Shown: in pieces, positions 1 to 61,987 of the stretch
Layout: each line of letters opens with the position of its first letter
Position numbering within the stretch: the first letter of the stretch is position 1
Assembly (NCBI GenBank): GCA_045533775.1
Contig: JAZSIK010000054.1
Span: 1 to 61,987 of the forward strand
Source of the DNA: Eubacteriales bacterium
GTDB taxonomy: Bacteria > Bacillota > Clostridia > Oscillospirales > CAG-272
Reading direction: 5' to 3'
Length of the DNA stretch: 61,987 nt
The notes under the pieces: generated by a model
The model's input: the letters and a program-made list of their open reading frames with translations, nothing else
What the model was told of the DNA's origin: nothing
Databases searched by the model: none
Made by a program: the position numbers and the translations under genes

Positions 1-65
1 GAATAATATTCCTGCAAATCTGCACGCATCCTTACGTGCAAGTGGGTTCGGTTTTGTGCGGAGCA

Positions 66-109
66 CAAAAAAAGAGACAGACACCCTTTTGTGGTGTCTG
101 TCTCTTTTC
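66..109. terminator. Bidirectional rho-independent terminator-like hairpin
   Basis: Perfect 13-bp stem agagacagacacc (73-85) / ggtgtctgtctct (93-105) with a 7-nt loop. A-run upstream and T-run downstream. Confidence 0.7.
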
Positions 110-273
110 TTGGTGAGCCATGCTATTACAATATCAAACTACGGGAATTTCGCTGGGGCGAATATTTGCTCGCTCTTCGCCTGGCAAACAAGCTTGCCGA
201 TCTCCGAGCGGCAAATGCGAACCCATGCACCGTCGCGCTCTGCGCTAGGTGCCGGGTTTGATGAGCGTACGGG

Positions 274-1797
274 TCAACCAACGACAGAAAAAAGAAAAAG
301 CAGGACTTCTGTCCTGCTTTCTGTCGTTGGTGAAGCAAAGGCTTCAGTATCCGAAATTTTCTCTACCTCGTCGAGCTCGTCGGTTGTGGGAACGGTTATA
401 GGCTCGTTTTTGTAGTTTAAGGTGATTACAAGCTTGTCGTCGTAAAGTAGCACGCATTTGACTAAACTGTCTATCAAGCGCTCTCGATTTCGCTCTAATG
501 TCAAGTCTAGTTTACGAAATTTGTCTACAACGAATATAATCTGCTCTTTCGTGAGCTTGGGAGTACTTGTCTGTTCTTTCAAAATATTAAGCTCGATTTG
601 CTCTTCCTGAGCTTCAAGCTCCTCAAGCTTTGCCTTAGTTGAACGAGTGATAATTCCTGCCTCGATAGCCTTCATTACGTTGTCAATAGACTTTCTAATT
701 TCTTTGAGCTGAGCCTCAAGAAGCGGTATAACCTTATTGTCCTCGTCAAGCAGGGCGACTATTTTGTCAGCAATCTTATCAAGAGCTTCGTCGTCAAATA
801 AAACCTTAATAACCTTATTAAGCACAAGCTCCTCAATCCATTCCTTGCGAACGGCTTTCTTGTCGCACTCGTGCCTCTTTGCACTGGCGCATTTGTAGTA
901 GCGGTAGATATTGCCGTTTTTCTTTTGTGCAGAGTCGGCAACCATCATCGTGTGGCATTTCCCGCAGAAAAGCTTTGTAGTCAGTATGTACTTCTCCTTC
1001 GCCTTATTCTTGGCGGCGGCTCTCTTGTTTTTAGCCATTCTCTGCTGTACTACCTCAAAGGTCTCGGCAGACACTATGGCAGGTACACCGCCCGGGATCT
1101 CAATGCCGTTATAGTGATACACGCCCATATATGATTTATTGGTAAACATTCTATTGAGCGTGCCGTTATTAAACTCTGCGCCCTTCTGCGTTTTAAGACC
1201 TCTTGCGTTAAGGCTACGGACTATGTCTATAATGGATTCACCGTGAGCGTAACGCTCGAATATTTCAGCCACTATGGGAGCTTTTAAGGGGTCAATCTGG
1301 AAGTGCTTCTCCTCGTCAACGGTATAACCGTATAGAAGACCATTGCCACCGTTAAAGCGGCATTTCAAAGCGTTCTCGGTCATGCCTCTCGTTACCTTTT
1401 CTGCAAGGTCAGCTGAATAGTATTCTGCCATGCCTTCAAGCACCGACTCGAGAATTATGCCCTCCGCACCTTCCGAGATAGCCTCGGTCGCCGAAACAAC
1501 GCGAACGTCATTTTTCTTCAAGGCAGCCTTGTATTTCGCACTGTCGTAGCGGTTACGAGAAAAACGGTCAAGCTTCCAAACTATGACTACGTCAAAGGTC
1601 TTCTTCGCGCTGTCGCGTATCATGCGCTGGAACTCGGGACGGTTGTCGGTTTTTGCGGAATATGCCCTATCTATGTAGTGCCCAACTATCGTGATGCCGT
1701 TCTTCTCGGCAAAAGCAGTATTCTCACGAATCTGCCCCTCAATCGACTCCTCTCGCTGATTGTCCGAGGAATACCGAGCGTAAATTACACCTGTCAT
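274..1797 (-). CDS. Large serine recombinase (integrase/excisionase type)
   Basis: 507 aa. N-terminal resolvase motifs VIYARYSSDNQ, SIEGQ and WKLDRFSRN. Central recombinase domain, Cys-rich zinc ribbon (CGKC...YYKC...HEC) and C-terminal coiled coil. Confidence 0.93.
   Translation of the reverse strand: MTGVIYARYSSDNQREESIEGQIRENTAFAEKNGITIVGHYIDRAYSAKTDNRPEFQRMIRDSAKKTFDVVIVWKLDRFSRNRYDSAKYKAALKKNDVRVVSATEAISEGAEGIILESVLEGMAEYYSADLAEKVTRGMTENALKCRFNGGNGLLYGYTVDEEKHFQIDPLKAPIVAEIFERYAHGESIIDIVRSLNARGLKTQKGAEFNNGTLNRMFTNKSYMGVYHYNGIEIPGGVPAIVSAETFEVVQQRMAKNKRAAAKNKAKEKYILTTKLFCGKCHTMMVADSAQKKNGNIYRYYKCASAKRHECDKKAVRKEWIEELVLNKVIKVLFDDEALDKIADKIVALLDEDNKVIPLLEAQLKEIRKSIDNVMKAIEAGIITRSTKAKLEELEAQEEQIELNILKEQTSTPKLTKEQIIFVVDKFRKLDLTLERNRERLIDSLVKCVLLYDDKLVITLNYKNEPITVPTTDELDEVEKISDTEAFASPTTESRTEVLLFLFSVVG
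281..327 (-). terminator. Rho-independent terminator lying inside the last codons of the recombinase ORF
   Basis: On the minus strand: aaagcaggac-agaa-gtcctgcttt followed by ttctttttt. An outer stem acgacag/ctgtcgt encloses it. The ORF stop (274-276) lies beyond the T-run. Confidence 0.6.
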
Positions 1798-2105
1798 ATC
1801 CTAATCTCCTTCCCTAAAATTTGTGGTTTGATTGTAGCATAAACTTTCCCGGTTTTCAAGTCTTTTTAACGACTTATTTTCCCAAAACACCTCGTTTTCA
1901 GCAAGGTGTGCACGTCTGGGTACATCTCGGAGTGAAAATTTAGCAAAGAACAAAATTTGAGCCGCTGAAAACAAAGAGAAACTCATAAAAATGTTTTGTT
2001 TGCAAAAATTCACGACTTTGCGAGTTAGACGAAATATGATGTCTTCAAATATGTGTCTAACTTAATTGTAAAATTTGTGCTATTCATATTAAAAAACAAT
2101 TTTAA

Positions 2106-2137
2106 AACCGATGCTCTGTAAAATTAGAGCATCGGTT
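2106..2137 (-). terminator. Hairpin terminator of the 2142-3140 gene
   Basis: 12-bp perfect stem aaccgatgctct (2106-2117) / agagcatcggtt (2126-2137). T-rich on the minus strand downstream. Confidence 0.65.
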
Positions 2138-2141
2138 GTGC

Positions 2142-3140
2142 TTATATATCTTTAAGCTCGCGGAAACGGGTAAGGACTTTTTCACAGTGAGTTTTTTCTT
2201 TCTCGGACTTAACTTCGATAATTTGGTTCAGAATCTTTACGCAAACGTCATTACTGAGATAGCGATAGAGACCTGTACCCCACTGGGTGCTATCGGGATT
2301 GTTTGCGTTATGGTAATAGTCCCAGAAGTTCAGCTGTTTAGCTTCCTCGGGCGTGAGCTCTATCGTGTATTCGGGGTCGGCCTTGACATATCCTGCAGCA
2401 AGAGCGTCGCCTTCATCAACAACTCCGGTAATAAAGACTCCGAAGATAACACGCTCTGTAGTGTTCGGGAAAACAGTTGTCAAAACAGCAAGACCATTCT
2501 GCTTTGCGCTTGTTATACGTCGAGCTTTATGTACTCCGTTTTCATCGAGATTATCACCGGCCTCTGCTTTCCATTCGGTAAGCATTCTTGATTCGTAGCA
2601 AACGAAGTTCTTCTTATGTATAGCGAGGAGCTCATCATAGGTAATTTCGCCTCTATAATAGCGACCACAGGGAGAACCTTCGTTTGAGCACCAGGCTCTT
2701 TTTTCCTTCTCGATGTTATATTTAATCTGCTCGGGAGAGCAAACACCTTTGAAGCCAATGCAAGATTCGGAGCAACCGCCGTCGCAGAAGTTTGCCTTGA
2801 ATGCGAGATTTCCTTCTTCCTTGTGCTTAAGCTCTGCCGACGAAAGCTTATGCTTTTTGTTTTCTTCGGCCAGAGTGCGCTGATAACGAAGGTGAATTTC
2901 CGCGGCCTTAGCCTCAGCTTTTTTACGCTCTTCTTCAGCCTTTTTTGCAATGGATTCATTAGCCAAGATTTCAACGTCCTTCTGCATAGCCTCGTCTGCA
3001 AATGTCAAGAACTGAGCGAAAATATCAGGGTAGCGGAAGTTAGTTGTTTTGGTGGAGAATTCGACTGTGGCAATATTGTTCTCGAACTTTACGATAGTTC
3101 CTTCTCCAAGGGTTTTGTGGATGACTTTTTTGTTAAGCAT
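2142..3140 (-). CDS. Hypothetical protein with an N-terminal UvrD/PcrA-C-terminal-like (Tudor-like) motif
   Basis: 332 aa. HKTLGEGTIVKFENNIATVEF resembles the UvrD C-terminal HAKFGEGTIV...VAF. Lys/Glu-rich coiled coil, Cys-rich middle, unknown C-terminal half. Confidence 0.5.
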   Translation of the reverse strand: MLNKKVIHKTLGEGTIVKFENNIATVEFSTKTTNFRYPDIFAQFLTFADEAMQKDVEILANESIAKKAEEERKKAEAKAAEIHLRYQRTLAEENKKHKLSSAELKHKEEGNLAFKANFCDGGCSESCIGFKGVCSPEQIKYNIEKEKRAWCSNEGSPCGRYYRGEITYDELLAIHKKNFVCYESRMLTEWKAEAGDNLDENGVHKARRITSAKQNGLAVLTTVFPNTTERVIFGVFITGVVDEGDALAAGYVKADPEYTIELTPEEAKQLNFWDYYHNANNPDSTQWGTGLYRYLSNDVCVKILNQIIEVKSEKEKTHCEKVLTRFRELKDI

Positions 3141-3374
3141 AGCTGTTTCTCCTTGTCATATTAAAATAATTATATCATAAACAAATAAAAAAAGCAAGCG
3201 CGCAAGAATGGGCGCAGATGATGGGCGCATAGCGTATTAACTCTTACAAACACATTATAACATATAGAGTTTGACAAAATCGTCACATACCAACAGCGCA
3301 AAAATTAGCGAATATAGTTGATAAAACGGATTTGGTATGATATAATAAATAAAAAATTCGAAGGAGTATTTGAT

Positions 3375-3860
3375 ATGTTTAGAGATTCTTCCAGAAATTT
3401 GCTTAATCAGAATATAACGGTAGACCAGGCAAATGAGGTTAAGGCGGCCTTTGATTCAGGTGTAGCCATGTGCTTTAAGGTAAACAAAGAGCTTGGTGCA
3501 GGTCCAAGAATTAAAATGGTATCTGACCTACTCGAAAACCACCTTGACGTGATGCTTGTAAAATGTGATTTGTTTATTGATAGTGCTGATCCGAAGGCAT
3601 TTAGTGATATGATATTACTGGTAAAGAAGGAAACAGAAAACGAATCCTTCAACAAAATGGTTGACGAGATTATTATTCCTTCAGGTATTGTAAGCGAGGC
3701 CGTTTTTGTTGGCAAAACCAACGAAAAAAATGTTAAAAAGGCCGTAAAGCGTGAATTTGCCAACGATAAGCCTTGTATTGTGAAGAGAGCAAATCTTCTT
3801 GTTGACGGAGATAAGCTTGTGTTAACGATAAGAAGCTATTCTCCAAAGAAGGATAAATAA
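3375..3860 (+). CDS. Hypothetical protein
   Basis: SD aaggag 8 nt upstream of ATG 3375; the longer frame from 3318 is judged unlikely. The stop lies 1 nt before the next start. No recognisable domain. Confidence 0.55.
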   Translation: MFRDSSRNLLNQNITVDQANEVKAAFDSGVAMCFKVNKELGAGPRIKMVSDLLENHLDVMLVKCDLFIDSADPKAFSDMILLVKKETENESFNKMVDEIIIPSGIVSEAVFVGKTNEKNVKKAVKREFANDKPCIVKRANLLVDGDKLVLTIRSYSPKKDK

Positions 3861-3861
3861 A

Positions 3862-4593
3862 ATGGATTTTGAATCTTTAAAGAAAAAATTTACGGAAGAT
3901 TATAGTTTTGATTTAGATAAAATAATTGACGATGCATACCTAGATATGCAGGTAAGAACTATCAAAGGTCATAATTCTTCTATAAAAGAAAAATGCTTTA
4001 ACTATCTAAAGAAAGAATTTGAAAAAATACTCAAAGATCAAAGTTGCCTAGAAAATTTTGACGATACCCACAAAAAACTTTGCGAAGGATTTTTAAAAAC
4101 ATTAAACGATAAAGCAAATAATATCGAAGATCAGCAATACGGAAAAGCCCAGAAGGTGATAAACATTACATTTAAATTCTTGGTAGCACACGGCAAGCTT
4201 GATCCCAAATACGCAGAAAAGTGCCATATGCCAATTGATAGCTTCGTTTTGAACTGGCTTTATGGCTCTGACAAATATAACAACGAACGTGCTTGGAGCT
4301 ATATTACCCAAAAGGATTACGAAGAAATACAGGCTAAAATAGATGAAACAATAAATGAAGAATTCAAAATATGTGGTATACCTATAAAGGTTAACAACAG
4401 AATTGAGGCCGATTTTTACGTTTGGTACATAACGAAAACACAGCGAAGCTACAATAATACTCTGAATGCGATAAAATATCTTTCAAAGCAAATTAACGAC
4501 TTCGACTCAGAATGCATTGATAAAAAGGTAATAAATAACTTAATAAACGAAACAACAGAATTAAGCAAAAAACTCAACAAGATAAAAACATAA
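3862..4593 (+). CDS. Hypothetical protein (243 aa), translationally coupled to the 3375 ORF
   Basis: ATG 1 nt after the upstream TAA. Followed by a strong hairpin terminator. No domain recognised. Confidence 0.55.
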   Translation: MDFESLKKKFTEDYSFDLDKIIDDAYLDMQVRTIKGHNSSIKEKCFNYLKKEFEKILKDQSCLENFDDTHKKLCEGFLKTLNDKANNIEDQQYGKAQKVINITFKFLVAHGKLDPKYAEKCHMPIDSFVLNWLYGSDKYNNERAWSYITQKDYEEIQAKIDETINEEFKICGIPIKVNNRIEADFYVWYITKTQRSYNNTLNAIKYLSKQINDFDSECIDKKVINNLINETTELSKKLNKIKT

Positions 4594-4600
4594 AAAGAGA

Positions 4601-4634
4601 AAGCACATCACCGTAAAAGTGATGTGCTTTTTTG
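4601..4634. terminator. Bidirectional terminator between convergent genes
   Basis: 11-bp stem aagcacatcac / gtgatgtgctt, loop cgtaaaa, T-run after it and A-run before it. Confidence 0.8.
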
Positions 4635-4647
4635 CATAAAAATATAC

Positions 4648-5637
4648 CTACGAATTAAGTAAAACGTACCCCTCTTTTGTATGCTCTATTTTATATTCCA
4701 GTTCAATTAGATCCTTTATGGAATTACCTATCGCTTTTCTATGTATGGTCGTACCGTTAAACCTCTTTTGCACTCTCTCGATAATCTCGGATTGCTGAAG
4801 GGGGTTTTCAGCGTCTTCAAGAATTTGCAAAATCATTATCGGATATGCGCTTGTTCCAAATTTAATATTCTTAGGTGCGGTTTTTCCCTCAAGGGAGAAG
4901 CCGCCTTCTTTTTTTATTATAACGTATCCGAGATCACGGAGCAGTTTAATATGTCGATATACCGTGCGCATTGACATGGGAGCCTTCTCCCCTACACCGT
5001 ATGCATCTTCGTACTCCTCGTCATCCTTATAGTTTTCGGGATTTATATGATACCCACTCTTTAGCTCTGCGAGAATCATAATGGGATTCGAGCGTCCACC
5101 CGTACATAATTTTTTGTAAATTTTTATCGAAAGCGTGTCTTCATTATATTTATACGTTTCGTTTTCGTCCCCCGCAAGTATAAGATTTGTTTCTATGGCA
5201 GGCAAGTCACATTGCTCGAAACAACCGGTGTTCATCCAGTCATTGCCGTCACCTATGCAGGCGAAAAACTCATCCTCTTCAAAGTATTCATCGGGACTTT
5301 CATACACGTAATTGGTAGCATCATCGTCTTCATCCAAATCATCACCGAATATCATTCCTGCGGGTGCCTGTTCCTCATAATCGTTTGCATCACCCGAGGG
5401 AATGTCTGCTTCTGTATACGGAAAGTGTGGGTCGTTAAAATACTTTTCGAAAAAGTCAGCAATGGCAGTGCGATATTTCTTGCGATGACCGTTTCTTAGA
5501 TCATCGAGATACTCCGGTGCTTCGGAGTGTTTTGAGATAAGCTTTCTTGCAAACAGCTTTGCGCTGTTAAAGCTTTCGAAGCTTCTCGTTTTTTCTTCTT
5601 CCAACGTTTCGTATTCGACTATCCATATTTTTCTCAT
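4648..5637 (-). CDS. Putative transcriptional regulator with an acidic N-terminal half and two winged-helix-like segments
   Basis: ATG 5637 preceded by gagg. Winged-helix-like segments MRTVYRHIKLLRDLGYVIIKKEGGFSLEG and YPIMILQILEDAENPLQQSEIIERV. The upstream 44 codons of the track ORF were trimmed. Confidence 0.5.
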   Translation of the reverse strand: MRKIWIVEYETLEEEKTRSFESFNSAKLFARKLISKHSEAPEYLDDLRNGHRKKYRTAIADFFEKYFNDPHFPYTEADIPSGDANDYEEQAPAGMIFGDDLDEDDDATNYVYESPDEYFEEDEFFACIGDGNDWMNTGCFEQCDLPAIETNLILAGDENETYKYNEDTLSIKIYKKLCTGGRSNPIMILAELKSGYHINPENYKDDEEYEDAYGVGEKAPMSMRTVYRHIKLLRDLGYVIIKKEGGFSLEGKTAPKNIKFGTSAYPIMILQILEDAENPLQQSEIIERVQKRFNGTTIHRKAIGNSIKDLIELEYKIEHTKEGYVLLNS

Positions 5638-5931
5638 ACAGAACCTCAAAATTGTATTTTGTTTTATTATACTACAAATGAATCTGCTTTTCAAGAGAAT
5701 GTGACGTTTTTGACAAAATCCATGTGTTATAATCTTCTCGCAAATGCTCAAACACCCCAAATTACACAAAAAACATCCATCTGGCTATACCATTTTCTGT
5801 GTCAAAAACGTCACGCGTTTGTATTTGATAAAATAAAACCCCCGTGTTATACTCATTAAAAATTGATCTTTGACAACACAAATAACATCTTTATAAATCA
5901 TCACTTTATTAATTTATTGAAAGGAGAAAAA

Positions 5932-6393
5932 ATGGAAGAAAACAAATTTGGTATTGTATTTATTGGTGGAAGCGAAACGATTGGCGCACTTCCCGAAAAC
6001 GCAGTCGCCTGGCTTGACCACTTTATAGGAGCAAATGAACGTTTTATAATAGGTGACTGCTTTGGTTCGGATCTTGCTCTGCAAAATTATCTTAATTCAC
6101 GAAAATATCAAAAAGTTACAGTGTATTATTCAGGTGATCGGTGTCGGTTTAACGTTGGTGAGTGGGAAGCTGTGCGAGTTGCGTTAAAACCCGAGGAAGC
6201 TATGATAGCGGAATGTAACTGTGCGTTTCTAGTATGGGATGGCTTCTCTAAAGAAACTAAAAGCAGTATAGAAAACCTTAGACAAAATGGGTTGCCAATA
6301 TTTATATACCGAACGGATCTTGACAAGCTACGTGTAGTAAGAAGAAATTGCAAATTAAATAGTGAAAAAACTGAAAAGGAGAAAACTGTATGA
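5932..6393 (+). CDS. Small Rossmann-like protein (SLOG/DUF2493-like or nucleoside 2-deoxyribosyltransferase-like)
   Basis: SD aaggag. Motifs GIVFIGGSE, IIGDCFGSD and FLVWDGFSKETKSSIE..GLPIFIYR. The stop overlaps the next start (ATGA). Confidence 0.4.
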   Translation: MEENKFGIVFIGGSETIGALPENAVAWLDHFIGANERFIIGDCFGSDLALQNYLNSRKYQKVTVYYSGDRCRFNVGEWEAVRVALKPEEAMIAECNCAFLVWDGFSKETKSSIENLRQNGLPIFIYRTDLDKLRVVRRNCKLNSEKTEKEKTV

Positions 6394-7100
6394 ACAACAA
6401 GCTTTTTATTAAGAGAGGTGCTAAGACGGTTGGAGTATGCGCTTATCAGGATAGGACGGATATTGCTACGGTACGAATACCCGAGGGAGTAAGGTGTATC
6501 GGTAACGGTGCTTTTTGCAGATGCGCATCGCTTTGCGACGTTTCTCTTCCTAATAGCCTTAAGATGATCGGTGAGATGTCATTTGCTGCTACAAATATCA
6601 AAGACATTATAATTCCGGATAGTGTAGAGCTTATAGAAAAACGCGCGTTTGCTTTTAATCCCGAACTTCGCACGGTGTATATCGGGAAATCCGTGAAATA
6701 CATAATGCCCGGTGCATTTTCGGGCTGTGAGAAGCTTGAAAGAATAACAGTTTCTCACCAAAACGACTACTACTATGTACAAAACGGCTGTCTTATAGAT
6801 AAAGAAACAAAGAAGCTTATAGTCGCATGCTATCCTTACATTGTGCCGGATGGAGTTAAAACAATCGAAGAGCAGACGTTTATGTTTCTTCTTAACTGCG
6901 ATAGAATAACCTTCCCCACAAGCGTCGAGCACATAAATATGGAGGGTGATCCTATTAAGAATTTTGATATGTGCCGCTATGTTGAATATGACAGGCGCGG
7001 TGAGGTAATGCTCGAAAAACCGATGAAAATAAAATCACCGAAAGGCTCTTGTGCGGCAAGGTTTGCTAAAGAACAAAATATTAAATTTGAGGAGATATAA
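6390..7100 (+). CDS. BspA-type leucine-rich-repeat protein without a signal peptide
   Basis: Repeating IP.SV..IG..AF..C..L units. C-terminal KGSCAARFAKEQNIKFEEI motif shared with the 19380 and 20152 ORFs. Confidence 0.8.
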   Translation: MNNKLFIKRGAKTVGVCAYQDRTDIATVRIPEGVRCIGNGAFCRCASLCDVSLPNSLKMIGEMSFAATNIKDIIIPDSVELIEKRAFAFNPELRTVYIGKSVKYIMPGAFSGCEKLERITVSHQNDYYYVQNGCLIDKETKKLIVACYPYIVPDGVKTIEEQTFMFLLNCDRITFPTSVEHINMEGDPIKNFDMCRYVEYDRRGEVMLEKPMKIKSPKGSCAARFAKEQNIKFEEI

Positions 7101-7102
7101 AA

Positions 7103-7498
7103 ATGGAGAACCAGATTATAGTTTTTGTCGGTAGAGGTACAAGCGGATTGAAAGAAATGCTCACCGATTATATGTGCGTTCGTGAGTTTAAGCACGAAAG
7201 AAAAGCGGGTGATCCTTGCCTTTCGGAATCCGATTTTATTCTTTACTCCCTCGGTCGCAGGTATGAGGGTGGCTTTATTGATGAGATATCGGTAGGTTGC
7301 GACAACGGTGAATATGAGCCTATTGTGTTTGATGATTTTCTTAGCAGAGTCGATGAAGCGATAGATATTAAGCCTTATTTTGAAGAGCTGCTTGAGCTCG
7401 GTGTGCCCATCTTCTATTTCGCAGAGCATGAGAGCAGCGTTGAGCGCATGAGTGAAAGCGGTTTGCCGCTTGTAATTTACAGAAAGAGCAAAAGTTAA
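7103..7498 (+). CDS. Hypothetical protein, distant paralogue of the 5932 ORF
   Basis: IIVFVGRGTSG at the N terminus. ELGVPIFYF and GLPLVIYR at the C terminus echo GLPIFIYR of the 5932 ORF. Confidence 0.4.
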   Translation: MENQIIVFVGRGTSGLKEMLTDYMCVREFKHERKAGDPCLSESDFILYSLGRRYEGGFIDEISVGCDNGEYEPIVFDDFLSRVDEAIDIKPYFEELLELGVPIFYFAEHESSVERMSESGLPLVIYRKSKS

Positions 7499-7514
7499 TA
7501 AAAGGAGTAAAAGA

Positions 7515-7862
7515 ATGACAACAGCAAATAAAGAACTTGTTCTTCTTGACGTGGATGATATTGAAGAGGCGGTGGCGGCATACTTCGGAGAAGAAGTATG
7601 CCTCGGTGAAATGGAATGTATATTAACCTATTTTATTCCTATGGACGAGGGAATTCCAAAAGGCATGGTATTTGATATTTTAGTTCATGAGAAGTCGGTA
7701 GATGCCTTCGATTTATTTATGGACGATGACGATTCCTGTGCCTATATTTACAAGGATAAAGAAATCAGCTTGAATGAAGCGTTCCTTGAGCCGAAAGATA
7801 TTTTCAACTTTGACACAAAGCTTTTCAAGTCTTTCAAAATCGATACAGATTCGAGCGATTAA
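7515..7862 (+). CDS. Hypothetical acidic protein
   Basis: 115 aa, SD aaggag, Asp/Glu-rich. Confidence 0.5.
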   Translation: MTTANKELVLLDVDDIEEAVAAYFGEEVCLGEMECILTYFIPMDEGIPKGMVFDILVHEKSVDAFDLFMDDDDSCAYIYKDKEISLNEAFLEPKDIFNFDTKLFKSFKIDTDSSD

Positions 7863-7906
7863 TAAAGCTTGGGACGTTAAAATTTAATTAAGGGGTTAAG
7901 AACAAA

Positions 7907-8473
7907 ATGTTCAAATATTTTAACGCTAACCCATGCGGCAAAGTCGTCGGAGACTGTGTAATAAGAAGCATATCCGTTGCAAGCGAGACCGATTACAGAG
8001 AAGTCAGGCGCGCGCTCAACAAGCACAAAAAGCTGACGGGGGCAAATAGCTTTAATAGTAATAGAAATCCCAACAGATACGTTGAGGACGTATTGTGTGG
8101 AGAGAAAATCGTTTTCAAGAAGAAAATGATAGCTAAGGAGTTTTGTGAAAAATTTCCAAGTGGCAGTTATATTCTTGATATGGATGAGCACTGGAGCTCC
8201 GTTGTTAACGGCATAGTTTACGATACCTGGGATTGCAGTAGTGAAACTGTGAATTTTGCATACAAAATAAAAGCCGATAACTGTAAAGCTCCGGACCTAT
8301 CACGGCAAAAGCTTTGCTACTGTTGTACGAGCGAGAAGGTATCTGATACGGAAAGCTGTATTCGCATTTACGATGGGAATAGCACGTTTGTTGAACGGCA
8401 TATTCCCATAGAGCTGGTCAAGGGTTATGTACGCTGTCTTGAGGATCAGCATTATACTTACGTAGAAACATAA
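7907..8473 (+). CDS. Hypothetical protein (possible papain-like Cys/His arrangement)
   Basis: NPCGKVVGDCVIR ... DEHWSS ... YDTWD. The spacing is compatible with a Cys-His-Asp peptidase fold. Speculative. Confidence 0.3.
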   Translation: MFKYFNANPCGKVVGDCVIRSISVASETDYREVRRALNKHKKLTGANSFNSNRNPNRYVEDVLCGEKIVFKKKMIAKEFCEKFPSGSYILDMDEHWSSVVNGIVYDTWDCSSETVNFAYKIKADNCKAPDLSRQKLCYCCTSEKVSDTESCIRIYDGNSTFVERHIPIELVKGYVRCLEDQHYTYVET

Positions 8474-8484
8474 GGAGAAATATT

Positions 8485-9273
8485 ATGAAAGTAGAAATAC
8501 ATTCGAGAATGTCAATTAAAAAGCTTATGGGTGAGGGATTCCCCAAAAGCACCGCAGTTATCAGCTTTTATACTCCGCAGAAAATGAGGCGCGCGGAAGA
8601 CATTCGCATAGATTATTCTGGTGTATGCGACAAGGTGTTTTATATAGCAGTTCCCGATATAGACCTTAAATGCCTTTCAGATTACGGTTATACTTACGAT
8701 ACTTATATCGAAGATACTAAAGGACTTGCGGAATTTATATATGAAGCAAATAATAATGATATGGACATTATCTGTCAGTGTGATTTCGGGCAGAGCCGAA
8801 GTGCAGCCTGTGCCGCCGCGATACTCGAGCATTTTGAAGAGAGAGGCATCGAAATATTTGCAGATTACAAATATTATCCCAACCAACTCGTATATCATAA
8901 AATTTACGATGCCCTTAACAAACATTTAAAAGAATCGGCAGACGGAGAGCCGTCTGCGATAGATCCTAATAAAGAATACACATTTGAAGAGGTTGTATCA
9001 ATGCTTCCTGCGGAAACGGAAGAAAGTCGCATTATCGATAAATTTATGCTGCATCTTAAAAAATCTCTCGAATTTATAAAGACGGCAGAGGAGTTTAAAA
9101 CTGTTGATATGCAGCGCTACTTAAAATGCGGATACGGTGACACATGTCGTATTCTTGATGCGCTCGTATTGTTTGGTGTAATTATGGAAACTGAGAATAC
9201 ACCGGTTAGATACAAGGTTGTTTTGAAAGGAGAAAACAGTGCAGGATCCCGCAATAAGAAAGATATTGGTTGA
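8485..9273 (+). CDS. Cx5R phosphatase-like domain fused to an FtsK-gamma-like winged helix
   Basis: CQCDFGQSRSAA contains a C-x5-R P-loop in a COG5350-like context. The C-terminal MQRYLKCGYGDTCRILDALVLFGVI resembles FtsK gamma (VQRRFRIGYNRAARIIEQME). Confidence 0.55.
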   Translation: MKVEIHSRMSIKKLMGEGFPKSTAVISFYTPQKMRRAEDIRIDYSGVCDKVFYIAVPDIDLKCLSDYGYTYDTYIEDTKGLAEFIYEANNNDMDIICQCDFGQSRSAACAAAILEHFEERGIEIFADYKYYPNQLVYHKIYDALNKHLKESADGEPSAIDPNKEYTFEEVVSMLPAETEESRIIDKFMLHLKKSLEFIKTAEEFKTVDMQRYLKCGYGDTCRILDALVLFGVIMETENTPVRYKVVLKGENSAGSRNKKDIG

Positions 9274-12200
9274 ATATCTTAAAATCAAATATAAAGAGCA
9301 CCGTCTATACCAGGAAAAAAGCATAGGTTTTTCTGTTTGTGATGTAATGCTGGTAACCGACAGACTTATCGGTTTTGAGATAAAAAGCGACAAAGATAAC
9401 TATGCCCGTTTAAACTCACAGGTGAAATCCTACGAGGAGTATTTTGATGAAAATTATATCGTAGTAGGTGAAAATCACAAGAAGAGTATCGAAAATCAGA
9501 TCCCAAATGAATGGGGAATCATACTGGTTACCGAGGGAAATATATCAGAGCTGCGTAAAGCACGTAAAAACAAGAATGTTGACAGAGAGTGTCAGTTATC
9601 GTTGCTCTGGAAAATAGAGCTTAAAAATATTCTTATAAAGAACAGACTACCTCTCTATGCTGCAAAGGATAAGGATTTTATTATTTCAAAAATAGTTGCT
9701 GCTGTACCAAAGGATACGCTCATGCATCATATTGCGGACGAGCTTATGAACAGGGATTACAGCGAATATGAATCAAATCTTTTTTACAAATCTCAGACAG
9801 CAGAGGAAGAAAACTCTATACCGCTTGATTTTCGAGCTGATGAGTTGATAGATATGCTTTCCGAGAGGGATCTTGCATCATTTACCCTTGATAAATGGAT
9901 GGCTATATATCAGAGGGCTATTCTAGCGAAGGATGTTAAGGAAAAGGCAACTCAAGAATATGAAGAAAGGCGAAAAAAGGACTCTCAGAAAATTATTCAC
10001 AGAACGCCATACACTGAAATAGAGGTATCTCTTGGCGTGCCGTGGATCAGCGCAGATATTATATCCGATTTTATAAAAGAGGTCTTTAAAGTCAAGCCTT
10101 ACGTTTCCTATATTTACGACAACGTAACCAGAACGTACATCCCCGGAAACAAGGAAAGAGCGCTTGTGGAACACGAGCCTATTACAGGCTATTGGTACGT
10201 TTGTAAGAACGTAAGCTCTGCGGGTGAAATATTTACTACATACGGAACGAGACGAATAAGCGCCTTACATATACTCGAGTCAACGTTAAACCTCAGAGAT
10301 ATAAAAATTCACAACGGCACAGAGTACGACGAGGTTGAAACTATCGCCGCACTTGAAAAGCAGAAAGCAATAAAAGATGCTTTTAAGGAGTGGATATGGA
10401 AGGATGAAGATAGGAAACTTGAGGTTGCCGATGCATATAACCGAATTTTTGGAAAATACGAGGTTGTAAGCTACGACGGTAGCGGACTTAAATTTGTCGA
10501 TATGAATCCCAATATCAAGCTCTTTGATTACCAGAAGAATGCCGTTCAAAAGATAATATCTACTCCTAACACGCTCCTTTCCTTTGATGTGGGTTCAGGA
10601 AAAACCTATATTATGATAGCCGCAGCTATGGAGATGCGTAAATCAGGACTTTCAAGAAAAAATCTCTTCGTAGTTCCTAACAACATTGTAGGTCAGTGGG
10701 AACGAATGTTTTGCGAGCTTTACCCACAGGCTAAGGTGTTGACGGTCGAGCCTAAATCATTCACCCCCGAAAAGAGAGGCAAGGTGCTTCGACAGATACA
10801 GAAGGAAGATTACGACGGAATAATTATGGCATACAGCTCATTTGAAATGATTCATCTTTCATCAGATTATATTTCGAAAAGCATGGGAAACGTGATATCC
10901 GAACTGCAAAAGCGTATGGCAAAATTAAGCCGAGACAATCACACCTCAACCAGCATAAGCCGCGAGGTCGAGCGTGTACGTAAGGTTATCTGCGAGCTTA
11001 CACAGTGCATTTCGGAATCTACCGACGGTATCTTTTTTGAGGATTTGGATATAAACACTCTGTTTGTTGACGAGGCGCACAATTTCAAGAACATTCCTAT
11101 TAGAACCACTATGAAAAATCTGAGAGGAATAAATACAGGGGGTTCGAAAAAATGCCTTGAAATGCTTGAAAAAGTGCACTGCGTTCAGGAAATGAACGGT
11201 GGTCGCGGAGTGGTTTTTGCTACCGGTACACCACTGTCCAATTCTATATCCGACACATACGCAATGCAGTGTTATCTTCAGTATAATGACCTTGCCGAAA
11301 ATGAACTGCAACGCTTCGATAACTGGGCAAAAACCTTTGCAGTGATAGAGGATGTATGCGAGATAGACGTCAATGCGGCAAGCTTTCGTATAATCAAGCG
11401 TTTTACAAAGTTTCACAACCTGCCGGAGCTTTCGCGCATGTTTTCGGGGGTTTCCATCTTTCATAGTGTTAGTAAGGACGGTTTGCCCGAGCTTCTCGGA
11501 TATACCGATGACGTAATAGAGAAAAGCCATGGGCTTGATGACTATATGAAGGAAATATACGAGCGTACCGAGCGTATACGCAATGGAGATGTAGACCGAA
11601 AGAAAGACAATATGTTGAAGATTAGTACTGACGGAAGAAAGGCAGCTCTTTCTCTTAATCTGGTGGGTAAAGAGCAGTTTTATGACGAGTATAGTAAGGT
11701 TTATTGCTGTGTTAAAAACGTAGCGAGAATCTATAATGAAACTCCCGGTAGCTCCCAGCTTGTTTTCTGCGACTATTCCACACCGAAGGGCGCATCGTAT
11801 AGCGTGTATAAGGAGATGAAGGATCGCCTTGTTGAATGCGGGATTCCAAAAAACGAAATAGCCTTTGTCCATTCCTGTAAGACCGAGGATGAAAAAATAA
11901 AGCTTTATGATGATGTAAACGCAGGACGTGTGCGTGTGCTTATAGGTTCTACCTTTAAGCTTGGAATTGGAGCTAACGTGCAAACAAGACTAAAAGCAAT
12001 ACATCACCTTGATGTGCCGTGGCGTCCTGCTGATATGGTGCAGCGAGAGGGCCGTATTCTGCGCCGCGGAAACGAGAATAAGGAAATAAACATTTTCCGA
12101 TATATTGTGGAAGGCAGCTTTGATTCTTATTCTTGGCAGATTCTTCAGACAAAGCAACACTTTATATCGCAGTTTCTCGGTGGAACAAGTAATGTAAGAA

Positions 12201-12859
12201 GCATTGAGGATCTCGAAAATGATGAGCTGAATTATGCGCAGGTAAAGGCGCTGGCACTTTCCGAGCCGCTTATGAAGGAATACGTTGAGAAGGAAAACGA
12301 GATTCGCAATGCTCGTATGGTATACCGACAAGAGCTTGCGCAAAAGGAAAGAGTAAGAACCGATATAAAAGAAACGGAGCTTAAAATCACAGAAGCAACG
12401 ACAGAACTCAGGCTTACAGTAGAAAACGATGAATACGTAAAGGCGAATATAGCCGCAATTACTGAGCAAATTCCAATACTCGCAGAAACCTTGATAACCT
12501 GGCAGAAAAACAAAAGCGATGATGGACGGATAGGTAAAATTTCAGAGTTCTCTGTTTTAGCATCAAGACACAAAAACGGCAACACGTTTCTCGTTCTTTC
12601 GCGCAACGGAATCAATTACTATATGGAAGCGAGCGACTCTTTGTCCGGAAATAAAAAGCGTATCAATAATTTCTTTACTAAGTTTGATAAGCAGATTGAG
12701 GCGAAAGAACATACGCTTAATGAGCTCAAAAAGAAAAAGCTCGAATTAACAGAGCAGTGTGAGTATTCATCGGATATAGTAGATACGATCAAGCGACTCG
12801 AAAGCGAGCTTAGGCACATATTTGCAGAGCTTTCAGTAAAACAGGAGGAAGCAGCGTAA
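9239..12859 (+). CDS. PD-(D/E)xK (sce7726/MmcB-like) N-terminal module fused to an SNF2-family helicase
   Basis: GTG start with SD aggag, overlapping the upstream gene by 35 nt. N terminus CDVMLV...GFEIKSD. Helicase motifs DYQKNAV, DVGSGKT, DEAHNFKN, ATGTPLSNS and HHLDVPWRPADMVQREGRILRRG. C-terminal coiled coil. Confidence 0.85.
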   Translation: MQDPAIRKILVEYLKIKYKEHRLYQEKSIGFSVCDVMLVTDRLIGFEIKSDKDNYARLNSQVKSYEEYFDENYIVVGENHKKSIENQIPNEWGIILVTEGNISELRKARKNKNVDRECQLSLLWKIELKNILIKNRLPLYAAKDKDFIISKIVAAVPKDTLMHHIADELMNRDYSEYESNLFYKSQTAEEENSIPLDFRADELIDMLSERDLASFTLDKWMAIYQRAILAKDVKEKATQEYEERRKKDSQKIIHRTPYTEIEVSLGVPWISADIISDFIKEVFKVKPYVSYIYDNVTRTYIPGNKERALVEHEPITGYWYVCKNVSSAGEIFTTYGTRRISALHILESTLNLRDIKIHNGTEYDEVETIAALEKQKAIKDAFKEWIWKDEDRKLEVADAYNRIFGKYEVVSYDGSGLKFVDMNPNIKLFDYQKNAVQKIISTPNTLLSFDVGSGKTYIMIAAAMEMRKSGLSRKNLFVVPNNIVGQWERMFCELYPQAKVLTVEPKSFTPEKRGKVLRQIQKEDYDGIIMAYSSFEMIHLSSDYISKSMGNVISELQKRMAKLSRDNHTSTSISREVERVRKVICELTQCISESTDGIFFEDLDINTLFVDEAHNFKNIPIRTTMKNLRGINTGGSKKCLEMLEKVHCVQEMNGGRGVVFATGTPLSNSISDTYAMQCYLQYNDLAENELQRFDNWAKTFAVIEDVCEIDVNAASFRIIKRFTKFHNLPELSRMFSGVSIFHSVSKDGLPELLGYTDDVIEKSHGLDDYMKEIYERTERIRNGDVDRKKDNMLKISTDGRKAALSLNLVGKEQFYDEYSKVYCCVKNVARIYNETPGSSQLVFCDYSTPKGASYSVYKEMKDRLVECGIPKNEIAFVHSCKTEDEKIKLYDDVNAGRVRVLIGSTFKLGIGANVQTRLKAIHHLDVPWRPADMVQREGRILRRGNENKEINIFRYIVEGSFDSYSWQILQTKQHFISQFLGGTSNVRSIEDLENDELNYAQVKALALSEPLMKEYVEKENEIRNARMVYRQELAQKERVRTDIKETELKITEATTELRLTVENDEYVKANIAAITEQIPILAETLITWQKNKSDDGRIGKISEFSVLASRHKNGNTFLVLSRNGINYYMEASDSLSGNKKRINNFFTKFDKQIEAKEHTLNELKKKKLELTEQCEYSSDIVDTIKRLESELRHIFAELSVKQEEAA

Positions 12860-12902
12860 TTGTGAAAATTATCATAAAAGAAAAATATATTCGGAGGTTG
12901 AA

Positions 12903-13703
12903 ATGATACTTAAGTTTAACGAATATATTCCTGCGGTTTTTACGGAAGATGATCTTGAATCAGAATTGCTTGGCGAGTATATCAAGCTTGACGGCACGAG
13001 TCTTATATCCATATGCTCCCGTCCCGGTATGGGTAAGACCGCGTTGGCTCTTAACTTGGCGCTCGACTTTGCAAGAAAAAGCGAAAAATGCGTGTATATA
13101 TTTTCTTATGAAATGACAGCGGAACAGGTTTATGCAAGACTGTTGTCTATATTATCCGGAGTAGACCTAAATAGCATAACGAAACGCATTTTTTCGAAGG
13201 AAGAACTCAAATTACTTAATGACAGTATGGAGTTTATTAAGAGGCTGAATATTATTATCGACGATGATACCTATAACGGTATTTCGGATATGGAAGAGAA
13301 AATTTCAAGGATAGATAATCTTGGAATGATTGTCGTAGATTATCTGGGGTTGATGTTCCCAAGAGAAAATTGTTTGGATAATTATAAAGAAATCGCAACG
13401 CTTGATATGAGAAATCTGTCTCGGAAATTCTCCGTTCCCATATTCTTTACACACAAGCTATCAAAGCGTTTGGAATATCGAAAAGATAAAAGACCTAATA
13501 CAAGTGATGTTGAAAGCTATATAGCACAAAATACGGATACCATGGTTCTGCTTTACCGCGAAGACTACTACCGTGACGGTATTGATAACGAGCGAACGAA
13601 CTTAGCCGAGGTCACAACCTCGAATAAACTCGGGAAAAACGGCACTGTTTGTCTTAATTGGGATGGAGAGTGTATGAAATTTGAAAAGCACGAGGTGAAT
13701 TGA
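12903..13703 (+). CDS. DnaB C-terminal-domain (RecA-like) ATPase lacking the DnaB N-terminal domain
   Basis: SRPGMGKTALALNLAL (Walker A), YEMTAEQV and MIVVDYLGLM. Only 266 aa. Confidence 0.75.
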   Translation: MILKFNEYIPAVFTEDDLESELLGEYIKLDGTSLISICSRPGMGKTALALNLALDFARKSEKCVYIFSYEMTAEQVYARLLSILSGVDLNSITKRIFSKEELKLLNDSMEFIKRLNIIIDDDTYNGISDMEEKISRIDNLGMIVVDYLGLMFPRENCLDNYKEIATLDMRNLSRKFSVPIFFTHKLSKRLEYRKDKRPNTSDVESYIAQNTDTMVLLYREDYYRDGIDNERTNLAEVTTSNKLGKNGTVCLNWDGECMKFEKHEVN

Positions 13704-13704
13704 C

Positions 13705-14580
13705 ATGCTTGGAGCAATTGTTGGTGACGTTCTCGGATCATCTTACGAATTTGAAGAAATGAAATTTGACTGGGTTATGCCTCACAATGAAAATTTGAAA
13801 GATATTCCGTTATTCAATGAGGATGACCAATTTACAGACGATACCGTCTTGACATTAGCTGTTGCGGATTGGTTATTGCATGATATTCAGAAGGATTACT
13901 ACGATGATGAAAAATTAAAAATTGCTTTAGGAAAACGTATGGTTTGGTGGACGCGATTTTATCAGGAACGTGAAATTGCTTACGGTCTTTCTTATATCGA
14001 TTTTTTCTATCGTGCAGAGCTGATACAAGAATACGTACCGCAAAGTAGTTGTGGAAACGGTTCTGCAATGAGAGTTAGCCCTGTTGGTTGGTTTTTTGAT
14101 ACTATGGAAGAAACAATGCGGTTTGCCAAGATTTCAGCAGATGCTACACACAAGCATCCTGAAGGTCAAAAAGGGGCTATGTGTATTGCTGCTGCCATAT
14201 ATTTAGCTCGAAAAGGTAGCAGTAAAGACGAAATCAGAGATTATCTAATACGAGCTTTCGGGTATGAAAAATTAGATAAAGATGTATTAGATTTACGAAA
14301 AAACTATGTGAGAGTTTGCACGTGTCAAGATACAGTTCCCGAATCGGTTGTGTGCTTTTTGGAAAGTGATGATTATGAGTCTGCGGTACGTCTGGCTATC
14401 TCTTTTGGAGGAGATACCGACACTATGGCGGCGATGGCTGGCAGTATAGCTGAGGCGTATTACGGACAAGTTACACCCGACCTGTTTTCATACGCAAAAG
14501 GGAAGCTAACCTCTGAAGCACTCGAGCTTTGCAAAGAATTTTACAAACGAATAAAGAACTGTGAGGGACAAAATGAATAA
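13705..14580 (+). CDS. ADP-ribosylglycohydrolase (ARH/DraG family)
   Basis: GAIVGDVLGSSYEFE, DDTVLTLAV, CGNGSAMRVSPVG and GGDTDTMAAMAGSIAEAYYG. Start 1 nt after the upstream stop. Confidence 0.88.
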   Translation: MLGAIVGDVLGSSYEFEEMKFDWVMPHNENLKDIPLFNEDDQFTDDTVLTLAVADWLLHDIQKDYYDDEKLKIALGKRMVWWTRFYQEREIAYGLSYIDFFYRAELIQEYVPQSSCGNGSAMRVSPVGWFFDTMEETMRFAKISADATHKHPEGQKGAMCIAAAIYLARKGSSKDEIRDYLIRAFGYEKLDKDVLDLRKNYVRVCTCQDTVPESVVCFLESDDYESAVRLAISFGGDTDTMAAMAGSIAEAYYGQVTPDLFSYAKGKLTSEALELCKEFYKRIKNCEGQNE

Positions 14581-15244
14581 TTTCGATACTCAAATTGAAA
14601 TGCTAGTAACGAAGCCGCTAGGATTTTCTCCTGTTGTGATAATTGGAAACGTGGGAAGCGGCAAGACATATTTTCTTGAGAAATATCGTGAAAAACGAAA
14701 TAAGTTTTACAAGCCCGCGTTTGGTGAGTGGGGCGCAGGTGAAGGCGCAAAGATATTTAATGCTGATGAGATTTGTCAAAAAATAATTGACTCTATTGCT
14801 AATGGCAACGGGAAATCGTGGAGTAAAATATTTGCTTCGGTTAATGTAATAATCATAGACGATTTTGATAAGTTGGCTGGAAAAACCACCACCCAAGAAA
14901 TGCTCTTTTCTTACTTTTTAACATGCAAAAAGGCTATTGTTGTGAGCTCGAAATCAGAAATTGCAGGAGAAGGCTTCTTGGAAGAGCTTAGCTCGTTTTT
15001 GTCAACAGGTGCGCACATATATATCAATGATCCGGATAAAGAATCAAAATTCGATTTCCTTGTAAACGGCTTATGTACCGCAGGAATACAAATGGAAAAT
15101 GAAGCTCTTGTATGGCTTTCAAATCAGAATTTTATATCTTATGCTGCCACAAAAGGATTTGTTAAAACTTTACGGCTATTTACAACCGGCGAGCCATTAT
15201 CTCTTTCGGATTGCATTAAGTACACAAAAGGTTATATCAATTAA
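14573..15244 (+). CDS. DnaA-domain-III-like AAA+ ATPase (initiator or helicase-loader type)
   Basis: ATG overlaps the ARH stop (ATGAATAA). VVIIGNVGSGKTYF Walker A. IIIDDFDKLAGKTTTQEMLFSYF resembles DnaA [20 protein letters not shown]. Confidence 0.65.
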   Translation: MNNFDTQIEMLVTKPLGFSPVVIIGNVGSGKTYFLEKYREKRNKFYKPAFGEWGAGEGAKIFNADEICQKIIDSIANGNGKSWSKIFASVNVIIIDDFDKLAGKTTTQEMLFSYFLTCKKAIVVSSKSEIAGEGFLEELSSFLSTGAHIYINDPDKESKFDFLVNGLCTAGIQMENEALVWLSNQNFISYAATKGFVKTLRLFTTGEPLSLSDCIKYTKGYIN

Positions 15245-15259
15245 GGAGAACCAGCTATA

Positions 15260-16147
15260 ATGAACGCACTTGACTTTATAAACTCGCGCGATGTCAGAGC
15301 GCATCTTGAAAAGATAGGCTGGCAACCCGATTCGCTCTGCGCTGCGTGGCTTATTTACCAAAGTAAAAACCACACACTTGAAGAAAAGCTTCTTGCGTGG
15401 CAGAGTGTTATAGATAATATGCCGGATTGTGCAGTGCCCGAGAACTATTCAGGTACGTATCACGAAAGCTTACACACGTTTCTGAAAAGATATATTGAGC
15501 TTCAGCACAAGCTTGTTAACTCGTTCAAAAAGTGCAACACGGGAGAGGTTTATTCCTATAAATATTATGGCAAGAACTGTGACGGATTCCTCTCCGACGG
15601 GGGACTTTACTCAAGCTATGAAAAGGTTATGGAAGCTATGAACGAAGAGATATGTGAGGAATACAAGCCTTACGTCTTCAGGCTTACGAAGCGCAGAATA
15701 GATAGTCCCGAACTTGACGTGCACGCTGAGCTTTCGCCGGGACTCGAAATCCGTTCGATTGTCGATATGACCGCTATGATGCTAGGCGAGGATGACGAAG
15801 GGGATATTGAGGTGCTCTTCCGCGTATTCGAGGGAATGTGGTTTGATATTCCTACCCCGTTTTGCCGTGGCGACCTTGTCCGCGAGTGCGGCGGCAAATA
15901 TCACGTCCCTTCAAATTATCGCCAGGAAACGCTTGTTTTTGACTCCATGACAGCGAATAATGAAAACTCCCCTCTTGCACAGGAAAAGGAGGATATGAAC
16001 GCCTATGGATATTTTCCCGACGGTGATGGCGGGGTTTATTACGGATGTGCATTTAATTATATAAGCCTTGAATTTATAACCCCCAATCAGCTCACACCAC
16101 AGGAGGCTATACTGACCTCTCTACCCGTTTTTATCAATAAAATGTAA
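15260..16147 (+). CDS. Hypothetical protein (295 aa)
   Basis: SD aaggag. Sits in the operon between the AAA+ and PolC-like genes. No domain recognised. Confidence 0.5.
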   Translation: MNALDFINSRDVRAHLEKIGWQPDSLCAAWLIYQSKNHTLEEKLLAWQSVIDNMPDCAVPENYSGTYHESLHTFLKRYIELQHKLVNSFKKCNTGEVYSYKYYGKNCDGFLSDGGLYSSYEKVMEAMNEEICEEYKPYVFRLTKRRIDSPELDVHAELSPGLEIRSIVDMTAMMLGEDDEGDIEVLFRVFEGMWFDIPTPFCRGDLVRECGGKYHVPSNYRQETLVFDSMTANNENSPLAQEKEDMNAYGYFPDGDGGVYYGCAFNYISLEFITPNQLTPQEAILTSLPVFINKM

Positions 16148-17488
16148 ATGAAAGTAGGCAAAACAATGGATGATGCATTAAAAAATAAAATTATAAACAC
16201 AAAAATCAATGAGCGCAAAAAGCTTATGAGAGAGCTGTGGAAAAAGGCGGAGGATGCTTTGAAGGCATTATACGGAGATATGCCCGACATGCGAATATTG
16301 AATCGCTTTTACACTGAAAAGATGATTTTCGGCGAGACCGATAGCGTGATTTTATGGGATCTCGTCGCAGAAACAATACATCAGGCAAAGGAAAAAGGAT
16401 ATACAACCACGATTGCAGGAACAGATGGCTCCTGCTTTACAGCATATCTTCTCGGTATGTGTGAAAATCCCCTGCCGCTTCACTACTTGTGTCCAGTATG
16501 CAAGAAAACCGAGTTTATAAACGAGCGTGCGCTGCCTTGGGATATGCCAAACAAGCCTTGCGAGTGCGGTGGCGTGATGCGAGCAGATGGTTTTGACATT
16601 CCTTTTGAAACGCATATCAGAATGGCGCACAGGCCTTGGCCAAATGTTTGTGTTAACCCGGCATTTATGGAAGAAGCAAAGCAAATTGTGAGAAAAAAGG
16701 TGGGCGGTTTGTATCGAATCTGCACGCTCACCAAACCCGACTACGCCCCGGTGAAATTCGTCTTTCTCCCCTTCAACGGAGAATCCGAGTTCGAAGAACA
16801 TGTTGATACAGTAGACGGTAAGTACGACGATTTCCCGCGCATAACGATAATACCGTTTGATTTGTACGAGCGTAAAGCGCGATTGTGTGAGGAAACGGGG
16901 GAAAACTTATTTGAAGGCATTCTTTCTAAAAAGGTCCTTTCCGATCCTCGTATTATAGAGGCATTCGCAAACGGCGATACAGATAATATACCGAATTTCA
17001 CGTCAAAATTCCTTGATATGAAAGAAGCGCTGCGCCTCGCCTCACCGAAGAACTATTATGACCTCTTGCAGTTTATGGGCGCGATGCACGGCACAAACAC
17101 CTGGTGCAATAATGCCGAGTGTCTGATCCGTGACGGAATATGCTCTATCGGAGATATCCCCACTCACAGAGATGATGTGTTTATGCTTCTTCGCGACAAG
17201 CTTCGAGAAGCCGGACACGAGGACGTCGGTATAGCGTATAATCTCGCTATGAAGATTCGTTACGGCATTTCTGCAAACAGAGGTATTAGTGCAGAGGAAC
17301 TCGCTTTACTTGATTACCTCGACCTGCCCGAGTGGTTTATCCCCTATGCCGAAAGAATACAGTATATGTTCTCGAAGGCGCATAACATAGAAAGCCTTCG
17401 CATAGCTCTCACGTTTATGTGGTATAAAATAAATTATCCGAAAGAGTTTGATGCTTGTGTAAAATCGAAGCTTAAGGATCATATTTGA
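16148..17488 (+). CDS. Truncated PolC-like protein 1 (zinc-finger, partial palm and fingers segment; catalytic Asp motif absent)
   Basis: GSCFTAYLLG..NPLPLHYLCPVCKKTEF...CECGGVMRADGFDIPFETH, HGTNTW, HRDDVFMLL and LPEWFIPYAERIQYMFSKAH all match PolC motifs. PolC has PDIDLNF where this ORF reads WPNVCVNPAF. Confidence 0.7.
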   Translation: MKVGKTMDDALKNKIINTKINERKKLMRELWKKAEDALKALYGDMPDMRILNRFYTEKMIFGETDSVILWDLVAETIHQAKEKGYTTTIAGTDGSCFTAYLLGMCENPLPLHYLCPVCKKTEFINERALPWDMPNKPCECGGVMRADGFDIPFETHIRMAHRPWPNVCVNPAFMEEAKQIVRKKVGGLYRICTLTKPDYAPVKFVFLPFNGESEFEEHVDTVDGKYDDFPRITIIPFDLYERKARLCEETGENLFEGILSKKVLSDPRIIEAFANGDTDNIPNFTSKFLDMKEALRLASPKNYYDLLQFMGAMHGTNTWCNNAECLIRDGICSIGDIPTHRDDVFMLLRDKLREAGHEDVGIAYNLAMKIRYGISANRGISAEELALLDYLDLPEWFIPYAERIQYMFSKAHNIESLRIALTFMWYKINYPKEFDACVKSKLKDHI

Positions 17489-17513
17489 TTATTTTAAAAA
17501 GGGTGTATTAAAG

Positions 17514-18779
17514 TTGAATAAAGAAAAAACAAAACTTATAGAAAAAATTTGGCAAAAGGCGGAAAAAGCACTTTATGCCTTATACGGTGATATGCCGGAT
17601 ATTCAAATACTAAACCGCTTTTATAGCGAGAAAATAGCTTTCTGTGAGACCGATAATATAATTATTTGGGATCTTGTCGGAAATATTTGCAGCGAGGCGT
17701 TGTGCCTTGATTATAATGTAAGACCCGTTGGCACTGTCGGATCTTGTTTTACGGCGTATCTTTTGGGAGCATCAATAAACAATCCCTTGCCGCTTCACTA
17801 TCACTGCTCAAGCTGCGGTTGCACCGAATTTGTAGATAAAAGCAATGCACTCCCATTTGATATACCGAGTAAAACTTGTGCTTGCGGTGGAGTGATGTGT
17901 CCCGAAGGATTTGATATCCCGTATGAAATGGACATATCCGTTTCGCACGCTCCACATACATCGCTTTGGGTTTCACCGGGATTTTTAAAAGAGACAAAAC
18001 GAATGGTTTTTGAACGAATGAAAAATCATTACTGCGTCGGAGAATTATCGAATGATATGGGTTATACGAAATTTGCCTTTTTGCCTAAGAATTCCAAAGC
18101 TCATTTTAATGAAAAAGTTGATGTTACAGATGACAGGTATATTATTTTCCCATCACTGACTGTAGGAGATAACCCGCTCTTCGACAAAGCCGAGAAGTTA
18201 ACCGAGAAAACCGGTGTTGATTTTTATGAAATTTATTCCTCTAATTGCAAGGATTATCTTTCGGATGAAAAAATCGTTCGAGAATTTGCATCGGGAAATA
18301 TAGACGGAATCCCCCCTTATTGGAAAGAACCAAGATACAATAACATGAAGGATGTCTTAAAATTTGTCAATCCACAAAGCAGTTATGAACTTTTGAAAGT
18401 TTATAGCGTGTTGCAATGTTCGCGCACATGGGTGGAATACTGCGAAACTTTGCTTCTTAGCGGTGTTTGCATTGCAGATATCCCTACAACAATAGAAGAG
18501 GTGTTTATGCTAGTTCGTGACAAATTAGGATATAGTGGCGCGAGCATTGCCTGCGAGCTGGCAAACAAGATTTGTTATAACAAGCTTGATGCAAATGCAC
18601 TTGCGATACTTTCATTACTGGATCTTCCGAAATGGTTTATTACATACGCCGAAAAAATGAAGTTTATACATGATAAAGTGAGAATGGTTGCTTTCTTGCG
18701 CGAAGCTCTCGCATTTATGTGGTATAAAATAAATTATCCCGAGGCGTTTAAGGAAATTATGCCGAATGATGGATTGTAA
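17514..18779 (+). CDS. Truncated PolC-like protein 2 (paralogue of the 16148 ORF)
   Basis: TTG start. Same motif series: GSCFTAYLLG, NPLPLHYHCSSCGCTEF, CACGGVMCPEGFDIPYE, LPKWFITYAEK and FMWYKINYP. Reads HTSLWVSPGF at the PolC catalytic position. Confidence 0.65.
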   Translation: MNKEKTKLIEKIWQKAEKALYALYGDMPDIQILNRFYSEKIAFCETDNIIIWDLVGNICSEALCLDYNVRPVGTVGSCFTAYLLGASINNPLPLHYHCSSCGCTEFVDKSNALPFDIPSKTCACGGVMCPEGFDIPYEMDISVSHAPHTSLWVSPGFLKETKRMVFERMKNHYCVGELSNDMGYTKFAFLPKNSKAHFNEKVDVTDDRYIIFPSLTVGDNPLFDKAEKLTEKTGVDFYEIYSSNCKDYLSDEKIVREFASGNIDGIPPYWKEPRYNNMKDVLKFVNPQSSYELLKVYSVLQCSRTWVEYCETLLLSGVCIADIPTTIEEVFMLVRDKLGYSGASIACELANKICYNKLDANALAILSLLDLPKWFITYAEKMKFIHDKVRMVAFLREALAFMWYKINYPEAFKEIMPNDGL

Positions 18780-18780
18780 T

Positions 18781-19086
18781 ATGGATAAAACAATTAGTGA
18801 ACAGATAAAAGCTGTAATAGAAGATACTATATCACGGCTTCAAGAGGAAGGCGTAGAGGATATTCGAAAAACGGTAGAATATCTTGAATACGGCTTCAAG
18901 GTTGTGACCTGTCCGATATGCGGTAACGAAACGCTCGATATGTTTTGGGTATGTCAGCATTGCGGTTGGGAATACGATTATTTCTTGAATGAAAATGAAG
19001 AATCACTATCAAACGGCGTAACCATCGCCGAATACAGAGCCGAATATAAAAAAAATATTAATAATAAATCTACAGAAAGGAGATAA
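18781..19086 (+). CDS. Cysteine-rich CPCC-type domain protein
   Basis: CPICGNETLD..WVCQHCGWEYD...NGVTIAEYRAEY. ATG directly after the upstream stop. Confidence 0.6.
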   Translation: MDKTISEQIKAVIEDTISRLQEEGVEDIRKTVEYLEYGFKVVTCPICGNETLDMFWVCQHCGWEYDYFLNENEESLSNGVTIAEYRAEYKKNINNKSTERR

Positions 19087-19090
19087 CTTT

Positions 19091-19234
19091 ATGCAACAGT
19101 GGGAAGTATGCTTCTTAATTGGCGGACACCAATACACCTACATAGTACAGGCTGTTTCGCAAGCGAAAGCGATTGAAGAAGCAAAACGCATCTACGGTAT
19201 TGACAAGGGCGCTCTTTGGGCAAAGAGAATCTAA
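19091..19234 (+). CDS. Small hypothetical ORF (47 aa)
   Basis: Below the ORF-track cutoff and read directly from the sequence. ATG 4 nt after the upstream stop. Followed by a terminator. Confidence 0.35.
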   Translation: MQQWEVCFLIGGHQYTYIVQAVSQAKAIEEAKRIYGIDKGALWAKRI

Positions 19235-19253
19235 TAGCGCGTGTCAAAAACCA

Positions 19254-19290
19254 AGACCTGCCGTAAGATGTGACTTGCGGCAGGTCTATT
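19254..19290 (+). terminator. Hairpin terminator ending the 5.9-19.2 kb gene string
   Basis: 10-bp perfect stem agacctgccg (19254-19263) / cggcaggtct (19278-19287). Weak T tract. Confidence 0.6.
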
Positions 19291-19295
19291 GAGTA

Positions 19296-19324
19296 TTGAA
19301 ATAAACAAAAAATCGTGTTATAAT
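19296..19324 (+). promoter_or_regulatory. SigA-type promoter with an extended -10
   Basis: TTGAAA (19296-19301), 17-nt spacer, then TGtTATAAT (19316-19324), upstream of the LRR gene pair. Confidence 0.6.
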
Positions 19325-19379
19325 TAAGTAAAATTATCGTAACACAGTCGATAAAACTAACATTCTAAAGGAAGCAAAA

Positions 19380-20132
19380 ATGAGCAACATTAACGATTTT
19401 GTGATGAAAGACAAAGCTCTTGAAAAATCTTCAAGCAAAGAAACTCAAAAGTTTACACTTCCCCACATAAATATATATGAGAGCAAATATGAGAAAATTT
19501 TGGTTGAATATATACCTGACAACTCTTCCAAAACTATAATTATACCCGAAGATGTTGAAATAATAGACCAATTTGCTTTTGATGCGGACGATTCTTTAAC
19601 ATTTTTAAAGGAAGCGTACGGAGAAAATTTTCAATATCCTGACAATATCGGTACAAAATTTATTGAAAAGATCCTAATAAACAAAAGGTTAATAGGGGTC
19701 GAAAACTACGCTTTTTGCGGACTTGAAAATTTGAAAATTATCGAGGTTGATAAAGAAAACCCATATTTTATAGGTGGAGATACCCTGTTTTACACGAAAA
19801 AGGTCTCTCATCCCAATTTCATATGGTGTAGTAGTCAAAAAACAGGAAGTTATACCGTCCCTTCTTGGATAACGGCAATTGGTCCAAAAGCTTTTGCAAA
19901 TTCAAAGTTGGATAGCGTAATACTGCTTGAAAAAATCACTTATATCTGGGATGATTCCTTTGAAAATTGCAAAAACCTCGTTATAAAAGGCTATAAAGGC
20001 AGTTATGCTGAAGAGTATGCAAAAGAAAATGGAATGCCCTTTGAGGCGATAGAAATCGTTATAAAGGGATATGAAGGTAGTTATGCTGAAAAATACGCAG
20101 AAGAAAACGGAATTCCCTTCGAGGCGATATAA
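19380..20132 (+). CDS. BspA-type leucine-rich-repeat protein without a signal peptide, with a duplicated C-terminal motif
   Basis: LRR units (IPEDVEIIDQFAF, IGVENYAFCGLENL, ITAIGPKAFANSKL). The C terminus repeats IKGYKGSYAEEYAKENGMPFEAI / IKGYEGSYAEKYAEENGIPFEAI. Confidence 0.8.
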   Translation: MSNINDFVMKDKALEKSSSKETQKFTLPHINIYESKYEKILVEYIPDNSSKTIIIPEDVEIIDQFAFDADDSLTFLKEAYGENFQYPDNIGTKFIEKILINKRLIGVENYAFCGLENLKIIEVDKENPYFIGGDTLFYTKKVSHPNFIWCSSQKTGSYTVPSWITAIGPKAFANSKLDSVILLEKITYIWDDSFENCKNLVIKGYKGSYAEEYAKENGMPFEAIEIVIKGYEGSYAEKYAEENGIPFEAI

Positions 20133-20151
20133 AAATAAAAGAGGACTTAAT

Positions 20152-21087
20152 ATGAGTTATTATGTAAAAGTAATTGAAAACGGAGTTTTGCAAAGGTATA
20201 TGATTTCTTCAGAGAGTGTCATAGAAATTCCCGAGAATGTTCATACAGTAGCGTCTGACTGTTTTCGTCCAGAGCTTCACGATAATTTCACAAAGGATAT
20301 TTTATATGATCTTTCAAATTGGGATCATACGTGCAAAATTGAAACTGTAGTGATAAGAGAAAACATCAAATTCATTGAAGATGGCGCTTTTTGCGGGCTT
20401 CCTAATCTTAAAAGTTTTGAGGTTGCCACCGACTGCACCGCTGCAAGTGTTTATGACGACGTATTGTTTTCTAGAGATGGCAAAAAGTTGATTTCCTGCC
20501 CGCCTAAAAAGCAAGGAGACCTTGTTGTCCCTCGCGGAACCGAGAAAATATGCGAAGGAGCATTTGAGGAAACCGAGCTTAAACGCATATGTCTGCCCGA
20601 CGGATTGATATGCATTGATGACTACTTCACTTACGGATATTGCCTTGAAGAAATATACATTCCGTCGAGTGTTGTTGATATTACATCCCTTGCTTTTAAA
20701 CACTGTGAAAATCTGGTTATCAAAGCTCCTGGAGGCTCGTATGCGATTCAGTACGCTATGGAAAACAATATTGCATACGAAGAAATCTCCCCCGAGGTTA
20801 TCACCGATATGGCGAACTCCAAAAAGCAGGAATATTGGATTTTGGTGCGAGGCGATGACGGTAATCCTTGTCGTGCAAAAAGATTCGGCTACGCTTATGA
20901 ATGGAATGGATTTACTTTCTTTTCAGACAGAATAATTCCCTCTGATGATACCGTTCCCACCGAAAAAAGAAGCGGAAAAAGCCTTTGCGCGTGGAGCAAA
21001 TTCCTCGAAAGATACGAAAAAAATCCCCAAAAAATAACGAAAATGTTGACCGGCGGAGCCTCGGTTCTCGATTTTCCGGAGTATTGA
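20152..21087 (+). CDS. BspA-type leucine-rich-repeat protein with an extra C-terminal domain
   Basis: ATG 20152 with SD agagga; the track ORF start at 20071 overlaps the upstream gene. LRR units plus the GSYAIQYAMENNIAYEEI motif. About 90 aa of unknown C-terminal extension. Confidence 0.75.
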   Translation: MSYYVKVIENGVLQRYMISSESVIEIPENVHTVASDCFRPELHDNFTKDILYDLSNWDHTCKIETVVIRENIKFIEDGAFCGLPNLKSFEVATDCTAASVYDDVLFSRDGKKLISCPPKKQGDLVVPRGTEKICEGAFEETELKRICLPDGLICIDDYFTYGYCLEEIYIPSSVVDITSLAFKHCENLVIKAPGGSYAIQYAMENNIAYEEISPEVITDMANSKKQEYWILVRGDDGNPCRAKRFGYAYEWNGFTFFSDRIIPSDDTVPTEKRSGKSLCAWSKFLERYEKNPQKITKMLTGGASVLDFPEY

Positions 21088-21100
21088 AGGAGTATTAAAT

Positions 21101-21478
21101 ATGAAAGATTTTGAAAGCAAATTGCCAAAAATAAAAGAAATGATCGCTGAAAAGCTCGAAGCATTAAGGGTTCCGAAACGACTTAAGGGATACGATTATC
21201 TTGTAAGCGCAATTCTTTTATTAGTAGAGGATTCCGATTACATATTGAATAAAGAAAAGCTTTATTCCGAGGTTGCACAAAAGCACAATAGTACAATGTT
21301 AAGCGTTGAAAAATGCATAGAACGAGCTGTCAGCGAAACACTTGCTAACGGAAATAAATCTGAGCTGGACAAATACTTTGGTTACACAATAGCAAACGGA
21401 AGCACTCCGTCAACCTCAGAATTTGTGGCAATGATATCGGATGCGATAAGGTTGGTTTTAAAATATCAATTGCTTTGA
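21101..21478 (+). CDS. Stand-alone Spo0A C-terminal (DNA-binding) domain protein with no receiver domain
   Basis: KGYDYLVSAILL...LYSEVAQKHNSTMLSVEKCIERAV...FGYT...PSTSEFVAMISDAIRL is colinear with Spo0A [54 protein letters not shown]. Confidence 0.85.
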   Translation: MKDFESKLPKIKEMIAEKLEALRVPKRLKGYDYLVSAILLLVEDSDYILNKEKLYSEVAQKHNSTMLSVEKCIERAVSETLANGNKSELDKYFGYTIANGSTPSTSEFVAMISDAIRLVLKYQLL

Positions 21479-21500
21479 GAAAACAATCGTATCGTCAACA

Positions 21501-21541
21501 AAAGCTATCACAACGGAAAAATGTGTTGTGATAGCTTTTTA
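21501..21541 (+). terminator. Rho-independent terminator
   Basis: 14-bp stem aaagctatcacaac / gttgtgatagcttt followed by T-run. Confidence 0.8.
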
Positions 21542-22097
21542 AAATAAAAAATTACACTGCCTAAGACAAAGAATAGTGCATTTTAAAAAGTCGAAATTAA
21601 CTATCATGTACCTTAATTTTAGAGGCATAAAAACAAGGTGTAGAACTAAAAAAATGAGCAAAAAATCAAGGTGGTAGAGTAAACATATCACCCCCCTATT
21701 GCTAAATGTTTTTGCAAGGTCTAGACCGAAAAAATAGACTATACATTTTACATTGAATTTAACGAATTTTTAGCGTAAATCAGCAATTGTGTAAAACTTG
21801 GGATAATAGGCTATTGAATATGCCTTCAGAATATGATATAATTTTATTGTCAAAGTAATAAGCTGTGCAAAATTTGAGCTGCTTGAAACAAAGAAAAGTC
21901 GCGAAAATTTGCTCAAAAATGCGATTCTAAATTCTAAGGTCTAAACCATGGTAATATTCGCTTTTGCCCTTTGGGAAAGAATGTTCCAACAATGAAGTAC
22001 AAAAACAAGCATTTCATTTGAAAATCGCGATATTTCCAAGCTCTAGACCGAGGCTTTTTCGGCTAAAAATCAGTTACACGAAAGAAAAGGAGAAATT

Positions 22098-22466
22098 ATG
22101 AAAAAGAAGCTTAAAACTACGGAAATCTCCTTCAATGAAGCAGATCCCACTACCACGATTTATACATATAATACCAAATTAAAGAAAAGGCTTTTAGAGT
22201 TCTCCGAAGAATGCCCGGATTTGTGCAAGGTTATCTTGAAAGATGAGGACGGTTGCATAGGATTTGAAATAAACAAGGACAATTTCACATTCAGGTGTAT
22301 GAAGCCTCCGTCTGACGAGAAGCGAGAGAAAGCCAGGGAGCAGATGAACAAGCTTCGTGGCAAGAATCAGGAGTCGAGCGCAACAATAAGTGAGACGACA
22401 AGCGAGCCGAAAAACGAGCCTAAATTCATACCGAAAGACGAGTGGAAGCGACGCTTTGAGCGGTAA
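22098..22466 (+). CDS. Hypothetical protein (122 aa, Lys/Glu-rich C terminus)
   Basis: SD aaggag 7 nt upstream of the ATG. Weak hairpin downstream (22465-22490). Confidence 0.5.
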   Translation: MKKKLKTTEISFNEADPTTTIYTYNTKLKKRLLEFSEECPDLCKVILKDEDGCIGFEINKDNFTFRCMKPPSDEKREKAREQMNKLRGKNQESSATISETTSEPKNEPKFIPKDEWKRRFER

Positions 22467-22491
22467 ATACGGATAAAACAAGCCGTATTTA

Positions 22492-22706
22492 TTGGGTCGA
22501 ATTTTAAGCAGGAGAAAGGGTGTGGGTCGTAAACCGCCCACCCCCGCTTCACATCTGCCGGCAGAGCCGACAGAATAAGGACTTTCCCCAAAAACGCTAA
22601 AACTGAAGTATGGGTCACGAAAGGCATTTGGGGTTAGGCGCTATGGGTCAACGAATGAGTTTTATGAGACTTGACACCGTTTTTCTATGGGTCAAAGTAT
22701 GGGTCA
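22492..22706 (+). promoter_or_regulatory. Iteron- or operator-like array of the TATGGGTCA motif
   Basis: Four perfect direct copies at 22609, 22642, 22686 and 22698. Degenerate copies at 22492 (TTGGGTCGA) and 22521 (TGTGGGTCGT). TTGACA at 22671-22676 lies between copies. Confidence 0.55.
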
Positions 22707-22729
22707 CAATAAAATCAAAGGAGAAAAAT

Positions 22730-23029
22730 ATGAACTTGAAAACAATAAAAGATAGAATTCAAGCTTTGCTCACCGATCAATCATCGGGTATCAGTCCCGA
22801 GGTGCAAAATAAAGTTAATGAGATAGTAAAACGCATTGAGGATTTGCTTTCAAGCAACAATGGCGAGTGTGATATTCCTGATGATTTGATAAAGGAAATT
22901 GCAAGATGCTTGATTCCGGATGTTATAAAATTTCTCGAGTCTGAAAAAGGAAAGGACGAGTTCGAAAAATGGAAGAAAGAGCAGCACAAAAACGAAACAA
23001 CACGAACAATTAACAATTTAATCTCGTAG
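22730..23029 (+). CDS. Hypothetical protein (99 aa)
   Basis: ATG 22730 with SD aaggag. The track ORF from 22610 runs across the repeat array and was trimmed. Confidence 0.5.
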   Translation: MNLKTIKDRIQALLTDQSSGISPEVQNKVNEIVKRIEDLLSSNNGECDIPDDLIKEIARCLIPDVIKFLESEKGKDEFEKWKKEQHKNETTRTINNLIS

Positions 23030-23278
23030 TTTCGACAATCTTATCTTTCCGCTTGCTATAAAATTATAATGATTTTACCATAATATATGTAATAACATAC
23101 TTATAGGAGGTGAAAAGAACTGTTTTGTGATAGATATCATTCTTTTTACCATTTTGGAAAACCGATTGGAAATTACGAAAACAAAAATTCATCTTGTGAT
23201 TTGAATGATAAACTACAACTTTTTTATTATCCAATAAATAGAGCTATAAAAAAAGAAGGACAAATAAAAAAACATGGA

Positions 23279-23307
23279 TTGACAAAATTAGACAACAGTG
23301 GTATAAT
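23279..23307 (+). promoter_or_regulatory. Consensus SigA promoter with an extended -10
   Basis: TTGACA (23279-23284), 17-nt spacer, then TGgTATAAT (23299-23307). About 30 nt upstream of the protease gene. Confidence 0.7.
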
Positions 23308-23338
23308 TATCAAAAAAGATATTTGATTGGAGACTAAA

Positions 23339-24250
23339 ATGCCATCTTGGGGAAAACTATTAAATGAATTACAGCCCACTAAAGATGCTTCGGGAAATGA
23401 TGTTTCAGGATTGAGTCTTGATGGATTGAGAGAGAAATATTTAAAGAAACTATCCGTAAAGACAGGAAGAAATGTAATTGCGTATTATTCAGGATGGCTG
23501 AAATCCGGCAAAGATCAAAACGTAGATATAAACGATAGCGATATAACAGGTTTTATGAATGCCATCAATGGTATGGATTGTACAAAAGGTCTGGATTTGA
23601 TTCTTCATACCCCCGGCGGTAATCCTACCGCAACAGAGGGCATAGTTAAATATTTGCACAAAAAATTTGGGAATGATATTAGAGTTATAGTTCCCCAAAT
23701 GGCCATGTCTGCTGGCACTATGTTGGCTTGCTCTGCGAATGTTATTTTGATGGGAGCTCACTCGTATTTAGGCCCGATAGACCCGCAATTTGGAGGCATT
23801 CCTGCATATAACATAGTTACGGAATTTAAAGAAGCTAAGGGAGATATTGAAAATCGTCCTGAATCGCGAGGATTTTGGGAAACGCAGTTGAATAAATATC
23901 CCCCAGCATTTTTCTACTCCGTGATAGATGCGATTAACTTATCATCAACCCTCGCGGGAGAATGGTTGTCAAATTATATGTTCGCTTCGTTGGATAAATC
24001 CGAATCCAAAAAGCGTGTGAACGCTATTTTAAAAAAACTTAATAATAACAACCAATCTCATTCGCGTCATTTTTCACTTGATGATTGTGAAAAAATGGGG
24101 CTAATTGTAGAAAAACTTGAAAGCGATCAAGATTTACAAGAGTGTGTACTTAGTGTACATCATGCATTTATAATAACAATAGACAATAGTGATGTTACGA
24201 AGGTGATTGAAAACCAACTAGGATCTAGATATTTAACAACACAAAAGTAA
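23339..24250 (+). CDS. SDH-family Clp-fold serine proteinase (S49/ClpP-like)
   Basis: LDLILHTPGGNPTATEGIVKYLHKKFGNDIRVIVPQMAMSAGTMLACSAN...LGPIDPQF. ATG 23339 with SD ggaga. Confidence 0.8.
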   Translation: MPSWGKLLNELQPTKDASGNDVSGLSLDGLREKYLKKLSVKTGRNVIAYYSGWLKSGKDQNVDINDSDITGFMNAINGMDCTKGLDLILHTPGGNPTATEGIVKYLHKKFGNDIRVIVPQMAMSAGTMLACSANVILMGAHSYLGPIDPQFGGIPAYNIVTEFKEAKGDIENRPESRGFWETQLNKYPPAFFYSVIDAINLSSTLAGEWLSNYMFASLDKSESKKRVNAILKKLNNNNQSHSRHFSLDDCEKMGLIVEKLESDQDLQECVLSVHHAFIITIDNSDVTKVIENQLGSRYLTTQK

Positions 24251-24267
24251 GGATAGTGAGTATTACA

Positions 24268-24465
24268 ATGAAAACTATTACATATGAAGAAGTTGCAAAA
24301 CTTTATAATGATCTGAAAATAACTTCTCAACCCAGTGAAAACACAAAACTCGATACATCATACGAGCAAATAACAAATCGGAATTTTGGAACAAGAGACT
24401 ATACAACTTCTTCTAATTTTTCAGAGCACGCCGTTAACTATTCAAAGTGTTCCATAGATATTTGA
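24268..24465 (+). CDS. Small hypothetical protein
   Basis: 65 aa from ATG 24268, with an alternative GTG at 24256. Followed by a strong terminator. Confidence 0.35.
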   Translation: MKTITYEEVAKLYNDLKITSQPSENTKLDTSYEQITNRNFGTRDYTTSSNFSEHAVNYSKCSIDI

Positions 24466-24480
24466 TAATAATTTATTGCG

Positions 24481-24515
24481 GGCGAGCACCTATAAATGTG
24501 CTCGCCTTGTTTTTC
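24481..24515 (+). terminator. Rho-independent terminator
   Basis: Stem ggcgagcac / gtgctcgcc, 8-nt loop, then ttgttttt. Confidence 0.8.
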
Positions 24516-24530
24516 TAAATTTTGAAATAA

Positions 24531-24580
24531 AAAACAAATCCGAACCAATCTCGATTTACGAAATAGTTCGGATTTGTTTT
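24531..24580 (-). terminator. Hairpin immediately downstream of the tRNA-Glu 3' end
   Basis: Perfect 15-bp stem aaaacaaatccgaac / gttcggatttgtttt with a 20-nt loop. Confidence 0.6.
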
Positions 24581-24583
24581 GTT

Positions 24584-24658
24584 TGGTGACCCGTACGGGA
24601 ATCGAACCCATGTTTTCAGCGTGAGAGGCTGATGTCTTAACCGCTTGACCAACGGGCC
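24584..24658 (-). tRNA. tRNA-Glu (anticodon CUC), CCA encoded
   Basis: The reverse complement reads GGCCCGTTGGTCAAGCGGTTAAGACATCAGCCTCTCACGCTGAAAACATGGGTTCGATTCCCGTACGGGTCACCA. It folds as a cloverleaf with anticodon loop CTCTCAC. The first 26 nt are identical to the Bacillus tRNA-Glu as I remember it. Confidence 0.9.
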
Positions 24659-24678
24659 TTGTTGTGTTCAGCTTGTCT

Positions 24679-24707
24679 ATTATACTATTTTTTTCTCGGT
24701 TTGTCAA
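24679..24707 (-). promoter_or_regulatory. Consensus SigA promoter for tRNA-Glu
   Basis: On the minus strand: TTGACA (24707-24702), 17-nt spacer, TATAAT (24684-24679). About 20 nt upstream of the tRNA 5' end. Confidence 0.7.
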
Positions 24708-24922
24708 GGGGTTTTGAAAAGTTTTTTTATTTTTTTGTCAAAAAACTTTTTCCTTTCAAAAAATACAAGAAAATGGCGGTTTTTTAGGGGTTTTCGGTTA
24801 GTTTTTTTATATTTTTCTATTGATTTTAGTATCAGAAAATGATAAAATTATGGTGTTAAAGTATAATTTGTCGGTAAAATGTTGTCTCATCCGACAGAAA
24901 TCTCAGACAAAAGGAGAACACT

Positions 24923-25762
24923 ATGGACACTTCAAGACTTAATCCCGTAATACGCTCTATCTCGCTGTACGAAAAAATCAACCGCACCGACGAGTGCGTT
25001 GGCTATGACTGCCGTGTGATCTATATTATCTCAGGAGAGCTGACCGCCCAGGTCGGAGGTGAAAAGTTGGGGCATATGGCACCCGGCAATCTGCTCTATA
25101 TTCCCGCCGGAGTGAGCTACAAGCTGAAGAGCAAATATATGAGGGCGGTGGTGATCACCTTTGACCCCTATGACACCAACCCCGAGCCGACGGAGCGCCT
25201 ATTGCCTGTGGCTGTGGGTGACTACGACGAGAGCCTATGTCACCGTGACGGAGTTGAGGGCATACTCGCCCGTCATATTTTCCTGCCGGATATGGAGTCC
25301 GAGCGAGACAACTTTATCCGTATGGCAAACATATTTACCTCCGCGGAGGGGCATTACAGGGCTCAGCTGTCGGCTATGTTCAAGCTACTGCTTCTGAAGA
25401 TCATTGAGACCGCAGACGAGAACGCCCTGCCCGCCCGTATGGTTGAGGAGCTGGCAAGCTACATCAGAGAAAATGTCTCCGACGAGATCTCAAACACCGA
25501 GATCGGCGCCATCTTCGGCTATCATCCTTTCTATGTGAGCCGTATGCTGAAGGATCGCAAGGGTATGACCCTGCGCCAATACATAATCGCCTACCGTCTG
25601 AAAATGGCAAAGCGACTGCTGGAGCTGTCGCAAAAGAGTGCGGCGGAGATCGCCGAGGAGTGCGGTTTTACCGACGCGTCCTATTTTGCAAAGACGTTCA
25701 AGGCTGCTTTTGGTATGACTCCCAAGGAGTACAGGAACAGCTTTAAGGATGATTTTATTTGA
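24923..25762 (+). CDS. AraC-family transcriptional regulator (cupin sensor plus HTH)
   Basis: The C terminus IAEECGFTDASYFAKTFKAAFGMTPKEYR is a typical AraC HTH. The N-terminal part is cupin-like. Confidence 0.9.
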   Translation: MDTSRLNPVIRSISLYEKINRTDECVGYDCRVIYIISGELTAQVGGEKLGHMAPGNLLYIPAGVSYKLKSKYMRAVVITFDPYDTNPEPTERLLPVAVGDYDESLCHRDGVEGILARHIFLPDMESERDNFIRMANIFTSAEGHYRAQLSAMFKLLLLKIIETADENALPARMVEELASYIRENVSDEISNTEIGAIFGYHPFYVSRMLKDRKGMTLRQYIIAYRLKMAKRLLELSQKSAAEIAEECGFTDASYFAKTFKAAFGMTPKEYRNSFKDDFI

Positions 25763-25802
25763 TTTTTTGTAAACTCTACTTGACATTTGCAAGGAAAACA
25801 CT

Positions 25803-27176
25803 ATGAAAATAAAGAAAAACGACATATTTGTGTCGGAGATTGTTGATATAACAAACCTGGGCTTTGGCATTGCCAAGGCTGGTGGCATCGTGGTTTTTGT
25901 CGCCGACTGTGTGCCCGGGGATGTGGCAAAAATTAAGATAATTAAGGCAGGCTCATCCTACGCGGTCGGTCGGGTGGAGGAGTATATCAGCCACTCTGTG
26001 AGGCGAGTGGAGGGCAGATGTGACAACCACGCCTGCCGCAGCTGTGCCTACAAGTGCCTGTCCTATCAGCACGAGAAGGAGCTGAAGGAGGAGTCTGTGC
26101 GTCAGATCTTCAAGAAAAGCGGCCTTAGCGAGGTGAAAATTGCCCCGATAGTAGGCTCACCTACCGAGCGCGAGTACAGAAACAAGGCGCAGTATCCCGT
26201 GGCTATGGGCAAAAACGGTGAGTATATTATCGGCTTTTACGCCCCCAAGAGCCACAGAGTGACCGAGGCGGCGAGCTGCCCTCTTGCGCCCGAGATTTTT
26301 GGCGAGATATGTGAGACCCTGCGTCTTTTGTTCGCCCGTTTTTCGCTCTCCGTCTACAACGAGGAGTCGGGCGAGGGACTTCTGCGCCACATTTATCTGC
26401 GCCGCGGTGAGATCAGCGGCGAGGTGCTTTTGACTCTTGTGGTCAACGGCTCTTCCCTGCCCCATTCTGACGAGATCGTTGCTTCGCTGTGCGAGAGATT
26501 TCCCGAGCTGGTGGGCATTCTGCTGAATGTGAACACCCGCAACACTAATATAATTCTCGGTGAGGAATATCTGACCCTTTACGGCAGAAACTATATATTT
26601 GACACCCTGGGCGGTGTGGCGCTGAAGATCACTGCGCCCTCATTTTATCAGGTAAATCACTCGGCGGCAGAACTGCTGTACGCCAAGGCAAAGGAGCTTG
26701 CCGCTCCTACAAAGGAGGATCTTCTGCTTGACCTCTACTGCGGCGCGGGCTCTATCGGTCTGTCTATGGCAGATCTGGCAGGTGAGGTTATCGGCATTGA
26801 GATCGTGGAGAGCGCGGTGGAGTGCGCCACCTTTAATGCCGAGATAAATCACATCGCCAACGCCTCCTTCTATGCGGGTAATGCCAGCGAGGCAGCAAGG
26901 CTGCTGGCACCGGCTGAGGCTCTTCGCGGCGAGAGGATAAAGCCGGATATTGTTATCCTTGACCCTCCGAGAGGCGGCACAACTGCATCTCTTATCGCCC
27001 ACATCGCTTCCCTCGCACCGAGAAAGGTGGTCTACATCTCCTGCAATCCCGCAACGCTTGCGCGCGATATGGTGATTTTCAAGCAGTATGGCTACACCAG
27101 CGACGAGGTGACTCCCTTTGATCTGTTCCCGATGACAGGGCACGTTGAAACTATTGTTTGTCTCTGCAAACAATAG
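25803..27176 (+). CDS. rlmD: 23S rRNA (uracil-5-)-methyltransferase, RumA/RlmD family (TRAM + Fe-S + SAM MTase)
   Basis: N-terminal TRAM domain. Cys cluster CDNHACRSCAYKC. SAM motif LLDLYCGAGSIGL. DPPRGG and SCNPATLARD. Confidence 0.88.
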   Translation: MKIKKNDIFVSEIVDITNLGFGIAKAGGIVVFVADCVPGDVAKIKIIKAGSSYAVGRVEEYISHSVRRVEGRCDNHACRSCAYKCLSYQHEKELKEESVRQIFKKSGLSEVKIAPIVGSPTEREYRNKAQYPVAMGKNGEYIIGFYAPKSHRVTEAASCPLAPEIFGEICETLRLLFARFSLSVYNEESGEGLLRHIYLRRGEISGEVLLTLVVNGSSLPHSDEIVASLCERFPELVGILLNVNTRNTNIILGEEYLTLYGRNYIFDTLGGVALKITAPSFYQVNHSAAELLYAKAKELAAPTKEDLLLDLYCGAGSIGLSMADLAGEVIGIEIVESAVECATFNAEINHIANASFYAGNASEAARLLAPAEALRGERIKPDIVILDPPRGGTTASLIAHIASLAPRKVVYISCNPATLARDMVIFKQYGYTSDEVTPFDLFPMTGHVETIVCLCKQ

Positions 27177-27189
27177 TTTCAACAACTAA

Positions 27190-27364
27190 GTTTGCCCCCA
27201 GGGGCAAGTGAAGTTGCCTTCGGCAGTGAAGTTCACTGCGTGAGTGAAGTTTCGCCTGACGGCGAAGTGGGGCAAACTTAACTTCACTTTGCGAGTGATG
27301 CGAGCAAAACTTCACTGTGAGCGAAGCGAACAACTTCACTACGAGCGAGAGCGAGTAACTTCAC
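27190..27364 (+). repeat. Array of GTGAAGTT octamers switching to the complement AACTTCAC
   Basis: GTGAAGTT at 27208, 27226 and 27244, with a degenerate copy at 27262 (18-nt period). AACTTCAC at 27280, 27308, 27332 and 27357. Flanking inverted repeat gtttgcccc (27190) / ggggcaaac (27270). Confidence 0.75.
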
Positions 27365-27387
27365 CAAAAACCAAAAGGAGAAAGACA

Positions 27388-27741
27388 ATGAAAGATTCAG
27401 AACTGCGTGCAAGAGCCAAAGCATTGGCTTTGCATATAATCGCTGTCTGCGATGAGGTGGATACGCGCAAAGGCAGAGGTGTGCTTGTTAATCAAATTTT
27501 CAGAAGTGCCACTTCTATCGGTGCAAATATCCACGAAGCCAACTATGCTGCCAGCAAAGCTGACTTTATAAACAAATTTCATATTGCACTCAAAGAATGT
27601 GGTGAAACAGAATATTGGATTGAAATGCTTGTCGGCTCAAATGCAATAAGCGAACAAACAGCAAAAGAACTTTTGCAGGAATGCGGTGTCATTCGCCGTA
27701 TGCTTGTCAAATCCATCACCACCGCAAAGGAAAACAGATAA
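27388..27741 (+). CDS. Four-helix-bundle protein (23S rRNA intervening-sequence protein / Avd-like family)
   Basis: 117 aa from ATG 27388 (SD aaggag). RSATSIGANIHEA...KADFINKFHIALKECGETEYWIEML is the family signature. Confidence 0.85.
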   Translation: MKDSELRARAKALALHIIAVCDEVDTRKGRGVLVNQIFRSATSIGANIHEANYAASKADFINKFHIALKECGETEYWIEMLVGSNAISEQTAKELLQECGVIRRMLVKSITTAKENR

Positions 27742-27754
27742 GAACAACTGTGAG

Positions 27755-27811
27755 TTTTGAGCAAAGCTCAAAAAATACAATTTACAGCAGTTTGGTATAA
27801 CATATTGAAAG
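27755..27811 (+). repeat. Leader repeat R1 copy a, containing the palindrome TTTTGAGC-AAA-GCTCAAAA
   Basis: About 48 of 57 nt identical to 28430-28485. Ends at the SD of the 27823 ORF. Confidence 0.7.
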
Positions 27812-27822
27812 GAGAGCCTTTA

Positions 27823-28248
27823 ATGAACAAACTAAGAATTATTGACAATCTGAAAATACTTGAAGAAATTGACAAGGTGGCAATAGAAGCATCCCTTATT
27901 TGCGATTGTGGTAACGAATGGTTTTATGTATTGCATACGGGCAAGAAAACAAAAGGACTCCTTAGCCCTTGGCTGGTAAAAAGCAACAAGCAAATCTCCG
28001 TTATGTGCAAATGTAGGGACTGTGGTAAAAAAATAACCGTATGTGACACCACAATTGATGGCTTAAAGCCATTATATATTGATAAACCCGACTACGCGGA
28101 ACTAGAAATAAAAGGTAAAAACATATTCAAAATTATTCTTTATTACAATTATCAAGAAAAGGACTATCTGACAAATCGCTTTTACGATTGCTTTATACAT
28201 GCGATAGACGAGGAAGGCAAAAAGCGAATACTGTATGAAGGTTGGTAA
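27823..28248 (+). CDS. Hypothetical Cys-rich (zinc-ribbon-like) protein
   Basis: 141 aa from ATG 27823 with SD aaggagag. Cys pairs CDCG...CKCRDCG. Confidence 0.5.
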   Translation: MNKLRIIDNLKILEEIDKVAIEASLICDCGNEWFYVLHTGKKTKGLLSPWLVKSNKQISVMCKCRDCGKKITVCDTTIDGLKPLYIDKPDYAELEIKGKNIFKIILYYNYQEKDYLTNRFYDCFIHAIDEEGKKRILYEGW

Positions 28249-28255
28249 TAAATAT

Positions 28256-28303
28256 ACCTTTTGGCTTTACAGCCGCGTGGAGAATGTCGTTTGTCTGACG
28301 AGA
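28256..28303 (+). repeat. Repeat R2 copy a
   Basis: accttttgg...cgtggagaatgt... is roughly 70% identical to 30787-30835. Confidence 0.55.
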
Positions 28304-28429
28304 AAATAAGCCAAAATCGGCTCAAAATGGGCAAAATCAAGCCGTTTTAAGCGATTTTGAGATAAAAATTCAAAAAATTAGTGTTCAAAGTTAAAAAATG
28401 CCCCAAGTTTGCGTTGGGACAAATAATGA

Positions 28430-28485
28430 TTTTGAGCGAAACTCGAAACTTCAATTTACATCTGTTTGGTATAACATATCGAAAG
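28430..28485 (+). repeat. Leader repeat R1 copy b
   Basis: ttttgagcgaaactcgaaacttcaatttacatctgtttggtataacatatcgaaag lies upstream of the restriction gene. Confidence 0.7.
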
Positions 28486-28519
28486 AAACAAAAATAAATT
28501 AAATTAGGAGAATGAAATA

Positions 28520-29395
28520 GTGAAAGCATTTAGAGATTATCAACCAGAAGAACGTAGAAATTACATAACATTATCAACAGGCGAATATTACCCAGATATT
28601 TTAGAGGATGCTTGCAGATTGTATTCTTCTGTATTAGAAACTTTCTCTCAATTACTCAATCGTTCCGAGAGTTCTAGTGCATTGTTTATGAATATCTCTG
28701 CTGTTCCTACTCAATGGATGAGAATCCAATTATGTAGAGTGTTCAGAAAATATGTGTCTCCCGAAACTCCAGTTGAGATGTTAAAAAAGAAGTCACAAGC
28801 TAAAAGGATCTGCGAAGATTTTGGAGACGGGTTCCGTCCTATCCATATAGTACAAGCAAAATTTGATTCTCGCCCTATGCCCGATGAGGCACTTTGTGCA
28901 GTTCTCTGGGAGTACAAGGATAGAGGTAAAAAAGGTTATGATTTAACCGACAAATTTTTTGATATGATTCAAGGAAAATTTCCCGATTTGAGCATCTGGG
29001 GTCCACGTGGTGCCGGTGCTGATGTTCAAGCAAAATCCATTTGGAGCGATTATCCAAACAATAGCAGACCTCTTGATTTCGTTATATCCTCCGATGATAA
29101 AAAAATCATCTATGCCGTCGGTTTGGCAAGATATGATGGAGACCGTGGAGGAGCGCAAGAGGATGATAGGACTGGCGGTTATAAGAACTGCGCTGATGAA
29201 GTTTTGGAATATGTACACTCTCATGGCTTGAATACAAAGGTTATTTTCTTGAATGACGGACCTGGGTTGCTCCTTGGCTCAATGTGGGAGGACTATTCTC
29301 GAATTGAGGAACGACACCCGAACGAAGTTAAGGTTATCACTCTGCGAATGATCGAGGAACGACTCACAAAATGTTGGTTAAAAGGAGAAGAGTAA
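28520..29395 (+). CDS. Putative type II restriction endonuclease (family not identified)
   Basis: GTG start with SD aggag. The stop abuts the methyltransferase ATG. Possible PD-(D/E)xK region PLDFVISSDDKKIIYAVGLARYDG. The call is mainly positional. Confidence 0.5.
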   Translation: MKAFRDYQPEERRNYITLSTGEYYPDILEDACRLYSSVLETFSQLLNRSESSSALFMNISAVPTQWMRIQLCRVFRKYVSPETPVEMLKKKSQAKRICEDFGDGFRPIHIVQAKFDSRPMPDEALCAVLWEYKDRGKKGYDLTDKFFDMIQGKFPDLSIWGPRGAGADVQAKSIWSDYPNNSRPLDFVISSDDKKIIYAVGLARYDGDRGGAQEDDRTGGYKNCADEVLEYVHSHGLNTKVIFLNDGPGLLLGSMWEDYSRIEERHPNEVKVITLRMIEERLTKCWLKGEE

Positions 29396-30655
29396 ATGGC
29401 AACAGGAGTTTCATCTAAGAACGGGGTAAAAAAAAGCAAAGTTCCTGTTTTCCTGACCTATGAAGGTAAGGAGGATGTTGCTACTATTTTAACTCAATCT
29501 TTCAATCAGTACGAGGTACAGACATCCATAAACGGTGATGGAGACAACAGATTTTATTTTGGTGATAATTTGGATGTGCTTCTTTACTTACTGAACAACG
29601 GTTATAAAGGGAAAATCCGTCTTGTATATATTGACCCACCATTTGCCACCACATCCGTGTTTGTGAACAGAGACCAAGAACACGCATACAGTGATTCACT
29701 TTCCGGCGGTGAGTTTGTTGAGTTCCTACGACAGAGATTGATACTAATTAGAGAACTGCTTGCAGAAGATGGTTCAATTTATCTACATTTGGATAACAAG
29801 ATGGCCTTTACCATGAAACTCATTATGGATGAAATTTTTGGTGAGAATAACTGCCGAGCATTTATAACTCGTAAAAAATGCAGTACCAAGAATTACACCA
29901 AAAACACATACGGTAATATTTCTGACTATATCATGTTCTATTCCAAGACGGACAAGTATGTATGGAATAGACCTTTTGAACCTTGGGAATATGAGAAAAT
30001 GGTTGAGCAATACCCATGTGTTGATGAACAGGGACGAAGGTACAAAAAAGTTCCAGTTCATGCTCCCGGTTTGAGAAATGGTGAAACAGGAAAAGAGTGG
30101 AGAGGTAAAATGCCTCCCAAAGGCAAGCATTGGCAATACACTCCCGACAAACTGGATGAACTGGATGCTGCAGGCGAGATTTATTGGAGTCCGACAGGAA
30201 ATCCAAGACGAATGGTATTCTGCGATCCATCTAAGGGCATTCCTGTTCAAGATATTTGGATGGATTACAGAGACTCTATCAATCAAGCTCAGAAAACCAC
30301 TGGATATCCAACCGAAAAGAATTTTGATATGCTCAGAATGATTGTTGAGGCATCTTCCAATGTGGGAGACCTTGTAATGGATTGCTTTGCAGGTAGTGGC
30401 ACAACTCTCGGTGCAGCATTTGAAACGGGGAGACAATGGATTGGTGTTGATAATAGTCCTGAAAGCTTGAAAGCAATTTTAAAGAGATTTGTCAAAGGAC
30501 TTGAAGTGTATGGCGATTACGTCAATAGTAGTAATTGCGCCCAAATTACTATGGATTTAATGGAGAAATGTGGATTCTCTATCTTTTCATGCCAAGAGAT
30601 GTCAACAATTGTGCAAGAAATTTGTAGGCAAGCAACTAATACAACCGAATTATGA
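29396..30655 (+). CDS. Beta-class N6-adenine (or N4-cytosine) DNA methyltransferase
   Basis: Motif IV VYIDPPFATT precedes motif I DCFAGSGTTLGAA, the N6_N4_Mtase architecture. Confidence 0.88.
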   Translation: MATGVSSKNGVKKSKVPVFLTYEGKEDVATILTQSFNQYEVQTSINGDGDNRFYFGDNLDVLLYLLNNGYKGKIRLVYIDPPFATTSVFVNRDQEHAYSDSLSGGEFVEFLRQRLILIRELLAEDGSIYLHLDNKMAFTMKLIMDEIFGENNCRAFITRKKCSTKNYTKNTYGNISDYIMFYSKTDKYVWNRPFEPWEYEKMVEQYPCVDEQGRRYKKVPVHAPGLRNGETGKEWRGKMPPKGKHWQYTPDKLDELDAAGEIYWSPTGNPRRMVFCDPSKGIPVQDIWMDYRDSINQAQKTTGYPTEKNFDMLRMIVEASSNVGDLVMDCFAGSGTTLGAAFETGRQWIGVDNSPESLKAILKRFVKGLEVYGDYVNSSNCAQITMDLMEKCGFSIFSCQEMSTIVQEICRQATNTTEL

Positions 30656-30786
30656 TATGTTTCCAAGAACCGAGTCGCCAGTTTAACTAATGATGACTTG
30701 TGCCGAAATTTAGGGACAAATGATGATTTCCACCTATAAAATGAGACTTTTTGGAGTTTCCACCCCCGTTTTTGACCTATTTTGAG

Positions 30787-30835
30787 ACCTTTTGGAGCCC
30801 CCACCCACGTGGAGAATGTGGTGTGTATTGAGAGG
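30787..30835 (+). repeat. Repeat R2 copy b
   Basis: accttttgg...cgtggagaatgtggtgtgtattgagagg runs into the SD of the Mrr-type gene. Confidence 0.55.
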
Positions 30836-30842
30836 ATATAAA

Positions 30843-32042
30843 ATGAAAAAACCTAGATTAAAAGACTATGGATTAACCAAAGAAATTATAGAAAATCACA
30901 AATTGCAGGTTTGTAAATATGAAGCGGCTAAAAGCAAGGCGGAAGAAGAGAATCAAAGTCACAATAGATATTTAATTGTTTGCATTTCTATAGTGGTTAT
31001 TCTTGCTTTAGTTGCTTACGTTTTAATCCTTGCTAATGTTTCAGAGCCCCTAAGTGCTTTTATTGCAATATTGATTATTCACACCCTAGTTTTAGGATAT
31101 CTGACCAACAAAGACAAAACCGAAATTGCAATAATTCCTTCCTTCTTCACCGCATTAGTGTTAAGTGCAACTATGCCAATGATATCAATTGGGGTTGCTG
31201 TCTTTTTACAGTGTTGCGACAACAAAAAAGCAACAGTTCGTCAGGAAGACTATTATAGCGCTGATGTAGAAAAAAATATTCAGGCGTACGAAGATGCAAC
31301 TTTATTATTTAACGAGTGGGTAAAAACAAACAATAAAAATTATTGGATAAATATGACCGGTTATGAATTTGAAAAAGCTGTTGCAGAGTTGTATTCAAAA
31401 CAAGGATATTGTGCAAAAACAACCTCATACAGCGGTGACGGTGGAGTTGACATTATTCTCACTAAGGATAATTCCAAAATTGCAGTACAATGCAAGCACC
31501 ATTCAAAACCGGTCGGCCCCAATGATGTACGTGCCTTAATGGGAGTGGTTGCTAGCCAAGGATTTGACAGAGGCATTTTTGTTTCCTTAAATGGATTTAC
31601 ACAAACCGTTAACACCGAAGTTCGCAAATCAAAGATTGCTATTGAATTAGTTGATTTAGATAGAATACTTTTATTAGTTCAAAATAGTAGTGCAAATGTT
31701 GAAGCGCAAAAGACCAGGCTATCTTCCAAACATACTACATTGGCTCATAATCAAACAGTCTATCATAAAACCTTCAACAAGGGTTACATAAAAGAAATAT
31801 CAGGTAATACTGTAACTGTAAAATTTGATAATTGCGAAAAAAAGTTTGTTATTCCTGATGCTTTCAACGAGGGATTTCTATCAGTAAAGCCCCAAAATGT
31901 TATAAAGAAAACAGAGTCTCAAAATTCAAAAAACACTTCCTTTGATAAAGTTGATACAAATAATCAAACAAAAAAAGTTTGCATGGGCAACTGTTCTATA
32001 TGCAAGCGTGATGTTTGCATAGAAGATAGTTGGAACAGTTGA
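30843..32042 (+). CDS. Membrane-anchored Mrr-type restriction endonuclease with a C-terminal Tudor-like motif and Cys cluster
   Basis: ATG 30843 (SD gagagga). Three or four TM helices. Mrr_cat GYEFEKAVAELY...GDGGVDIILTKDNSKIAVQCKH...VRALMG. C terminus VYHKTFNKGYIKEISGNTVTVKF. CMGNCSICKRDVC. Confidence 0.75.
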   Translation: MKKPRLKDYGLTKEIIENHKLQVCKYEAAKSKAEEENQSHNRYLIVCISIVVILALVAYVLILANVSEPLSAFIAILIIHTLVLGYLTNKDKTEIAIIPSFFTALVLSATMPMISIGVAVFLQCCDNKKATVRQEDYYSADVEKNIQAYEDATLLFNEWVKTNNKNYWINMTGYEFEKAVAELYSKQGYCAKTTSYSGDGGVDIILTKDNSKIAVQCKHHSKPVGPNDVRALMGVVASQGFDRGIFVSLNGFTQTVNTEVRKSKIAIELVDLDRILLLVQNSSANVEAQKTRLSSKHTTLAHNQTVYHKTFNKGYIKEISGNTVTVKFDNCEKKFVIPDAFNEGFLSVKPQNVIKKTESQNSKNTSFDKVDTNNQTKKVCMGNCSICKRDVCIEDSWNS

Positions 32043-32057
32043 ACATGCTTAAGACAA

Positions 32058-32513
32058 ATGACAACGATTAACATGAAATTAACTATAAAGCATTTTGACG
32101 AGCTGACGGCTCGGGAATTATATGAAATAGTGAGAGCGAGGCAGGAGATATTCCTGATGGAGCAGAGGATAATTTGCCGCGATTTTGACGGCATTGACTA
32201 TAATTGTTTACATTGTTGCCTTTTGGAAGGCGAAAAAGTGGTTGCATATATGCGCGCCTTTATACAGGAGGGCGAGATACATCTGGGCAGATTTCTGACG
32301 GTGCGGCACGGCGAGGGGCTTGGCAGGCGGCTTATGGAGGAGTCGTTGCCCGTGGTTAAGGAGAGGCTCGGCTGTGAGATAATAACCTTCCACGCTCAAA
32401 AACACGCCGAGGGCTTCTATCAGAAGCTGGGCTTTGTCACCACCTCGGATGTCTTTCTTGAAGAAGGGATTGAGCACGTTATAATGAGAAATGATGTTGC
32501 CTTGGGCAATTAA
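32058..32513 (+). CDS. GNAT acetyltransferase (ElaA-like)
   Basis: ELTARELYEIVRARQEIFLMEQ...DGIDY..LHC and RHGEGLGRRLM. Alternative start at 32073. Confidence 0.8.
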   Translation: MTTINMKLTIKHFDELTARELYEIVRARQEIFLMEQRIICRDFDGIDYNCLHCCLLEGEKVVAYMRAFIQEGEIHLGRFLTVRHGEGLGRRLMEESLPVVKERLGCEIITFHAQKHAEGFYQKLGFVTTSDVFLEEGIEHVIMRNDVALGN

Positions 32514-32578
32514 TGAATGAAAATGCTGAATGCAGAATGCAGAATTAATTAATTGGTAAGCAATTAACAGGAGTATAT

Positions 32579-34657
32579 ATGAACAGAAGCTGGGCGTTGG
32601 TATTATTTTTAACATATGCCGTTTTACTGATGCTGGTAATCACCTTTGGGTCGGAGATGTCGCTGGTGATGCGGGATGTGATAACCGAGGTTATACTTGA
32701 CTACGAGATTACCGATGTAAAAACGACCCTTGACCCGGGGGAGCCACTGACGGCGGGCAAGATCTACAAGCTGAACCCGAAGGCGGTGGGCAAGTTCAGC
32801 GAGGCGGGAGGACTACGCTTTGCCTCATCCAATACAACCGTACTATCGGTTGCCACCGACGGCACCATTACCACATCGGTAAGGTTTGAGGGACCCGAGA
32901 CCACCGCTGACATTATCATTACCTCCTCTCAGGACAAGGATTTCAGAAAGGTGATCAGTTTTAATATTAAGAAGGAGTACCCCTCTGACTTTTCCTGTTA
33001 CCACTACATAAAGGGCTATGATCTGAACAAGAGTCAGGTCTATGTGGGTATGACGGTGTACCCTTACGTTCTCACCCGCGACGGAACCTACGCCACGCGC
33101 GAGGAGTTTGTGGTGGAGTATGACGAGGAATACTTCCGCTATGACGAGGAGAGCCTCGGCTATGTTGCCATAAAGGAGACCCCGGCGGACAAGACCGTCT
33201 ACTTCAAGGTTAGCTATCCGAACGGCAAGAGCGCCAGGAGCGAGAGCTTTTCCATAATTCCCTATGTGCAGGTGGACTCCTTTGACCAGGTGAAGATACT
33301 GGAGAAGGATGCCGAGGAGGTTATCCTCATACGCAACAATGTATTTATACCTTACTTATATAAAGACGGCAAGACGGTGCAGACCAAGGTGGATATCAGC
33401 TTCTCGGATCCCGACCGAGTGATAATGACGAGAACGGGCAGATATTATTTCACCAAGACGGGCGACTATCAGATAACCTTTACCCTGCCGAACGGCTTTT
33501 CTAAGACGGTGACGGTCAAGGTAAGAAATAAGCTGTTCCTGCCTACTCCCAACGACACCGTAATAGCCGACTCAAAGGAGATCGCAGCCTACACCAACAA
33601 GGTGGTGAATGTTCCATTTCTCTTTGACGATACCGCCAGCTTTACCGATGTGACATATGAATACGACGAGGAAATGCTTGAGCTTACGCCCTACCGACGC
33701 AGTTTTTCCTTATTGGGTAAAAAGACGGGCACAACCACCATAAAGCTTATTATTGACGACGGATATGACCGTCTGGAGCAGGAATATACCATTGATATAA
33801 CCAAAATCGTCACCGAGGACCGTGTGGTTATGGGAAACGTGACCCAGTTTGTTGCCAAGATTCTGGGTCATCTCGGACTCTTCGGTCTGCTGGGTATCCT
33901 GGGATATAATTACTTCAGATTTATTTTCATTAAAAAGCGACTGCTCAGAATAGCTCTGATGCTTGCCCTCGGTCTGCCCTGGGCATTTGCCAGCGAGTTT
34001 TTCCAGCTGTTTATGGAGGGACGCGGCGCAAAGCTTTCGGATGTGCTGATAGATATATGCGGATATGCTCTCGGTCTGCTCTTTGGCTACCTGTTTATCA
34101 GGCTGACGGACAGACGGGCAAAGAGGGTGTTCCTCTGGTCGGCGATTGATATAAACGACAGCACCGAGGCTCTGGCAGAAAAGGTGCGACTGGTGTGCGA
34201 GGAGCTTGGGGTAGAAAACCCTGCCCTCAGCCTGCCGATGCATAGCTCGCTGAAGATCTCCGACAGGATAAAGACGAGGAGTCTGCCCCGCGCGGTAGAG
34301 AAAATAACGGCTAAGCTCTCGCAGCTGCCGACATGCGAGCTTCTGCCCGAGTGCATTGAGAGGCGCGACGGAATTGTATGGATAAGGTACAAAGAGAGCG
34401 AGCAGCTCAGCCTGATCCATCAGTGGATGGTAGATCTTTACCTGGGTCAGTGCGGTGTTATGCCCCACGAGCTTGACGGCGAGTTTATCTTCCACACCAC
34501 CCTCTTTGTAGGCGAGGCGGCAGAGGCAGAAAGGGTGTACGATGCTCTGAAGGACGAGCCCCTGCCCGAGAGTATTTCCGCTGAGAGCTATGTTCTCGGC
34601 GTGTCCGAGAGCGGACTTGCGGGAGAGTATAGAGTAATAAAGAATATTAGGAGATAA
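32579..34657 (+). CDS. Multidomain membrane protein: N-terminal extracytoplasmic beta-rich (Ig-like) region, VanZ-like TM domain, C-terminal 2H-phosphoesterase-like domain
   Basis: N-terminal TM. VanZ-like FVAKILGHLGLFGLLG...SEFFQLFMEGRGAKLSDVLIDICGY. Two H-x-[ST]-x motifs (PMHSSLKI, IFHTTLFV) in the last 190 aa. Confidence 0.55.
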   Translation: MNRSWALVLFLTYAVLLMLVITFGSEMSLVMRDVITEVILDYEITDVKTTLDPGEPLTAGKIYKLNPKAVGKFSEAGGLRFASSNTTVLSVATDGTITTSVRFEGPETTADIIITSSQDKDFRKVISFNIKKEYPSDFSCYHYIKGYDLNKSQVYVGMTVYPYVLTRDGTYATREEFVVEYDEEYFRYDEESLGYVAIKETPADKTVYFKVSYPNGKSARSESFSIIPYVQVDSFDQVKILEKDAEEVILIRNNVFIPYLYKDGKTVQTKVDISFSDPDRVIMTRTGRYYFTKTGDYQITFTLPNGFSKTVTVKVRNKLFLPTPNDTVIADSKEIAAYTNKVVNVPFLFDDTASFTDVTYEYDEEMLELTPYRRSFSLLGKKTGTTTIKLIIDDGYDRLEQEYTIDITKIVTEDRVVMGNVTQFVAKILGHLGLFGLLGILGYNYFRFIFIKKRLLRIALMLALGLPWAFASEFFQLFMEGRGAKLSDVLIDICGYALGLLFGYLFIRLTDRRAKRVFLWSAIDINDSTEALAEKVRLVCEELGVENPALSLPMHSSLKISDRIKTRSLPRAVEKITAKLSQLPTCELLPECIERRDGIVWIRYKESEQLSLIHQWMVDLYLGQCGVMPHELDGEFIFHTTLFVGEAAEAERVYDALKDEPLPESISAESYVLGVSESGLAGEYRVIKNIRR

Positions 34658-34660
34658 AAA

Positions 34661-35047
34661 ATGGACGACGCTTTACTTTGGGGATTAATAATTTTTGGGG
34701 TGATGATAGCGGTTATTGTCATCTGCGTAGTATGGGATCTTAAGAAAAACAAGGCAAAATACGACAAAGCAGCCGAGGAGCATATTGAAAAGACCTTCTC
34801 CGAGGAGGCAGAGGTCGTAAGCTTTCACGCCGAGATAACCGATATGATCTGCGGCACAGGTATGGTCGGCAGCTACCGCCTGCCCAAGAGCGAAAAGACC
34901 TTCCTCGTCATATTTAAGAGCGACGAGGGCGAGATCACCGAGCTGCGCGTCAGCGAGGAAATGTACAGCTCGCTGGAGATCGGTATGCGCGGCAAACTTA
35001 CTATTCTGGAGGGCCACCTTGACAGCTTTGAGCTGGATGAGGAGTAA
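34661..35047 (+). CDS. Small membrane-anchored protein (DUF2500-like)
   Basis: N-terminal TM LLWGLIIFGVMIAVIVICVV, then a beta-rich soluble part. Confidence 0.45.
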   Translation: MDDALLWGLIIFGVMIAVIVICVVWDLKKNKAKYDKAAEEHIEKTFSEEAEVVSFHAEITDMICGTGMVGSYRLPKSEKTFLVIFKSDEGEITELRVSEEMYSSLEIGMRGKLTILEGHLDSFELDEE

Positions 35048-35440
35048 GACTTTTTTATCAGTAATCATTTATTTTGTAAAGGGGTTGATCTTATCATCTG
35101 GTTTCTCATTTTAATAGCAGTTGTTGTCGCACTTATTTACTGTGGCAAGGAGTATGTAACAAAAAAGCGTACAGACTTTGTATCAAAGCACAGTGCAGAT
35201 AAAGCGCAAAATAATGCTAAACTTCGGAACTCAAATTACACTGCAATCAAAACAAAAAGATTACTCAATTACAAGGAAAGATTAGCCACGCATACTGATT
35301 CAATTCAAATTGAAGGGTATAATTCCTCAACTCGCTTAATTGAGTATAGTTGCATAAATTGTCATAACATTTGGTTTGAACCACCGAAATCAGATGACCA
35401 ACATAACTCTTTCATATGCCCAAAATGCAAAAACAAATGA
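35048..35440 (+). pseudogene. Open frame of 130 codons without any in-frame ATG/GTG/TTG (TM helix plus zinc ribbon), in frame with the upstream stop
   Basis: I read every codon from 35048 to TGA 35438-35440. There is no stop and no canonical start. It encodes LIIWFLILIAVVVALIY and CINCHN...CPKCKN. AT-rich relative to its neighbours. Not in the ORF track. Confidence 0.5.
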
Positions 35441-35473
35441 AATAATAAAAATTACATACAAGGAGAAAAAATT

Positions 35474-37129
35474 ATGAGCAAGAAGACTACCTGGTACAAG
35501 GATATGGTGTTTTACCAGATCTGGCCGAGATCCTTTAAGGACGGAAACGGCGACGGTATGGGTGACCTGTACGGCGTGTACGAAAAGCTGGATTACATTA
35601 AGTCGCTGGGATGCGACGGCATCTGGTTCTCTCCCCTCTACCCCTCCCCCGGAGTAGACTGCGGCTATGACATCTCCGACTATATGGATATAGCGGAGGA
35701 GTTCGGCGGTATGGACGCCTTTCAGAAGGTGCTTGACGGCGCTCACGAGAGAGGTATGAAGGTTATTATGGACCTGGTTGTAAACCACACCTCCACCGAG
35801 CACGAGTGGTTCAAGAAGAGCCGTCAGCGCATTGAGCCCTACACCGACTACTATATCTGGAGACCTGCCAAGAACGGCAAGCTGCCCAATAACTGGGACT
35901 CTCTCTTTGAGGGCAAGGCGTGGCAATGGGACGAGGTAAGACAGGAATACTATATGCACCTCTTTGCTATCCAGCAGGCAGATCTGAATATGGACAACCC
36001 TCTCGTGCGCGAGGAGGTAAAGAAGATCCTTAAGTTCTGGCTTGACCGCGGTGTTGACGGCTTCAGAGAGGACGTAATCACCTTTATTTCCAAGCCCGAG
36101 GGTCTGCCAAACGACCGACTGCTGCCCTTCTCCAAGGGTATCTTTATGTTCAACCACGGTCCCCATCTCTACGAGTATCTTGACGAGTTCAAGCGCGACG
36201 TTTTCTCAAAGTACGACTGTATGACTCTGGCAGAGTCGCCTATGGTTACACCCAAGAAGGCACTGGAGTACATCACCGAGGACGACACTCAGGTGCTGGA
36301 TATGATGATCCAGTTCCAGACACAGGAGGCAGACTGCTTCTTCACCGACTTCCGTCATCTGCCCTTCAATCTGCGCAAGATGAAAAAGGCGTTCTCCCGC
36401 TGGCAGGAGGGCATTAACGGCAAGGGCTGGAATATGCTCTACATTGAAAACCACGACCATCCCAGAATGGTATCCCGTTACGGCAGCGAGGCATTCCAGA
36501 AGGAGAGCGCAAAGATGCTCTGCGCCATGTATATGTTCCAGAGCGGCACTCCCTTTGTATATCAGGGTCAGGAGATCGGCATGATCAACTGGCGTCCTGA
36601 GAGAGCCGATATGTACGAGGATGTACAGACCAGATGGCAGTACAACAATGTGGGAACAGGAAAGCCCGAGCAAAAGCGCCTTGAGGTGCTGTGGAATGGC
36701 TCCCGTGACTCTGCCCGTACCCCTGTGCAGTGGTCGGCTGAGGAGAACGCAGGCTTTACCACCGGCACGCCCTGGTTCTATGTCAACGAAAACTACAAGA
36801 AGATCAATGTGGCAGATCAGGAGGGTGATCCCGACTCTGTACTCAACTTCTACCGCAAGACCATAAAGCTGCGTAAGACTCTCTCGGCGGTAAGATACGG
36901 CGACTACAAGGAGCACTTCAAGGGCTCGGACAAGCTCTACGCCTACTCCCGCGAGGACAAGAGACAGAGGCTGCTTGTGCTATGCTCCTTCTCCGACAAG
37001 GAAATGAAGCTTAAGGCACCCGCCGGCTTTGATATGGAAAAGGCACAGCTTATGCTCTCAAACTACAAGGACGAAACGACCACCACCCTCCGTCCCTACG
37101 AGGTAAAGGTGTATATGTGGAATAAGTAA
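35474..37129 (+). CDS. GH13 alpha-glucosidase / oligo-1,6-glucosidase
   Basis: WYKDMVFYQIWPRSFKDGNGDGMGDL, DLVVNHTS, GVDGFREDV and ENHDHPR. Confidence 0.92.
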   Translation: MSKKTTWYKDMVFYQIWPRSFKDGNGDGMGDLYGVYEKLDYIKSLGCDGIWFSPLYPSPGVDCGYDISDYMDIAEEFGGMDAFQKVLDGAHERGMKVIMDLVVNHTSTEHEWFKKSRQRIEPYTDYYIWRPAKNGKLPNNWDSLFEGKAWQWDEVRQEYYMHLFAIQQADLNMDNPLVREEVKKILKFWLDRGVDGFREDVITFISKPEGLPNDRLLPFSKGIFMFNHGPHLYEYLDEFKRDVFSKYDCMTLAESPMVTPKKALEYITEDDTQVLDMMIQFQTQEADCFFTDFRHLPFNLRKMKKAFSRWQEGINGKGWNMLYIENHDHPRMVSRYGSEAFQKESAKMLCAMYMFQSGTPFVYQGQEIGMINWRPERADMYEDVQTRWQYNNVGTGKPEQKRLEVLWNGSRDSARTPVQWSAEENAGFTTGTPWFYVNENYKKINVADQEGDPDSVLNFYRKTIKLRKTLSAVRYGDYKEHFKGSDKLYAYSREDKRQRLLVLCSFSDKEMKLKAPAGFDMEKAQLMLSNYKDETTTTLRPYEVKVYMWNK

Positions 37130-37216
37130 ATTGCGCGACTGCAGAATAAAAAATGCAGAATTAATCTAACAACACCTCATCCGAGCTTTTCGGCTTGCCA
37201 AAAAGCCCACCTTCCC

Positions 37217-37225
37217 GGGGGGGGG
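37217..37225. repeat. G9 homopolymer inside a hairpin
   Basis: Hairpin ccttccc-gggggg-gggaagg at 37210-37229, which is 55 nt upstream of the APH-like gene start. Confidence 0.8.
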
Positions 37226-37279
37226 AAGGCTTTAGAATGACAAACTATGTTTCAAGAGTGAATGCAAAATTGATTAATT

Positions 37280-38092
37280 ATGAAAAAAACGAAAATTGAA
37301 AGAATACCGATTGAGCTGCCGGGGGAGATACTGGCGGTTTGTCGCGGAGCTGAGATTTTTGACAGCTCCTGCTCACCCGAGGCGAAGGTGTATTTTATAG
37401 ACTCGGGCGAGGGATATTATCTGAAGTCTGCCGCCGCCGGAACACTACGGCGGGAGTGGGAGATGACGGAATATTTCCACAAGAAGGGTCTGGGCACAGA
37501 GCCGCTCTGCTACCTGTCCGGCGATGGAGATCTGCTCCTTACGCGAGCGGTGGCGGGAGATGACTGTACAACTGCCCGTTACCTTGAGGATCCCCGCCGC
37601 CTGTGTGACACCGTTGCCGAAAGGCTGAGAATGCTGCACGAGCTGAATGCCTCGGACTGTCCCGTTTGCGACAGGGTGGGCGAGTATCTCAGGCTCGCCG
37701 AGGCAAACTATCTCTCGGACAACTATAACAAGGAGCATTTTCCCGACTCCTTTGGCTACAGATCGGGAGAGGAGGCATACGGTGTGCTGACGGGGGGCGG
37801 GCATCTCTTAAAAAACGAGGTGCTTATCCACGGCGACTACTGTCTGCCGAACATAATGCTATATAATTGGGACTTCAGCGGCTTTATTGACGTGGACCAC
37901 GCCGGACTTGGAGATCGGCACATAGATCTGTTCTGGGGCGAGTGGTCAATGAGATTTAATCTGATGATGCACGGCAAAATGGCAGAGGGCGAGGCAGACA
38001 GATATGCCGCCCGATTCCTTGATGCTTACGGCAGAGAAAAAATTGATAAGGAGATGCTCCGCATTGTTGCGGCAGCAGAGGTATTTGGCTGA
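37280..38092 (+). CDS. Aminoglycoside phosphotransferase family protein (APH(3')-like)
   Basis: LIHGDYCLPNIML...GFIDVDHAGLGDRHIDL matches the APH catalytic and Mg-binding motifs. Confidence 0.8.
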   Translation: MKKTKIERIPIELPGEILAVCRGAEIFDSSCSPEAKVYFIDSGEGYYLKSAAAGTLRREWEMTEYFHKKGLGTEPLCYLSGDGDLLLTRAVAGDDCTTARYLEDPRRLCDTVAERLRMLHELNASDCPVCDRVGEYLRLAEANYLSDNYNKEHFPDSFGYRSGEEAYGVLTGGGHLLKNEVLIHGDYCLPNIMLYNWDFSGFIDVDHAGLGDRHIDLFWGEWSMRFNLMMHGKMAEGEADRYAARFLDAYGREKIDKEMLRIVAAAEVFG

Positions 38093-39093
38093 TGAAGGCA
38101 ATTAAGATTTTGGTCAGCATATTGCTGATCCTGGCGGTGTTTATTACGGTGATAAACATTATTCCGCCGAAAAAGAACGAGAACAACCCATTTATCGTAG
38201 GCGAGGGAGATCTGCCTATGATAGCCGCCCACCGCGGCGGTGGTGAAAACAACCCCGAGAACACTATGCTCGCCTTTCGTCAGGCGGTGCTGACCTATGG
38301 GGTGGACATTATTGAGAGCGATCTCTATCTGACAAAGGACGGTCATCTGGTGTACAACCACGACGCCTATATTGACAGAACATCAAACGTAAACGGCGAC
38401 ATATCCTTTAAGGAAGCGAAGGAGCTGTACAGTAACACCGAAAACCGCCATTACATCAGGGATATGACCCTTGATGAGCTGAGGCAATACAACTTCGGCT
38501 ACTATTTTGAGGACGAGAGCGGCGAGCGTATCTACAAGGACAGCACCGACATTGCCCAAGAAGGCATAGGAATAGCCACCTGCGAGGAGCTTTTTGCCGA
38601 GTTCTATGAGAGTCATCCCGATCTGCTCTTTATCGTGGAGATAAAGGACAAGGGCGAGCGCGGTATCACTGCGGTGGAGAAGCTCTGCGAGATACTTGAC
38701 AAATACCAAAATTACCGCGACAATATCGTAATTGGCACCTTCCACCCCGAGATTGAGGATTATCTGGCAAGCGAGCATCCCGATCTGATGCGCGGCGCGT
38801 CAACCAAGGGTGCGGCGCAGTTCATACTGACCCACTTTGCAGGGGTCAACCTCTTTGACAACAGCAGCTTCAGCTGTCTGCAGATACCTATGGAGTACGA
38901 TCTGGGCATTATCGTGCCGCTGGACCTAAGCTCCATAATCTCCCGCGCTCATCTGAGGGGCATTGCGGTGCAGTACTGGACCATCAACGACGAGAGCGAG
39001 ATGAGACATCTCATTGACCTGGGATGCGACTGTATTATGACAGACAACCCCGCACTTCTGCGCGAGGTAATAGAGGATTATAAGGCAAAATAA
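38092..39093 (+). CDS. Glycerophosphodiester phosphodiesterase with an N-terminal membrane anchor
   Basis: AAHRGGGENNPENTMLAF, ESDLYLTKDGHLV..HD. The ATG overlaps the upstream stop (TGATG). Confidence 0.88.
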   Translation: MKAIKILVSILLILAVFITVINIIPPKKNENNPFIVGEGDLPMIAAHRGGGENNPENTMLAFRQAVLTYGVDIIESDLYLTKDGHLVYNHDAYIDRTSNVNGDISFKEAKELYSNTENRHYIRDMTLDELRQYNFGYYFEDESGERIYKDSTDIAQEGIGIATCEELFAEFYESHPDLLFIVEIKDKGERGITAVEKLCEILDKYQNYRDNIVIGTFHPEIEDYLASEHPDLMRGASTKGAAQFILTHFAGVNLFDNSSFSCLQIPMEYDLGIIVPLDLSSIISRAHLRGIAVQYWTINDESEMRHLIDLGCDCIMTDNPALLREVIEDYKAK

Positions 39094-39167
39094 GGGTGTT
39101 TTGCACACTTTACTTTGCATTTTGTACAAAATACGCCTTTTTTCAGGCACAAAGGAGCTTTAGAAAA

Positions 39168-39689
39168 ATGAAAAGCTGTATGGAAACTATGCTCTCAAGA
39201 AGGAGCACAAAGAAGTATACCGACGCTATGCCAAAAAAAGAGGACCTTGACAGGATCATTGAAGCGGGTCTCTTTGCGGCAAGCGGAAGAAATATGCAAT
39301 CCCCCGTTATCATAGCGGTGACAAACAGAGAGATACGCGACAGACTCTCCCGCGATAATGCGGCGATTATGGGAGCTGCGGGCGATCCCTTCTACAACGC
39401 GCCCTGTGTTTTGGTAGTGCTGGCGGATAAAAGAGCGCATACCTATGTGTACGACGGCTCGCTCTCGCTGGGCAATATGATGCTGGCGGCAGAGGAGCTG
39501 GGGCTTGGCAGCTGCTGGATACACAGAGCAAAAGAGGTTATGGCGCAGCCCCATTGGGTTGAATGGATAAAGTCCCTCGGCCTTGAGGGTGAGTACGAGG
39601 GCATAGGCAACCTGGTGGTGGGCTATGCTGACGGTGATTTCTCGGCTATGAAGCCCCGTCGCGACGGACGGGTCGTGTGGGTGGAGTGA
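39168..39689 (+). CDS. Nitroreductase family protein
   Basis: LSRRSTKKYTD, ASGRNMQSP, GLGSCWI. ATG 39168 with SD aaggag. Confidence 0.85.
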   Translation: MKSCMETMLSRRSTKKYTDAMPKKEDLDRIIEAGLFAASGRNMQSPVIIAVTNREIRDRLSRDNAAIMGAAGDPFYNAPCVLVVLADKRAHTYVYDGSLSLGNMMLAAEELGLGSCWIHRAKEVMAQPHWVEWIKSLGLEGEYEGIGNLVVGYADGDFSAMKPRRDGRVVWVE

Positions 39690-39690
39690 T

Positions 39691-40194
39691 ATGGAAAGCT
39701 ACATTCTGAACAGACGGTCTGTACGCAAATACAAGGATACGCCCGTGGCAAGAGAGGTTATTGAGAAGCTTCTTGAGGCGGCGTGCGCCGCGCCCAGCGC
39801 CTGCAACCGCAGACCTGTGGACTTTTATGTAGTGACAGGAGAGGAAAAGCTGTCGGAGCTTTCTCAGTGCGGCAGATTTACCAGGTTCAAGTCACCGCTG
39901 ATCATAGTGGTGGTGGGAAACCTAAGTCGCGCCCTGCCCCTCGGTCTTGCTGACTACTGGATCCACGACGCCGCAGCGGCAAGCGAGAATATTCTGCTCC
40001 AGGCGACATCCCTGGGTCTTGGCAGCTGCTGGTGCGGAGTGCATCCGCAGAAAAGGATGATGGACAAGGTAGCTAAGTGCCTCGGTCTTTCTGACAAGCA
40101 GATACCCTTCTCGCTGATAAAGCTGGGCTATCCCGACGAGAGCCCAAAGCCTCACTCGGGCTATGAGGAAAAGCGGGTGTTCTTTGTAGACTAA
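39691..40194 (+). CDS. Nitroreductase family protein
   Basis: LNRRSVRKYKD, APSACNRRP, GLGSCWCG. Confidence 0.85.
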   Translation: MESYILNRRSVRKYKDTPVAREVIEKLLEAACAAPSACNRRPVDFYVVTGEEKLSELSQCGRFTRFKSPLIIVVVGNLSRALPLGLADYWIHDAAAASENILLQATSLGLGSCWCGVHPQKRMMDKVAKCLGLSDKQIPFSLIKLGYPDESPKPHSGYEEKRVFFVD

Positions 40195-40236
40195 GTCGGC
40201 TTTTGGTAAACCAAAGCAGGTTTTTTCATAAAACAA

Positions 40237-40281
40237 AAAAGAGCAAAGCTCAGGGAAAATCCTTGATTTTGCTCTTTTTTT
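40237..40281. terminator. Bidirectional terminator between convergent genes
   Basis: Stem aaagagcaaa / tttgctcttt. A-run before it and a T8 run after it. Confidence 0.75.
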
Positions 40282-40300
40282 TAGCCTTAGACGATGGGCA

Positions 40301-40804
40301 TTATTTCAGCCTTGCCCTGTCAACCTGGGTCAGCGGAAGGACAAAGCCCTTCGGGTCGGCAGAACAGATGTCGCAGGCGACGATTTTGCCGCGGTAGACA
40401 AAGAGGTTGGCGTACACCTCGCCCTCTGAGTCGTAGTTTGTCACAAGGTAGGTGTAGCGGGTGACTCTTTTGTTCTTGTATTTCAAGAGGTCAAGCCCCT
40501 GCCTTTTCTGTAGCTCGTTGTAGCCCAGGATAACGCGATCAAAGTCGCTCGGCATACTGAACTCACCCGACTGCTCCGAGCCCTCTGCCACCTCAATGCC
40601 AAATCTGTTTATAAAGGAGAGGCGATCCTCGGCAGTTTTTATGCCGCTGTAATCAATCTCACCGACCGAAGCCGATGCCAATACCGTGCTACCCTCTCCC
40701 GTCAGCACCACAACACCCACCAGCAGGGCAAACACCGCCAATATCACACCGAGCCGCAGCGTCTGCGCCCGAACAGAGTATATGAACATACATAACCTCC
40801 ACAT
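40301..40804 (-). CDS. DUF4830-like membrane-anchored protein
   Basis: N-terminal TM. IKTAEDRLSFINRFGIEV...GYNELQKRQGLDL...VTRYTY pattern. Possible later start at 40789. Confidence 0.7.
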   Translation of the reverse strand: MWRLCMFIYSVRAQTLRLGVILAVFALLVGVVVLTGEGSTVLASASVGEIDYSGIKTAEDRLSFINRFGIEVAEGSEQSGEFSMPSDFDRVILGYNELQKRQGLDLLKYKNKRVTRYTYLVTNYDSEGEVYANLFVYRGKIVACDICSADPKGFVLPLTQVDRARLK

Positions 40805-40921
40805 TTTTGTTTGTAGTAGATTATATTGCAGGCGGTAAGAAAAAATTACCGAATATGGATAATTGATGATGTAGAATGTAAAATTGATGTAGGGCGAGCA
40901 TTGCTCGTCCGAATACAGAAT

Positions 40922-40955
40922 AAAAAAATCAGCCCGCTCGGGTGGAGGGGCTGAT
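40922..40955 (-). terminator. Rho-independent terminator (minus strand)
   Basis: Stem atcagccc / gggctgat. The A7 run on the plus strand becomes a T-run after the hairpin on the minus strand. Confidence 0.7.
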
Positions 40956-40999
40956 GGAGAATGTTGTCACAAACTGTGCCATAACTGGCAATGACGGCG

Positions 41000-41262
41000 T
41001 TATAGCCAAAATATCAAAGCGTTAGTGATATTTGTATCATAAGTGCAAAGAGATTTTGAGATAGAATGTTCGTTTGCGACCGAAGGCGTAGTTATCTACG
41101 GCGAGTGTTCAGCAAGCGGACATTATAGCCAAAATATCAATGCGTTAGTGATATTTGTATCATAAGTGCGAAGAGATTTTGAGATAGAATGTTCGTTTGC
41201 GACCGAAGGCGTAGTTATCTACGGCGAGTGTTCAGCAAGCGGACATTATAGCCAAAATACGC
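41000..41262. repeat. 123-bp tandem direct repeat, 2 full copies plus about 17 bp
   Basis: Units start at 41000, 41123 and 41246. The two full copies differ at only 2 positions. Confidence 0.9.
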
Positions 41263-41271
41263 CATCAATGA

Positions 41272-41370
41272 TCAGTGGTTGCAGCAGCAGATGAACACCA
41301 CCACAATCGCCAGGATTATGATCCAGGTGCAGTTGTCATCAAAGATGTGGCATAAGCAGTTGTTATTCAT
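41272..41370 (-). CDS. Small Cys-rich membrane peptide (32 aa)
   Basis: MNNNCLCHIFDDNCTWIIILAIVVVFICCCNH, with ggagg upstream. Below the ORF-track cutoff and read directly from the sequence. Confidence 0.4.
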   Translation of the reverse strand: MNNNCLCHIFDDNCTWIIILAIVVVFICCCNH

Positions 41371-41446
41371 TTTTATGTTTTTCCTCCAAGGTCTTTTTTT
41401 GAGCTGGGCTCGTTATTATGTTATGCCCCAGAGGTGTTTTTGGTTA

Positions 41447-43567
41447 TTATTTTGTGAAATCAAATGCGGCGGTGCCGTCCTTGATCACCAGGCGAGCGTC
41501 AAAATATCTGTTGTTCTTGGAGATAAAGCCCTTGATTATATCGGTCTTGCCCTCGGAGAGCAGACGGCGTACCTCAGAGATGGGGATGTCGCGGCGGCAG
41601 ATGTTTACGCCAACGCGGAACTTACAGCCATCCTCAAAGCCCATACAGCCGTAGCTGAATCTGCCTCTCACAACGTTTCTGCCACAGAGGGGACAGGCGC
41701 CGACTATCTCGCCGTATTTACCTGTATCAACGCCAAGCACCTCGGTGGTGCCTCCGGTACCCTTGCGGAATATCTCGGCGATCTCGCTCTCACAGAGGCG
41801 TACGCTCTCCTCAACGGTCATCTCACCGTGATAAACCTTTTTCAGCGCCTTGCCAAGCTCGCTGGTCTTGTATTTATCCATATTAATGGATAGCTTACCC
41901 AGAGACTCAATAAAATGCTCGCCGCCGGGGAGAATGGTGTACACATCCTTTTTAAGAGCGATATAGCCGCTCTTCTTGGCGTTGTCAATAATGCCCGAGC
42001 GGGTAGCCTCGGTGCCAAGCTCCAGACCCTCAAAGATAGCGCGGTAATCCTCAGCGTCATCAAGAGCACCCGACTCCTCCAGCTCCTTTGCCTTTGCCTT
42101 ATCGTCCTTAAAGGGATTTTTCAGGTAGTTGTTAAGAGTTGTGATGGTGTAGTGCCTCGGGGGTGTGGTGGTCTTCTCGGCAGGCTTAAAGTCAATGTTT
42201 ACCACGTCACCCACAGAGAGCTTGGGCAGTATCTTATCCTTTTTTGTATAGTCGTCATACTTGGTCCAGCCGCGCTCCAGAATTACAGTACCCTTCAGTA
42301 CAAACTCCTCAAGCGAGCCTACCTTTATCTTTATCTCAGACTTCTGCGCTAAGCATTCCTCGGCACAGAAAACCGCCACAAAGCGACGGAAAACGGTGGA
42401 ATAAACCTTGTTTTCCTCATCGGAGAGCTTCTCCCTCTGAGGTATCTTATATGTGGGGGTCAGAGCGGAGTGCGCCTCTATCTTGGAGTCGTCAAAAATA
42501 GACTTTGAGTCCTTGAACCTTACGGGATAGCCAAGCCCCTTGATGTTGCTGATGATCTGCTTCATCTTATCCTTCTCGGCGGTGGCGAGGTACTCGGAGT
42601 TGGTTCTCGGATAGGTCAGGTAGCCCTCCTCATAGAGCTTCTGGATAATTCGCAAGCTGTCGGTCATGCTCATCTTGTATTTTTCGCCGAGAACATTCTG
42701 CAGAGTGGAGAGTGAAAAGAGCTTTCCGGGGTAGATATTCTCCTTTTTGCTGGTGACACTAGTTACAACTGCGCCGGTGTCATTATAGAGCTTTGCCGAC
42801 TCCTCTGCCTTAGAAATCTCATCTTTTGCAAACTTAAGTTTACTTGTAAGCTCAATTTTCTCGCCATTCGTCTTTTCAGCGGAGGAAATCACATAGTATT
42901 TTTCGGGCACAAAATTGCGTATCTCCATATCCCTGTCATAGATGGCGCGGACTATGGGAGCGATAACTCTGCCCACGCGGAGCAGCTTGCCCGTCTTGAT
43001 AGTGGCGTATCTTGTCAGATTTACACCGTAGAGCCAGTCAATATATGTGCGGGCAAGACCCTCACCCGCCAGGTTGTCATACTCCGACTCATCCTTCATC
43101 TCACCGAGCGCCTTTGCCACGGTCTCGGGGGTCTGGTCTGGCAGCCAGAGTCTCTTCTGCTTTTTCTCGGACTTCAGAGCGTTCTGCACGCAGAGGCGAA
43201 CGATGATCTCTCCCTCTCGGTCGGCGTCTCCTGCGTTTACGATAGTGTCAACATCGTCACGGTTGCAGAGGGTGGCTATGGTGTTATACTGCTTTTTCAC
43301 GCCCTGGTCAACGCCCTTTTTGTTATCTGCGCGGCGCAGCTCAAAGCGGAATTGCCGGGGGAAGCAGGGCAGCTTCGTCAACGTCCATCTGCCGGGCTCC
43401 TCACCTGTGTAGCTCTCAATGTCGGCAAGGGAGAACAGGTGACCGAACGCCCAGGAAACTATATAGCTTTTGCCAATATAGTAGCCGTCTTTTTTATCCA
43501 TTTTTTCGCCTATGCCCGCGATGATGTTTCTCGCCAGGCTGGGCTTTTCGGCTATGATAAGTACCAT
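41447..43567 (-). CDS. topB: DNA topoisomerase III
   Basis: MVLIIAEKPSLARNI, WAFGHL, DREGE, LTYPRTNSEYL, and a C-terminal zinc ribbon CPLCGRNVVRGRFSYGC. Confidence 0.92.
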   Translation of the reverse strand: MVLIIAEKPSLARNIIAGIGEKMDKKDGYYIGKSYIVSWAFGHLFSLADIESYTGEEPGRWTLTKLPCFPRQFRFELRRADNKKGVDQGVKKQYNTIATLCNRDDVDTIVNAGDADREGEIIVRLCVQNALKSEKKQKRLWLPDQTPETVAKALGEMKDESEYDNLAGEGLARTYIDWLYGVNLTRYATIKTGKLLRVGRVIAPIVRAIYDRDMEIRNFVPEKYYVISSAEKTNGEKIELTSKLKFAKDEISKAEESAKLYNDTGAVVTSVTSKKENIYPGKLFSLSTLQNVLGEKYKMSMTDSLRIIQKLYEEGYLTYPRTNSEYLATAEKDKMKQIISNIKGLGYPVRFKDSKSIFDDSKIEAHSALTPTYKIPQREKLSDEENKVYSTVFRRFVAVFCAEECLAQKSEIKIKVGSLEEFVLKGTVILERGWTKYDDYTKKDKILPKLSVGDVVNIDFKPAEKTTTPPRHYTITTLNNYLKNPFKDDKAKAKELEESGALDDAEDYRAIFEGLELGTEATRSGIIDNAKKSGYIALKKDVYTILPGGEHFIESLGKLSINMDKYKTSELGKALKKVYHGEMTVEESVRLCESEIAEIFRKGTGGTTEVLGVDTGKYGEIVGACPLCGRNVVRGRFSYGCMGFEDGCKFRVGVNICRRDIPISEVRRLLSEGKTDIIKGFISKNNRYFDARLVIKDGTAAFDFTK

Positions 43568-43670
43568 ATTCTCTCTCCTTTCCCAAGATATTGAAGCTCG
43601 TATTTACTATTGTAGCACATCCGTCGGCAAAATACCATAGGTTTTTGAAAATTATTTTTCTGCAGCGGTT

Positions 43671-43779
43671 GGTACTACGGGCGGTGGTGGTCAAGGGTGA
43701 TTTGGCGGATGGTACAGCGGGCGACGGAGGTCAAGGGTGATTTGGCGGATGGTACTACGGGCGGTGGTGGTCAAGGGTA
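43671..43779. repeat. 40-bp tandem repeat, about 2.7 copies
   Basis: ggtactacgggcggtggtggtcaagggtgatttggcggat at 43671. A variant copy at 43711 and a partial copy at 43751. Confidence 0.85.
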
Positions 43780-43882
43780 GTACAGAGGAGAGTTTTCTCG
43801 GATTTGTAGGGAGAAAGCTTGTTTTTGGTTGACAAGAGACTGCATTTGAGTTATAATGGACTCATAAAAAAGGAGATGCGCT

Positions 43883-44710
43883 ATGAAAAAGACTTTGATT
43901 TTTGTAATTTTGGCACTCAGCCTGTGCTGTATTTTCAGCTCCTGCAATCCCACCGGGCAGACCCCCGACCCTGGCTATTCCACCGGACTTGTGTTCGTAT
44001 CAAACGGTGACGGAACCTGCTTTGTCAACGGAATAGGCGACTGCACCGACACACATATTGTTGTACCCCCCACATCCCCCGAGGGCGACATAGTTGTCAC
44101 TATCAGCAAGACGGCATTCTCGGAGTTTGACTCTATTACCGACATAACAATCCCCGACAGTATTACCAGCATCGGCACTCTGCATAATCAGGCGCTGGGC
44201 CTCTGCCCCTCACTTAAAAATGTGAACATCAGCGACAGCCACCCCAACTACAAGTCTGTTGACGGCGTGGTATACTATAAGGACGGCACCCGCCTTGCCT
44301 GGTATCCCGCGGGCAGAACAGAGAGCAGCTATACTGTGGCAGAGGGTACCTACGCTATTACCGATTTTGCCTTCTCGGGCTGCAAGAATCTTAAGGAAAT
44401 AATCCTGCCCGACGAGTGTGTGAGTATCGGAAGCCACGTTTTTCGCGGCTGCAGCTCGCTTCTGAGCATCACTCTGCCCGAGGGAACAAGGGATATATTC
44501 AACGGCGCATTTATCGCCTGTACCTCACTTAAGAGCATTGTCATTCCCGCCTCTGTGACCCGAATTGGTGATATGGCGTTTATACAGTGCCCCGCCCTCA
44601 CCGATGTGTACTACGGCGGCAGCGAGGAGGACTGGAAGAGTATTGATATGGGCTCGGACAACGGCCTTACCAACGTAACAGTCCACTATAACCAGGGTAG
44701 CAAAAACTAA
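43883..44710 (+). CDS. BspA-type leucine-rich-repeat lipoprotein
   Basis: Signal peptide with lipobox IFSSC. LRR units ITIPDSITSIG, IILPDECVSIGSHVFRGCSSL and IVIPASVTRIGDMAF. Confidence 0.85.
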   Translation: MKKTLIFVILALSLCCIFSSCNPTGQTPDPGYSTGLVFVSNGDGTCFVNGIGDCTDTHIVVPPTSPEGDIVVTISKTAFSEFDSITDITIPDSITSIGTLHNQALGLCPSLKNVNISDSHPNYKSVDGVVYYKDGTRLAWYPAGRTESSYTVAEGTYAITDFAFSGCKNLKEIILPDECVSIGSHVFRGCSSLLSITLPEGTRDIFNGAFIACTSLKSIVIPASVTRIGDMAFIQCPALTDVYYGGSEEDWKSIDMGSDNGLTNVTVHYNQGSKN

Positions 44711-44718
44711 TAATCAAG

Positions 44719-44745
44719 GCGAGTCGGAGACGGCTCGCTTTTTTT
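44719..44745 (+). terminator. Rho-independent terminator
   Basis: 8-bp stem gcgagtcg / cggctcgc, loop GAGA, T7 run. Confidence 0.8.
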
Positions 44746-45033
44746 GTGCGAAAATGCCTGTTGGGAAAGGCAAGGTCGGGTGTCCCCCCTGCCCGAAATG
44801 TGAAAAAGGCAGCCTGTTTTTTCCGGGGAATGTGGAAAGTGTGGAAAGGTCGTCAGCGCTGATCCCGAGTGAGATCCGAGGGAGAGCGAGCAAAAGCCCC
44901 GGCCAACACCGACCGAGAGCGCGGATAGACCGTCTGAGTGCCGAGCGGACCCGAGTCAGATCCCGCACAGATGCTTAACGAGGAAAACAAAAGTCAGCAT
45001 TTTCAAGGGTTTTCGGGCATTTTTTGTCACCCA

Positions 45034-45090
45034 AGATAAAAAAAGATAAGGCAAGATAAGGTAAGGTAAGTAAAGATAAGGTAAGTAAAG
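45034..45090. repeat. Degenerate (GATAAG/GTAAG)n microsatellite
   Basis: agataaaaaaagataaggcaagataaggtaaggtaagtaaagataaggtaagtaaag. Confidence 0.7.
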
Positions 45091-45303
45091 TATTCTACTA
45101 CCAATATTCTCTCTTTCTTTCATACAAGGGGCGCGGGGCGCCATCGCGCGATGCTTTTAACGGGTCGTTCAGGCTAAACGGTGCTTGCATTGTGGACAAG
45201 TGATGTTGCCTTCGGCTTTTTTTCTTAGTTGGCAAAAAAATCTTTACTTTTTTTAATATGTATGTTATAATAAATTGTTAAGATATATACGGAGGACAAA
45301 CAT

Positions 45304-45882
45304 ATGGCCAAGCTATATTTCAAATACGGCGCTATGGGCTCGTCAAAGACGGCAAGCGCGCTGATCACCAAGTTTAACTATGAGGAGAGAGGAATGAAGG
45401 TGTGGCTCATCAAGCCTGCCACCGACACACGCGACGGAGATGACGTAATTAAGTCGCGCATCGGACTCTCCCACAGGTGCAGAGCTATTGACAGAGGAGA
45501 GGATCTCTTTGAGGTATTCTGCCGTGAGGCGAGGGATGTTGACGCAATTATCTGTGACGAGTGTCAGTTCCTCACAAAAGAGCAGATTGACGGTGCGAGG
45601 AGGATAGTTGACGACTTTGATCTTCCCGTGCTCTGCTTTGGTCTGCGGACAGACTTCCTTACCCACTGCTTTGAGGGCTCTGCCAGACTCTTTGAGGTTG
45701 CCGACTCTATCGCTGAGATAAAGACTATCTGTGAGTGCGGCAGAAAGGCTACCGTAAACGCCCGTATAAATGACGGCAAGGTTGTGACAGAGGGTGAGCA
45801 GTTTATGCTGGGAGGCAATGACAGCTATGTTGCTATGTGTCACCGCTGCTGGAAAAAGAGAATTGCAAACGAGAAAAATTGA
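45304..45882 (+). CDS. tdk: Thymidine kinase
   Basis: [12 protein letters not shown] (P-loop), DECQFL, and the C-terminal zinc motif CECG...CHRC. Confidence 0.92.
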
Positions 45883-45898
45883 CGAAAGGAATATAAAT

Positions 45899-46567
45899 AT
45901 GGAACTTAAGAACATTCTTGCAAGATGCGACCACACACTTCTGCTGCAGGGCTCTACCTGGGCGGAGATCTCGGCTATCTGTGACGACGGCATAAAGTAC
46001 GGCTGCGCGTCTGTATGTATTCCCGCCTCCTTCGTAAAGCGCGCAAAGGAGTATGTAGGCGACAAGCTTGCTATCTGCACCGTAATAGGCTTCCCCAACG
46101 GATATTCCACCACAAAGGTCAAGGTATACGAGACCGCCGACGCCATCTATAACGGTGCTGACGAGATAGATATGGTTATCAACATCGGCGACCTGAAGGA
46201 CAAGAGATATGACCTTATCTTAGAGGAGATAAACGCTATCAAGGCTGCCTGCGCGGGCAGAATACTTAAGGTAATTATTGAGACCTGTCTGCTCACCGAG
46301 GAGGAGAAGATCAAGATGTGCGAGATCGTGTCTGGGTCAAATGCCGACTATATCAAGACCAGCACGGGATTTTCCACCGCGGGCGCTACAAAGGCAGACG
46401 TGGAGCTGTTCGCAAAGCACACCACCAATGGCAAGAAGATAAAGGCGGCGGGCGGTATCGCCTCTCTCGCTGATGCGGAGGACTTTATCAATCTGGGAGC
46501 TGACAGACTTGGCACCAGCCGTATCGTAAAGATCGCTAAGGCGGAGAGTAACATTTCGGGCTACTGA
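45899..46567 (+). CDS. deoC: Deoxyribose-phosphate aldolase
   Basis: ATG 45899 (SD aaagga). [31 protein letters not shown]. Confidence 0.9.
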
Positions 46568-46725
46568 TTAAAAGCAGAATTAACCGTAGGGGCGAGCATC
46601 GGTCTCGCTACAACTCGGTCACGCTCGGGGTCTAACAGTCCGCCGGACTGTTATTAAACACCCTCACGCCGCTACGCTACGTCCGAATGCAGAATTAACA
46701 GAAAAACATCTAAGGAGAAAAAATA

Positions 46726-47451
46726 ATGGATAACACAAGATTTCACACCCCTCATATAAAGGCTACACCCGACGATTTTGCCAAGACCGTGCTTATGCCC
46801 GGCGATCCTCTCAGAGCTAAGTTTATCGCAGAGACCTTCCTTGAGAATGCCAAGCTGGTCAACAATGTGCGCGGTATTCACGGCTATACAGGTATGTGGA
46901 AGGGCGAGAGAGTCTCTGTTATGGCAAGCGGCATGGGTATGCCCTCTATCGGTATTTATTCCTACGAGCTCTTTAACAACTTCGGTGTAGAGAATATTAT
47001 GCGTATCGGCTCTGCCGGCGCTATGAGCGAGAAGGTAAAGGTGCGCGACATTATCTTCGGTATGGGTGCCTGCACCAACTCCAACTACGCCGTTCAGTAC
47101 AACCTTCAGGGCGCCTTTGCCCCCATTGCAAGCTACGATATGATGAAGATAGCTATTGAGGAGGCTGAAAAAATAGGCGCAAGATACTGCGTAGGTAATC
47201 TCCTCTCCTCCGACACCTTCTATAACGCTGATGCAGAGGCTACTATGAAGTGGGCAAAGCTTGGTGTTCTCGGTGTTGAGATGGAGGCTGCCGCTCTCTA
47301 TATGAACGCGGCATATCTTGGCAAGCGCGCGCTGGCTATCTGCACCGTCTCCGACCACATCATCACAGGCGAGGCGCTTGACGCAGACGCAAGACAAAAC
47401 TCCTTTACCGAGATGATGGAGATCGCGCTTAACACCGCTATCAGACTGTAA
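46726..47451 (+). CDS. deoD: Purine nucleoside phosphorylase, DeoD type
   Basis: TPHIKA...VLMPGDPLRAKFIAE, SGMGMPSIGIYSYEL, GVEMEAAALY. Confidence 0.92.
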   Translation: MDNTRFHTPHIKATPDDFAKTVLMPGDPLRAKFIAETFLENAKLVNNVRGIHGYTGMWKGERVSVMASGMGMPSIGIYSYELFNNFGVENIMRIGSAGAMSEKVKVRDIIFGMGACTNSNYAVQYNLQGAFAPIASYDMMKIAIEEAEKIGARYCVGNLLSSDTFYNADAEATMKWAKLGVLGVEMEAAALYMNAAYLGKRALAICTVSDHIITGEALDADARQNSFTEMMEIALNTAIRL

Positions 47452-47573
47452 TTAAGAAATGATGGAATGATGGAATGATGTCGCTTCGCTGATGATGGAA
47501 TTGATCGTAGCGAGACCACCTCGTCCGAAATCATAATGCAAAATCAACTTTTTCATCAATAAGGAGAAAAGAA

Positions 47574-48743
47574 ATGAAAGCAAAAAGAGTATTTATCATA
47601 GTTCTTGACTCCGTTGGAATTGGATACGCGCCTGACGCCGCCGATTTTGGCGACCTCGGAGCAAATACTATGAAGAGAATATCCGCATCGGATAAGTTTA
47701 ATATACCCACCCTGCTGAAGCTGGGACTCGGCAGCATTGACGGCGTGGACTACCTGCCCAAAAATGACAGCCCCGAGGCAGCTATATGCAGACTGCGCGA
47801 GCGCAGCAAGGGTAAGGACACCACCACGGGTCACTGGGAGATGATGGGTATCGTGTCAGAAAAGCCTATGCCCACCTACCCGGACGGTTTTCCCCCCGAG
47901 GTGCTTGACGAGTTCAGCCGTCAGACGGGCAGAGGCGTGCTTTGCAACCTGCCCTACTCGGGCACCGATGTTATCCGCGACTACGGAAAGAGACACGTGG
48001 AGAGCGGCGACCTTATCGTCTATACCTCGGCGGACAGCGTATTTCAGATCGCAGCCCACGAGGAGCTTGTACCCCCCGAAAAGCTTTATGAATACTGCCG
48101 AATTGCCAGAGGTATCCTTCAGGGCGATCACGCGGTGGGCAGAGTTATTGCCCGTCCCTTCATAGGCAGCGAGGGAGCATACAAGAGGACCGAGAACCGC
48201 CACGACTTCTCTCTCACCCCGCCCAAAAGGACGGCTATGGATGCTATCGGTGAGAGCGGTCTTGACGTGATCTCTATCGGCAAGATATACGACATCTTCT
48301 CGGGAGCGGGTATAAAGGAAAGCCTGCCTACCCACAACAACACCGAGGGTATGGCGACCCTGCTTGATGTACAGAAGAGAGATTTCCACGGTCTGTGCTT
48401 TGCAAATCTCGTAGATTTTGATATGCTGTACGGTCACAGACAGGATATAGACGGCTATGCGGCTGCCCTGACTGCCTTTGACAGCTGGCTGCCCACCTTC
48501 CTTTCGGGTATGAGAGAGGACGATGTACTGATGATCACCGCCGACCACGGATGTGACCCCGGCGACAGCAGCACCGACCATACGAGAGAGGAGGTGCCGC
48601 TCATCATCTGCGGCGACTCCGTAAAGCCCCGCAACCTTGGCAGAGTATACGGCTTTGCCACCATTGGCAACACCGCGGCAGACCTGCTTGGTGTTGAGTA
48701 TTCCGAGGGCGGAGTAGGCTCGCTTATGGAGGAGATAATATGA
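47574..48743 (+). CDS. deoB: Phosphopentomutase
   Basis: VLDSVGIG, KDTTTGHWEMMG, FANLVDFDMLYGHR, ADHGCDP. Confidence 0.92.
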   Translation: MKAKRVFIIVLDSVGIGYAPDAADFGDLGANTMKRISASDKFNIPTLLKLGLGSIDGVDYLPKNDSPEAAICRLRERSKGKDTTTGHWEMMGIVSEKPMPTYPDGFPPEVLDEFSRQTGRGVLCNLPYSGTDVIRDYGKRHVESGDLIVYTSADSVFQIAAHEELVPPEKLYEYCRIARGILQGDHAVGRVIARPFIGSEGAYKRTENRHDFSLTPPKRTAMDAIGESGLDVISIGKIYDIFSGAGIKESLPTHNNTEGMATLLDVQKRDFHGLCFANLVDFDMLYGHRQDIDGYAAALTAFDSWLPTFLSGMREDDVLMITADHGCDPGDSSTDHTREEVPLIICGDSVKPRNLGRVYGFATIGNTAADLLGVEYSEGGVGSLMEEII

Positions 48744-49150
48744 CTGTAAACACAAAGGCCCTGCTGGCTATGGCAGAGGAGGCGAGAGGCGCGTCCTATT
48801 CACCCTACTCTCACATCTCTGTGGGCGCGGCACTACTTACCAAAACGGGCAAGGTATATCGGGGGGCGAATATTGAGAACGCCTCCTACTCCCCCACTAT
48901 ATGCGCAGAGCGGGTGGCATTCTTCAAGGCTATCTCCGACGGAGAGCGCGATTTTGTCGCTATTGCAATCGCCGGTGGCGAGGCAGGTGGAGAGAGCAAG
49001 GCAGATTTTCCTCCCTGCGGTGTTTGCCGTCAGGTTATGGCGGAGTTCTGCTCCGAGAGATTCCTCGTCATCTGGGGAAACAAGGATAAAATGACAGAAA
49101 AGACCCTGGGCGAGATCCTGCCCTGCGGCTTTGACAAGAGTAATTTATAA
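48740..49150 (+). CDS. cdd: Cytidine deaminase
   Basis: CAERVAFFKAI and PCGVCRQVMAEF zinc ligand motifs. The start overlaps the deoB stop. Confidence 0.92.
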   Translation: MTVNTKALLAMAEEARGASYSPYSHISVGAALLTKTGKVYRGANIENASYSPTICAERVAFFKAISDGERDFVAIAIAGGEAGGESKADFPPCGVCRQVMAEFCSERFLVIWGNKDKMTEKTLGEILPCGFDKSNL

Positions 49151-49165
49151 GAAAAGGAAAATACT

Positions 49166-49954
49166 ATGCAGGATATAGGAACTCAGTTTCACATTCGCTG
49201 TAACGCGGGTGACGTAGGTCGCTATGTTTTTCTCCCCGGTGACCCCGGTCGCTGCGAGGAGATCGCAAAGCATTTTGACGATCCCATTCACGTGGGAATG
49301 AACAGAGAATACAACATTTACACAGGCACGCTCTTAGGACAGAAGGTGTCGGTATGCTCTACCGGTATCGGCGGTCCCTCCGCCTCTATTGCTATGGAGG
49401 AGCTCTCTGCCATCGGCGCTGACACCTTTATACGCATCGGTACCTGCGGTGGCATTGATCTTGACGTTCAGCCGGGTGATGTGGTGGTTGCCACCGGTGC
49501 TATCCGCTACGAGCACACCTCTATGGAATATGCGCCCATTGAGTTCCCTGCCGTGCCCGACTTTGACATTGCCTGGGCTCTCAAGACGGCAAGCGAGGAG
49601 CTGTGCTACCGCACCCACACCGGCGTTGTACAGTGCAAGGACTCCTTCTACGGTCAGCATTCACCCGAGAGGTCGCCCGTATACTACGAGCTGCTCAACA
49701 AGTGGGAGAGCTGGAAGCGTCTTGGCGTTAAGGCGAGCGAGATGGAGTCTGCCGCCCTCTTTGTTGTTGCATCAGCGCTGGGCGTTCGCTGCGGCAGCTG
49801 CTTCCACGTTATCTGGAACCAGGAGAGAGAAAAGGCGGGTATGAATATGCCTATGACCGAGGACACCTCGGGAGCTATTAAGGTAGGTATTGCGGCGATG
49901 AAGAAGATCATCACAAAAGATATTGCCACACTCGTTAAAACCGAAAAAGTCTAA
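49166..49954 (+). CDS. udp: Uridine phosphorylase
   Basis: [44 protein letters not shown]. Colinear with E. coli Udp as I remember it. Confidence 0.85.
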
Positions 49955-50007
49955 ATAAACTATTCAATATAGCACGCAGAAAAATGCAATTTTGAAAAGG
50001 ACAGAAT

Positions 50008-50622
50008 ATGGAAAATGTACTTGTAATCGGAATAGCCGGCGGCTCGGGCAGCGGAAAGACCACTCTGGCTAAAAACATCGTAACTCACTTCTCCGACCGC
50101 ATCAGCGTGCTTCGTCACGACGACTACTACAAGTGTCAGGACGATATTTCTATGGAGGAGCGCATTAAAACGAACTATGACCACCCCCACGCCTTTGACA
50201 CCGATCTGCTCATCTATCACATTGACGAGCTGCGGGCGGGACGGGATATTTGCTCGCCTACATACGACTATTCCCGTCATACAAGGTCCAGCGAGGTGCG
50301 AGAGGTCAAGGCGAATAAGGTTATCGTCTTGGAGGGTATTCTCATTCTTGAGAACGACAGGCTCCGCGACCGCCTTGATATGAAGATCTATGTGGATACA
50401 GATGCGGACGTACGCATTCTGCGCCGTATTCTCCGCGACGTAAAGGAGAGAGGCAGAAGTCTTGACTCGGTTATCGGCCAGTATCTCAGTACGGTAAAGC
50501 CTATGCACGAGGCATTTGTTGAGCCCAGCAAGCGCTATGCCGACATTATCGTGCCCGTCGGCGGTGAAAACGCCGTTGCCTGTCAGATGATCGTGGATCA
50601 GATTGAGAAGCACTTATCATAA
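50008..50622 (+). CDS. udk: Uridine kinase
   Basis: [40 protein letters not shown]. Confidence 0.92.
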
Positions 50623-50728
50623 GCTTGCATAGGCGAATTTCATCCACCGCAAGCGGTCCCCCTTCCGGGGCAGGGAAGGCTGTAGCACGAGGCGTTTGTT
50701 ATCAGCTCTGAACTTTTAACTCTTAAAT

Positions 50729-50762
50729 AAAAAAATCGGCAACTTTCGTTGCCGATTTTTTT
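50729..50762. terminator. Bidirectional terminator
   Basis: Stem atcggcaac / gttgccgat, loop tttc, A-run before it and a T7 run after it. Confidence 0.8.
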
Positions 50763-50783
50763 GTGCCATTTGGCTATTAAAGG

Positions 50784-51179
50784 TTATCTTTTTATAGATA
50801 TGGCATTACATACCAGCGATACAAAGGATGTCGCCGCGGGAACAAAGAGGGTGACGATCCTTCCTACATCCACTCCGACGGAGAGGGCGGATTCTGCAAA
50901 GAAGAGCGCAATATTGAGCCATATTAATAACGCGGGAATATCAATCAAAACGCAAAGCAATCCGACAATCTTCCATCCGCTGCCCAGGTGAATAAGCTTC
51001 AAAACCGTGGCGACAACGCCGAATGCAATCAGAAAGAGCGCAAGAAGCGAAAAAATGCCTGCGGCAATGTTGTCATAGATCTCATCTGAGGTAAGACCCG
51101 AGATCATATGCATAATTGCGATTCCGACGACCAGATGCAAAATATAGTTAAATAACGAAATTATACCAATTTTTCTCAT
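50784..51179 (-). CDS. Small polytopic membrane protein (paralogue A)
   Basis: Four predicted TM helices. LKLIHLGSGWKIVGLLCVLIDI is shared with the neighbouring gene. Confidence 0.6.
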   Translation of the reverse strand: MRKIGIISLFNYILHLVVGIAIMHMISGLTSDEIYDNIAAGIFSLLALFLIAFGVVATVLKLIHLGSGWKIVGLLCVLIDIPALLIWLNIALFFAESALSVGVDVGRIVTLFVPAATSFVSLVCNAISIKR

Positions 51180-51242
51180 ATTTTTACTCCTTTTTTGTTT
51201 TTTCCTCTCAAAAAGGAGGTGTTCTTACAATATTAGCAAAAA

Positions 51243-51650
51243 TTATCTGCCCAGCGATCTGATATTGGACACCATAGAGCTTACAGACAAGGATATGGGC
51301 AGAGCAAGGGGAGCTAAGTCGTAGAGCAGATCGGGAAGATAGACAGAGGAGAAATCTCCCGCAGGAAGTGCGGTGCTGATCCAGGCAAGAATGGCAAAAA
51401 TGTCAAGCAAAATGCAAAGGAAGCCGAAAAAGCCCCAGCCTGATGCCATATGTATGCCCTTCAGAATCACACCGGCCAGACCGTAGGCTGCAAGCGCAAC
51501 GCCAAGGATAAGCAGAACAGCAAGTCCGATACCCTCGCCGCCCTCCAGCTCCTTTGTCTCGGTGACAATCTTAACATAGACCACAAGTCCGCCGCCAAAG
51601 AGCAGATACAGAAGATAGACGATAAACGAAAACTTTCCACCACGTTTCAT
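51243..51650 (-). CDS. Small polytopic membrane protein (paralogue B)
   Basis: LKGIHMASGWGFFGFLCILLDI. Same topology as 50784-51179. Confidence 0.6.
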   Translation of the reverse strand: MKRGGKFSFIVYLLYLLFGGGLVVYVKIVTETKELEGGEGIGLAVLLILGVALAAYGLAGVILKGIHMASGWGFFGFLCILLDIFAILAWISTALPAGDFSSVYLPDLLYDLAPLALPISLSVSSMVSNIRSLGR

Positions 51651-52057
51651 AGTTTTTTACTCCTTTTTCTTTTATTATATCATAGCAAATCGGCTATGTA
51701 AAGAGAAAAAAACAACTTTTTTGTTGACAAACACCCGGGGAATGCTCAATATTACGCGTGTCATTTTTTCGCCTCTCAAAAAGGGGCGTTTTTTTGTGCA
51801 GTTTGCACAATGAATTATCTCAAAACGGGCAAACATTTGGAAGGGTGGTATACTTACACCGAGGAAAAAATGCTGTATAATGGGCTTGTCAGTGGCGTCC
51901 GGAAGCCAAAACTGACAAAAAAACGAAAGGAAAGCAAGCAATAGCAGATCAGACGGGCAAATCTCCCTCCAAAGCATGCCACCGAGGAGGCAGAGCCACC
52001 GATGGCAGAGAAAAACCGCCCTCCCCCCTCTCCCCTACTGCATATTGCGGTGAAAGG

Positions 52058-52396
52058 ATGACAAAAAAGCCAAAAAGAGCGAAATACTCCCCAAGCCTTG
52101 CGGGGCGGATGTATCTGTTTTTCTGCGATTATGCAGACGTGGGTGCGCCAAGCTTCACCAAGTTTGCAAGGCTGGCGGGGCTGACAACGGCGGACATTGA
52201 GCGATTCCGCTCCCACGAGAGATTTGAGATAGCCTACAACGAGTGCAAGCAGATAAGACGGGACTACCTCATAGATCGGGCGTTGGAAAAGCGGTTTGAC
52301 TCCAGCCTGACAAAATATCTGCTGAGTCTTGACGAGGAGGCGGCGGCAAGAGAGGACATAGGCGACATTCTGGTGCAGCTGGAGGTGAAGGAATGA
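52058..52396 (+). CDS. Phage terminase small subunit (putative)
   Basis: 112 aa, with the HTH-like segment FTKFARLAGLTTADIERF. The stop overlaps the TerL start (ATGA). Confidence 0.6.
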   Translation: MTKKPKRAKYSPSLAGRMYLFFCDYADVGAPSFTKFARLAGLTTADIERFRSHERFEIAYNECKQIRRDYLIDRALEKRFDSSLTKYLLSLDEEAAAREDIGDILVQLEVKE

Positions 52397-53754
52397 AGCT
52401 CACTCTCTCTGTAACCAAAAAGCAAAAATCCTTTATTGACTCCACGGAGTCGGAGGTGCTGTTCGGCGGAGCGGCGGGCGGCGGAAAATCCTACGGGCAG
52501 GCGGTGGACGCACTGCTATTTGCCCTGAGATACCCCGGCTCAAAGCAGTTGATACTGAGGCGGAGCTTCTCCGAGCTTGACAAATCGCTGATACGCACTA
52601 CCCTCGCCCTCTACCCGAGGGAGCTGTACAGCTTCAACTCCTCCAGCCATACGGGCAGATTCAAGAACGGCTCGCTGATTGACTTCGGCTACTGTGCTGC
52701 GGAAAACGATGTCTACCAATATCAGAGCGCGGAATATGACGTCATCCGCTTTGATGAGCTGACCCACTTTACCGAGAGCCAGTATGTCTACCTTATCTCA
52801 AGAGTCAGGGGCGCAAACGACTATCCTAAGCAGGTCAAGTCCTCCACAAACCCCGGCGGCGTGGGTCACAACTGGGTAAAGGCCCGCTTCGTTGACCCCT
52901 CCCCCGCGGGCGAGAGCTTTGTGGGGGATGACGGTATGAGGCGGATATTTATCCCCGCCCTGCTCTCTGACAACCGCTTTCTCATAGAGGGTGACCCCGA
53001 CTACGAGCGGCGACTGCTCGCCCTGCCGGATGCTGAGCGACGTGCTCTGCTCCACGGTGACTGGAACATCTTTGAGGGACAGTATTTCACCGAGTTTGAC
53101 CCGAGGCGTCATATAGTAGAGCCCTTTGAGATACCGAGATCCTGGCGAAAATACAGGACTCTGGACTACGGTCTTGACCGCCTCGCCTGTCTGTGGATAG
53201 CCGTCTCACCCGAGGGTATTTCCTATGTTTACAGGGAGTTTTGTAAACCAAACCTTACAATCAGCCAGGCTGCAGAGGAGATTTTGCGCAGGACACCCAC
53301 GAGCGAGGAGATCTACGCCACCCTCGCTCCCCCTGATCTGTGGCACCGAAGTCAGGAGACGGGAAAGGGCAAGGCGACCCTCTTCTCAGAGTTTGGACTA
53401 AGCTTTACCAAGACCTCAAACGACCGTGAGTGCGGCTGGCTTGCCATAAAGGAGCTGCTGCTTGGCGGTGAGGGCAGACAGAGCGTGAGATTTTTCTCAA
53501 GCTGCAGAGAGATCATAAAATGCCTGCCCGCCCTGCAAAGAGACAGGCTGCGCCCCACTGACTGCGCCACCGAGCCCCACGACATCACCCACGCCCCCGA
53601 TGCTCTGCGCGGCTTTGCCATCTATCACACCCGCCCCGGAGAGAGGACTGCAAAAATAAAATGCAAATGGAGCGCCGATATGTGGGAGGACTATATATCG
53701 GCAGACGAGGCGGGAAAAAAATATCTAAAAAATAAGTATGGAGAACCGAATTGA
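52393..53754 (+). CDS. Phage terminase large subunit
   Basis: Walker A GGAAGGGKS and Walker B VIRFDELTHF. C-terminal nuclease-type region. Confidence 0.88.
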   Translation: MKLTLSVTKKQKSFIDSTESEVLFGGAAGGGKSYGQAVDALLFALRYPGSKQLILRRSFSELDKSLIRTTLALYPRELYSFNSSSHTGRFKNGSLIDFGYCAAENDVYQYQSAEYDVIRFDELTHFTESQYVYLISRVRGANDYPKQVKSSTNPGGVGHNWVKARFVDPSPAGESFVGDDGMRRIFIPALLSDNRFLIEGDPDYERRLLALPDAERRALLHGDWNIFEGQYFTEFDPRRHIVEPFEIPRSWRKYRTLDYGLDRLACLWIAVSPEGISYVYREFCKPNLTISQAAEEILRRTPTSEEIYATLAPPDLWHRSQETGKGKATLFSEFGLSFTKTSNDRECGWLAIKELLLGGEGRQSVRFFSSCREIIKCLPALQRDRLRPTDCATEPHDITHAPDALRGFAIYHTRPGERTAKIKCKWSADMWEDYISADEAGKKYLKNKYGEPN

Positions 53755-55469
53755 AAGAACTGAATAAAGAAACAAAGAAACGATTTGAGTGGCTGCGTGA
53801 GCTATATTCCACCGCTCAGGTGGCTGCCGAGGACACGAGAGATCAGCTGACCAAAAATATGGATCAGTACCTGGGCAGCGACGAGATTGACGGCGGTGAG
53901 CGTGCGGGCGTGGTGAGGAATATCACCTACGAGCTGATTGAGAGCGAGATAAACGCCGAGATACCTCTGCCCAAGGTAGACACCAGCTGTTACAGTACAA
54001 GGCGTGAGGAAAACGCCCGAGCGGTTGAGAGGCTATCGGGCGCCCTCAGAAGCCGTCTGCCCTTTGAGGAGCTGAACGACCGCGACGAGCGATACACCTA
54101 TATTTTGGGCGGCAGCGTCTTTTATGTAGAGTGGGACGGCTCTCAGCAGGACAGCGCGGGCGAGGGCTCTGTCAGGGTGCATCTGCTCTCACCTATGGAC
54201 TTTATCCCCCAGCCGGGAATTGACTCTGTGGAGGATATGGAATACTGCTTCCTCCACTTTACCACCACACGCAGCGAGCTGATCACAAAATACGGTATCA
54301 GCGAGGCGGACGCCGCCCTTGCCGAATGCGAGTTTCTCGCCGACATAGACGATCCCTCGGCAGATGCGGTGGCGGTCATCATCGCCTTCTATAAGGACAG
54401 GCGAGGCCAGGTGGGAAGGCTGGTATTCTCGGGCGAGCTTCTGCTCTCCGACACCCCCACATACTACAAGCGAAAGGCATACATCTGCAGAGAATGTGGA
54501 CATATAGCAAGTGAGTGCGACTGTGCTCTGCCCGATGAGGAATGTCTTGATCTTGAGTACGAAAAGGTGACGCTGCCCAACGGCGAGGAGATCAGAATAC
54601 CCTATTATACCCCCACCTGCTTCCCCATTGTAGTGAGGAAGAACACCCTGGGAGATGGGACTCTGCTCGGCGGCTCCGACTGCGAGAGAATACGCCCCCA
54701 GCAGCAAGCAATAAACAAGGTGGAGTCAAGAATACTCCAGAAGCTGCTCCGCGCAGGAGTGACACCCGTAATGCCCGAGGGAACGGCGGTGACGCTGAAC
54801 AACACCGTCTTTGGTCAGATCATAAAGACCCGCCCGGGAGAGAGTATGGCAAGCTACGGCACCCTGGACACCACCCCCGACATATCCCAGGATATTGAGG
54901 AGGCAGACCGACTCTACGACCAGGCGAAGAGAGTGCTGGGTATTTCCGACGCACTCCAGGGTCTTGACAGCACATCCTCCGAGTCGGGCTATGCAAGGCA
55001 GCTGAAGATCTCCCGCGCCTCCAGCCGTCTGGAGACCAAAAAGCGTATGAAGCACCTGGCATACTGCCGCATCTACGAGCTGATATTCAAGCACTACCTG
55101 GCATTTGCCGACGAGCCCCGACGCTTTGCCTACCGCGACACCCTGGGCAAGATGCACTTCTCGGAGTTCAACCGCTATGACTTCATAGAGCAGGATAAGT
55201 ACGGCAACTACTATTATGACGACTCCTACCTCTTTACCGTAGACACCAACGCAGACGATCATTATAGTCAGGAGACCCTCTGGGAGATAAATCTCACCAA
55301 CCTTGAGCGAGGCACGCTGGGTGAGAAAACAAGCCCCACCACCCTGATGCGCTACTGGCAGCTGCAGGACAAGGCACACTACCCCTACGCAAGAGATAAC
55401 GTGGAATACTTCCAGGATATTATCAACAGAGAGGCGGGTATAGTCGCAAGCGAAACCCAAACAACCTAA
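53751..55469 (+). CDS. Phage portal protein
   Basis: 572 aa. The TTG start overlaps the TerL stop. Position and size are typical. Family not assigned. Confidence 0.7.
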   Translation: MKELNKETKKRFEWLRELYSTAQVAAEDTRDQLTKNMDQYLGSDEIDGGERAGVVRNITYELIESEINAEIPLPKVDTSCYSTRREENARAVERLSGALRSRLPFEELNDRDERYTYILGGSVFYVEWDGSQQDSAGEGSVRVHLLSPMDFIPQPGIDSVEDMEYCFLHFTTTRSELITKYGISEADAALAECEFLADIDDPSADAVAVIIAFYKDRRGQVGRLVFSGELLLSDTPTYYKRKAYICRECGHIASECDCALPDEECLDLEYEKVTLPNGEEIRIPYYTPTCFPIVVRKNTLGDGTLLGGSDCERIRPQQQAINKVESRILQKLLRAGVTPVMPEGTAVTLNNTVFGQIIKTRPGESMASYGTLDTTPDISQDIEEADRLYDQAKRVLGISDALQGLDSTSSESGYARQLKISRASSRLETKKRMKHLAYCRIYELIFKHYLAFADEPRRFAYRDTLGKMHFSEFNRYDFIEQDKYGNYYYDDSYLFTVDTNADDHYSQETLWEINLTNLERGTLGEKTSPTTLMRYWQLQDKAHYPYARDNVEYFQDIINREAGIVASETQTT

Positions 55470-55622
55470 GCTAACAGAAAGGAAAAAATATGAAAAAAAA
55501 GGATAAAAGTGTATATGCAGACCTCAGTATTAACAAAATTACTGCCCCCAATAAAAGCACTAAAGAGCCTGCTGGCAAGAAAAAGGTCGGCGGAGACTTC
55601 AGAATCAAGGGAGGTAAGTGAT

Positions 55623-55889
55623 ATGACCGAAGAGATGACCGCGGCAGAGCAGACCTGCGAGAGCATACCCGATACCGCCGAGGAATACGAGGCGGAGGAG
55701 ACCCGGGACTATGAGCCCTGCCCCAATGTGAGCGGGGGAGGCAAGGCGCATCTGACCGGCAGCGTGCCCAGAGCGGCGAGAGTACCGAGAGGCGCACTCT
55801 CAAAGTCGGAGATGGCAGAGCTGCGCCAGCTTTTCTCAGGCCTTGACGACAGCGAGATACACAGACTCTACAAGAAAGTAACGAAATAA
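55623..55889 (+). CDS. Hypothetical acidic phage protein (possible scaffold-related)
   Basis: ATG 55623 with a strong SD gggagg. A 43-aa Lys-rich ORF (55490-55621) precedes it. The track start at 55509 is judged less likely. Confidence 0.45.
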   Translation: MTEEMTAAEQTCESIPDTAEEYEAEETRDYEPCPNVSGGGKAHLTGSVPRAARVPRGALSKSEMAELRQLFSGLDDSEIHRLYKKVTK

Positions 55890-55914
55890 AAAGCAAAAAA
55901 GAAAGGAAAAAACT

Positions 55915-56982
55915 ATGTTAATTTACTCTAAATCCAGCGGCTACAACGACGCCGCGATAGGCAGACTTGAAACCCCTATCAAAATGTTGATTGAACACCA
56001 GAGCGACCTGCTCACCAAGAAGGGCGGTATATGCGACCAGCTCTTTAACGTTGAGCGCAGCAACAGATTCGGCGAGAGCATTATCGGCGGCTGCGACTTT
56101 GACACCTTCTTAGCCACCGAGGAGGGTGGCGAGCCCACAAAGGACTCTCTCTTTGAGACCTACAACAAGTTTATTGAGCATATCCAGTACTCCAAGGAGT
56201 TCGTTATCACCGCGGAGATGATGGAGGACGCCAACTACGGCGTGGCAACCAGCGCAAAGCAGAGAGCCGAGAACTTTGTCCGCGCATACTACAAGACCAT
56301 CAACAAGATCTGTGAGAAGGCTCTTACCTCGGGCATCTGGACCACCACCAGCTATGCGGGCGCATCCCTTGACCTTACCACCGCTGACGGTATGCCCCTC
56401 TTCTCCAAGGGTCACGCCTGGGGCAACTCTGAGGTAGGCTACGGCACCCAGGACAACTACTTCTGGGGCGACATCTTCGGCACAGGCGATGAGCAGGAGA
56501 GAGTCTACTCCACCGAGACCTTTGAGGCGGCACTCTACACCCTGGCGGGCAAGATCCGCAATATGGTTGACGAAAGAGGCGAGCCCCTGGGCTACACCGC
56601 CGACACCGTTATTATCCCCGGCAACAACCCCAAGCTTGAGACCATCGTAAAGAAGGTATGCGGCTCTCCCGGCGCGCTGGGCAACGGCTACAACGACCTC
56701 AACCTCCACTACGGCAACTGGAACGTGATCGTACTTCCCTCCTGGCAGCCTGACGATATGCGTATTATGGTAATGTCCAGCGAGGCGAACAAGAACCTCT
56801 GCGGCAATATGTTCTTCAACCGTGTGCCTCTCACCGTGACCAACTGGGTGGACAACCACACCGGCAACTATATCTGGAACGGCAGATGCCGCTTTGGCGT
56901 AGGCTTTGGCACCTACAAGCACATTCTTATGGCTGTTGACTCTCCCGCTGAAATCAGCAAGGCGGCTCATATCACCATCTGA
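55915..56982 (+). CDS. Phage major capsid protein (putative)
   Basis: 355 aa with a strong SD. Sits downstream of the portal and a small acidic gene. The call is positional. Confidence 0.6.
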   Translation: MLIYSKSSGYNDAAIGRLETPIKMLIEHQSDLLTKKGGICDQLFNVERSNRFGESIIGGCDFDTFLATEEGGEPTKDSLFETYNKFIEHIQYSKEFVITAEMMEDANYGVATSAKQRAENFVRAYYKTINKICEKALTSGIWTTTSYAGASLDLTTADGMPLFSKGHAWGNSEVGYGTQDNYFWGDIFGTGDEQERVYSTETFEAALYTLAGKIRNMVDERGEPLGYTADTVIIPGNNPKLETIVKKVCGSPGALGNGYNDLNLHYGNWNVIVLPSWQPDDMRIMVMSSEANKNLCGNMFFNRVPLTVTNWVDNHTGNYIWNGRCRFGVGFGTYKHILMAVDSPAEISKAAHITI

Positions 56983-57006
56983 TAAGAGAGAAAGGCAGGT
57001 AAAGTT

Positions 57007-57852
57007 ATGACCTATGAGGAATTATCTGCCCAGCTGGTCATTCTGACCGACGACGACGCGGTGGGCGCATCTCCAAGATTGCTCACCGCAACCAACCTTG
57101 CCCTCTCGGAGCTATACTCCGCCCACGCGGTGCTTAAGACCGTACGCCTTGGCGCAAGAGGTGTAAAGCCCCTGCTCTATCACAGGCAGATCGTGGCGGA
57201 GAACGGCAGAGCCGTTGAGTTTGAGATAGAGGGCCACGCATACAGCTTCAGAATACAGGGCTCCTGCCAGGTGGTTATCACCAACACCAGCGGTATGCAG
57301 AGCTTCTCGGTGGAGTCGGGCGTGGAGGCAAAGACGGTCAAGGGTATTATACCAAAGGGCAGCAAAATGACGCTTTTCGGCAGCTTTACGTTCACCATCT
57401 ACGACTTCTCGGTATACGGGCAGATGTTCTCGCTTGAGGAAGCAGACATACCCGAGCCGGGCAACAAGGCGGTCTTTGATCTGAGGAGGATATTCGGCGA
57501 CTTTATGTCCTTTTATACTCCTGCAGAGGATGGCGCAGGTAACAGGCTTGAAGGATGCCGTCTCTATGACGGAAGGGTGGAGATTGATTCCCACTACAAT
57601 GGCGAGATTCAGATTACCTACCGCCGTCTGCCTACCCTCTGCCTTGGTGACGTGCCCGAGGAGGTTGTTGATGTACCGGGAGAATACGCTCAGGTGCTGC
57701 CTCTCCTGATTGCCTCCTATCTTCTGTCTGACAGCGACGAAAAGCTCGCAGCATACTACAAGAGCAAATACGACGAGATAACCGCTATGATTGACGGCGG
57801 GGGCTACCGCGCCATTGACAGCAGCTATGAGCTGAAGGGCGGCTGGACGTAA
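57007..57852 (+). CDS. Hypothetical phage structural-module protein
   Basis: 281 aa. No domain recognised. Confidence 0.5.
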   Translation: MTYEELSAQLVILTDDDAVGASPRLLTATNLALSELYSAHAVLKTVRLGARGVKPLLYHRQIVAENGRAVEFEIEGHAYSFRIQGSCQVVITNTSGMQSFSVESGVEAKTVKGIIPKGSKMTLFGSFTFTIYDFSVYGQMFSLEEADIPEPGNKAVFDLRRIFGDFMSFYTPAEDGAGNRLEGCRLYDGRVEIDSHYNGEIQITYRRLPTLCLGDVPEEVVDVPGEYAQVLPLLIASYLLSDSDEKLAAYYKSKYDEITAMIDGGGYRAIDSSYELKGGWT

Positions 57853-57860
57853 GGAGGGAT

Positions 57861-58160
57861 GTGCCTATGGATCTTGATCACGAGAGAAGACTGACCGAGG
57901 TGGAGGAACGGGCAAAATCCAACTCCCACCGTCTCAGCGACGTGGAAAAGCGACAGGACAATCTGGACGAGCTGGTCGGTACGGTAAAGGTGCTGGCGGT
58001 CAGAGAAAAACAGGTAGAAGCCGACGTAAAGGAAATCAAGGGCGATGTAAAGTCGCTGGCAGGCAGACCCGCGCAGAGATGGGAGCTGCTGGTGACACAG
58101 ATAATCTCGCTGATTGTGGCGGCGGTCATCGGTTTTTTCTTAGCTAAGCTGGGAATATAG
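57861..58160 (+). CDS. XhlA-like protein (coiled coil plus C-terminal TM)
   Basis: [28 protein letters not shown] coiled coil, then the TM helix [19 protein letters not shown]. The start may be ATG 57867. Confidence 0.6.
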
Positions 58161-58168
58161 GAGGACAT

Positions 58169-58375
58169 ATGGAAAAATATATACCCTGGCTTCGGGCGGC
58201 GGGAATACGCGCGCTGAGGACCCTTGCCCAGACCGCCATAGCCGGCATAGGCACGGCGGCAATGCTGGGTGAGATAAACTGGGTGGCGGTTGGCTCTGCG
58301 GCTCTTACGGCTGCTATACTGTCGCTGCTGACCAGCCTCGCGGGTCTGCCCGAGCTTGATACAAAAAACCAATAA
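58169..58375 (+). CDS. Phage holin (Dp-1/LL-H-like, two TM)
   Basis: 68 aa. [19 protein letters not shown] and [24 protein letters not shown]. Confidence 0.7.
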
Positions 58376-58384
58376 AACAGAGGG

Positions 58385-58416
58385 CGGAGACGGTAGAAAT
58401 ACCGTCTCCGTTATTG
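58385..58416 (+). terminator. Hairpin terminator after the holin gene
   Basis: Perfect 10-bp stem cggagacggt / accgtctccg, loop agaaat, weak T tract. Confidence 0.6.
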
Positions 58417-58477
58417 ACTTTGCACCTATAATATGGTACAATATTTTTAATAGATTTTCAGAAAAAGGAGGTGCGGT

Positions 58478-60865
58478 ATGAGATACGACAAGGACGCGCA
58501 GCTGTTACGGATATCATTCTCGGAGTTTGTGGCTATTGCCAGACGCGGTATTTCTCCCACCGCATCACCCGACGAGGACGAGCCCGCCATCAGCCCTATC
58601 GCAAGGACCAGGCTCCACGGTATAATCGGTGAGATAGCCGACGAGACTCTGCATTACCGCTTTATAGACGGAGAATACAGCTTTGAGCTGTCGGCGGTGG
58701 TGGAGCGGATACAGAAAAATGAGATAACCATAGCCCGCACCGTACAGGGCAACCCCAAGAAGCCGAAGAAAAACGAGCTGGCTCAGATACGCGGCGAGGG
58801 ATATACCGCGGCGTTTATGCTGGCGCGCGAGCGCGGCTATGACCCATTGAATATCAGATTTATCTACTACGGTGAGGGTCGCGGAGAGGTTTATGAAAAG
58901 ACCGAGACGGTGAGCAAGAAAAAGCTTGACGCCTTCTTTGAAAGGTGCCTTGCAGCCGTGCGTATTTTTGCCGCGCCCGAGATTGACAGGGTGACGCGCC
59001 GACTGCCCTCGCTTGCCAAAATGAAGTTCCCCTACGACAATGTCCGCGAGGGACAGAGCGAGTTTGTGAGAAGCGCCTACCGTACCCTTTCCCGCGGAGG
59101 ATGTCTGTATGCTACGGCTCCCACAGGCACGGGCAAGACTGTTTCGGCTCTCTACCCCGCCCTGCGCGCCCTGGGTGACGGTAGGGTGGAAAAGGTGTTT
59201 TACCTGACCCCCAAGACCACCACGAGAGAGGCAGCCTGCGACTGTCTTAAGCTTATGGCAGAGTCGGGAGCAGATCTGCGGGCGGTGGTCATTACCGCCA
59301 AGGACAAAATATGCCCTATGGGCAACCTCTGCCGCAAGTCATCAAAGCTCTGCCGTCGGTCAAGTCACAATATGATGGCGGAGGCGACCCTGTCGCTGTT
59401 CTGCCTTAACCAGACGGTTATAGATATGGATGATCTGAGGGAAACGGCGTATATCTTTGATGTCTGTCCCTACGAGCTGTCGCTCACCTATGCTGAGCTA
59501 TGCGATGTGGTCATCTGCGACTTCAACTACCTCTTTGACCCCGTGGTATACATCAAGCGATTCTTTACCAAGGGGGGCAAATACGCCTTTCTCGTTGACG
59601 AGGCGCACAATCTCCACGAGAGAGCGAGAGAGATGTACTCTGCCGAGCTGCTTGTGTCCGAGGTCTTTGCGCCCGCGGAGGACTGTATACTCGGCGCCCT
59701 CTCCCCTACCAAAAAGCTGAGCTACAACGCCAGCATCGTTATGGGCGAGGTGCTGCTTCCCTATCTGAAGGACGAGATGTTTACCGACCGAGAGGGCAGA
59801 CTTGTGGGTGGAGTGGCAATATCCGAGATGCCCGCCCGTCTGTACAGCCTCTTTGACGAGCTGCTCTCTGTGGTTGACGATGAGATATCAGTCAACCGCC
59901 GCGCCACCGACACCGAGGCAGATCAGCGGCTCTCCTACCTGCGCGCGTATTATTATAAGCTGAAAAGATTTGCCGACGCAATGGCTCGGTTTGACTCTGC
60001 ATACAAGCTCTTTATCTTCTACGAGGACGGGGATATTCGGGCAAAGATCTTCTGCCTTGACACCGCCCCCGCGATCCGCGAGGGATTGAACAAGGGACAG
60101 GGCGCCGTGCTCTTCTCTGCTACTCTCTCACCCCTGCCCTACTACCGCGCGGTGCTGGGCGGCGACAGGTCTGACGATGTACTGGAGGTAAGCTCTCCCT
60201 TTGACCCCTCTCAGCTCTCGGTCTGCATTATGGATAAGATAAGCACCAGGTATTCCGAGCGGGATAAGACTCTACCCTCGGTGTGTCGGGCAGTGGCTGC
60301 AACCGTATCTTCCAAGCGGGGCAACTATATGGTGTTCTGCCCCTCCTTTGAATACTGCTACAAGCTGAGCAAGATATTCAGCGACAAGTACCCCAAGATA
60401 AAGGTCATCTGCCAGACGCCCAATATGTCACAGAAGGAGAAGGATGAGTTCCTTGACAGCTTCAGACAGAGCGGCGGCAGCTATCTCATAGCCTTTTGCG
60501 TTATGGGTGGCATATACTCCGAGGGCATTGACCTGGCGGGAGATGAGCTGATCGGCGCGGTCATCGTGGGCATCGGTATGCCGGCACTCTCCTTTGAGCG
60601 AGAGGCGATCGCCGCCTACTATGAGGAAAAATATGAGGAGGGCAAGCAGTACGCCTATATTTACCCGGGTATGAACAGGGTGTTCCAGGCGGCAGGACGA
60701 GTGATTCGCCGCGAGGATGACAGAGGTGTTATCGTGCTGATAGACGACCGCTTTGACGACCCGATATACAAAAAAAGCCTGCCAAAGCTATGGGAGGGTG
60801 TATCCTTTATCGGCGACGCAAAGGAGCTGCGAGAGGAGCTGGACTCCTTCTGGGCGGGAAATTGA
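58478..60865 (+). CDS. DinG/Rad3-family (DEAD_2) ATP-dependent helicase with an N-terminal extension of about 190 aa
   Basis: ATAPTGTGKT, DEAHNL, VLFSATLSP, and C-terminal GIYSEGIDL...FQAAGRVIRRE. Confidence 0.85.
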   Translation: MRYDKDAQLLRISFSEFVAIARRGISPTASPDEDEPAISPIARTRLHGIIGEIADETLHYRFIDGEYSFELSAVVERIQKNEITIARTVQGNPKKPKKNELAQIRGEGYTAAFMLARERGYDPLNIRFIYYGEGRGEVYEKTETVSKKKLDAFFERCLAAVRIFAAPEIDRVTRRLPSLAKMKFPYDNVREGQSEFVRSAYRTLSRGGCLYATAPTGTGKTVSALYPALRALGDGRVEKVFYLTPKTTTREAACDCLKLMAESGADLRAVVITAKDKICPMGNLCRKSSKLCRRSSHNMMAEATLSLFCLNQTVIDMDDLRETAYIFDVCPYELSLTYAELCDVVICDFNYLFDPVVYIKRFFTKGGKYAFLVDEAHNLHERAREMYSAELLVSEVFAPAEDCILGALSPTKKLSYNASIVMGEVLLPYLKDEMFTDREGRLVGGVAISEMPARLYSLFDELLSVVDDEISVNRRATDTEADQRLSYLRAYYYKLKRFADAMARFDSAYKLFIFYEDGDIRAKIFCLDTAPAIREGLNKGQGAVLFSATLSPLPYYRAVLGGDRSDDVLEVSSPFDPSQLSVCIMDKISTRYSERDKTLPSVCRAVAATVSSKRGNYMVFCPSFEYCYKLSKIFSDKYPKIKVICQTPNMSQKEKDEFLDSFRQSGGSYLIAFCVMGGIYSEGIDLAGDELIGAVIVGIGMPALSFEREAIAAYYEEKYEEGKQYAYIYPGMNRVFQAAGRVIRREDDRGVIVLIDDRFDDPIYKKSLPKLWEGVSFIGDAKELREELDSFWAGN

Positions 60866-60923
60866 CCCGACGAAAGCAGAAGCGCAGTTATAAATATTCT
60901 TTCGGAATCTGACAAAAAGAAAG

Positions 60924-60957
60924 CTCCCGACACAAAAGATGTGTCGGGAGTTGTTTA
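60924..60957. terminator. Bidirectional terminator between convergent genes
   Basis: Perfect 10-bp stem ctcccgacac / gtgtcgggag, flanked by A-rich and T-rich runs. Confidence 0.75.
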
Positions 60958-60970
60958 TTTAATTAATAAA

Positions 60971-61735
60971 TCACTCAGCGTCGGGGGAGTAGGACTGCGC
61001 GTCTGCGCTCTCTCCTGCGTAGAACTGACCGTCGGGTTCTGCGGAGGCATTAAGGTTCTCGTGCTTCTTCATGATCTCCTCATAGAACGCAGCCTGTACA
61101 AGACCGAGGAAGAGAGGAAGGATCATACCTGCGAAAAGATTGATGAAGAAGAAGATAAAGCTGATAAGACCGCCGATGAAGGCAAGCTCATCGCTGATGC
61201 CGAAGAATAAGCTGGAAAGGAAGCCGCCAACAAAGCTGATAGCCACAACTATCAGGGACGCAAGAAGATCTGCGCCAAACATCTTACCCTTGTAGCCGAG
61301 AGTACGGCTCTCAGAAACCTTGTGAGCGTCGGTGATCTTCACATCGGGCTCAAGAACAAGGATATAGGGGGTGAGACGGTAAGCATAGGCCTTTACGATA
61401 GCGATGATGGGACCGACAACGGGAATAAGAGCGTAGAGGAATACCCACAGAGCCATCCAAGCCATACCGCCGATGGTACGCTTTGCAGTCTGACCGTCCT
61501 TCAGGCACTCAAAGAGATCGGCAGCCTGGGGCTCCTTACCTCTGTAACCGTAAAGGTAGATCATAGTCATAGAAGTATTGATAGCAAGATTGATAGCAAG
61601 CGAAACACCGGGCACGCCGATAAAGAGAGCGGAGAAAATTGTGTTAAGAAGAATAGCAAGGAGAGAGATACCCCAAAGCTTAAAGGGCTTCTTCATAACA
61701 ACTGCGAACGCCTGCTTATAGATTTTAGAAATCAT
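60971..61735 (-). CDS. Polytopic membrane protein (DUF975-like?)
   Basis: ATG 61735 with SD gaggtg. The 78-codon upstream extension in the track ORF was trimmed. Five or six TM helices and an acidic C-terminal tail. Confidence 0.6.
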   Translation of the reverse strand: MISKIYKQAFAVVMKKPFKLWGISLLAILLNTIFSALFIGVPGVSLAINLAINTSMTMIYLYGYRGKEPQAADLFECLKDGQTAKRTIGGMAWMALWVFLYALIPVVGPIIAIVKAYAYRLTPYILVLEPDVKITDAHKVSESRTLGYKGKMFGADLLASLIVVAISFVGGFLSSLFFGISDELAFIGGLISFIFFFINLFAGMILPLFLGLVQAAFYEEIMKKHENLNASAEPDGQFYAGESADAQSYSPDAE

Positions 61736-61987
61736 AATGCACCTCGTATTGTTATTTATTCGTGTTACCACTATATTAAGTTTAGCACAATTATTGATAA
61801 ATGTCAATAAATTGTGAACAGAAATAGAATAAAATGTAGAAAAGAATAGAATAAAGAAATAAATAGAATAAAGAAAAAAAGCGGCTTGTACAGGTGGGCG
61901 AAAAAAAACAAAAAAACACAGCTGAAAAGGAACAGATAATATGTACTGAAAAGCGAGAAAAAGCAACAAGAGGGATCGTAGCCATGT

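Follow-up and report, generated by a model that had tools for sequence, protein, structure and literature searches.

The window analysed here is the whole 61,987 nt of contig JAZSIK010000054.1 (GCA_045533775.1; positions 1 to 61,987, forward strand). The islet downstream of its rlmD/rumA-type methyltransferase gene is one instance of standard arrays of swappable cassettes with distinct left and right ends, which stand just after rlmD. We favour, with moderate confidence, the explanation that this family-wide rlmD/rumA cassette array is seeded and extended by a trans-acting integrase and reshuffled by homologous recombination.

Anatomy of the array

The features are listed in Table 1. The order R1, gene, R2, spacer, R1, R-M pair, R2 and Mrr-type gene, which a sequence-only reading had proposed, is correct. 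rlmD/rumA is the conserved anchor gene and the array begins at its 3′ end.

Table 1. Features of the rlmD cassette array and its flanks (positions in the window)
Feature	Position	Strand	Remarks
rlmD/rumA-type RNA (uracil-5) methyltransferase gene	25803..27176	+	Pfam tRNA_U5-meth_tr + TRAM
Native core CACGTTGAAACTATTGTTTGTCT	27141..27183	+	last rlmD codons, HVETIVCLCKQ and stop
Octamer/hairpin repeat region	27183..27366	+	GTGAAGTT ×4, then AACTTCAC ×4
Four-helix-bundle (23S rRNA IVS / Avd-like) protein gene	27388..27741	+	PF05635 9e-24, TIGR02436 7e-29
R1 copy a	27755..27816	+	palindrome 27755-27773, TTTACA 27781-27786, TATAAC 27796-27801, AAAGGAG 27808-27814
Cys-rich cassette ORF, 141 aa	27823..28248	+	no family match
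R2 copy a	28249..28309	+	arm AATATACCTTTTGG 28251-28264, core CGCGTGGAGAATGTCGTTTGTCT 28274-28296
Pseudo-tail of R2 copy a	28297-28309	+	GACGAGAAAATAA
MID1 spacer	28310..28415	+	in other genomes stands after the real rlmD stop codon
R1 copy b	28416..28489	+	GGGACAAAT from 28416, palindrome 28430-28448, TATAAC 28470-28475, CGAAAG 28480-28485
Type II R-M pair, cassette cargo	28520..30655	+	
Putative endonuclease of R-M pair, 291 aa	28520-29395	+	no family match
N6/N4 methyltransferase of R-M pair	29396-30655	+	PF01555 2.6e-42; PADLOC MTase_II 8e-140
R2 copy b	30713..30842	+	arm copies 30742-30769 and 30783-30810; core CACGTGGAGAATGTGGTGTGTAT 30806-30828
Membrane-anchored Mrr-type nuclease, last gene of variable region	30843..32042	+	PF04471 2.6e-29; PADLOC PDC-S02 / type IV REase
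GNAT acetyltransferase, conserved right flank	32058..32513	+	

Both repeat pairs of the sequence-only reading were recovered by a repeat search: R1 at 27755-27811 and 28430-28485 (88% over 40 nt; 84% over the 19-nt palindrome part) and R2 at 28251-28309 and 30783-30841 (75% over 40 nt). R1 and R2 are not chance. By BLAST against the whole genome, the R1 pair is 84% identical over 57 nt and these are the only R1 copies in the 1.83-Mb assembly; R2 likewise has only two copies in this genome. The palindrome TTTTGAGCAAAGCTCAAAA is perfect in R1 copy a and imperfect in copy b. It fits TTTGAGCNNNGCTCAAA with at most two mismatches, a pattern with three matches in the window against 0.4 expected. Judged from a consensus of 111 distinct copies, R1 looks like a conserved expression module in which a 19-bp palindrome and a TATAAC box precede a ribosome-binding site that adjoins the start codon (at 27823 after copy a). 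Within R1, the palindrome is followed by the TATAAC −10-like box and then by AAAGGAG. The palindrome itself, of the 7-5-7 form TTTYGAG-N5-CTCRAAA, has its centre about 42 nt before the inferred transcription start, a position at which an activator would bind. Against this, R1 contains no canonical −35 element. More than half of the cassettes carry such a promoter-like module of their own.

Each R2 unit joins a conserved arm, as a rule duplicated, to a stretch that reproduces the final ~25-35 nt of rlmD/rumA; the repeated core is CACGTSGAGAGTGTCGTTTGTCT. The repeat search also assigned 27137-27176, where the methyltransferase gene itself ends, to the R2 family at 60%, and 11 rlmD orthologs share the 3′ end ..CACGTSGAGAGTGTCGTTTGTCTGACnAGAAAATAA. 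The native core is folded into a perfect 17-bp inverted repeat (27144-27160 / 27167-27183). R2 copy b is preceded by a fragment of the R1 start (30713-30729; 17 nt, 94%) and contains an internal 41-nt tandem copy (30742-30769 / 30783-30810, 82%), and its core runs directly into the ribosome-binding site of the Mrr-type gene. In the window, this gene has no R1 of its own before it and no R2 after it.

The octamer/hairpin region is one of the alternative modules ("MID") that can stand between core and R1. Its part at 27183-27255 matches Rfam Gut-1 with 46.4 bits (gathering score 50; E 4.5e-7), and its octamers covary between genomes. The four-helix-bundle gene is the commonest first module 3′ of rlmD, a position repeated in many loci. 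In four loci (L026, L028, L030 and L031), MID1 and R1 follow the rlmD 3′ end; the MID1 spacer of the window contains two terminator-like hairpins, which read on the minus strand. A cassette begins with a short tail able to complete the rlmD reading frame. The spacer that comes next varies (MID1, a REP-like hairpin or the octamer-repeat/four-helix-bundle module); R1 stands after it, and one ORF or a short operon separates R1 from R2. Some cassettes, such as Mrr here, have neither spacer nor R1, and the preceding R2 leads straight into their ribosome-binding site; therefore, they would be read through from an upstream R1.

Distribution and exchange of cassettes

We searched for R1 and R2 elsewhere. 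Units are present in 67 of 401 genomes and 35 of 97 genera of the host family (uncultured gut Clostridia), and a survey of 185,579 species genomes yielded 88 unit-bearing stretches, every one in a Clostridia MAG from an animal gut. The units always bracket variable genes; none was found in the viral contigs, plasmids or phages searched. Among 117 unit-bearing loci, 33 begin too near the units to judge the upstream gene. In at least 75 of the remaining 84, the first unit is preceded by an rlmD ortholog whose end lies no more than ~1.2 kb away. Array ORFs are co-oriented (187 versus 22 opposite). Most cassettes hold a single gene. Units measure 0.3-3.4 kb, and a series can reach five or more of them; the 187 cassette ORFs, of median length 158 aa, represent 91 families, of which 43 have a single member. 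The islet had been read as built from "defence cassettes". The cassettes stand, but defence is not their specific cargo: across the host family they encode mostly small proteins without assigned function, with small defence systems among them.

Cassette content changes between the same flanks. The closest relative found (locus L099) carries another cassette set between the common AraC, rlmD and GNAT flanks (90%, 80% and 92% aa identity, respectively) and shares only the Cys-rich cassette with the window. It has a 67-aa ORF in place of the Mrr-type gene, and homology picks up again at about codon 5 of the GNAT gene. The Cys-rich cassette recurs in L099, L032, L033 and L086 at 84-98% aa identity and in other array positions. 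Another cassette, of 162 aa, takes the first place in L028, the second in L025 and the fifth in L023; its copies are 90-94% identical at the aa level, against only 39-65% for RlmD in these genomes. Identical cassettes are found in different genera, array positions and neighbour contexts. The nearest neighbour of a repeat copy lies in another genome for 59 of 61 R1 copies and 101 of 103 R2 copies. Thus, cassettes are shared horizontally between genera together with their own repeats, within the same co-oriented anatomy behind a fixed anchor, and the modular exchange suggested for this locus is supported by both comparisons.

The R-M pair was probably acquired from outside the cassette pool, with its junction precisely at the R1 3′ end. 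Its nucleotide homology to relatives outside arrays starts at 28490-28529, and no R1 or R2 was found in the best 80 of its 572 close relatives from gut metagenomes. TTTGAGC-type palindromes had also been claimed on the 24-kb island of the window. The sequences there (~1945-1975 and ~21865-21895) are neither palindromes nor copies of R1; they repeat one another in direct orientation, as CAAAATTTGAGCyGCT(T)GAAAACAAAGArAA, and are probably end repeats of the island itself.

The rlmD core and the movement of cassettes

It is known that rumA-targeting single serine integrases swap the 3′ ends of rumA and the integrase gene at insertion (PMC4701971, PMC11578063). In relatives of the host, a large serine recombinase is 75-96% identical across 13 genera; it is conserved up to ..DNDTQVE, with rlmD-type tails beyond, and in four genomes rlmD is lengthened by the integrase's own ~95-aa C-terminus. 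Both rlmD/integrase junctions lie on one contig of genome G255, 13.3 kb apart. In L138, L289, L291 and L297, array-type modules adjoin the integrase gene at the core, and in L289 the native rlmD tail plus TTTCAAC also follows this gene in identical form. Furthermore, a prophage-like element with the same R-M pair is inserted at the same codons of unrelated rlmD genes. We infer that the core copied in R2 serves rumA-targeting large serine integrases as their attachment site. Derivation of the arm from the integrase gene (z about 2) or rlmD (z about 1) was not demonstrable, which counts against the favoured explanation.

Breakpoints were determined in 58 ORF-sharing pairs, picked irrespective of flanks. 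Left breakpoints lay beside the ORF (10), in R1 (16), MID (5), the core (6) or the previous arm (7), and right breakpoints within 18 nt of the stop codon (23), in the arm (12) or in the core (8). Cassette breakpoints are thus scattered through the conserved blocks. In 20 core-to-core pairs, median identity over the 60 nt after the upstream core was 0.93 against a background of 0.55, while the previous arm was at background (0.62 versus 0.58). At nucleotide resolution, the left edge of the co-inherited unit is the final T of GTCGTTTGTCT or a position beyond it, ~15 nt right of the integrase crossover region, and the right edge falls within the arm, which speaks against the favoured explanation. 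Therefore, the last 30-50 nt of R2 travel with neither neighbour. Among 126 core matches in the loci compared, some of them chance matches elsewhere in these loci, homology drops sharply directly after GTCGTTTGTCT, with five kinds of continuation.

Several searches for the recombinase count against the favoured explanation. No tyrosine-recombinase gene was found in ~170 array loci or in the 8-20 kb around them; this genome and G254 have a single one each. The only serine recombinases in or around these loci were the array-joined rlmD-site integrase of L138 and the island integrase of the window (274-1797), which is unrelated, lies 26 kb upstream of the array and shares only ~26% identity with the serine integrases acting at the rlmD core. 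G075 has no serine recombinase and G130 only a fragment. Moreover, the rlmD-site integrase is not enriched in array-bearing genomes (3/15 versus 67/401). Because the recombinase is not in or beside the arrays and the breakpoints are scattered, the mover is either an integrase acting in trans or plain homologous recombination. In the first case, small circular cassettes would integrate at the core, catalysed by the rumA-targeting integrase, so that arrays are seeded and extended; homologous recombination within the R1, arm and core blocks would then reshuffle, replace and delete cassettes. Canonical large serine integrases recombine attP with attB only, and serial insertion is therefore not readily explained; however, there is one apparent tandem of rlmD-site elements in G255.

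In the second case, which we consider possible but rather unlikely, R1, arm and core are passive homology arms and no site-specific enzyme acts today. After DNA uptake, RecA-type recombination would insert, replace or delete cassettes, insertion being Campbell insertion of circles formed between direct repeats, and the copy of the rlmD end would be a historical by-product of the first duplication. The spread of breakpoints, the differing left and right edges of the co-inherited unit with a "scaffold" between, a recombinase neither array-linked nor universally present nor enriched, and the joining of the R-M pair at the R1 end instead of the core all fit this. However, the same arm and attachment-site core end every cassette, which is hard to make repeatedly by homology. 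Nor does it account well for the sharp break after GTCGTTTGTCT before five unrelated continuations, or for the 75% of core-to-core pairs in which the shared segment has its left boundary at the core. In addition, random repeat copies are just ~60-75% identical, a poor RecA substrate, and exactly this core is used by serine-integrase elements in the same family.

It is quite improbable that the cassettes are debris of tandem full-size rumA-targeting elements (ICEs, prophages, satellites) deleted down to cargo gene and end repeats and, like relics of cis-mobilizable elements, have lost their mobility as units. Integrative elements are known to accumulate in tandem and then decay (PMC5704250), large elements occupy this core in relatives and other Firmicutes, and G255 apparently has a tandem. 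However, in 117 loci the core-to-core interval never exceeds 3.4 kb and no partly decayed intermediates were seen. Independent deletions would not yield the uniform ends of 91 unrelated cargo families, which share one R1 directly before the start codon and one arm directly after the stop codon, and cassettes are 90-97% identical in nucleotides between genera with RlmD proteins 40-65% identical. Finally, R1 as a shared promoter/5′ UTR and R2 as a shared 3′ UTR, duplicated locally in this genome, would suit the expression-like R1 and the two copies of each repeat, but deserves hardly any credence when copies within one array are not each other's closest relatives, units bracket different genes across 35 genera and R2 copies a neighbouring gene's 3′ end. 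A single duplication of a promoter/5′ UTR that plays no part as a boundary is excluded, because the closest relatives of almost every R1 and R2 copy sit in other genomes and not in the same array.

Comparison with known systems

The arrays appear much like an integron without an adjacent recombinase gene. As in chromosomal integrons and CALINs (reportedly described by Cury and co-workers in 2016 as clusters of attC sites without an integrase), there is a fixed chromosomal platform with co-oriented, mostly single-ORF cassettes that lack an assigned function and each end in a conserved repeat, one cassette occurs in varied positions and hosts, and small defence systems are among the cargo. The missing nearby integrase is shared with CALINs. 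Unlike integrons, the arrays have no IntI tyrosine recombinase, the R2-type repeat shows no attC-like hairpin fold and includes a copy of the adjacent housekeeping gene's 3′ end, and promoter-like modules belong to cassettes, whereas integrons rely on one Pc. We know of no report of integrons in the phylum of the Clostridia hosts.

Neisseria minimal mobile elements, which are exchanged by transformation and homologous recombination, are the model behind the homology-only alternative. They too are alternative whole-gene cassettes between conserved flanks, but are not known to have a repeated unit between successive cassettes or an attachment-site copy.

ICEs and IMEs with a single rumA-targeting serine integrase (Tn1806 / CTn5 / ICE_Spy2096_rumA type; Ambroset et al. 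2016, PMC4701971) use the same target gene and the same site in its last codons, the site that R2 copies as its core, and show the reciprocal 3′-end exchange that we see in relatives. These are autonomous elements of 10-80 kb with flanking repeats of 2-21 bp (PMC4701971). In contrast, the far smaller units here have no integrase or transfer genes and carry a ~70-nt conserved arm and a promoter module, in series. CIMEs at att sites, as summarised for ICESt1/ICESt3 of Streptococcus thermophilus (Pavlovic et al. 2004, via PMC5704250), are likewise non-autonomous DNA between att-type repeats at a gene 3′ end, accumulate in tandem and are believed to be mobilised by an integrase acting in trans. 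CIMEs are single decayed islands, whereas the arrays form a large family of standardised one-gene cassettes common to many genera.

The rAID-1 clusters of Bacteroidales, reportedly recombinase-associated acquired interbacterial defence clusters (Ross and colleagues, 2019), are headed by a tyrosine recombinase and are not known to be rlmD-anchored, unlike the arrays found here, which have no heading recombinase. Both are arrays of small genes in gut bacteria with conserved intergenic sequences and predicted promoters, and some of the cargo in this family looks immunity-like (DMP19, DUF4085).

Repeat units of the window and their anatomy

Two units recur between rlmD and the GNAT gene (see the table), where the G+C content is 35-40% in 28000-32000, versus 51-56% in rlmD and about 47-53% past the GNAT gene. 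R1, an expression-type unit, lies upstream of cassette genes (copies R1a and R1b), and R2 lies at cassette ends (R2a and R2b). A repeat search recovered both pairs where the sequence-only reading had put them: R1 at 27755-27811 and 28430-28485 (88% over 40 nt; 84% over the 19-nt palindrome part) and R2 at 28270-28309 and 30802-30841 (75%). By BLAST, R1 shows 84% over 57 nt and only these two copies in the whole assembly (1.83 Mb in 79 contigs, the window being contig C70). A 17-nt piece of the R1 start is found again at 30713-30729, and R2b contains a 41-nt tandem copy. The same repeat search gave a third member of the R2 family at 27137-27176, which is the 3′ end of the rlmD ORF.

Genes of the window from rlmD to the GNAT acetyltransferase gene
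Product	Position	Remark
RlmD/RumA-type RNA uracil-5 methyltransferase	25803-27176	
Four-helix-bundle (23S rRNA IVS / Avd-like) protein	27388-27741	
Cys-rich protein	27823-28248	no family match
Presumed endonuclease of R-M pair	28520-29395	no family match
Type II N6/N4 methyltransferase	29396-30655	
Mrr-type nuclease	30843-32042	
GNAT acetyltransferase	32058-32513	

Orthologs of rlmD end in ..GGGCACGTSGAGAGTGTCGTTTGTCTGACnAGAAAATAA (HVESVVCLTRK*). In four loci fetched from relatives (L026, L028, L030 and L031), the genuine rlmD end runs straight into R1 through MID1, the spacer type found at 28310-28415 in the window. Therefore, R2 consists of a conserved arm and a copy of the rlmD end, here called the core. 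The arm starts 1-3 nt from the cassette stop codon (AAATATACCTTTTGG...), and most R2 units have two arm copies, the first ending ..CCCCCGT/TTTTGRC and the second ..CCCACGT/CGAGAG. Among core matches in the fetched loci, five continuations were seen after GTCGTTTGTCT: the tail and MID1; the tail and a REP-like hairpin; an inverted core copy (a perfect hairpin) and then an octamer-repeat region with or without a four-helix-bundle gene; a second hairpin version, with a different core sequence and an inverted copy altered to match; and an immediate ribosome-binding site with the following ORF. Three of the five are present in the window, namely the hairpin, octamers and four-helix-bundle gene after rlmD, MID1 after R2a, and the direct ribosome-binding site, with Mrr, after R2b. 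The arm repeats are direct, not inverted. The local hairpin of R2 is only 4-5 bp and folding of 28249-28525 gave z = -1.4; fold and terminator scans ruled out that R2 is a terminator or a hairpin like that of attC. An Rfam search over 27000-32200 gave no family for R1, R2 or MID (the alternative module between core and R1), and Gut-1 alone was matched, upstream of the four-helix-bundle gene.

The rlmD hairpin and the four-helix-bundle gene are separated by 27183-27366, in which four octamers, each with a small GC hairpin after it, precede four complementary octamers. This region is also present in L023, L024, L025, L032, L033, L289, L291 and L302. The octamers vary by genome, and the left and right sets always covary (GTGAAGTT/AACTTCAC, ATGAATTG/CAATTCAT, GTGATAT/ATATCAC and TCGATAT/ATATCGA). 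The left half is Rfam Gut-1, slightly under the gathering score, and in L025 and L046 the module occurs without the protein gene. Wherever the module is present, a perfect inverted copy of the final rlmD codons lies just 3′ of them (27144-27183 in the window, 17/17 bp), and this copy tracks synonymous changes in rlmD (window, L023, L024, L025, L048 and L053). This hairpin is either strongly selected or the product of a templated process. MID1 has two terminator-like hairpins (28399-28421 and 28307-28324) with T-runs on the minus strand, and the cassette genes are all on the plus strand. These hairpins may provide insulation against antisense transcription.

Across 111 distinct copies, R1 has the consensus GGGACAAAtgtgagTTTtGAGCaAaaCTCgAAAaTaCAaTTTACAGCaGTttaGTATAACATATCGAAAGGAG, and the start codon follows 5-15 nt later. 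The palindrome arms are conserved at more than 93%. At the variable pair, the combinations T-G (54), T-A (27), C-G (17) and C-A (12) occur as under independence. An RNA hairpin was ruled out because this pair does not covary, and the palindrome thus points to a candidate protein-binding DNA site. The midpoint of the palindrome is about 42 nt 5′ of the transcription start that TATAAC predicts, the position expected of a bound activator. The -35/-10 arrangement of sigma-70 promoters with 16-18 nt spacing was not found: TATAAC or TGGTATAAC is present, with TTTACA just 9 nt upstream. A simple sigma-70 consensus scan called no promoter in R1, and there is no canonical -35. Therefore, the promoter of R1 is a putative one.

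Distribution, sharing and cargo of the cassettes

With 27742-28530 (789 nt) as the query, 67 of the 401 genomes of the same family, from 35 of the 97 genera, gave matches, often several per contig at gene-sized spacing. A strict R2 pattern gave 88 further stretches among 185,579 species genomes, and all 88 come from MAGs of uncultured gut bacteria of ruminants and other animals, labelled Clostridia, Eubacteriales or Oscillospiraceae. R1 and R2 units were absent from the viral contigs, phage records and plasmid records searched. All relatives are MAGs, in which contig breaks are frequent at the arrays.

The recurrent layout in the fetched loci is an rlmD ortholog followed by co-oriented ORFs, which are separated by R2 or by R2, spacer and R1. 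Among 117 unit-bearing loci, 33 begin too near the units for rlmD to be judged; in at least 75 of the remaining 84, rlmD ends within about 1.2 kb upstream of the first unit. The genes upstream of the arrays encode TrmK, NIF3, a phosphoesterase, RlmL or AraC, and the neighbours of rlmD are housekeeping genes. From the first to the last unit, 187 ORFs are co-oriented versus 22 opposite. The 187 cassette ORFs (median 158 aa) form 91 families, 43 of them singletons, and cassettes measured from core to core have a median length of 677 nt, the longest being 3424 nt. The majority of the cargo has no match in Pfam, NCBIfam or PADLOC; cargo with matches includes some metabolic genes, DMP19-like, DUF4085 and ResIII helicase proteins, and a PP-loop ATPase paired with a ferredoxin/flavodoxin protein. 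Immunity-like domains were few among about 45 scanned proteins (cassette, flanking and neighbouring).

The most widely shared cassette has two genes, which encode a 462-aa PP-loop ATPase (WbuX-like N-acetyl sugar amidotransferase region) and a 227-aa flavodoxin/4Fe-4S protein. It is present in L030, L031, L036, L037, L045, L048 and L067, usually at the array end or immediately behind R1, and its DNA is 88-93% identical between genera. In L140, the rlmD homolog lies within a 954-aa ORF (4406-7270), perhaps a fused gene or an artefact of the reading frame. L052 has a second RlmD paralog of 390 aa inside the variable region, upstream of a further MID-R1.

Cassettes are shared at 84-98% between genera whose RlmD proteins are 39-65% identical, and one 162-aa cassette is at position 1 in L028, 2 in L025 and 5 in L023. 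The nearest relative is in another genome for 59 of 61 R1 copies and 101 of 103 R2 copies, and this rules out concerted evolution or local duplication of the repeats. Identities within and between arrays are 0.75 versus 0.72 for R1 and 0.65 versus 0.61 for R2. The repeats travel with the cassettes. L099, from the closest relative found, has the same gene order (AraC, 90%; RlmD, 80%; GNAT, 92%). Its rlmD-GNAT interval holds 139-aa, 136-aa, Cys-rich (98%) and 67-aa genes, and that of the window holds the four-helix-bundle gene, the Cys-rich gene, the R-M pair and Mrr. The two sequences match 3′ of the Cys-rich cassette up to ..GTTTGTCT and diverge beyond it. In every species examined within the genus, the post-rlmD region is different.

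In gut metagenomes, 572 close relatives of the putative endonuclease were found, and R1, R2 and MID were all absent from the best 80 of these loci. Nucleotide homology between the R-M pair and its relatives starts at 28490-28529, right after R1b, and stops before the methyltransferase stop codon. Because these 80 loci lack the units and the homology starts just after R1b, we infer that the R-M pair is an import into the cassette scaffold. In two human-gut contigs with mutually unrelated rlmD genes (L233 and L236), a 99.5% identical segment (3691-7033) starts in the last codons of rlmD (CATGTGGAGAC..) and carries the same R-M pair (endonuclease 83% at the amino acid level to that of the window) beside an HK97-type capsid gene and a D5-like gene. 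This segment is a prophage, phage or satellite at the same rlmD site, with R-M as end-proximal cargo.

The core and the rlmD-site serine integrases

In L138, the array is preceded by a 590-aa large serine recombinase instead of rlmD. The last 11 codons of the recombinase are the core (..QVESLVCLTRK*), and a spacer, R1 and cassettes follow. This contig may be mis-binned because the rlmD of that genome sits elsewhere with its own downstream region. Homologs of the integrase (75-96% identity) were found in 15 of the 401 family genomes, from 13 genera; all are conserved up to ..SLDNDTQVE and divergent after it. Some have short rlmD-type tails, and the tail of L289 is identical to the window rlmD tail and hairpin. 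Array-type modules follow the integrase gene in L138, L289, L291 and L297. In four genomes (G222, G255, G200 and G260), the rlmD ORF is longer by about 95 residues, which are the integrase's own C-terminus, and in G255 both junctions lie on one contig, 13.3 kb apart. The inverted repeats of the reconstructed attP (AGTTTGGACAA / TTGTCCAAACT) are 11 bp long and separated by about 28 bp, with GTCGAG at the centre. On integration (L303, L304, L305 and L301, the last being G255:C2), the integrase cedes its C-terminus of about 95 aa to rlmD and gains an rlmD tail of 8-11 residues. The G255 integrase bears a long tail of another element, and this suggests two rumA-type elements in tandem.

Streptococcal and clostridial ICEs whose single serine integrase targets rumA are known for reciprocal 3′-end exchange (PMC4701971; also PMC11578063, PMC5704250). 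The exchange between rlmD and integrase in the relatives is exactly the published behaviour. All cassettes are bounded by rlmD-core copies, as in last-codon rumA insertion with crossover repeats at both ends. A large serine integrase with its att site in the 3′ part is present in L138, L289-L297 and L301, and not in the window islet; the integrase (274-1797) of the low-GC island upstream in the window shows about 26% identity, is unrelated and lies 26 kb from the islet. The core matches the target half-site. Comparison of the arm with the integrase-side half-site gave a z of about 2, with TTTGGA at equal distance from the crossover. A relic of the integrase gene 3′ end is a doubtful origin for the arm.

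Movement of the cassettes and known systems

With moderate confidence, we propose that integrase-type integration at the core would have created the arrays and would occasionally still extend them, and that much of the cassette reshuffling would come from homologous recombination within conserved blocks. Cassette boundaries were taken from change-point and anchored per-position analyses; megablast HSP ends are biased for boundaries, since extension passes through anything above 67% identity, and fixed windows were misregistered. The site-specific step is favoured by three observations. The arm and core terminate every cassette; homology stops right after the core, before unrelated continuations; and in 20 core-to-core shared pairs, the 60 nt past the upstream core have a median identity of 0.93 (background 0.55) and the preceding arm is at background. 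These observations speak against a process that moves cassettes by homology only, which we regard as unlikely. However, such a process would fit the breakpoints of 58 ORF-sharing pairs, picked regardless of flanks, which are scattered over R1, MID, core and arm. It would also fit the anchored profiles: in these, the stretch inherited together begins no earlier than the last T of GTCGTTTGTCT and already ends within the arm, so that the final 30-50 nt of R2 go with neither neighbour. Further observations speak against the site-specific step or for a large share of homologous recombination: no recombinase was found in or near the arrays searched, save the rlmD-site integrase joined to the L138 array; a lone tyrosine recombinase, or no serine recombinase, is present in some genomes that carry arrays; the rlmD-site integrase is not enriched among array-positive genomes; and neither the integrase gene nor rlmD can be shown to be the source of the arm. 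That the arrays are fossil debris of large elements is very improbable, and a purely local promoter duplication is hardly credible.

Other candidate recombinases were rejected. For Xer/dif, the genome has no dif-like match to the Bacillus consensus, and R2 has no evident resemblance to it. The 462-aa cassette protein is a PP-loop ATPase of amidotransferase type, the 507-aa ORF of L052 is a rhamnosidase, and the rlmD neighbours are housekeeping genes.

It is possible, if doubtful, that the arrays are a functional integron analogue in Firmicutes. They would draw on a standing pool of one-gene cassettes with promoters of their own, in at least 91 families, which are captured, excised and re-inserted at the rlmD 3′ end by a recombinase in trans (a rumA-type large serine integrase or another enzyme reading arm and core) and shared horizontally among dozens of uncultured gut Clostridia genera, with defence as one cargo class. 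As in integrons and CALINs, the cassettes are co-oriented, variable and hold about one ORF. However, integrons have an IntI-type tyrosine recombinase by the array, whereas no PF00589-type gene is present in any array locus here. In their attC sites, imperfect inverted repeats (R''-L''...L'-R') form hairpins in single-stranded DNA, unlike the 4-5-bp hairpin of R2, and their cassettes are promoterless, whereas 103 of the 187 cassette ORFs have their own R1 module. Elements targeted to rumA by a serine integrase carry the integrase gene at one end; it is missing from the window islet and present in relatives. CIMEs and tandem accretions are non-autonomous segments between attL/attR-type sites of a known integrase, by the target gene; here the core matches the target half-site, and the arm is a doubtful candidate for the integrase-side one. 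In rAID-1, a tyrosine recombinase heads an array of immunity and orphan toxin genes; none heads the arrays here, and immunity-like domains are few.

To our knowledge, integron-type gene capture is regarded as essentially Gram-negative. No earlier description of such arrays was found in literature full texts, which does not prove novelty. If the integron analogue is real, it would be a second, independent solution to gene capture, in Clostridia, at a serine-integrase attachment site and with a promoter-like module on most cassettes. It would also explain the spread of small accessory genes, including the two restriction systems of the window, among uncultured gut anaerobes. A search for R1 and R2 downstream of rlmD is a simple mining handle and should bring up compact genes by the hundred, of unknown function and probably self-sufficient. 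The arrays are also a test case for how far cassette dynamics require a dedicated recombinase.

The sequence-only reading had described palindromes on the island as well. The sequences concerned, at about 1945-1975 and 21865-21895, are neither R1 nor palindromic and are direct repeats of one another, CAAAATTTGAGCyGCT(T)GAAAACAAAGArAA. They enclose about 20 kb of the low-GC island, beside its serine recombinase gene, and are probably the attL and attR of the island.
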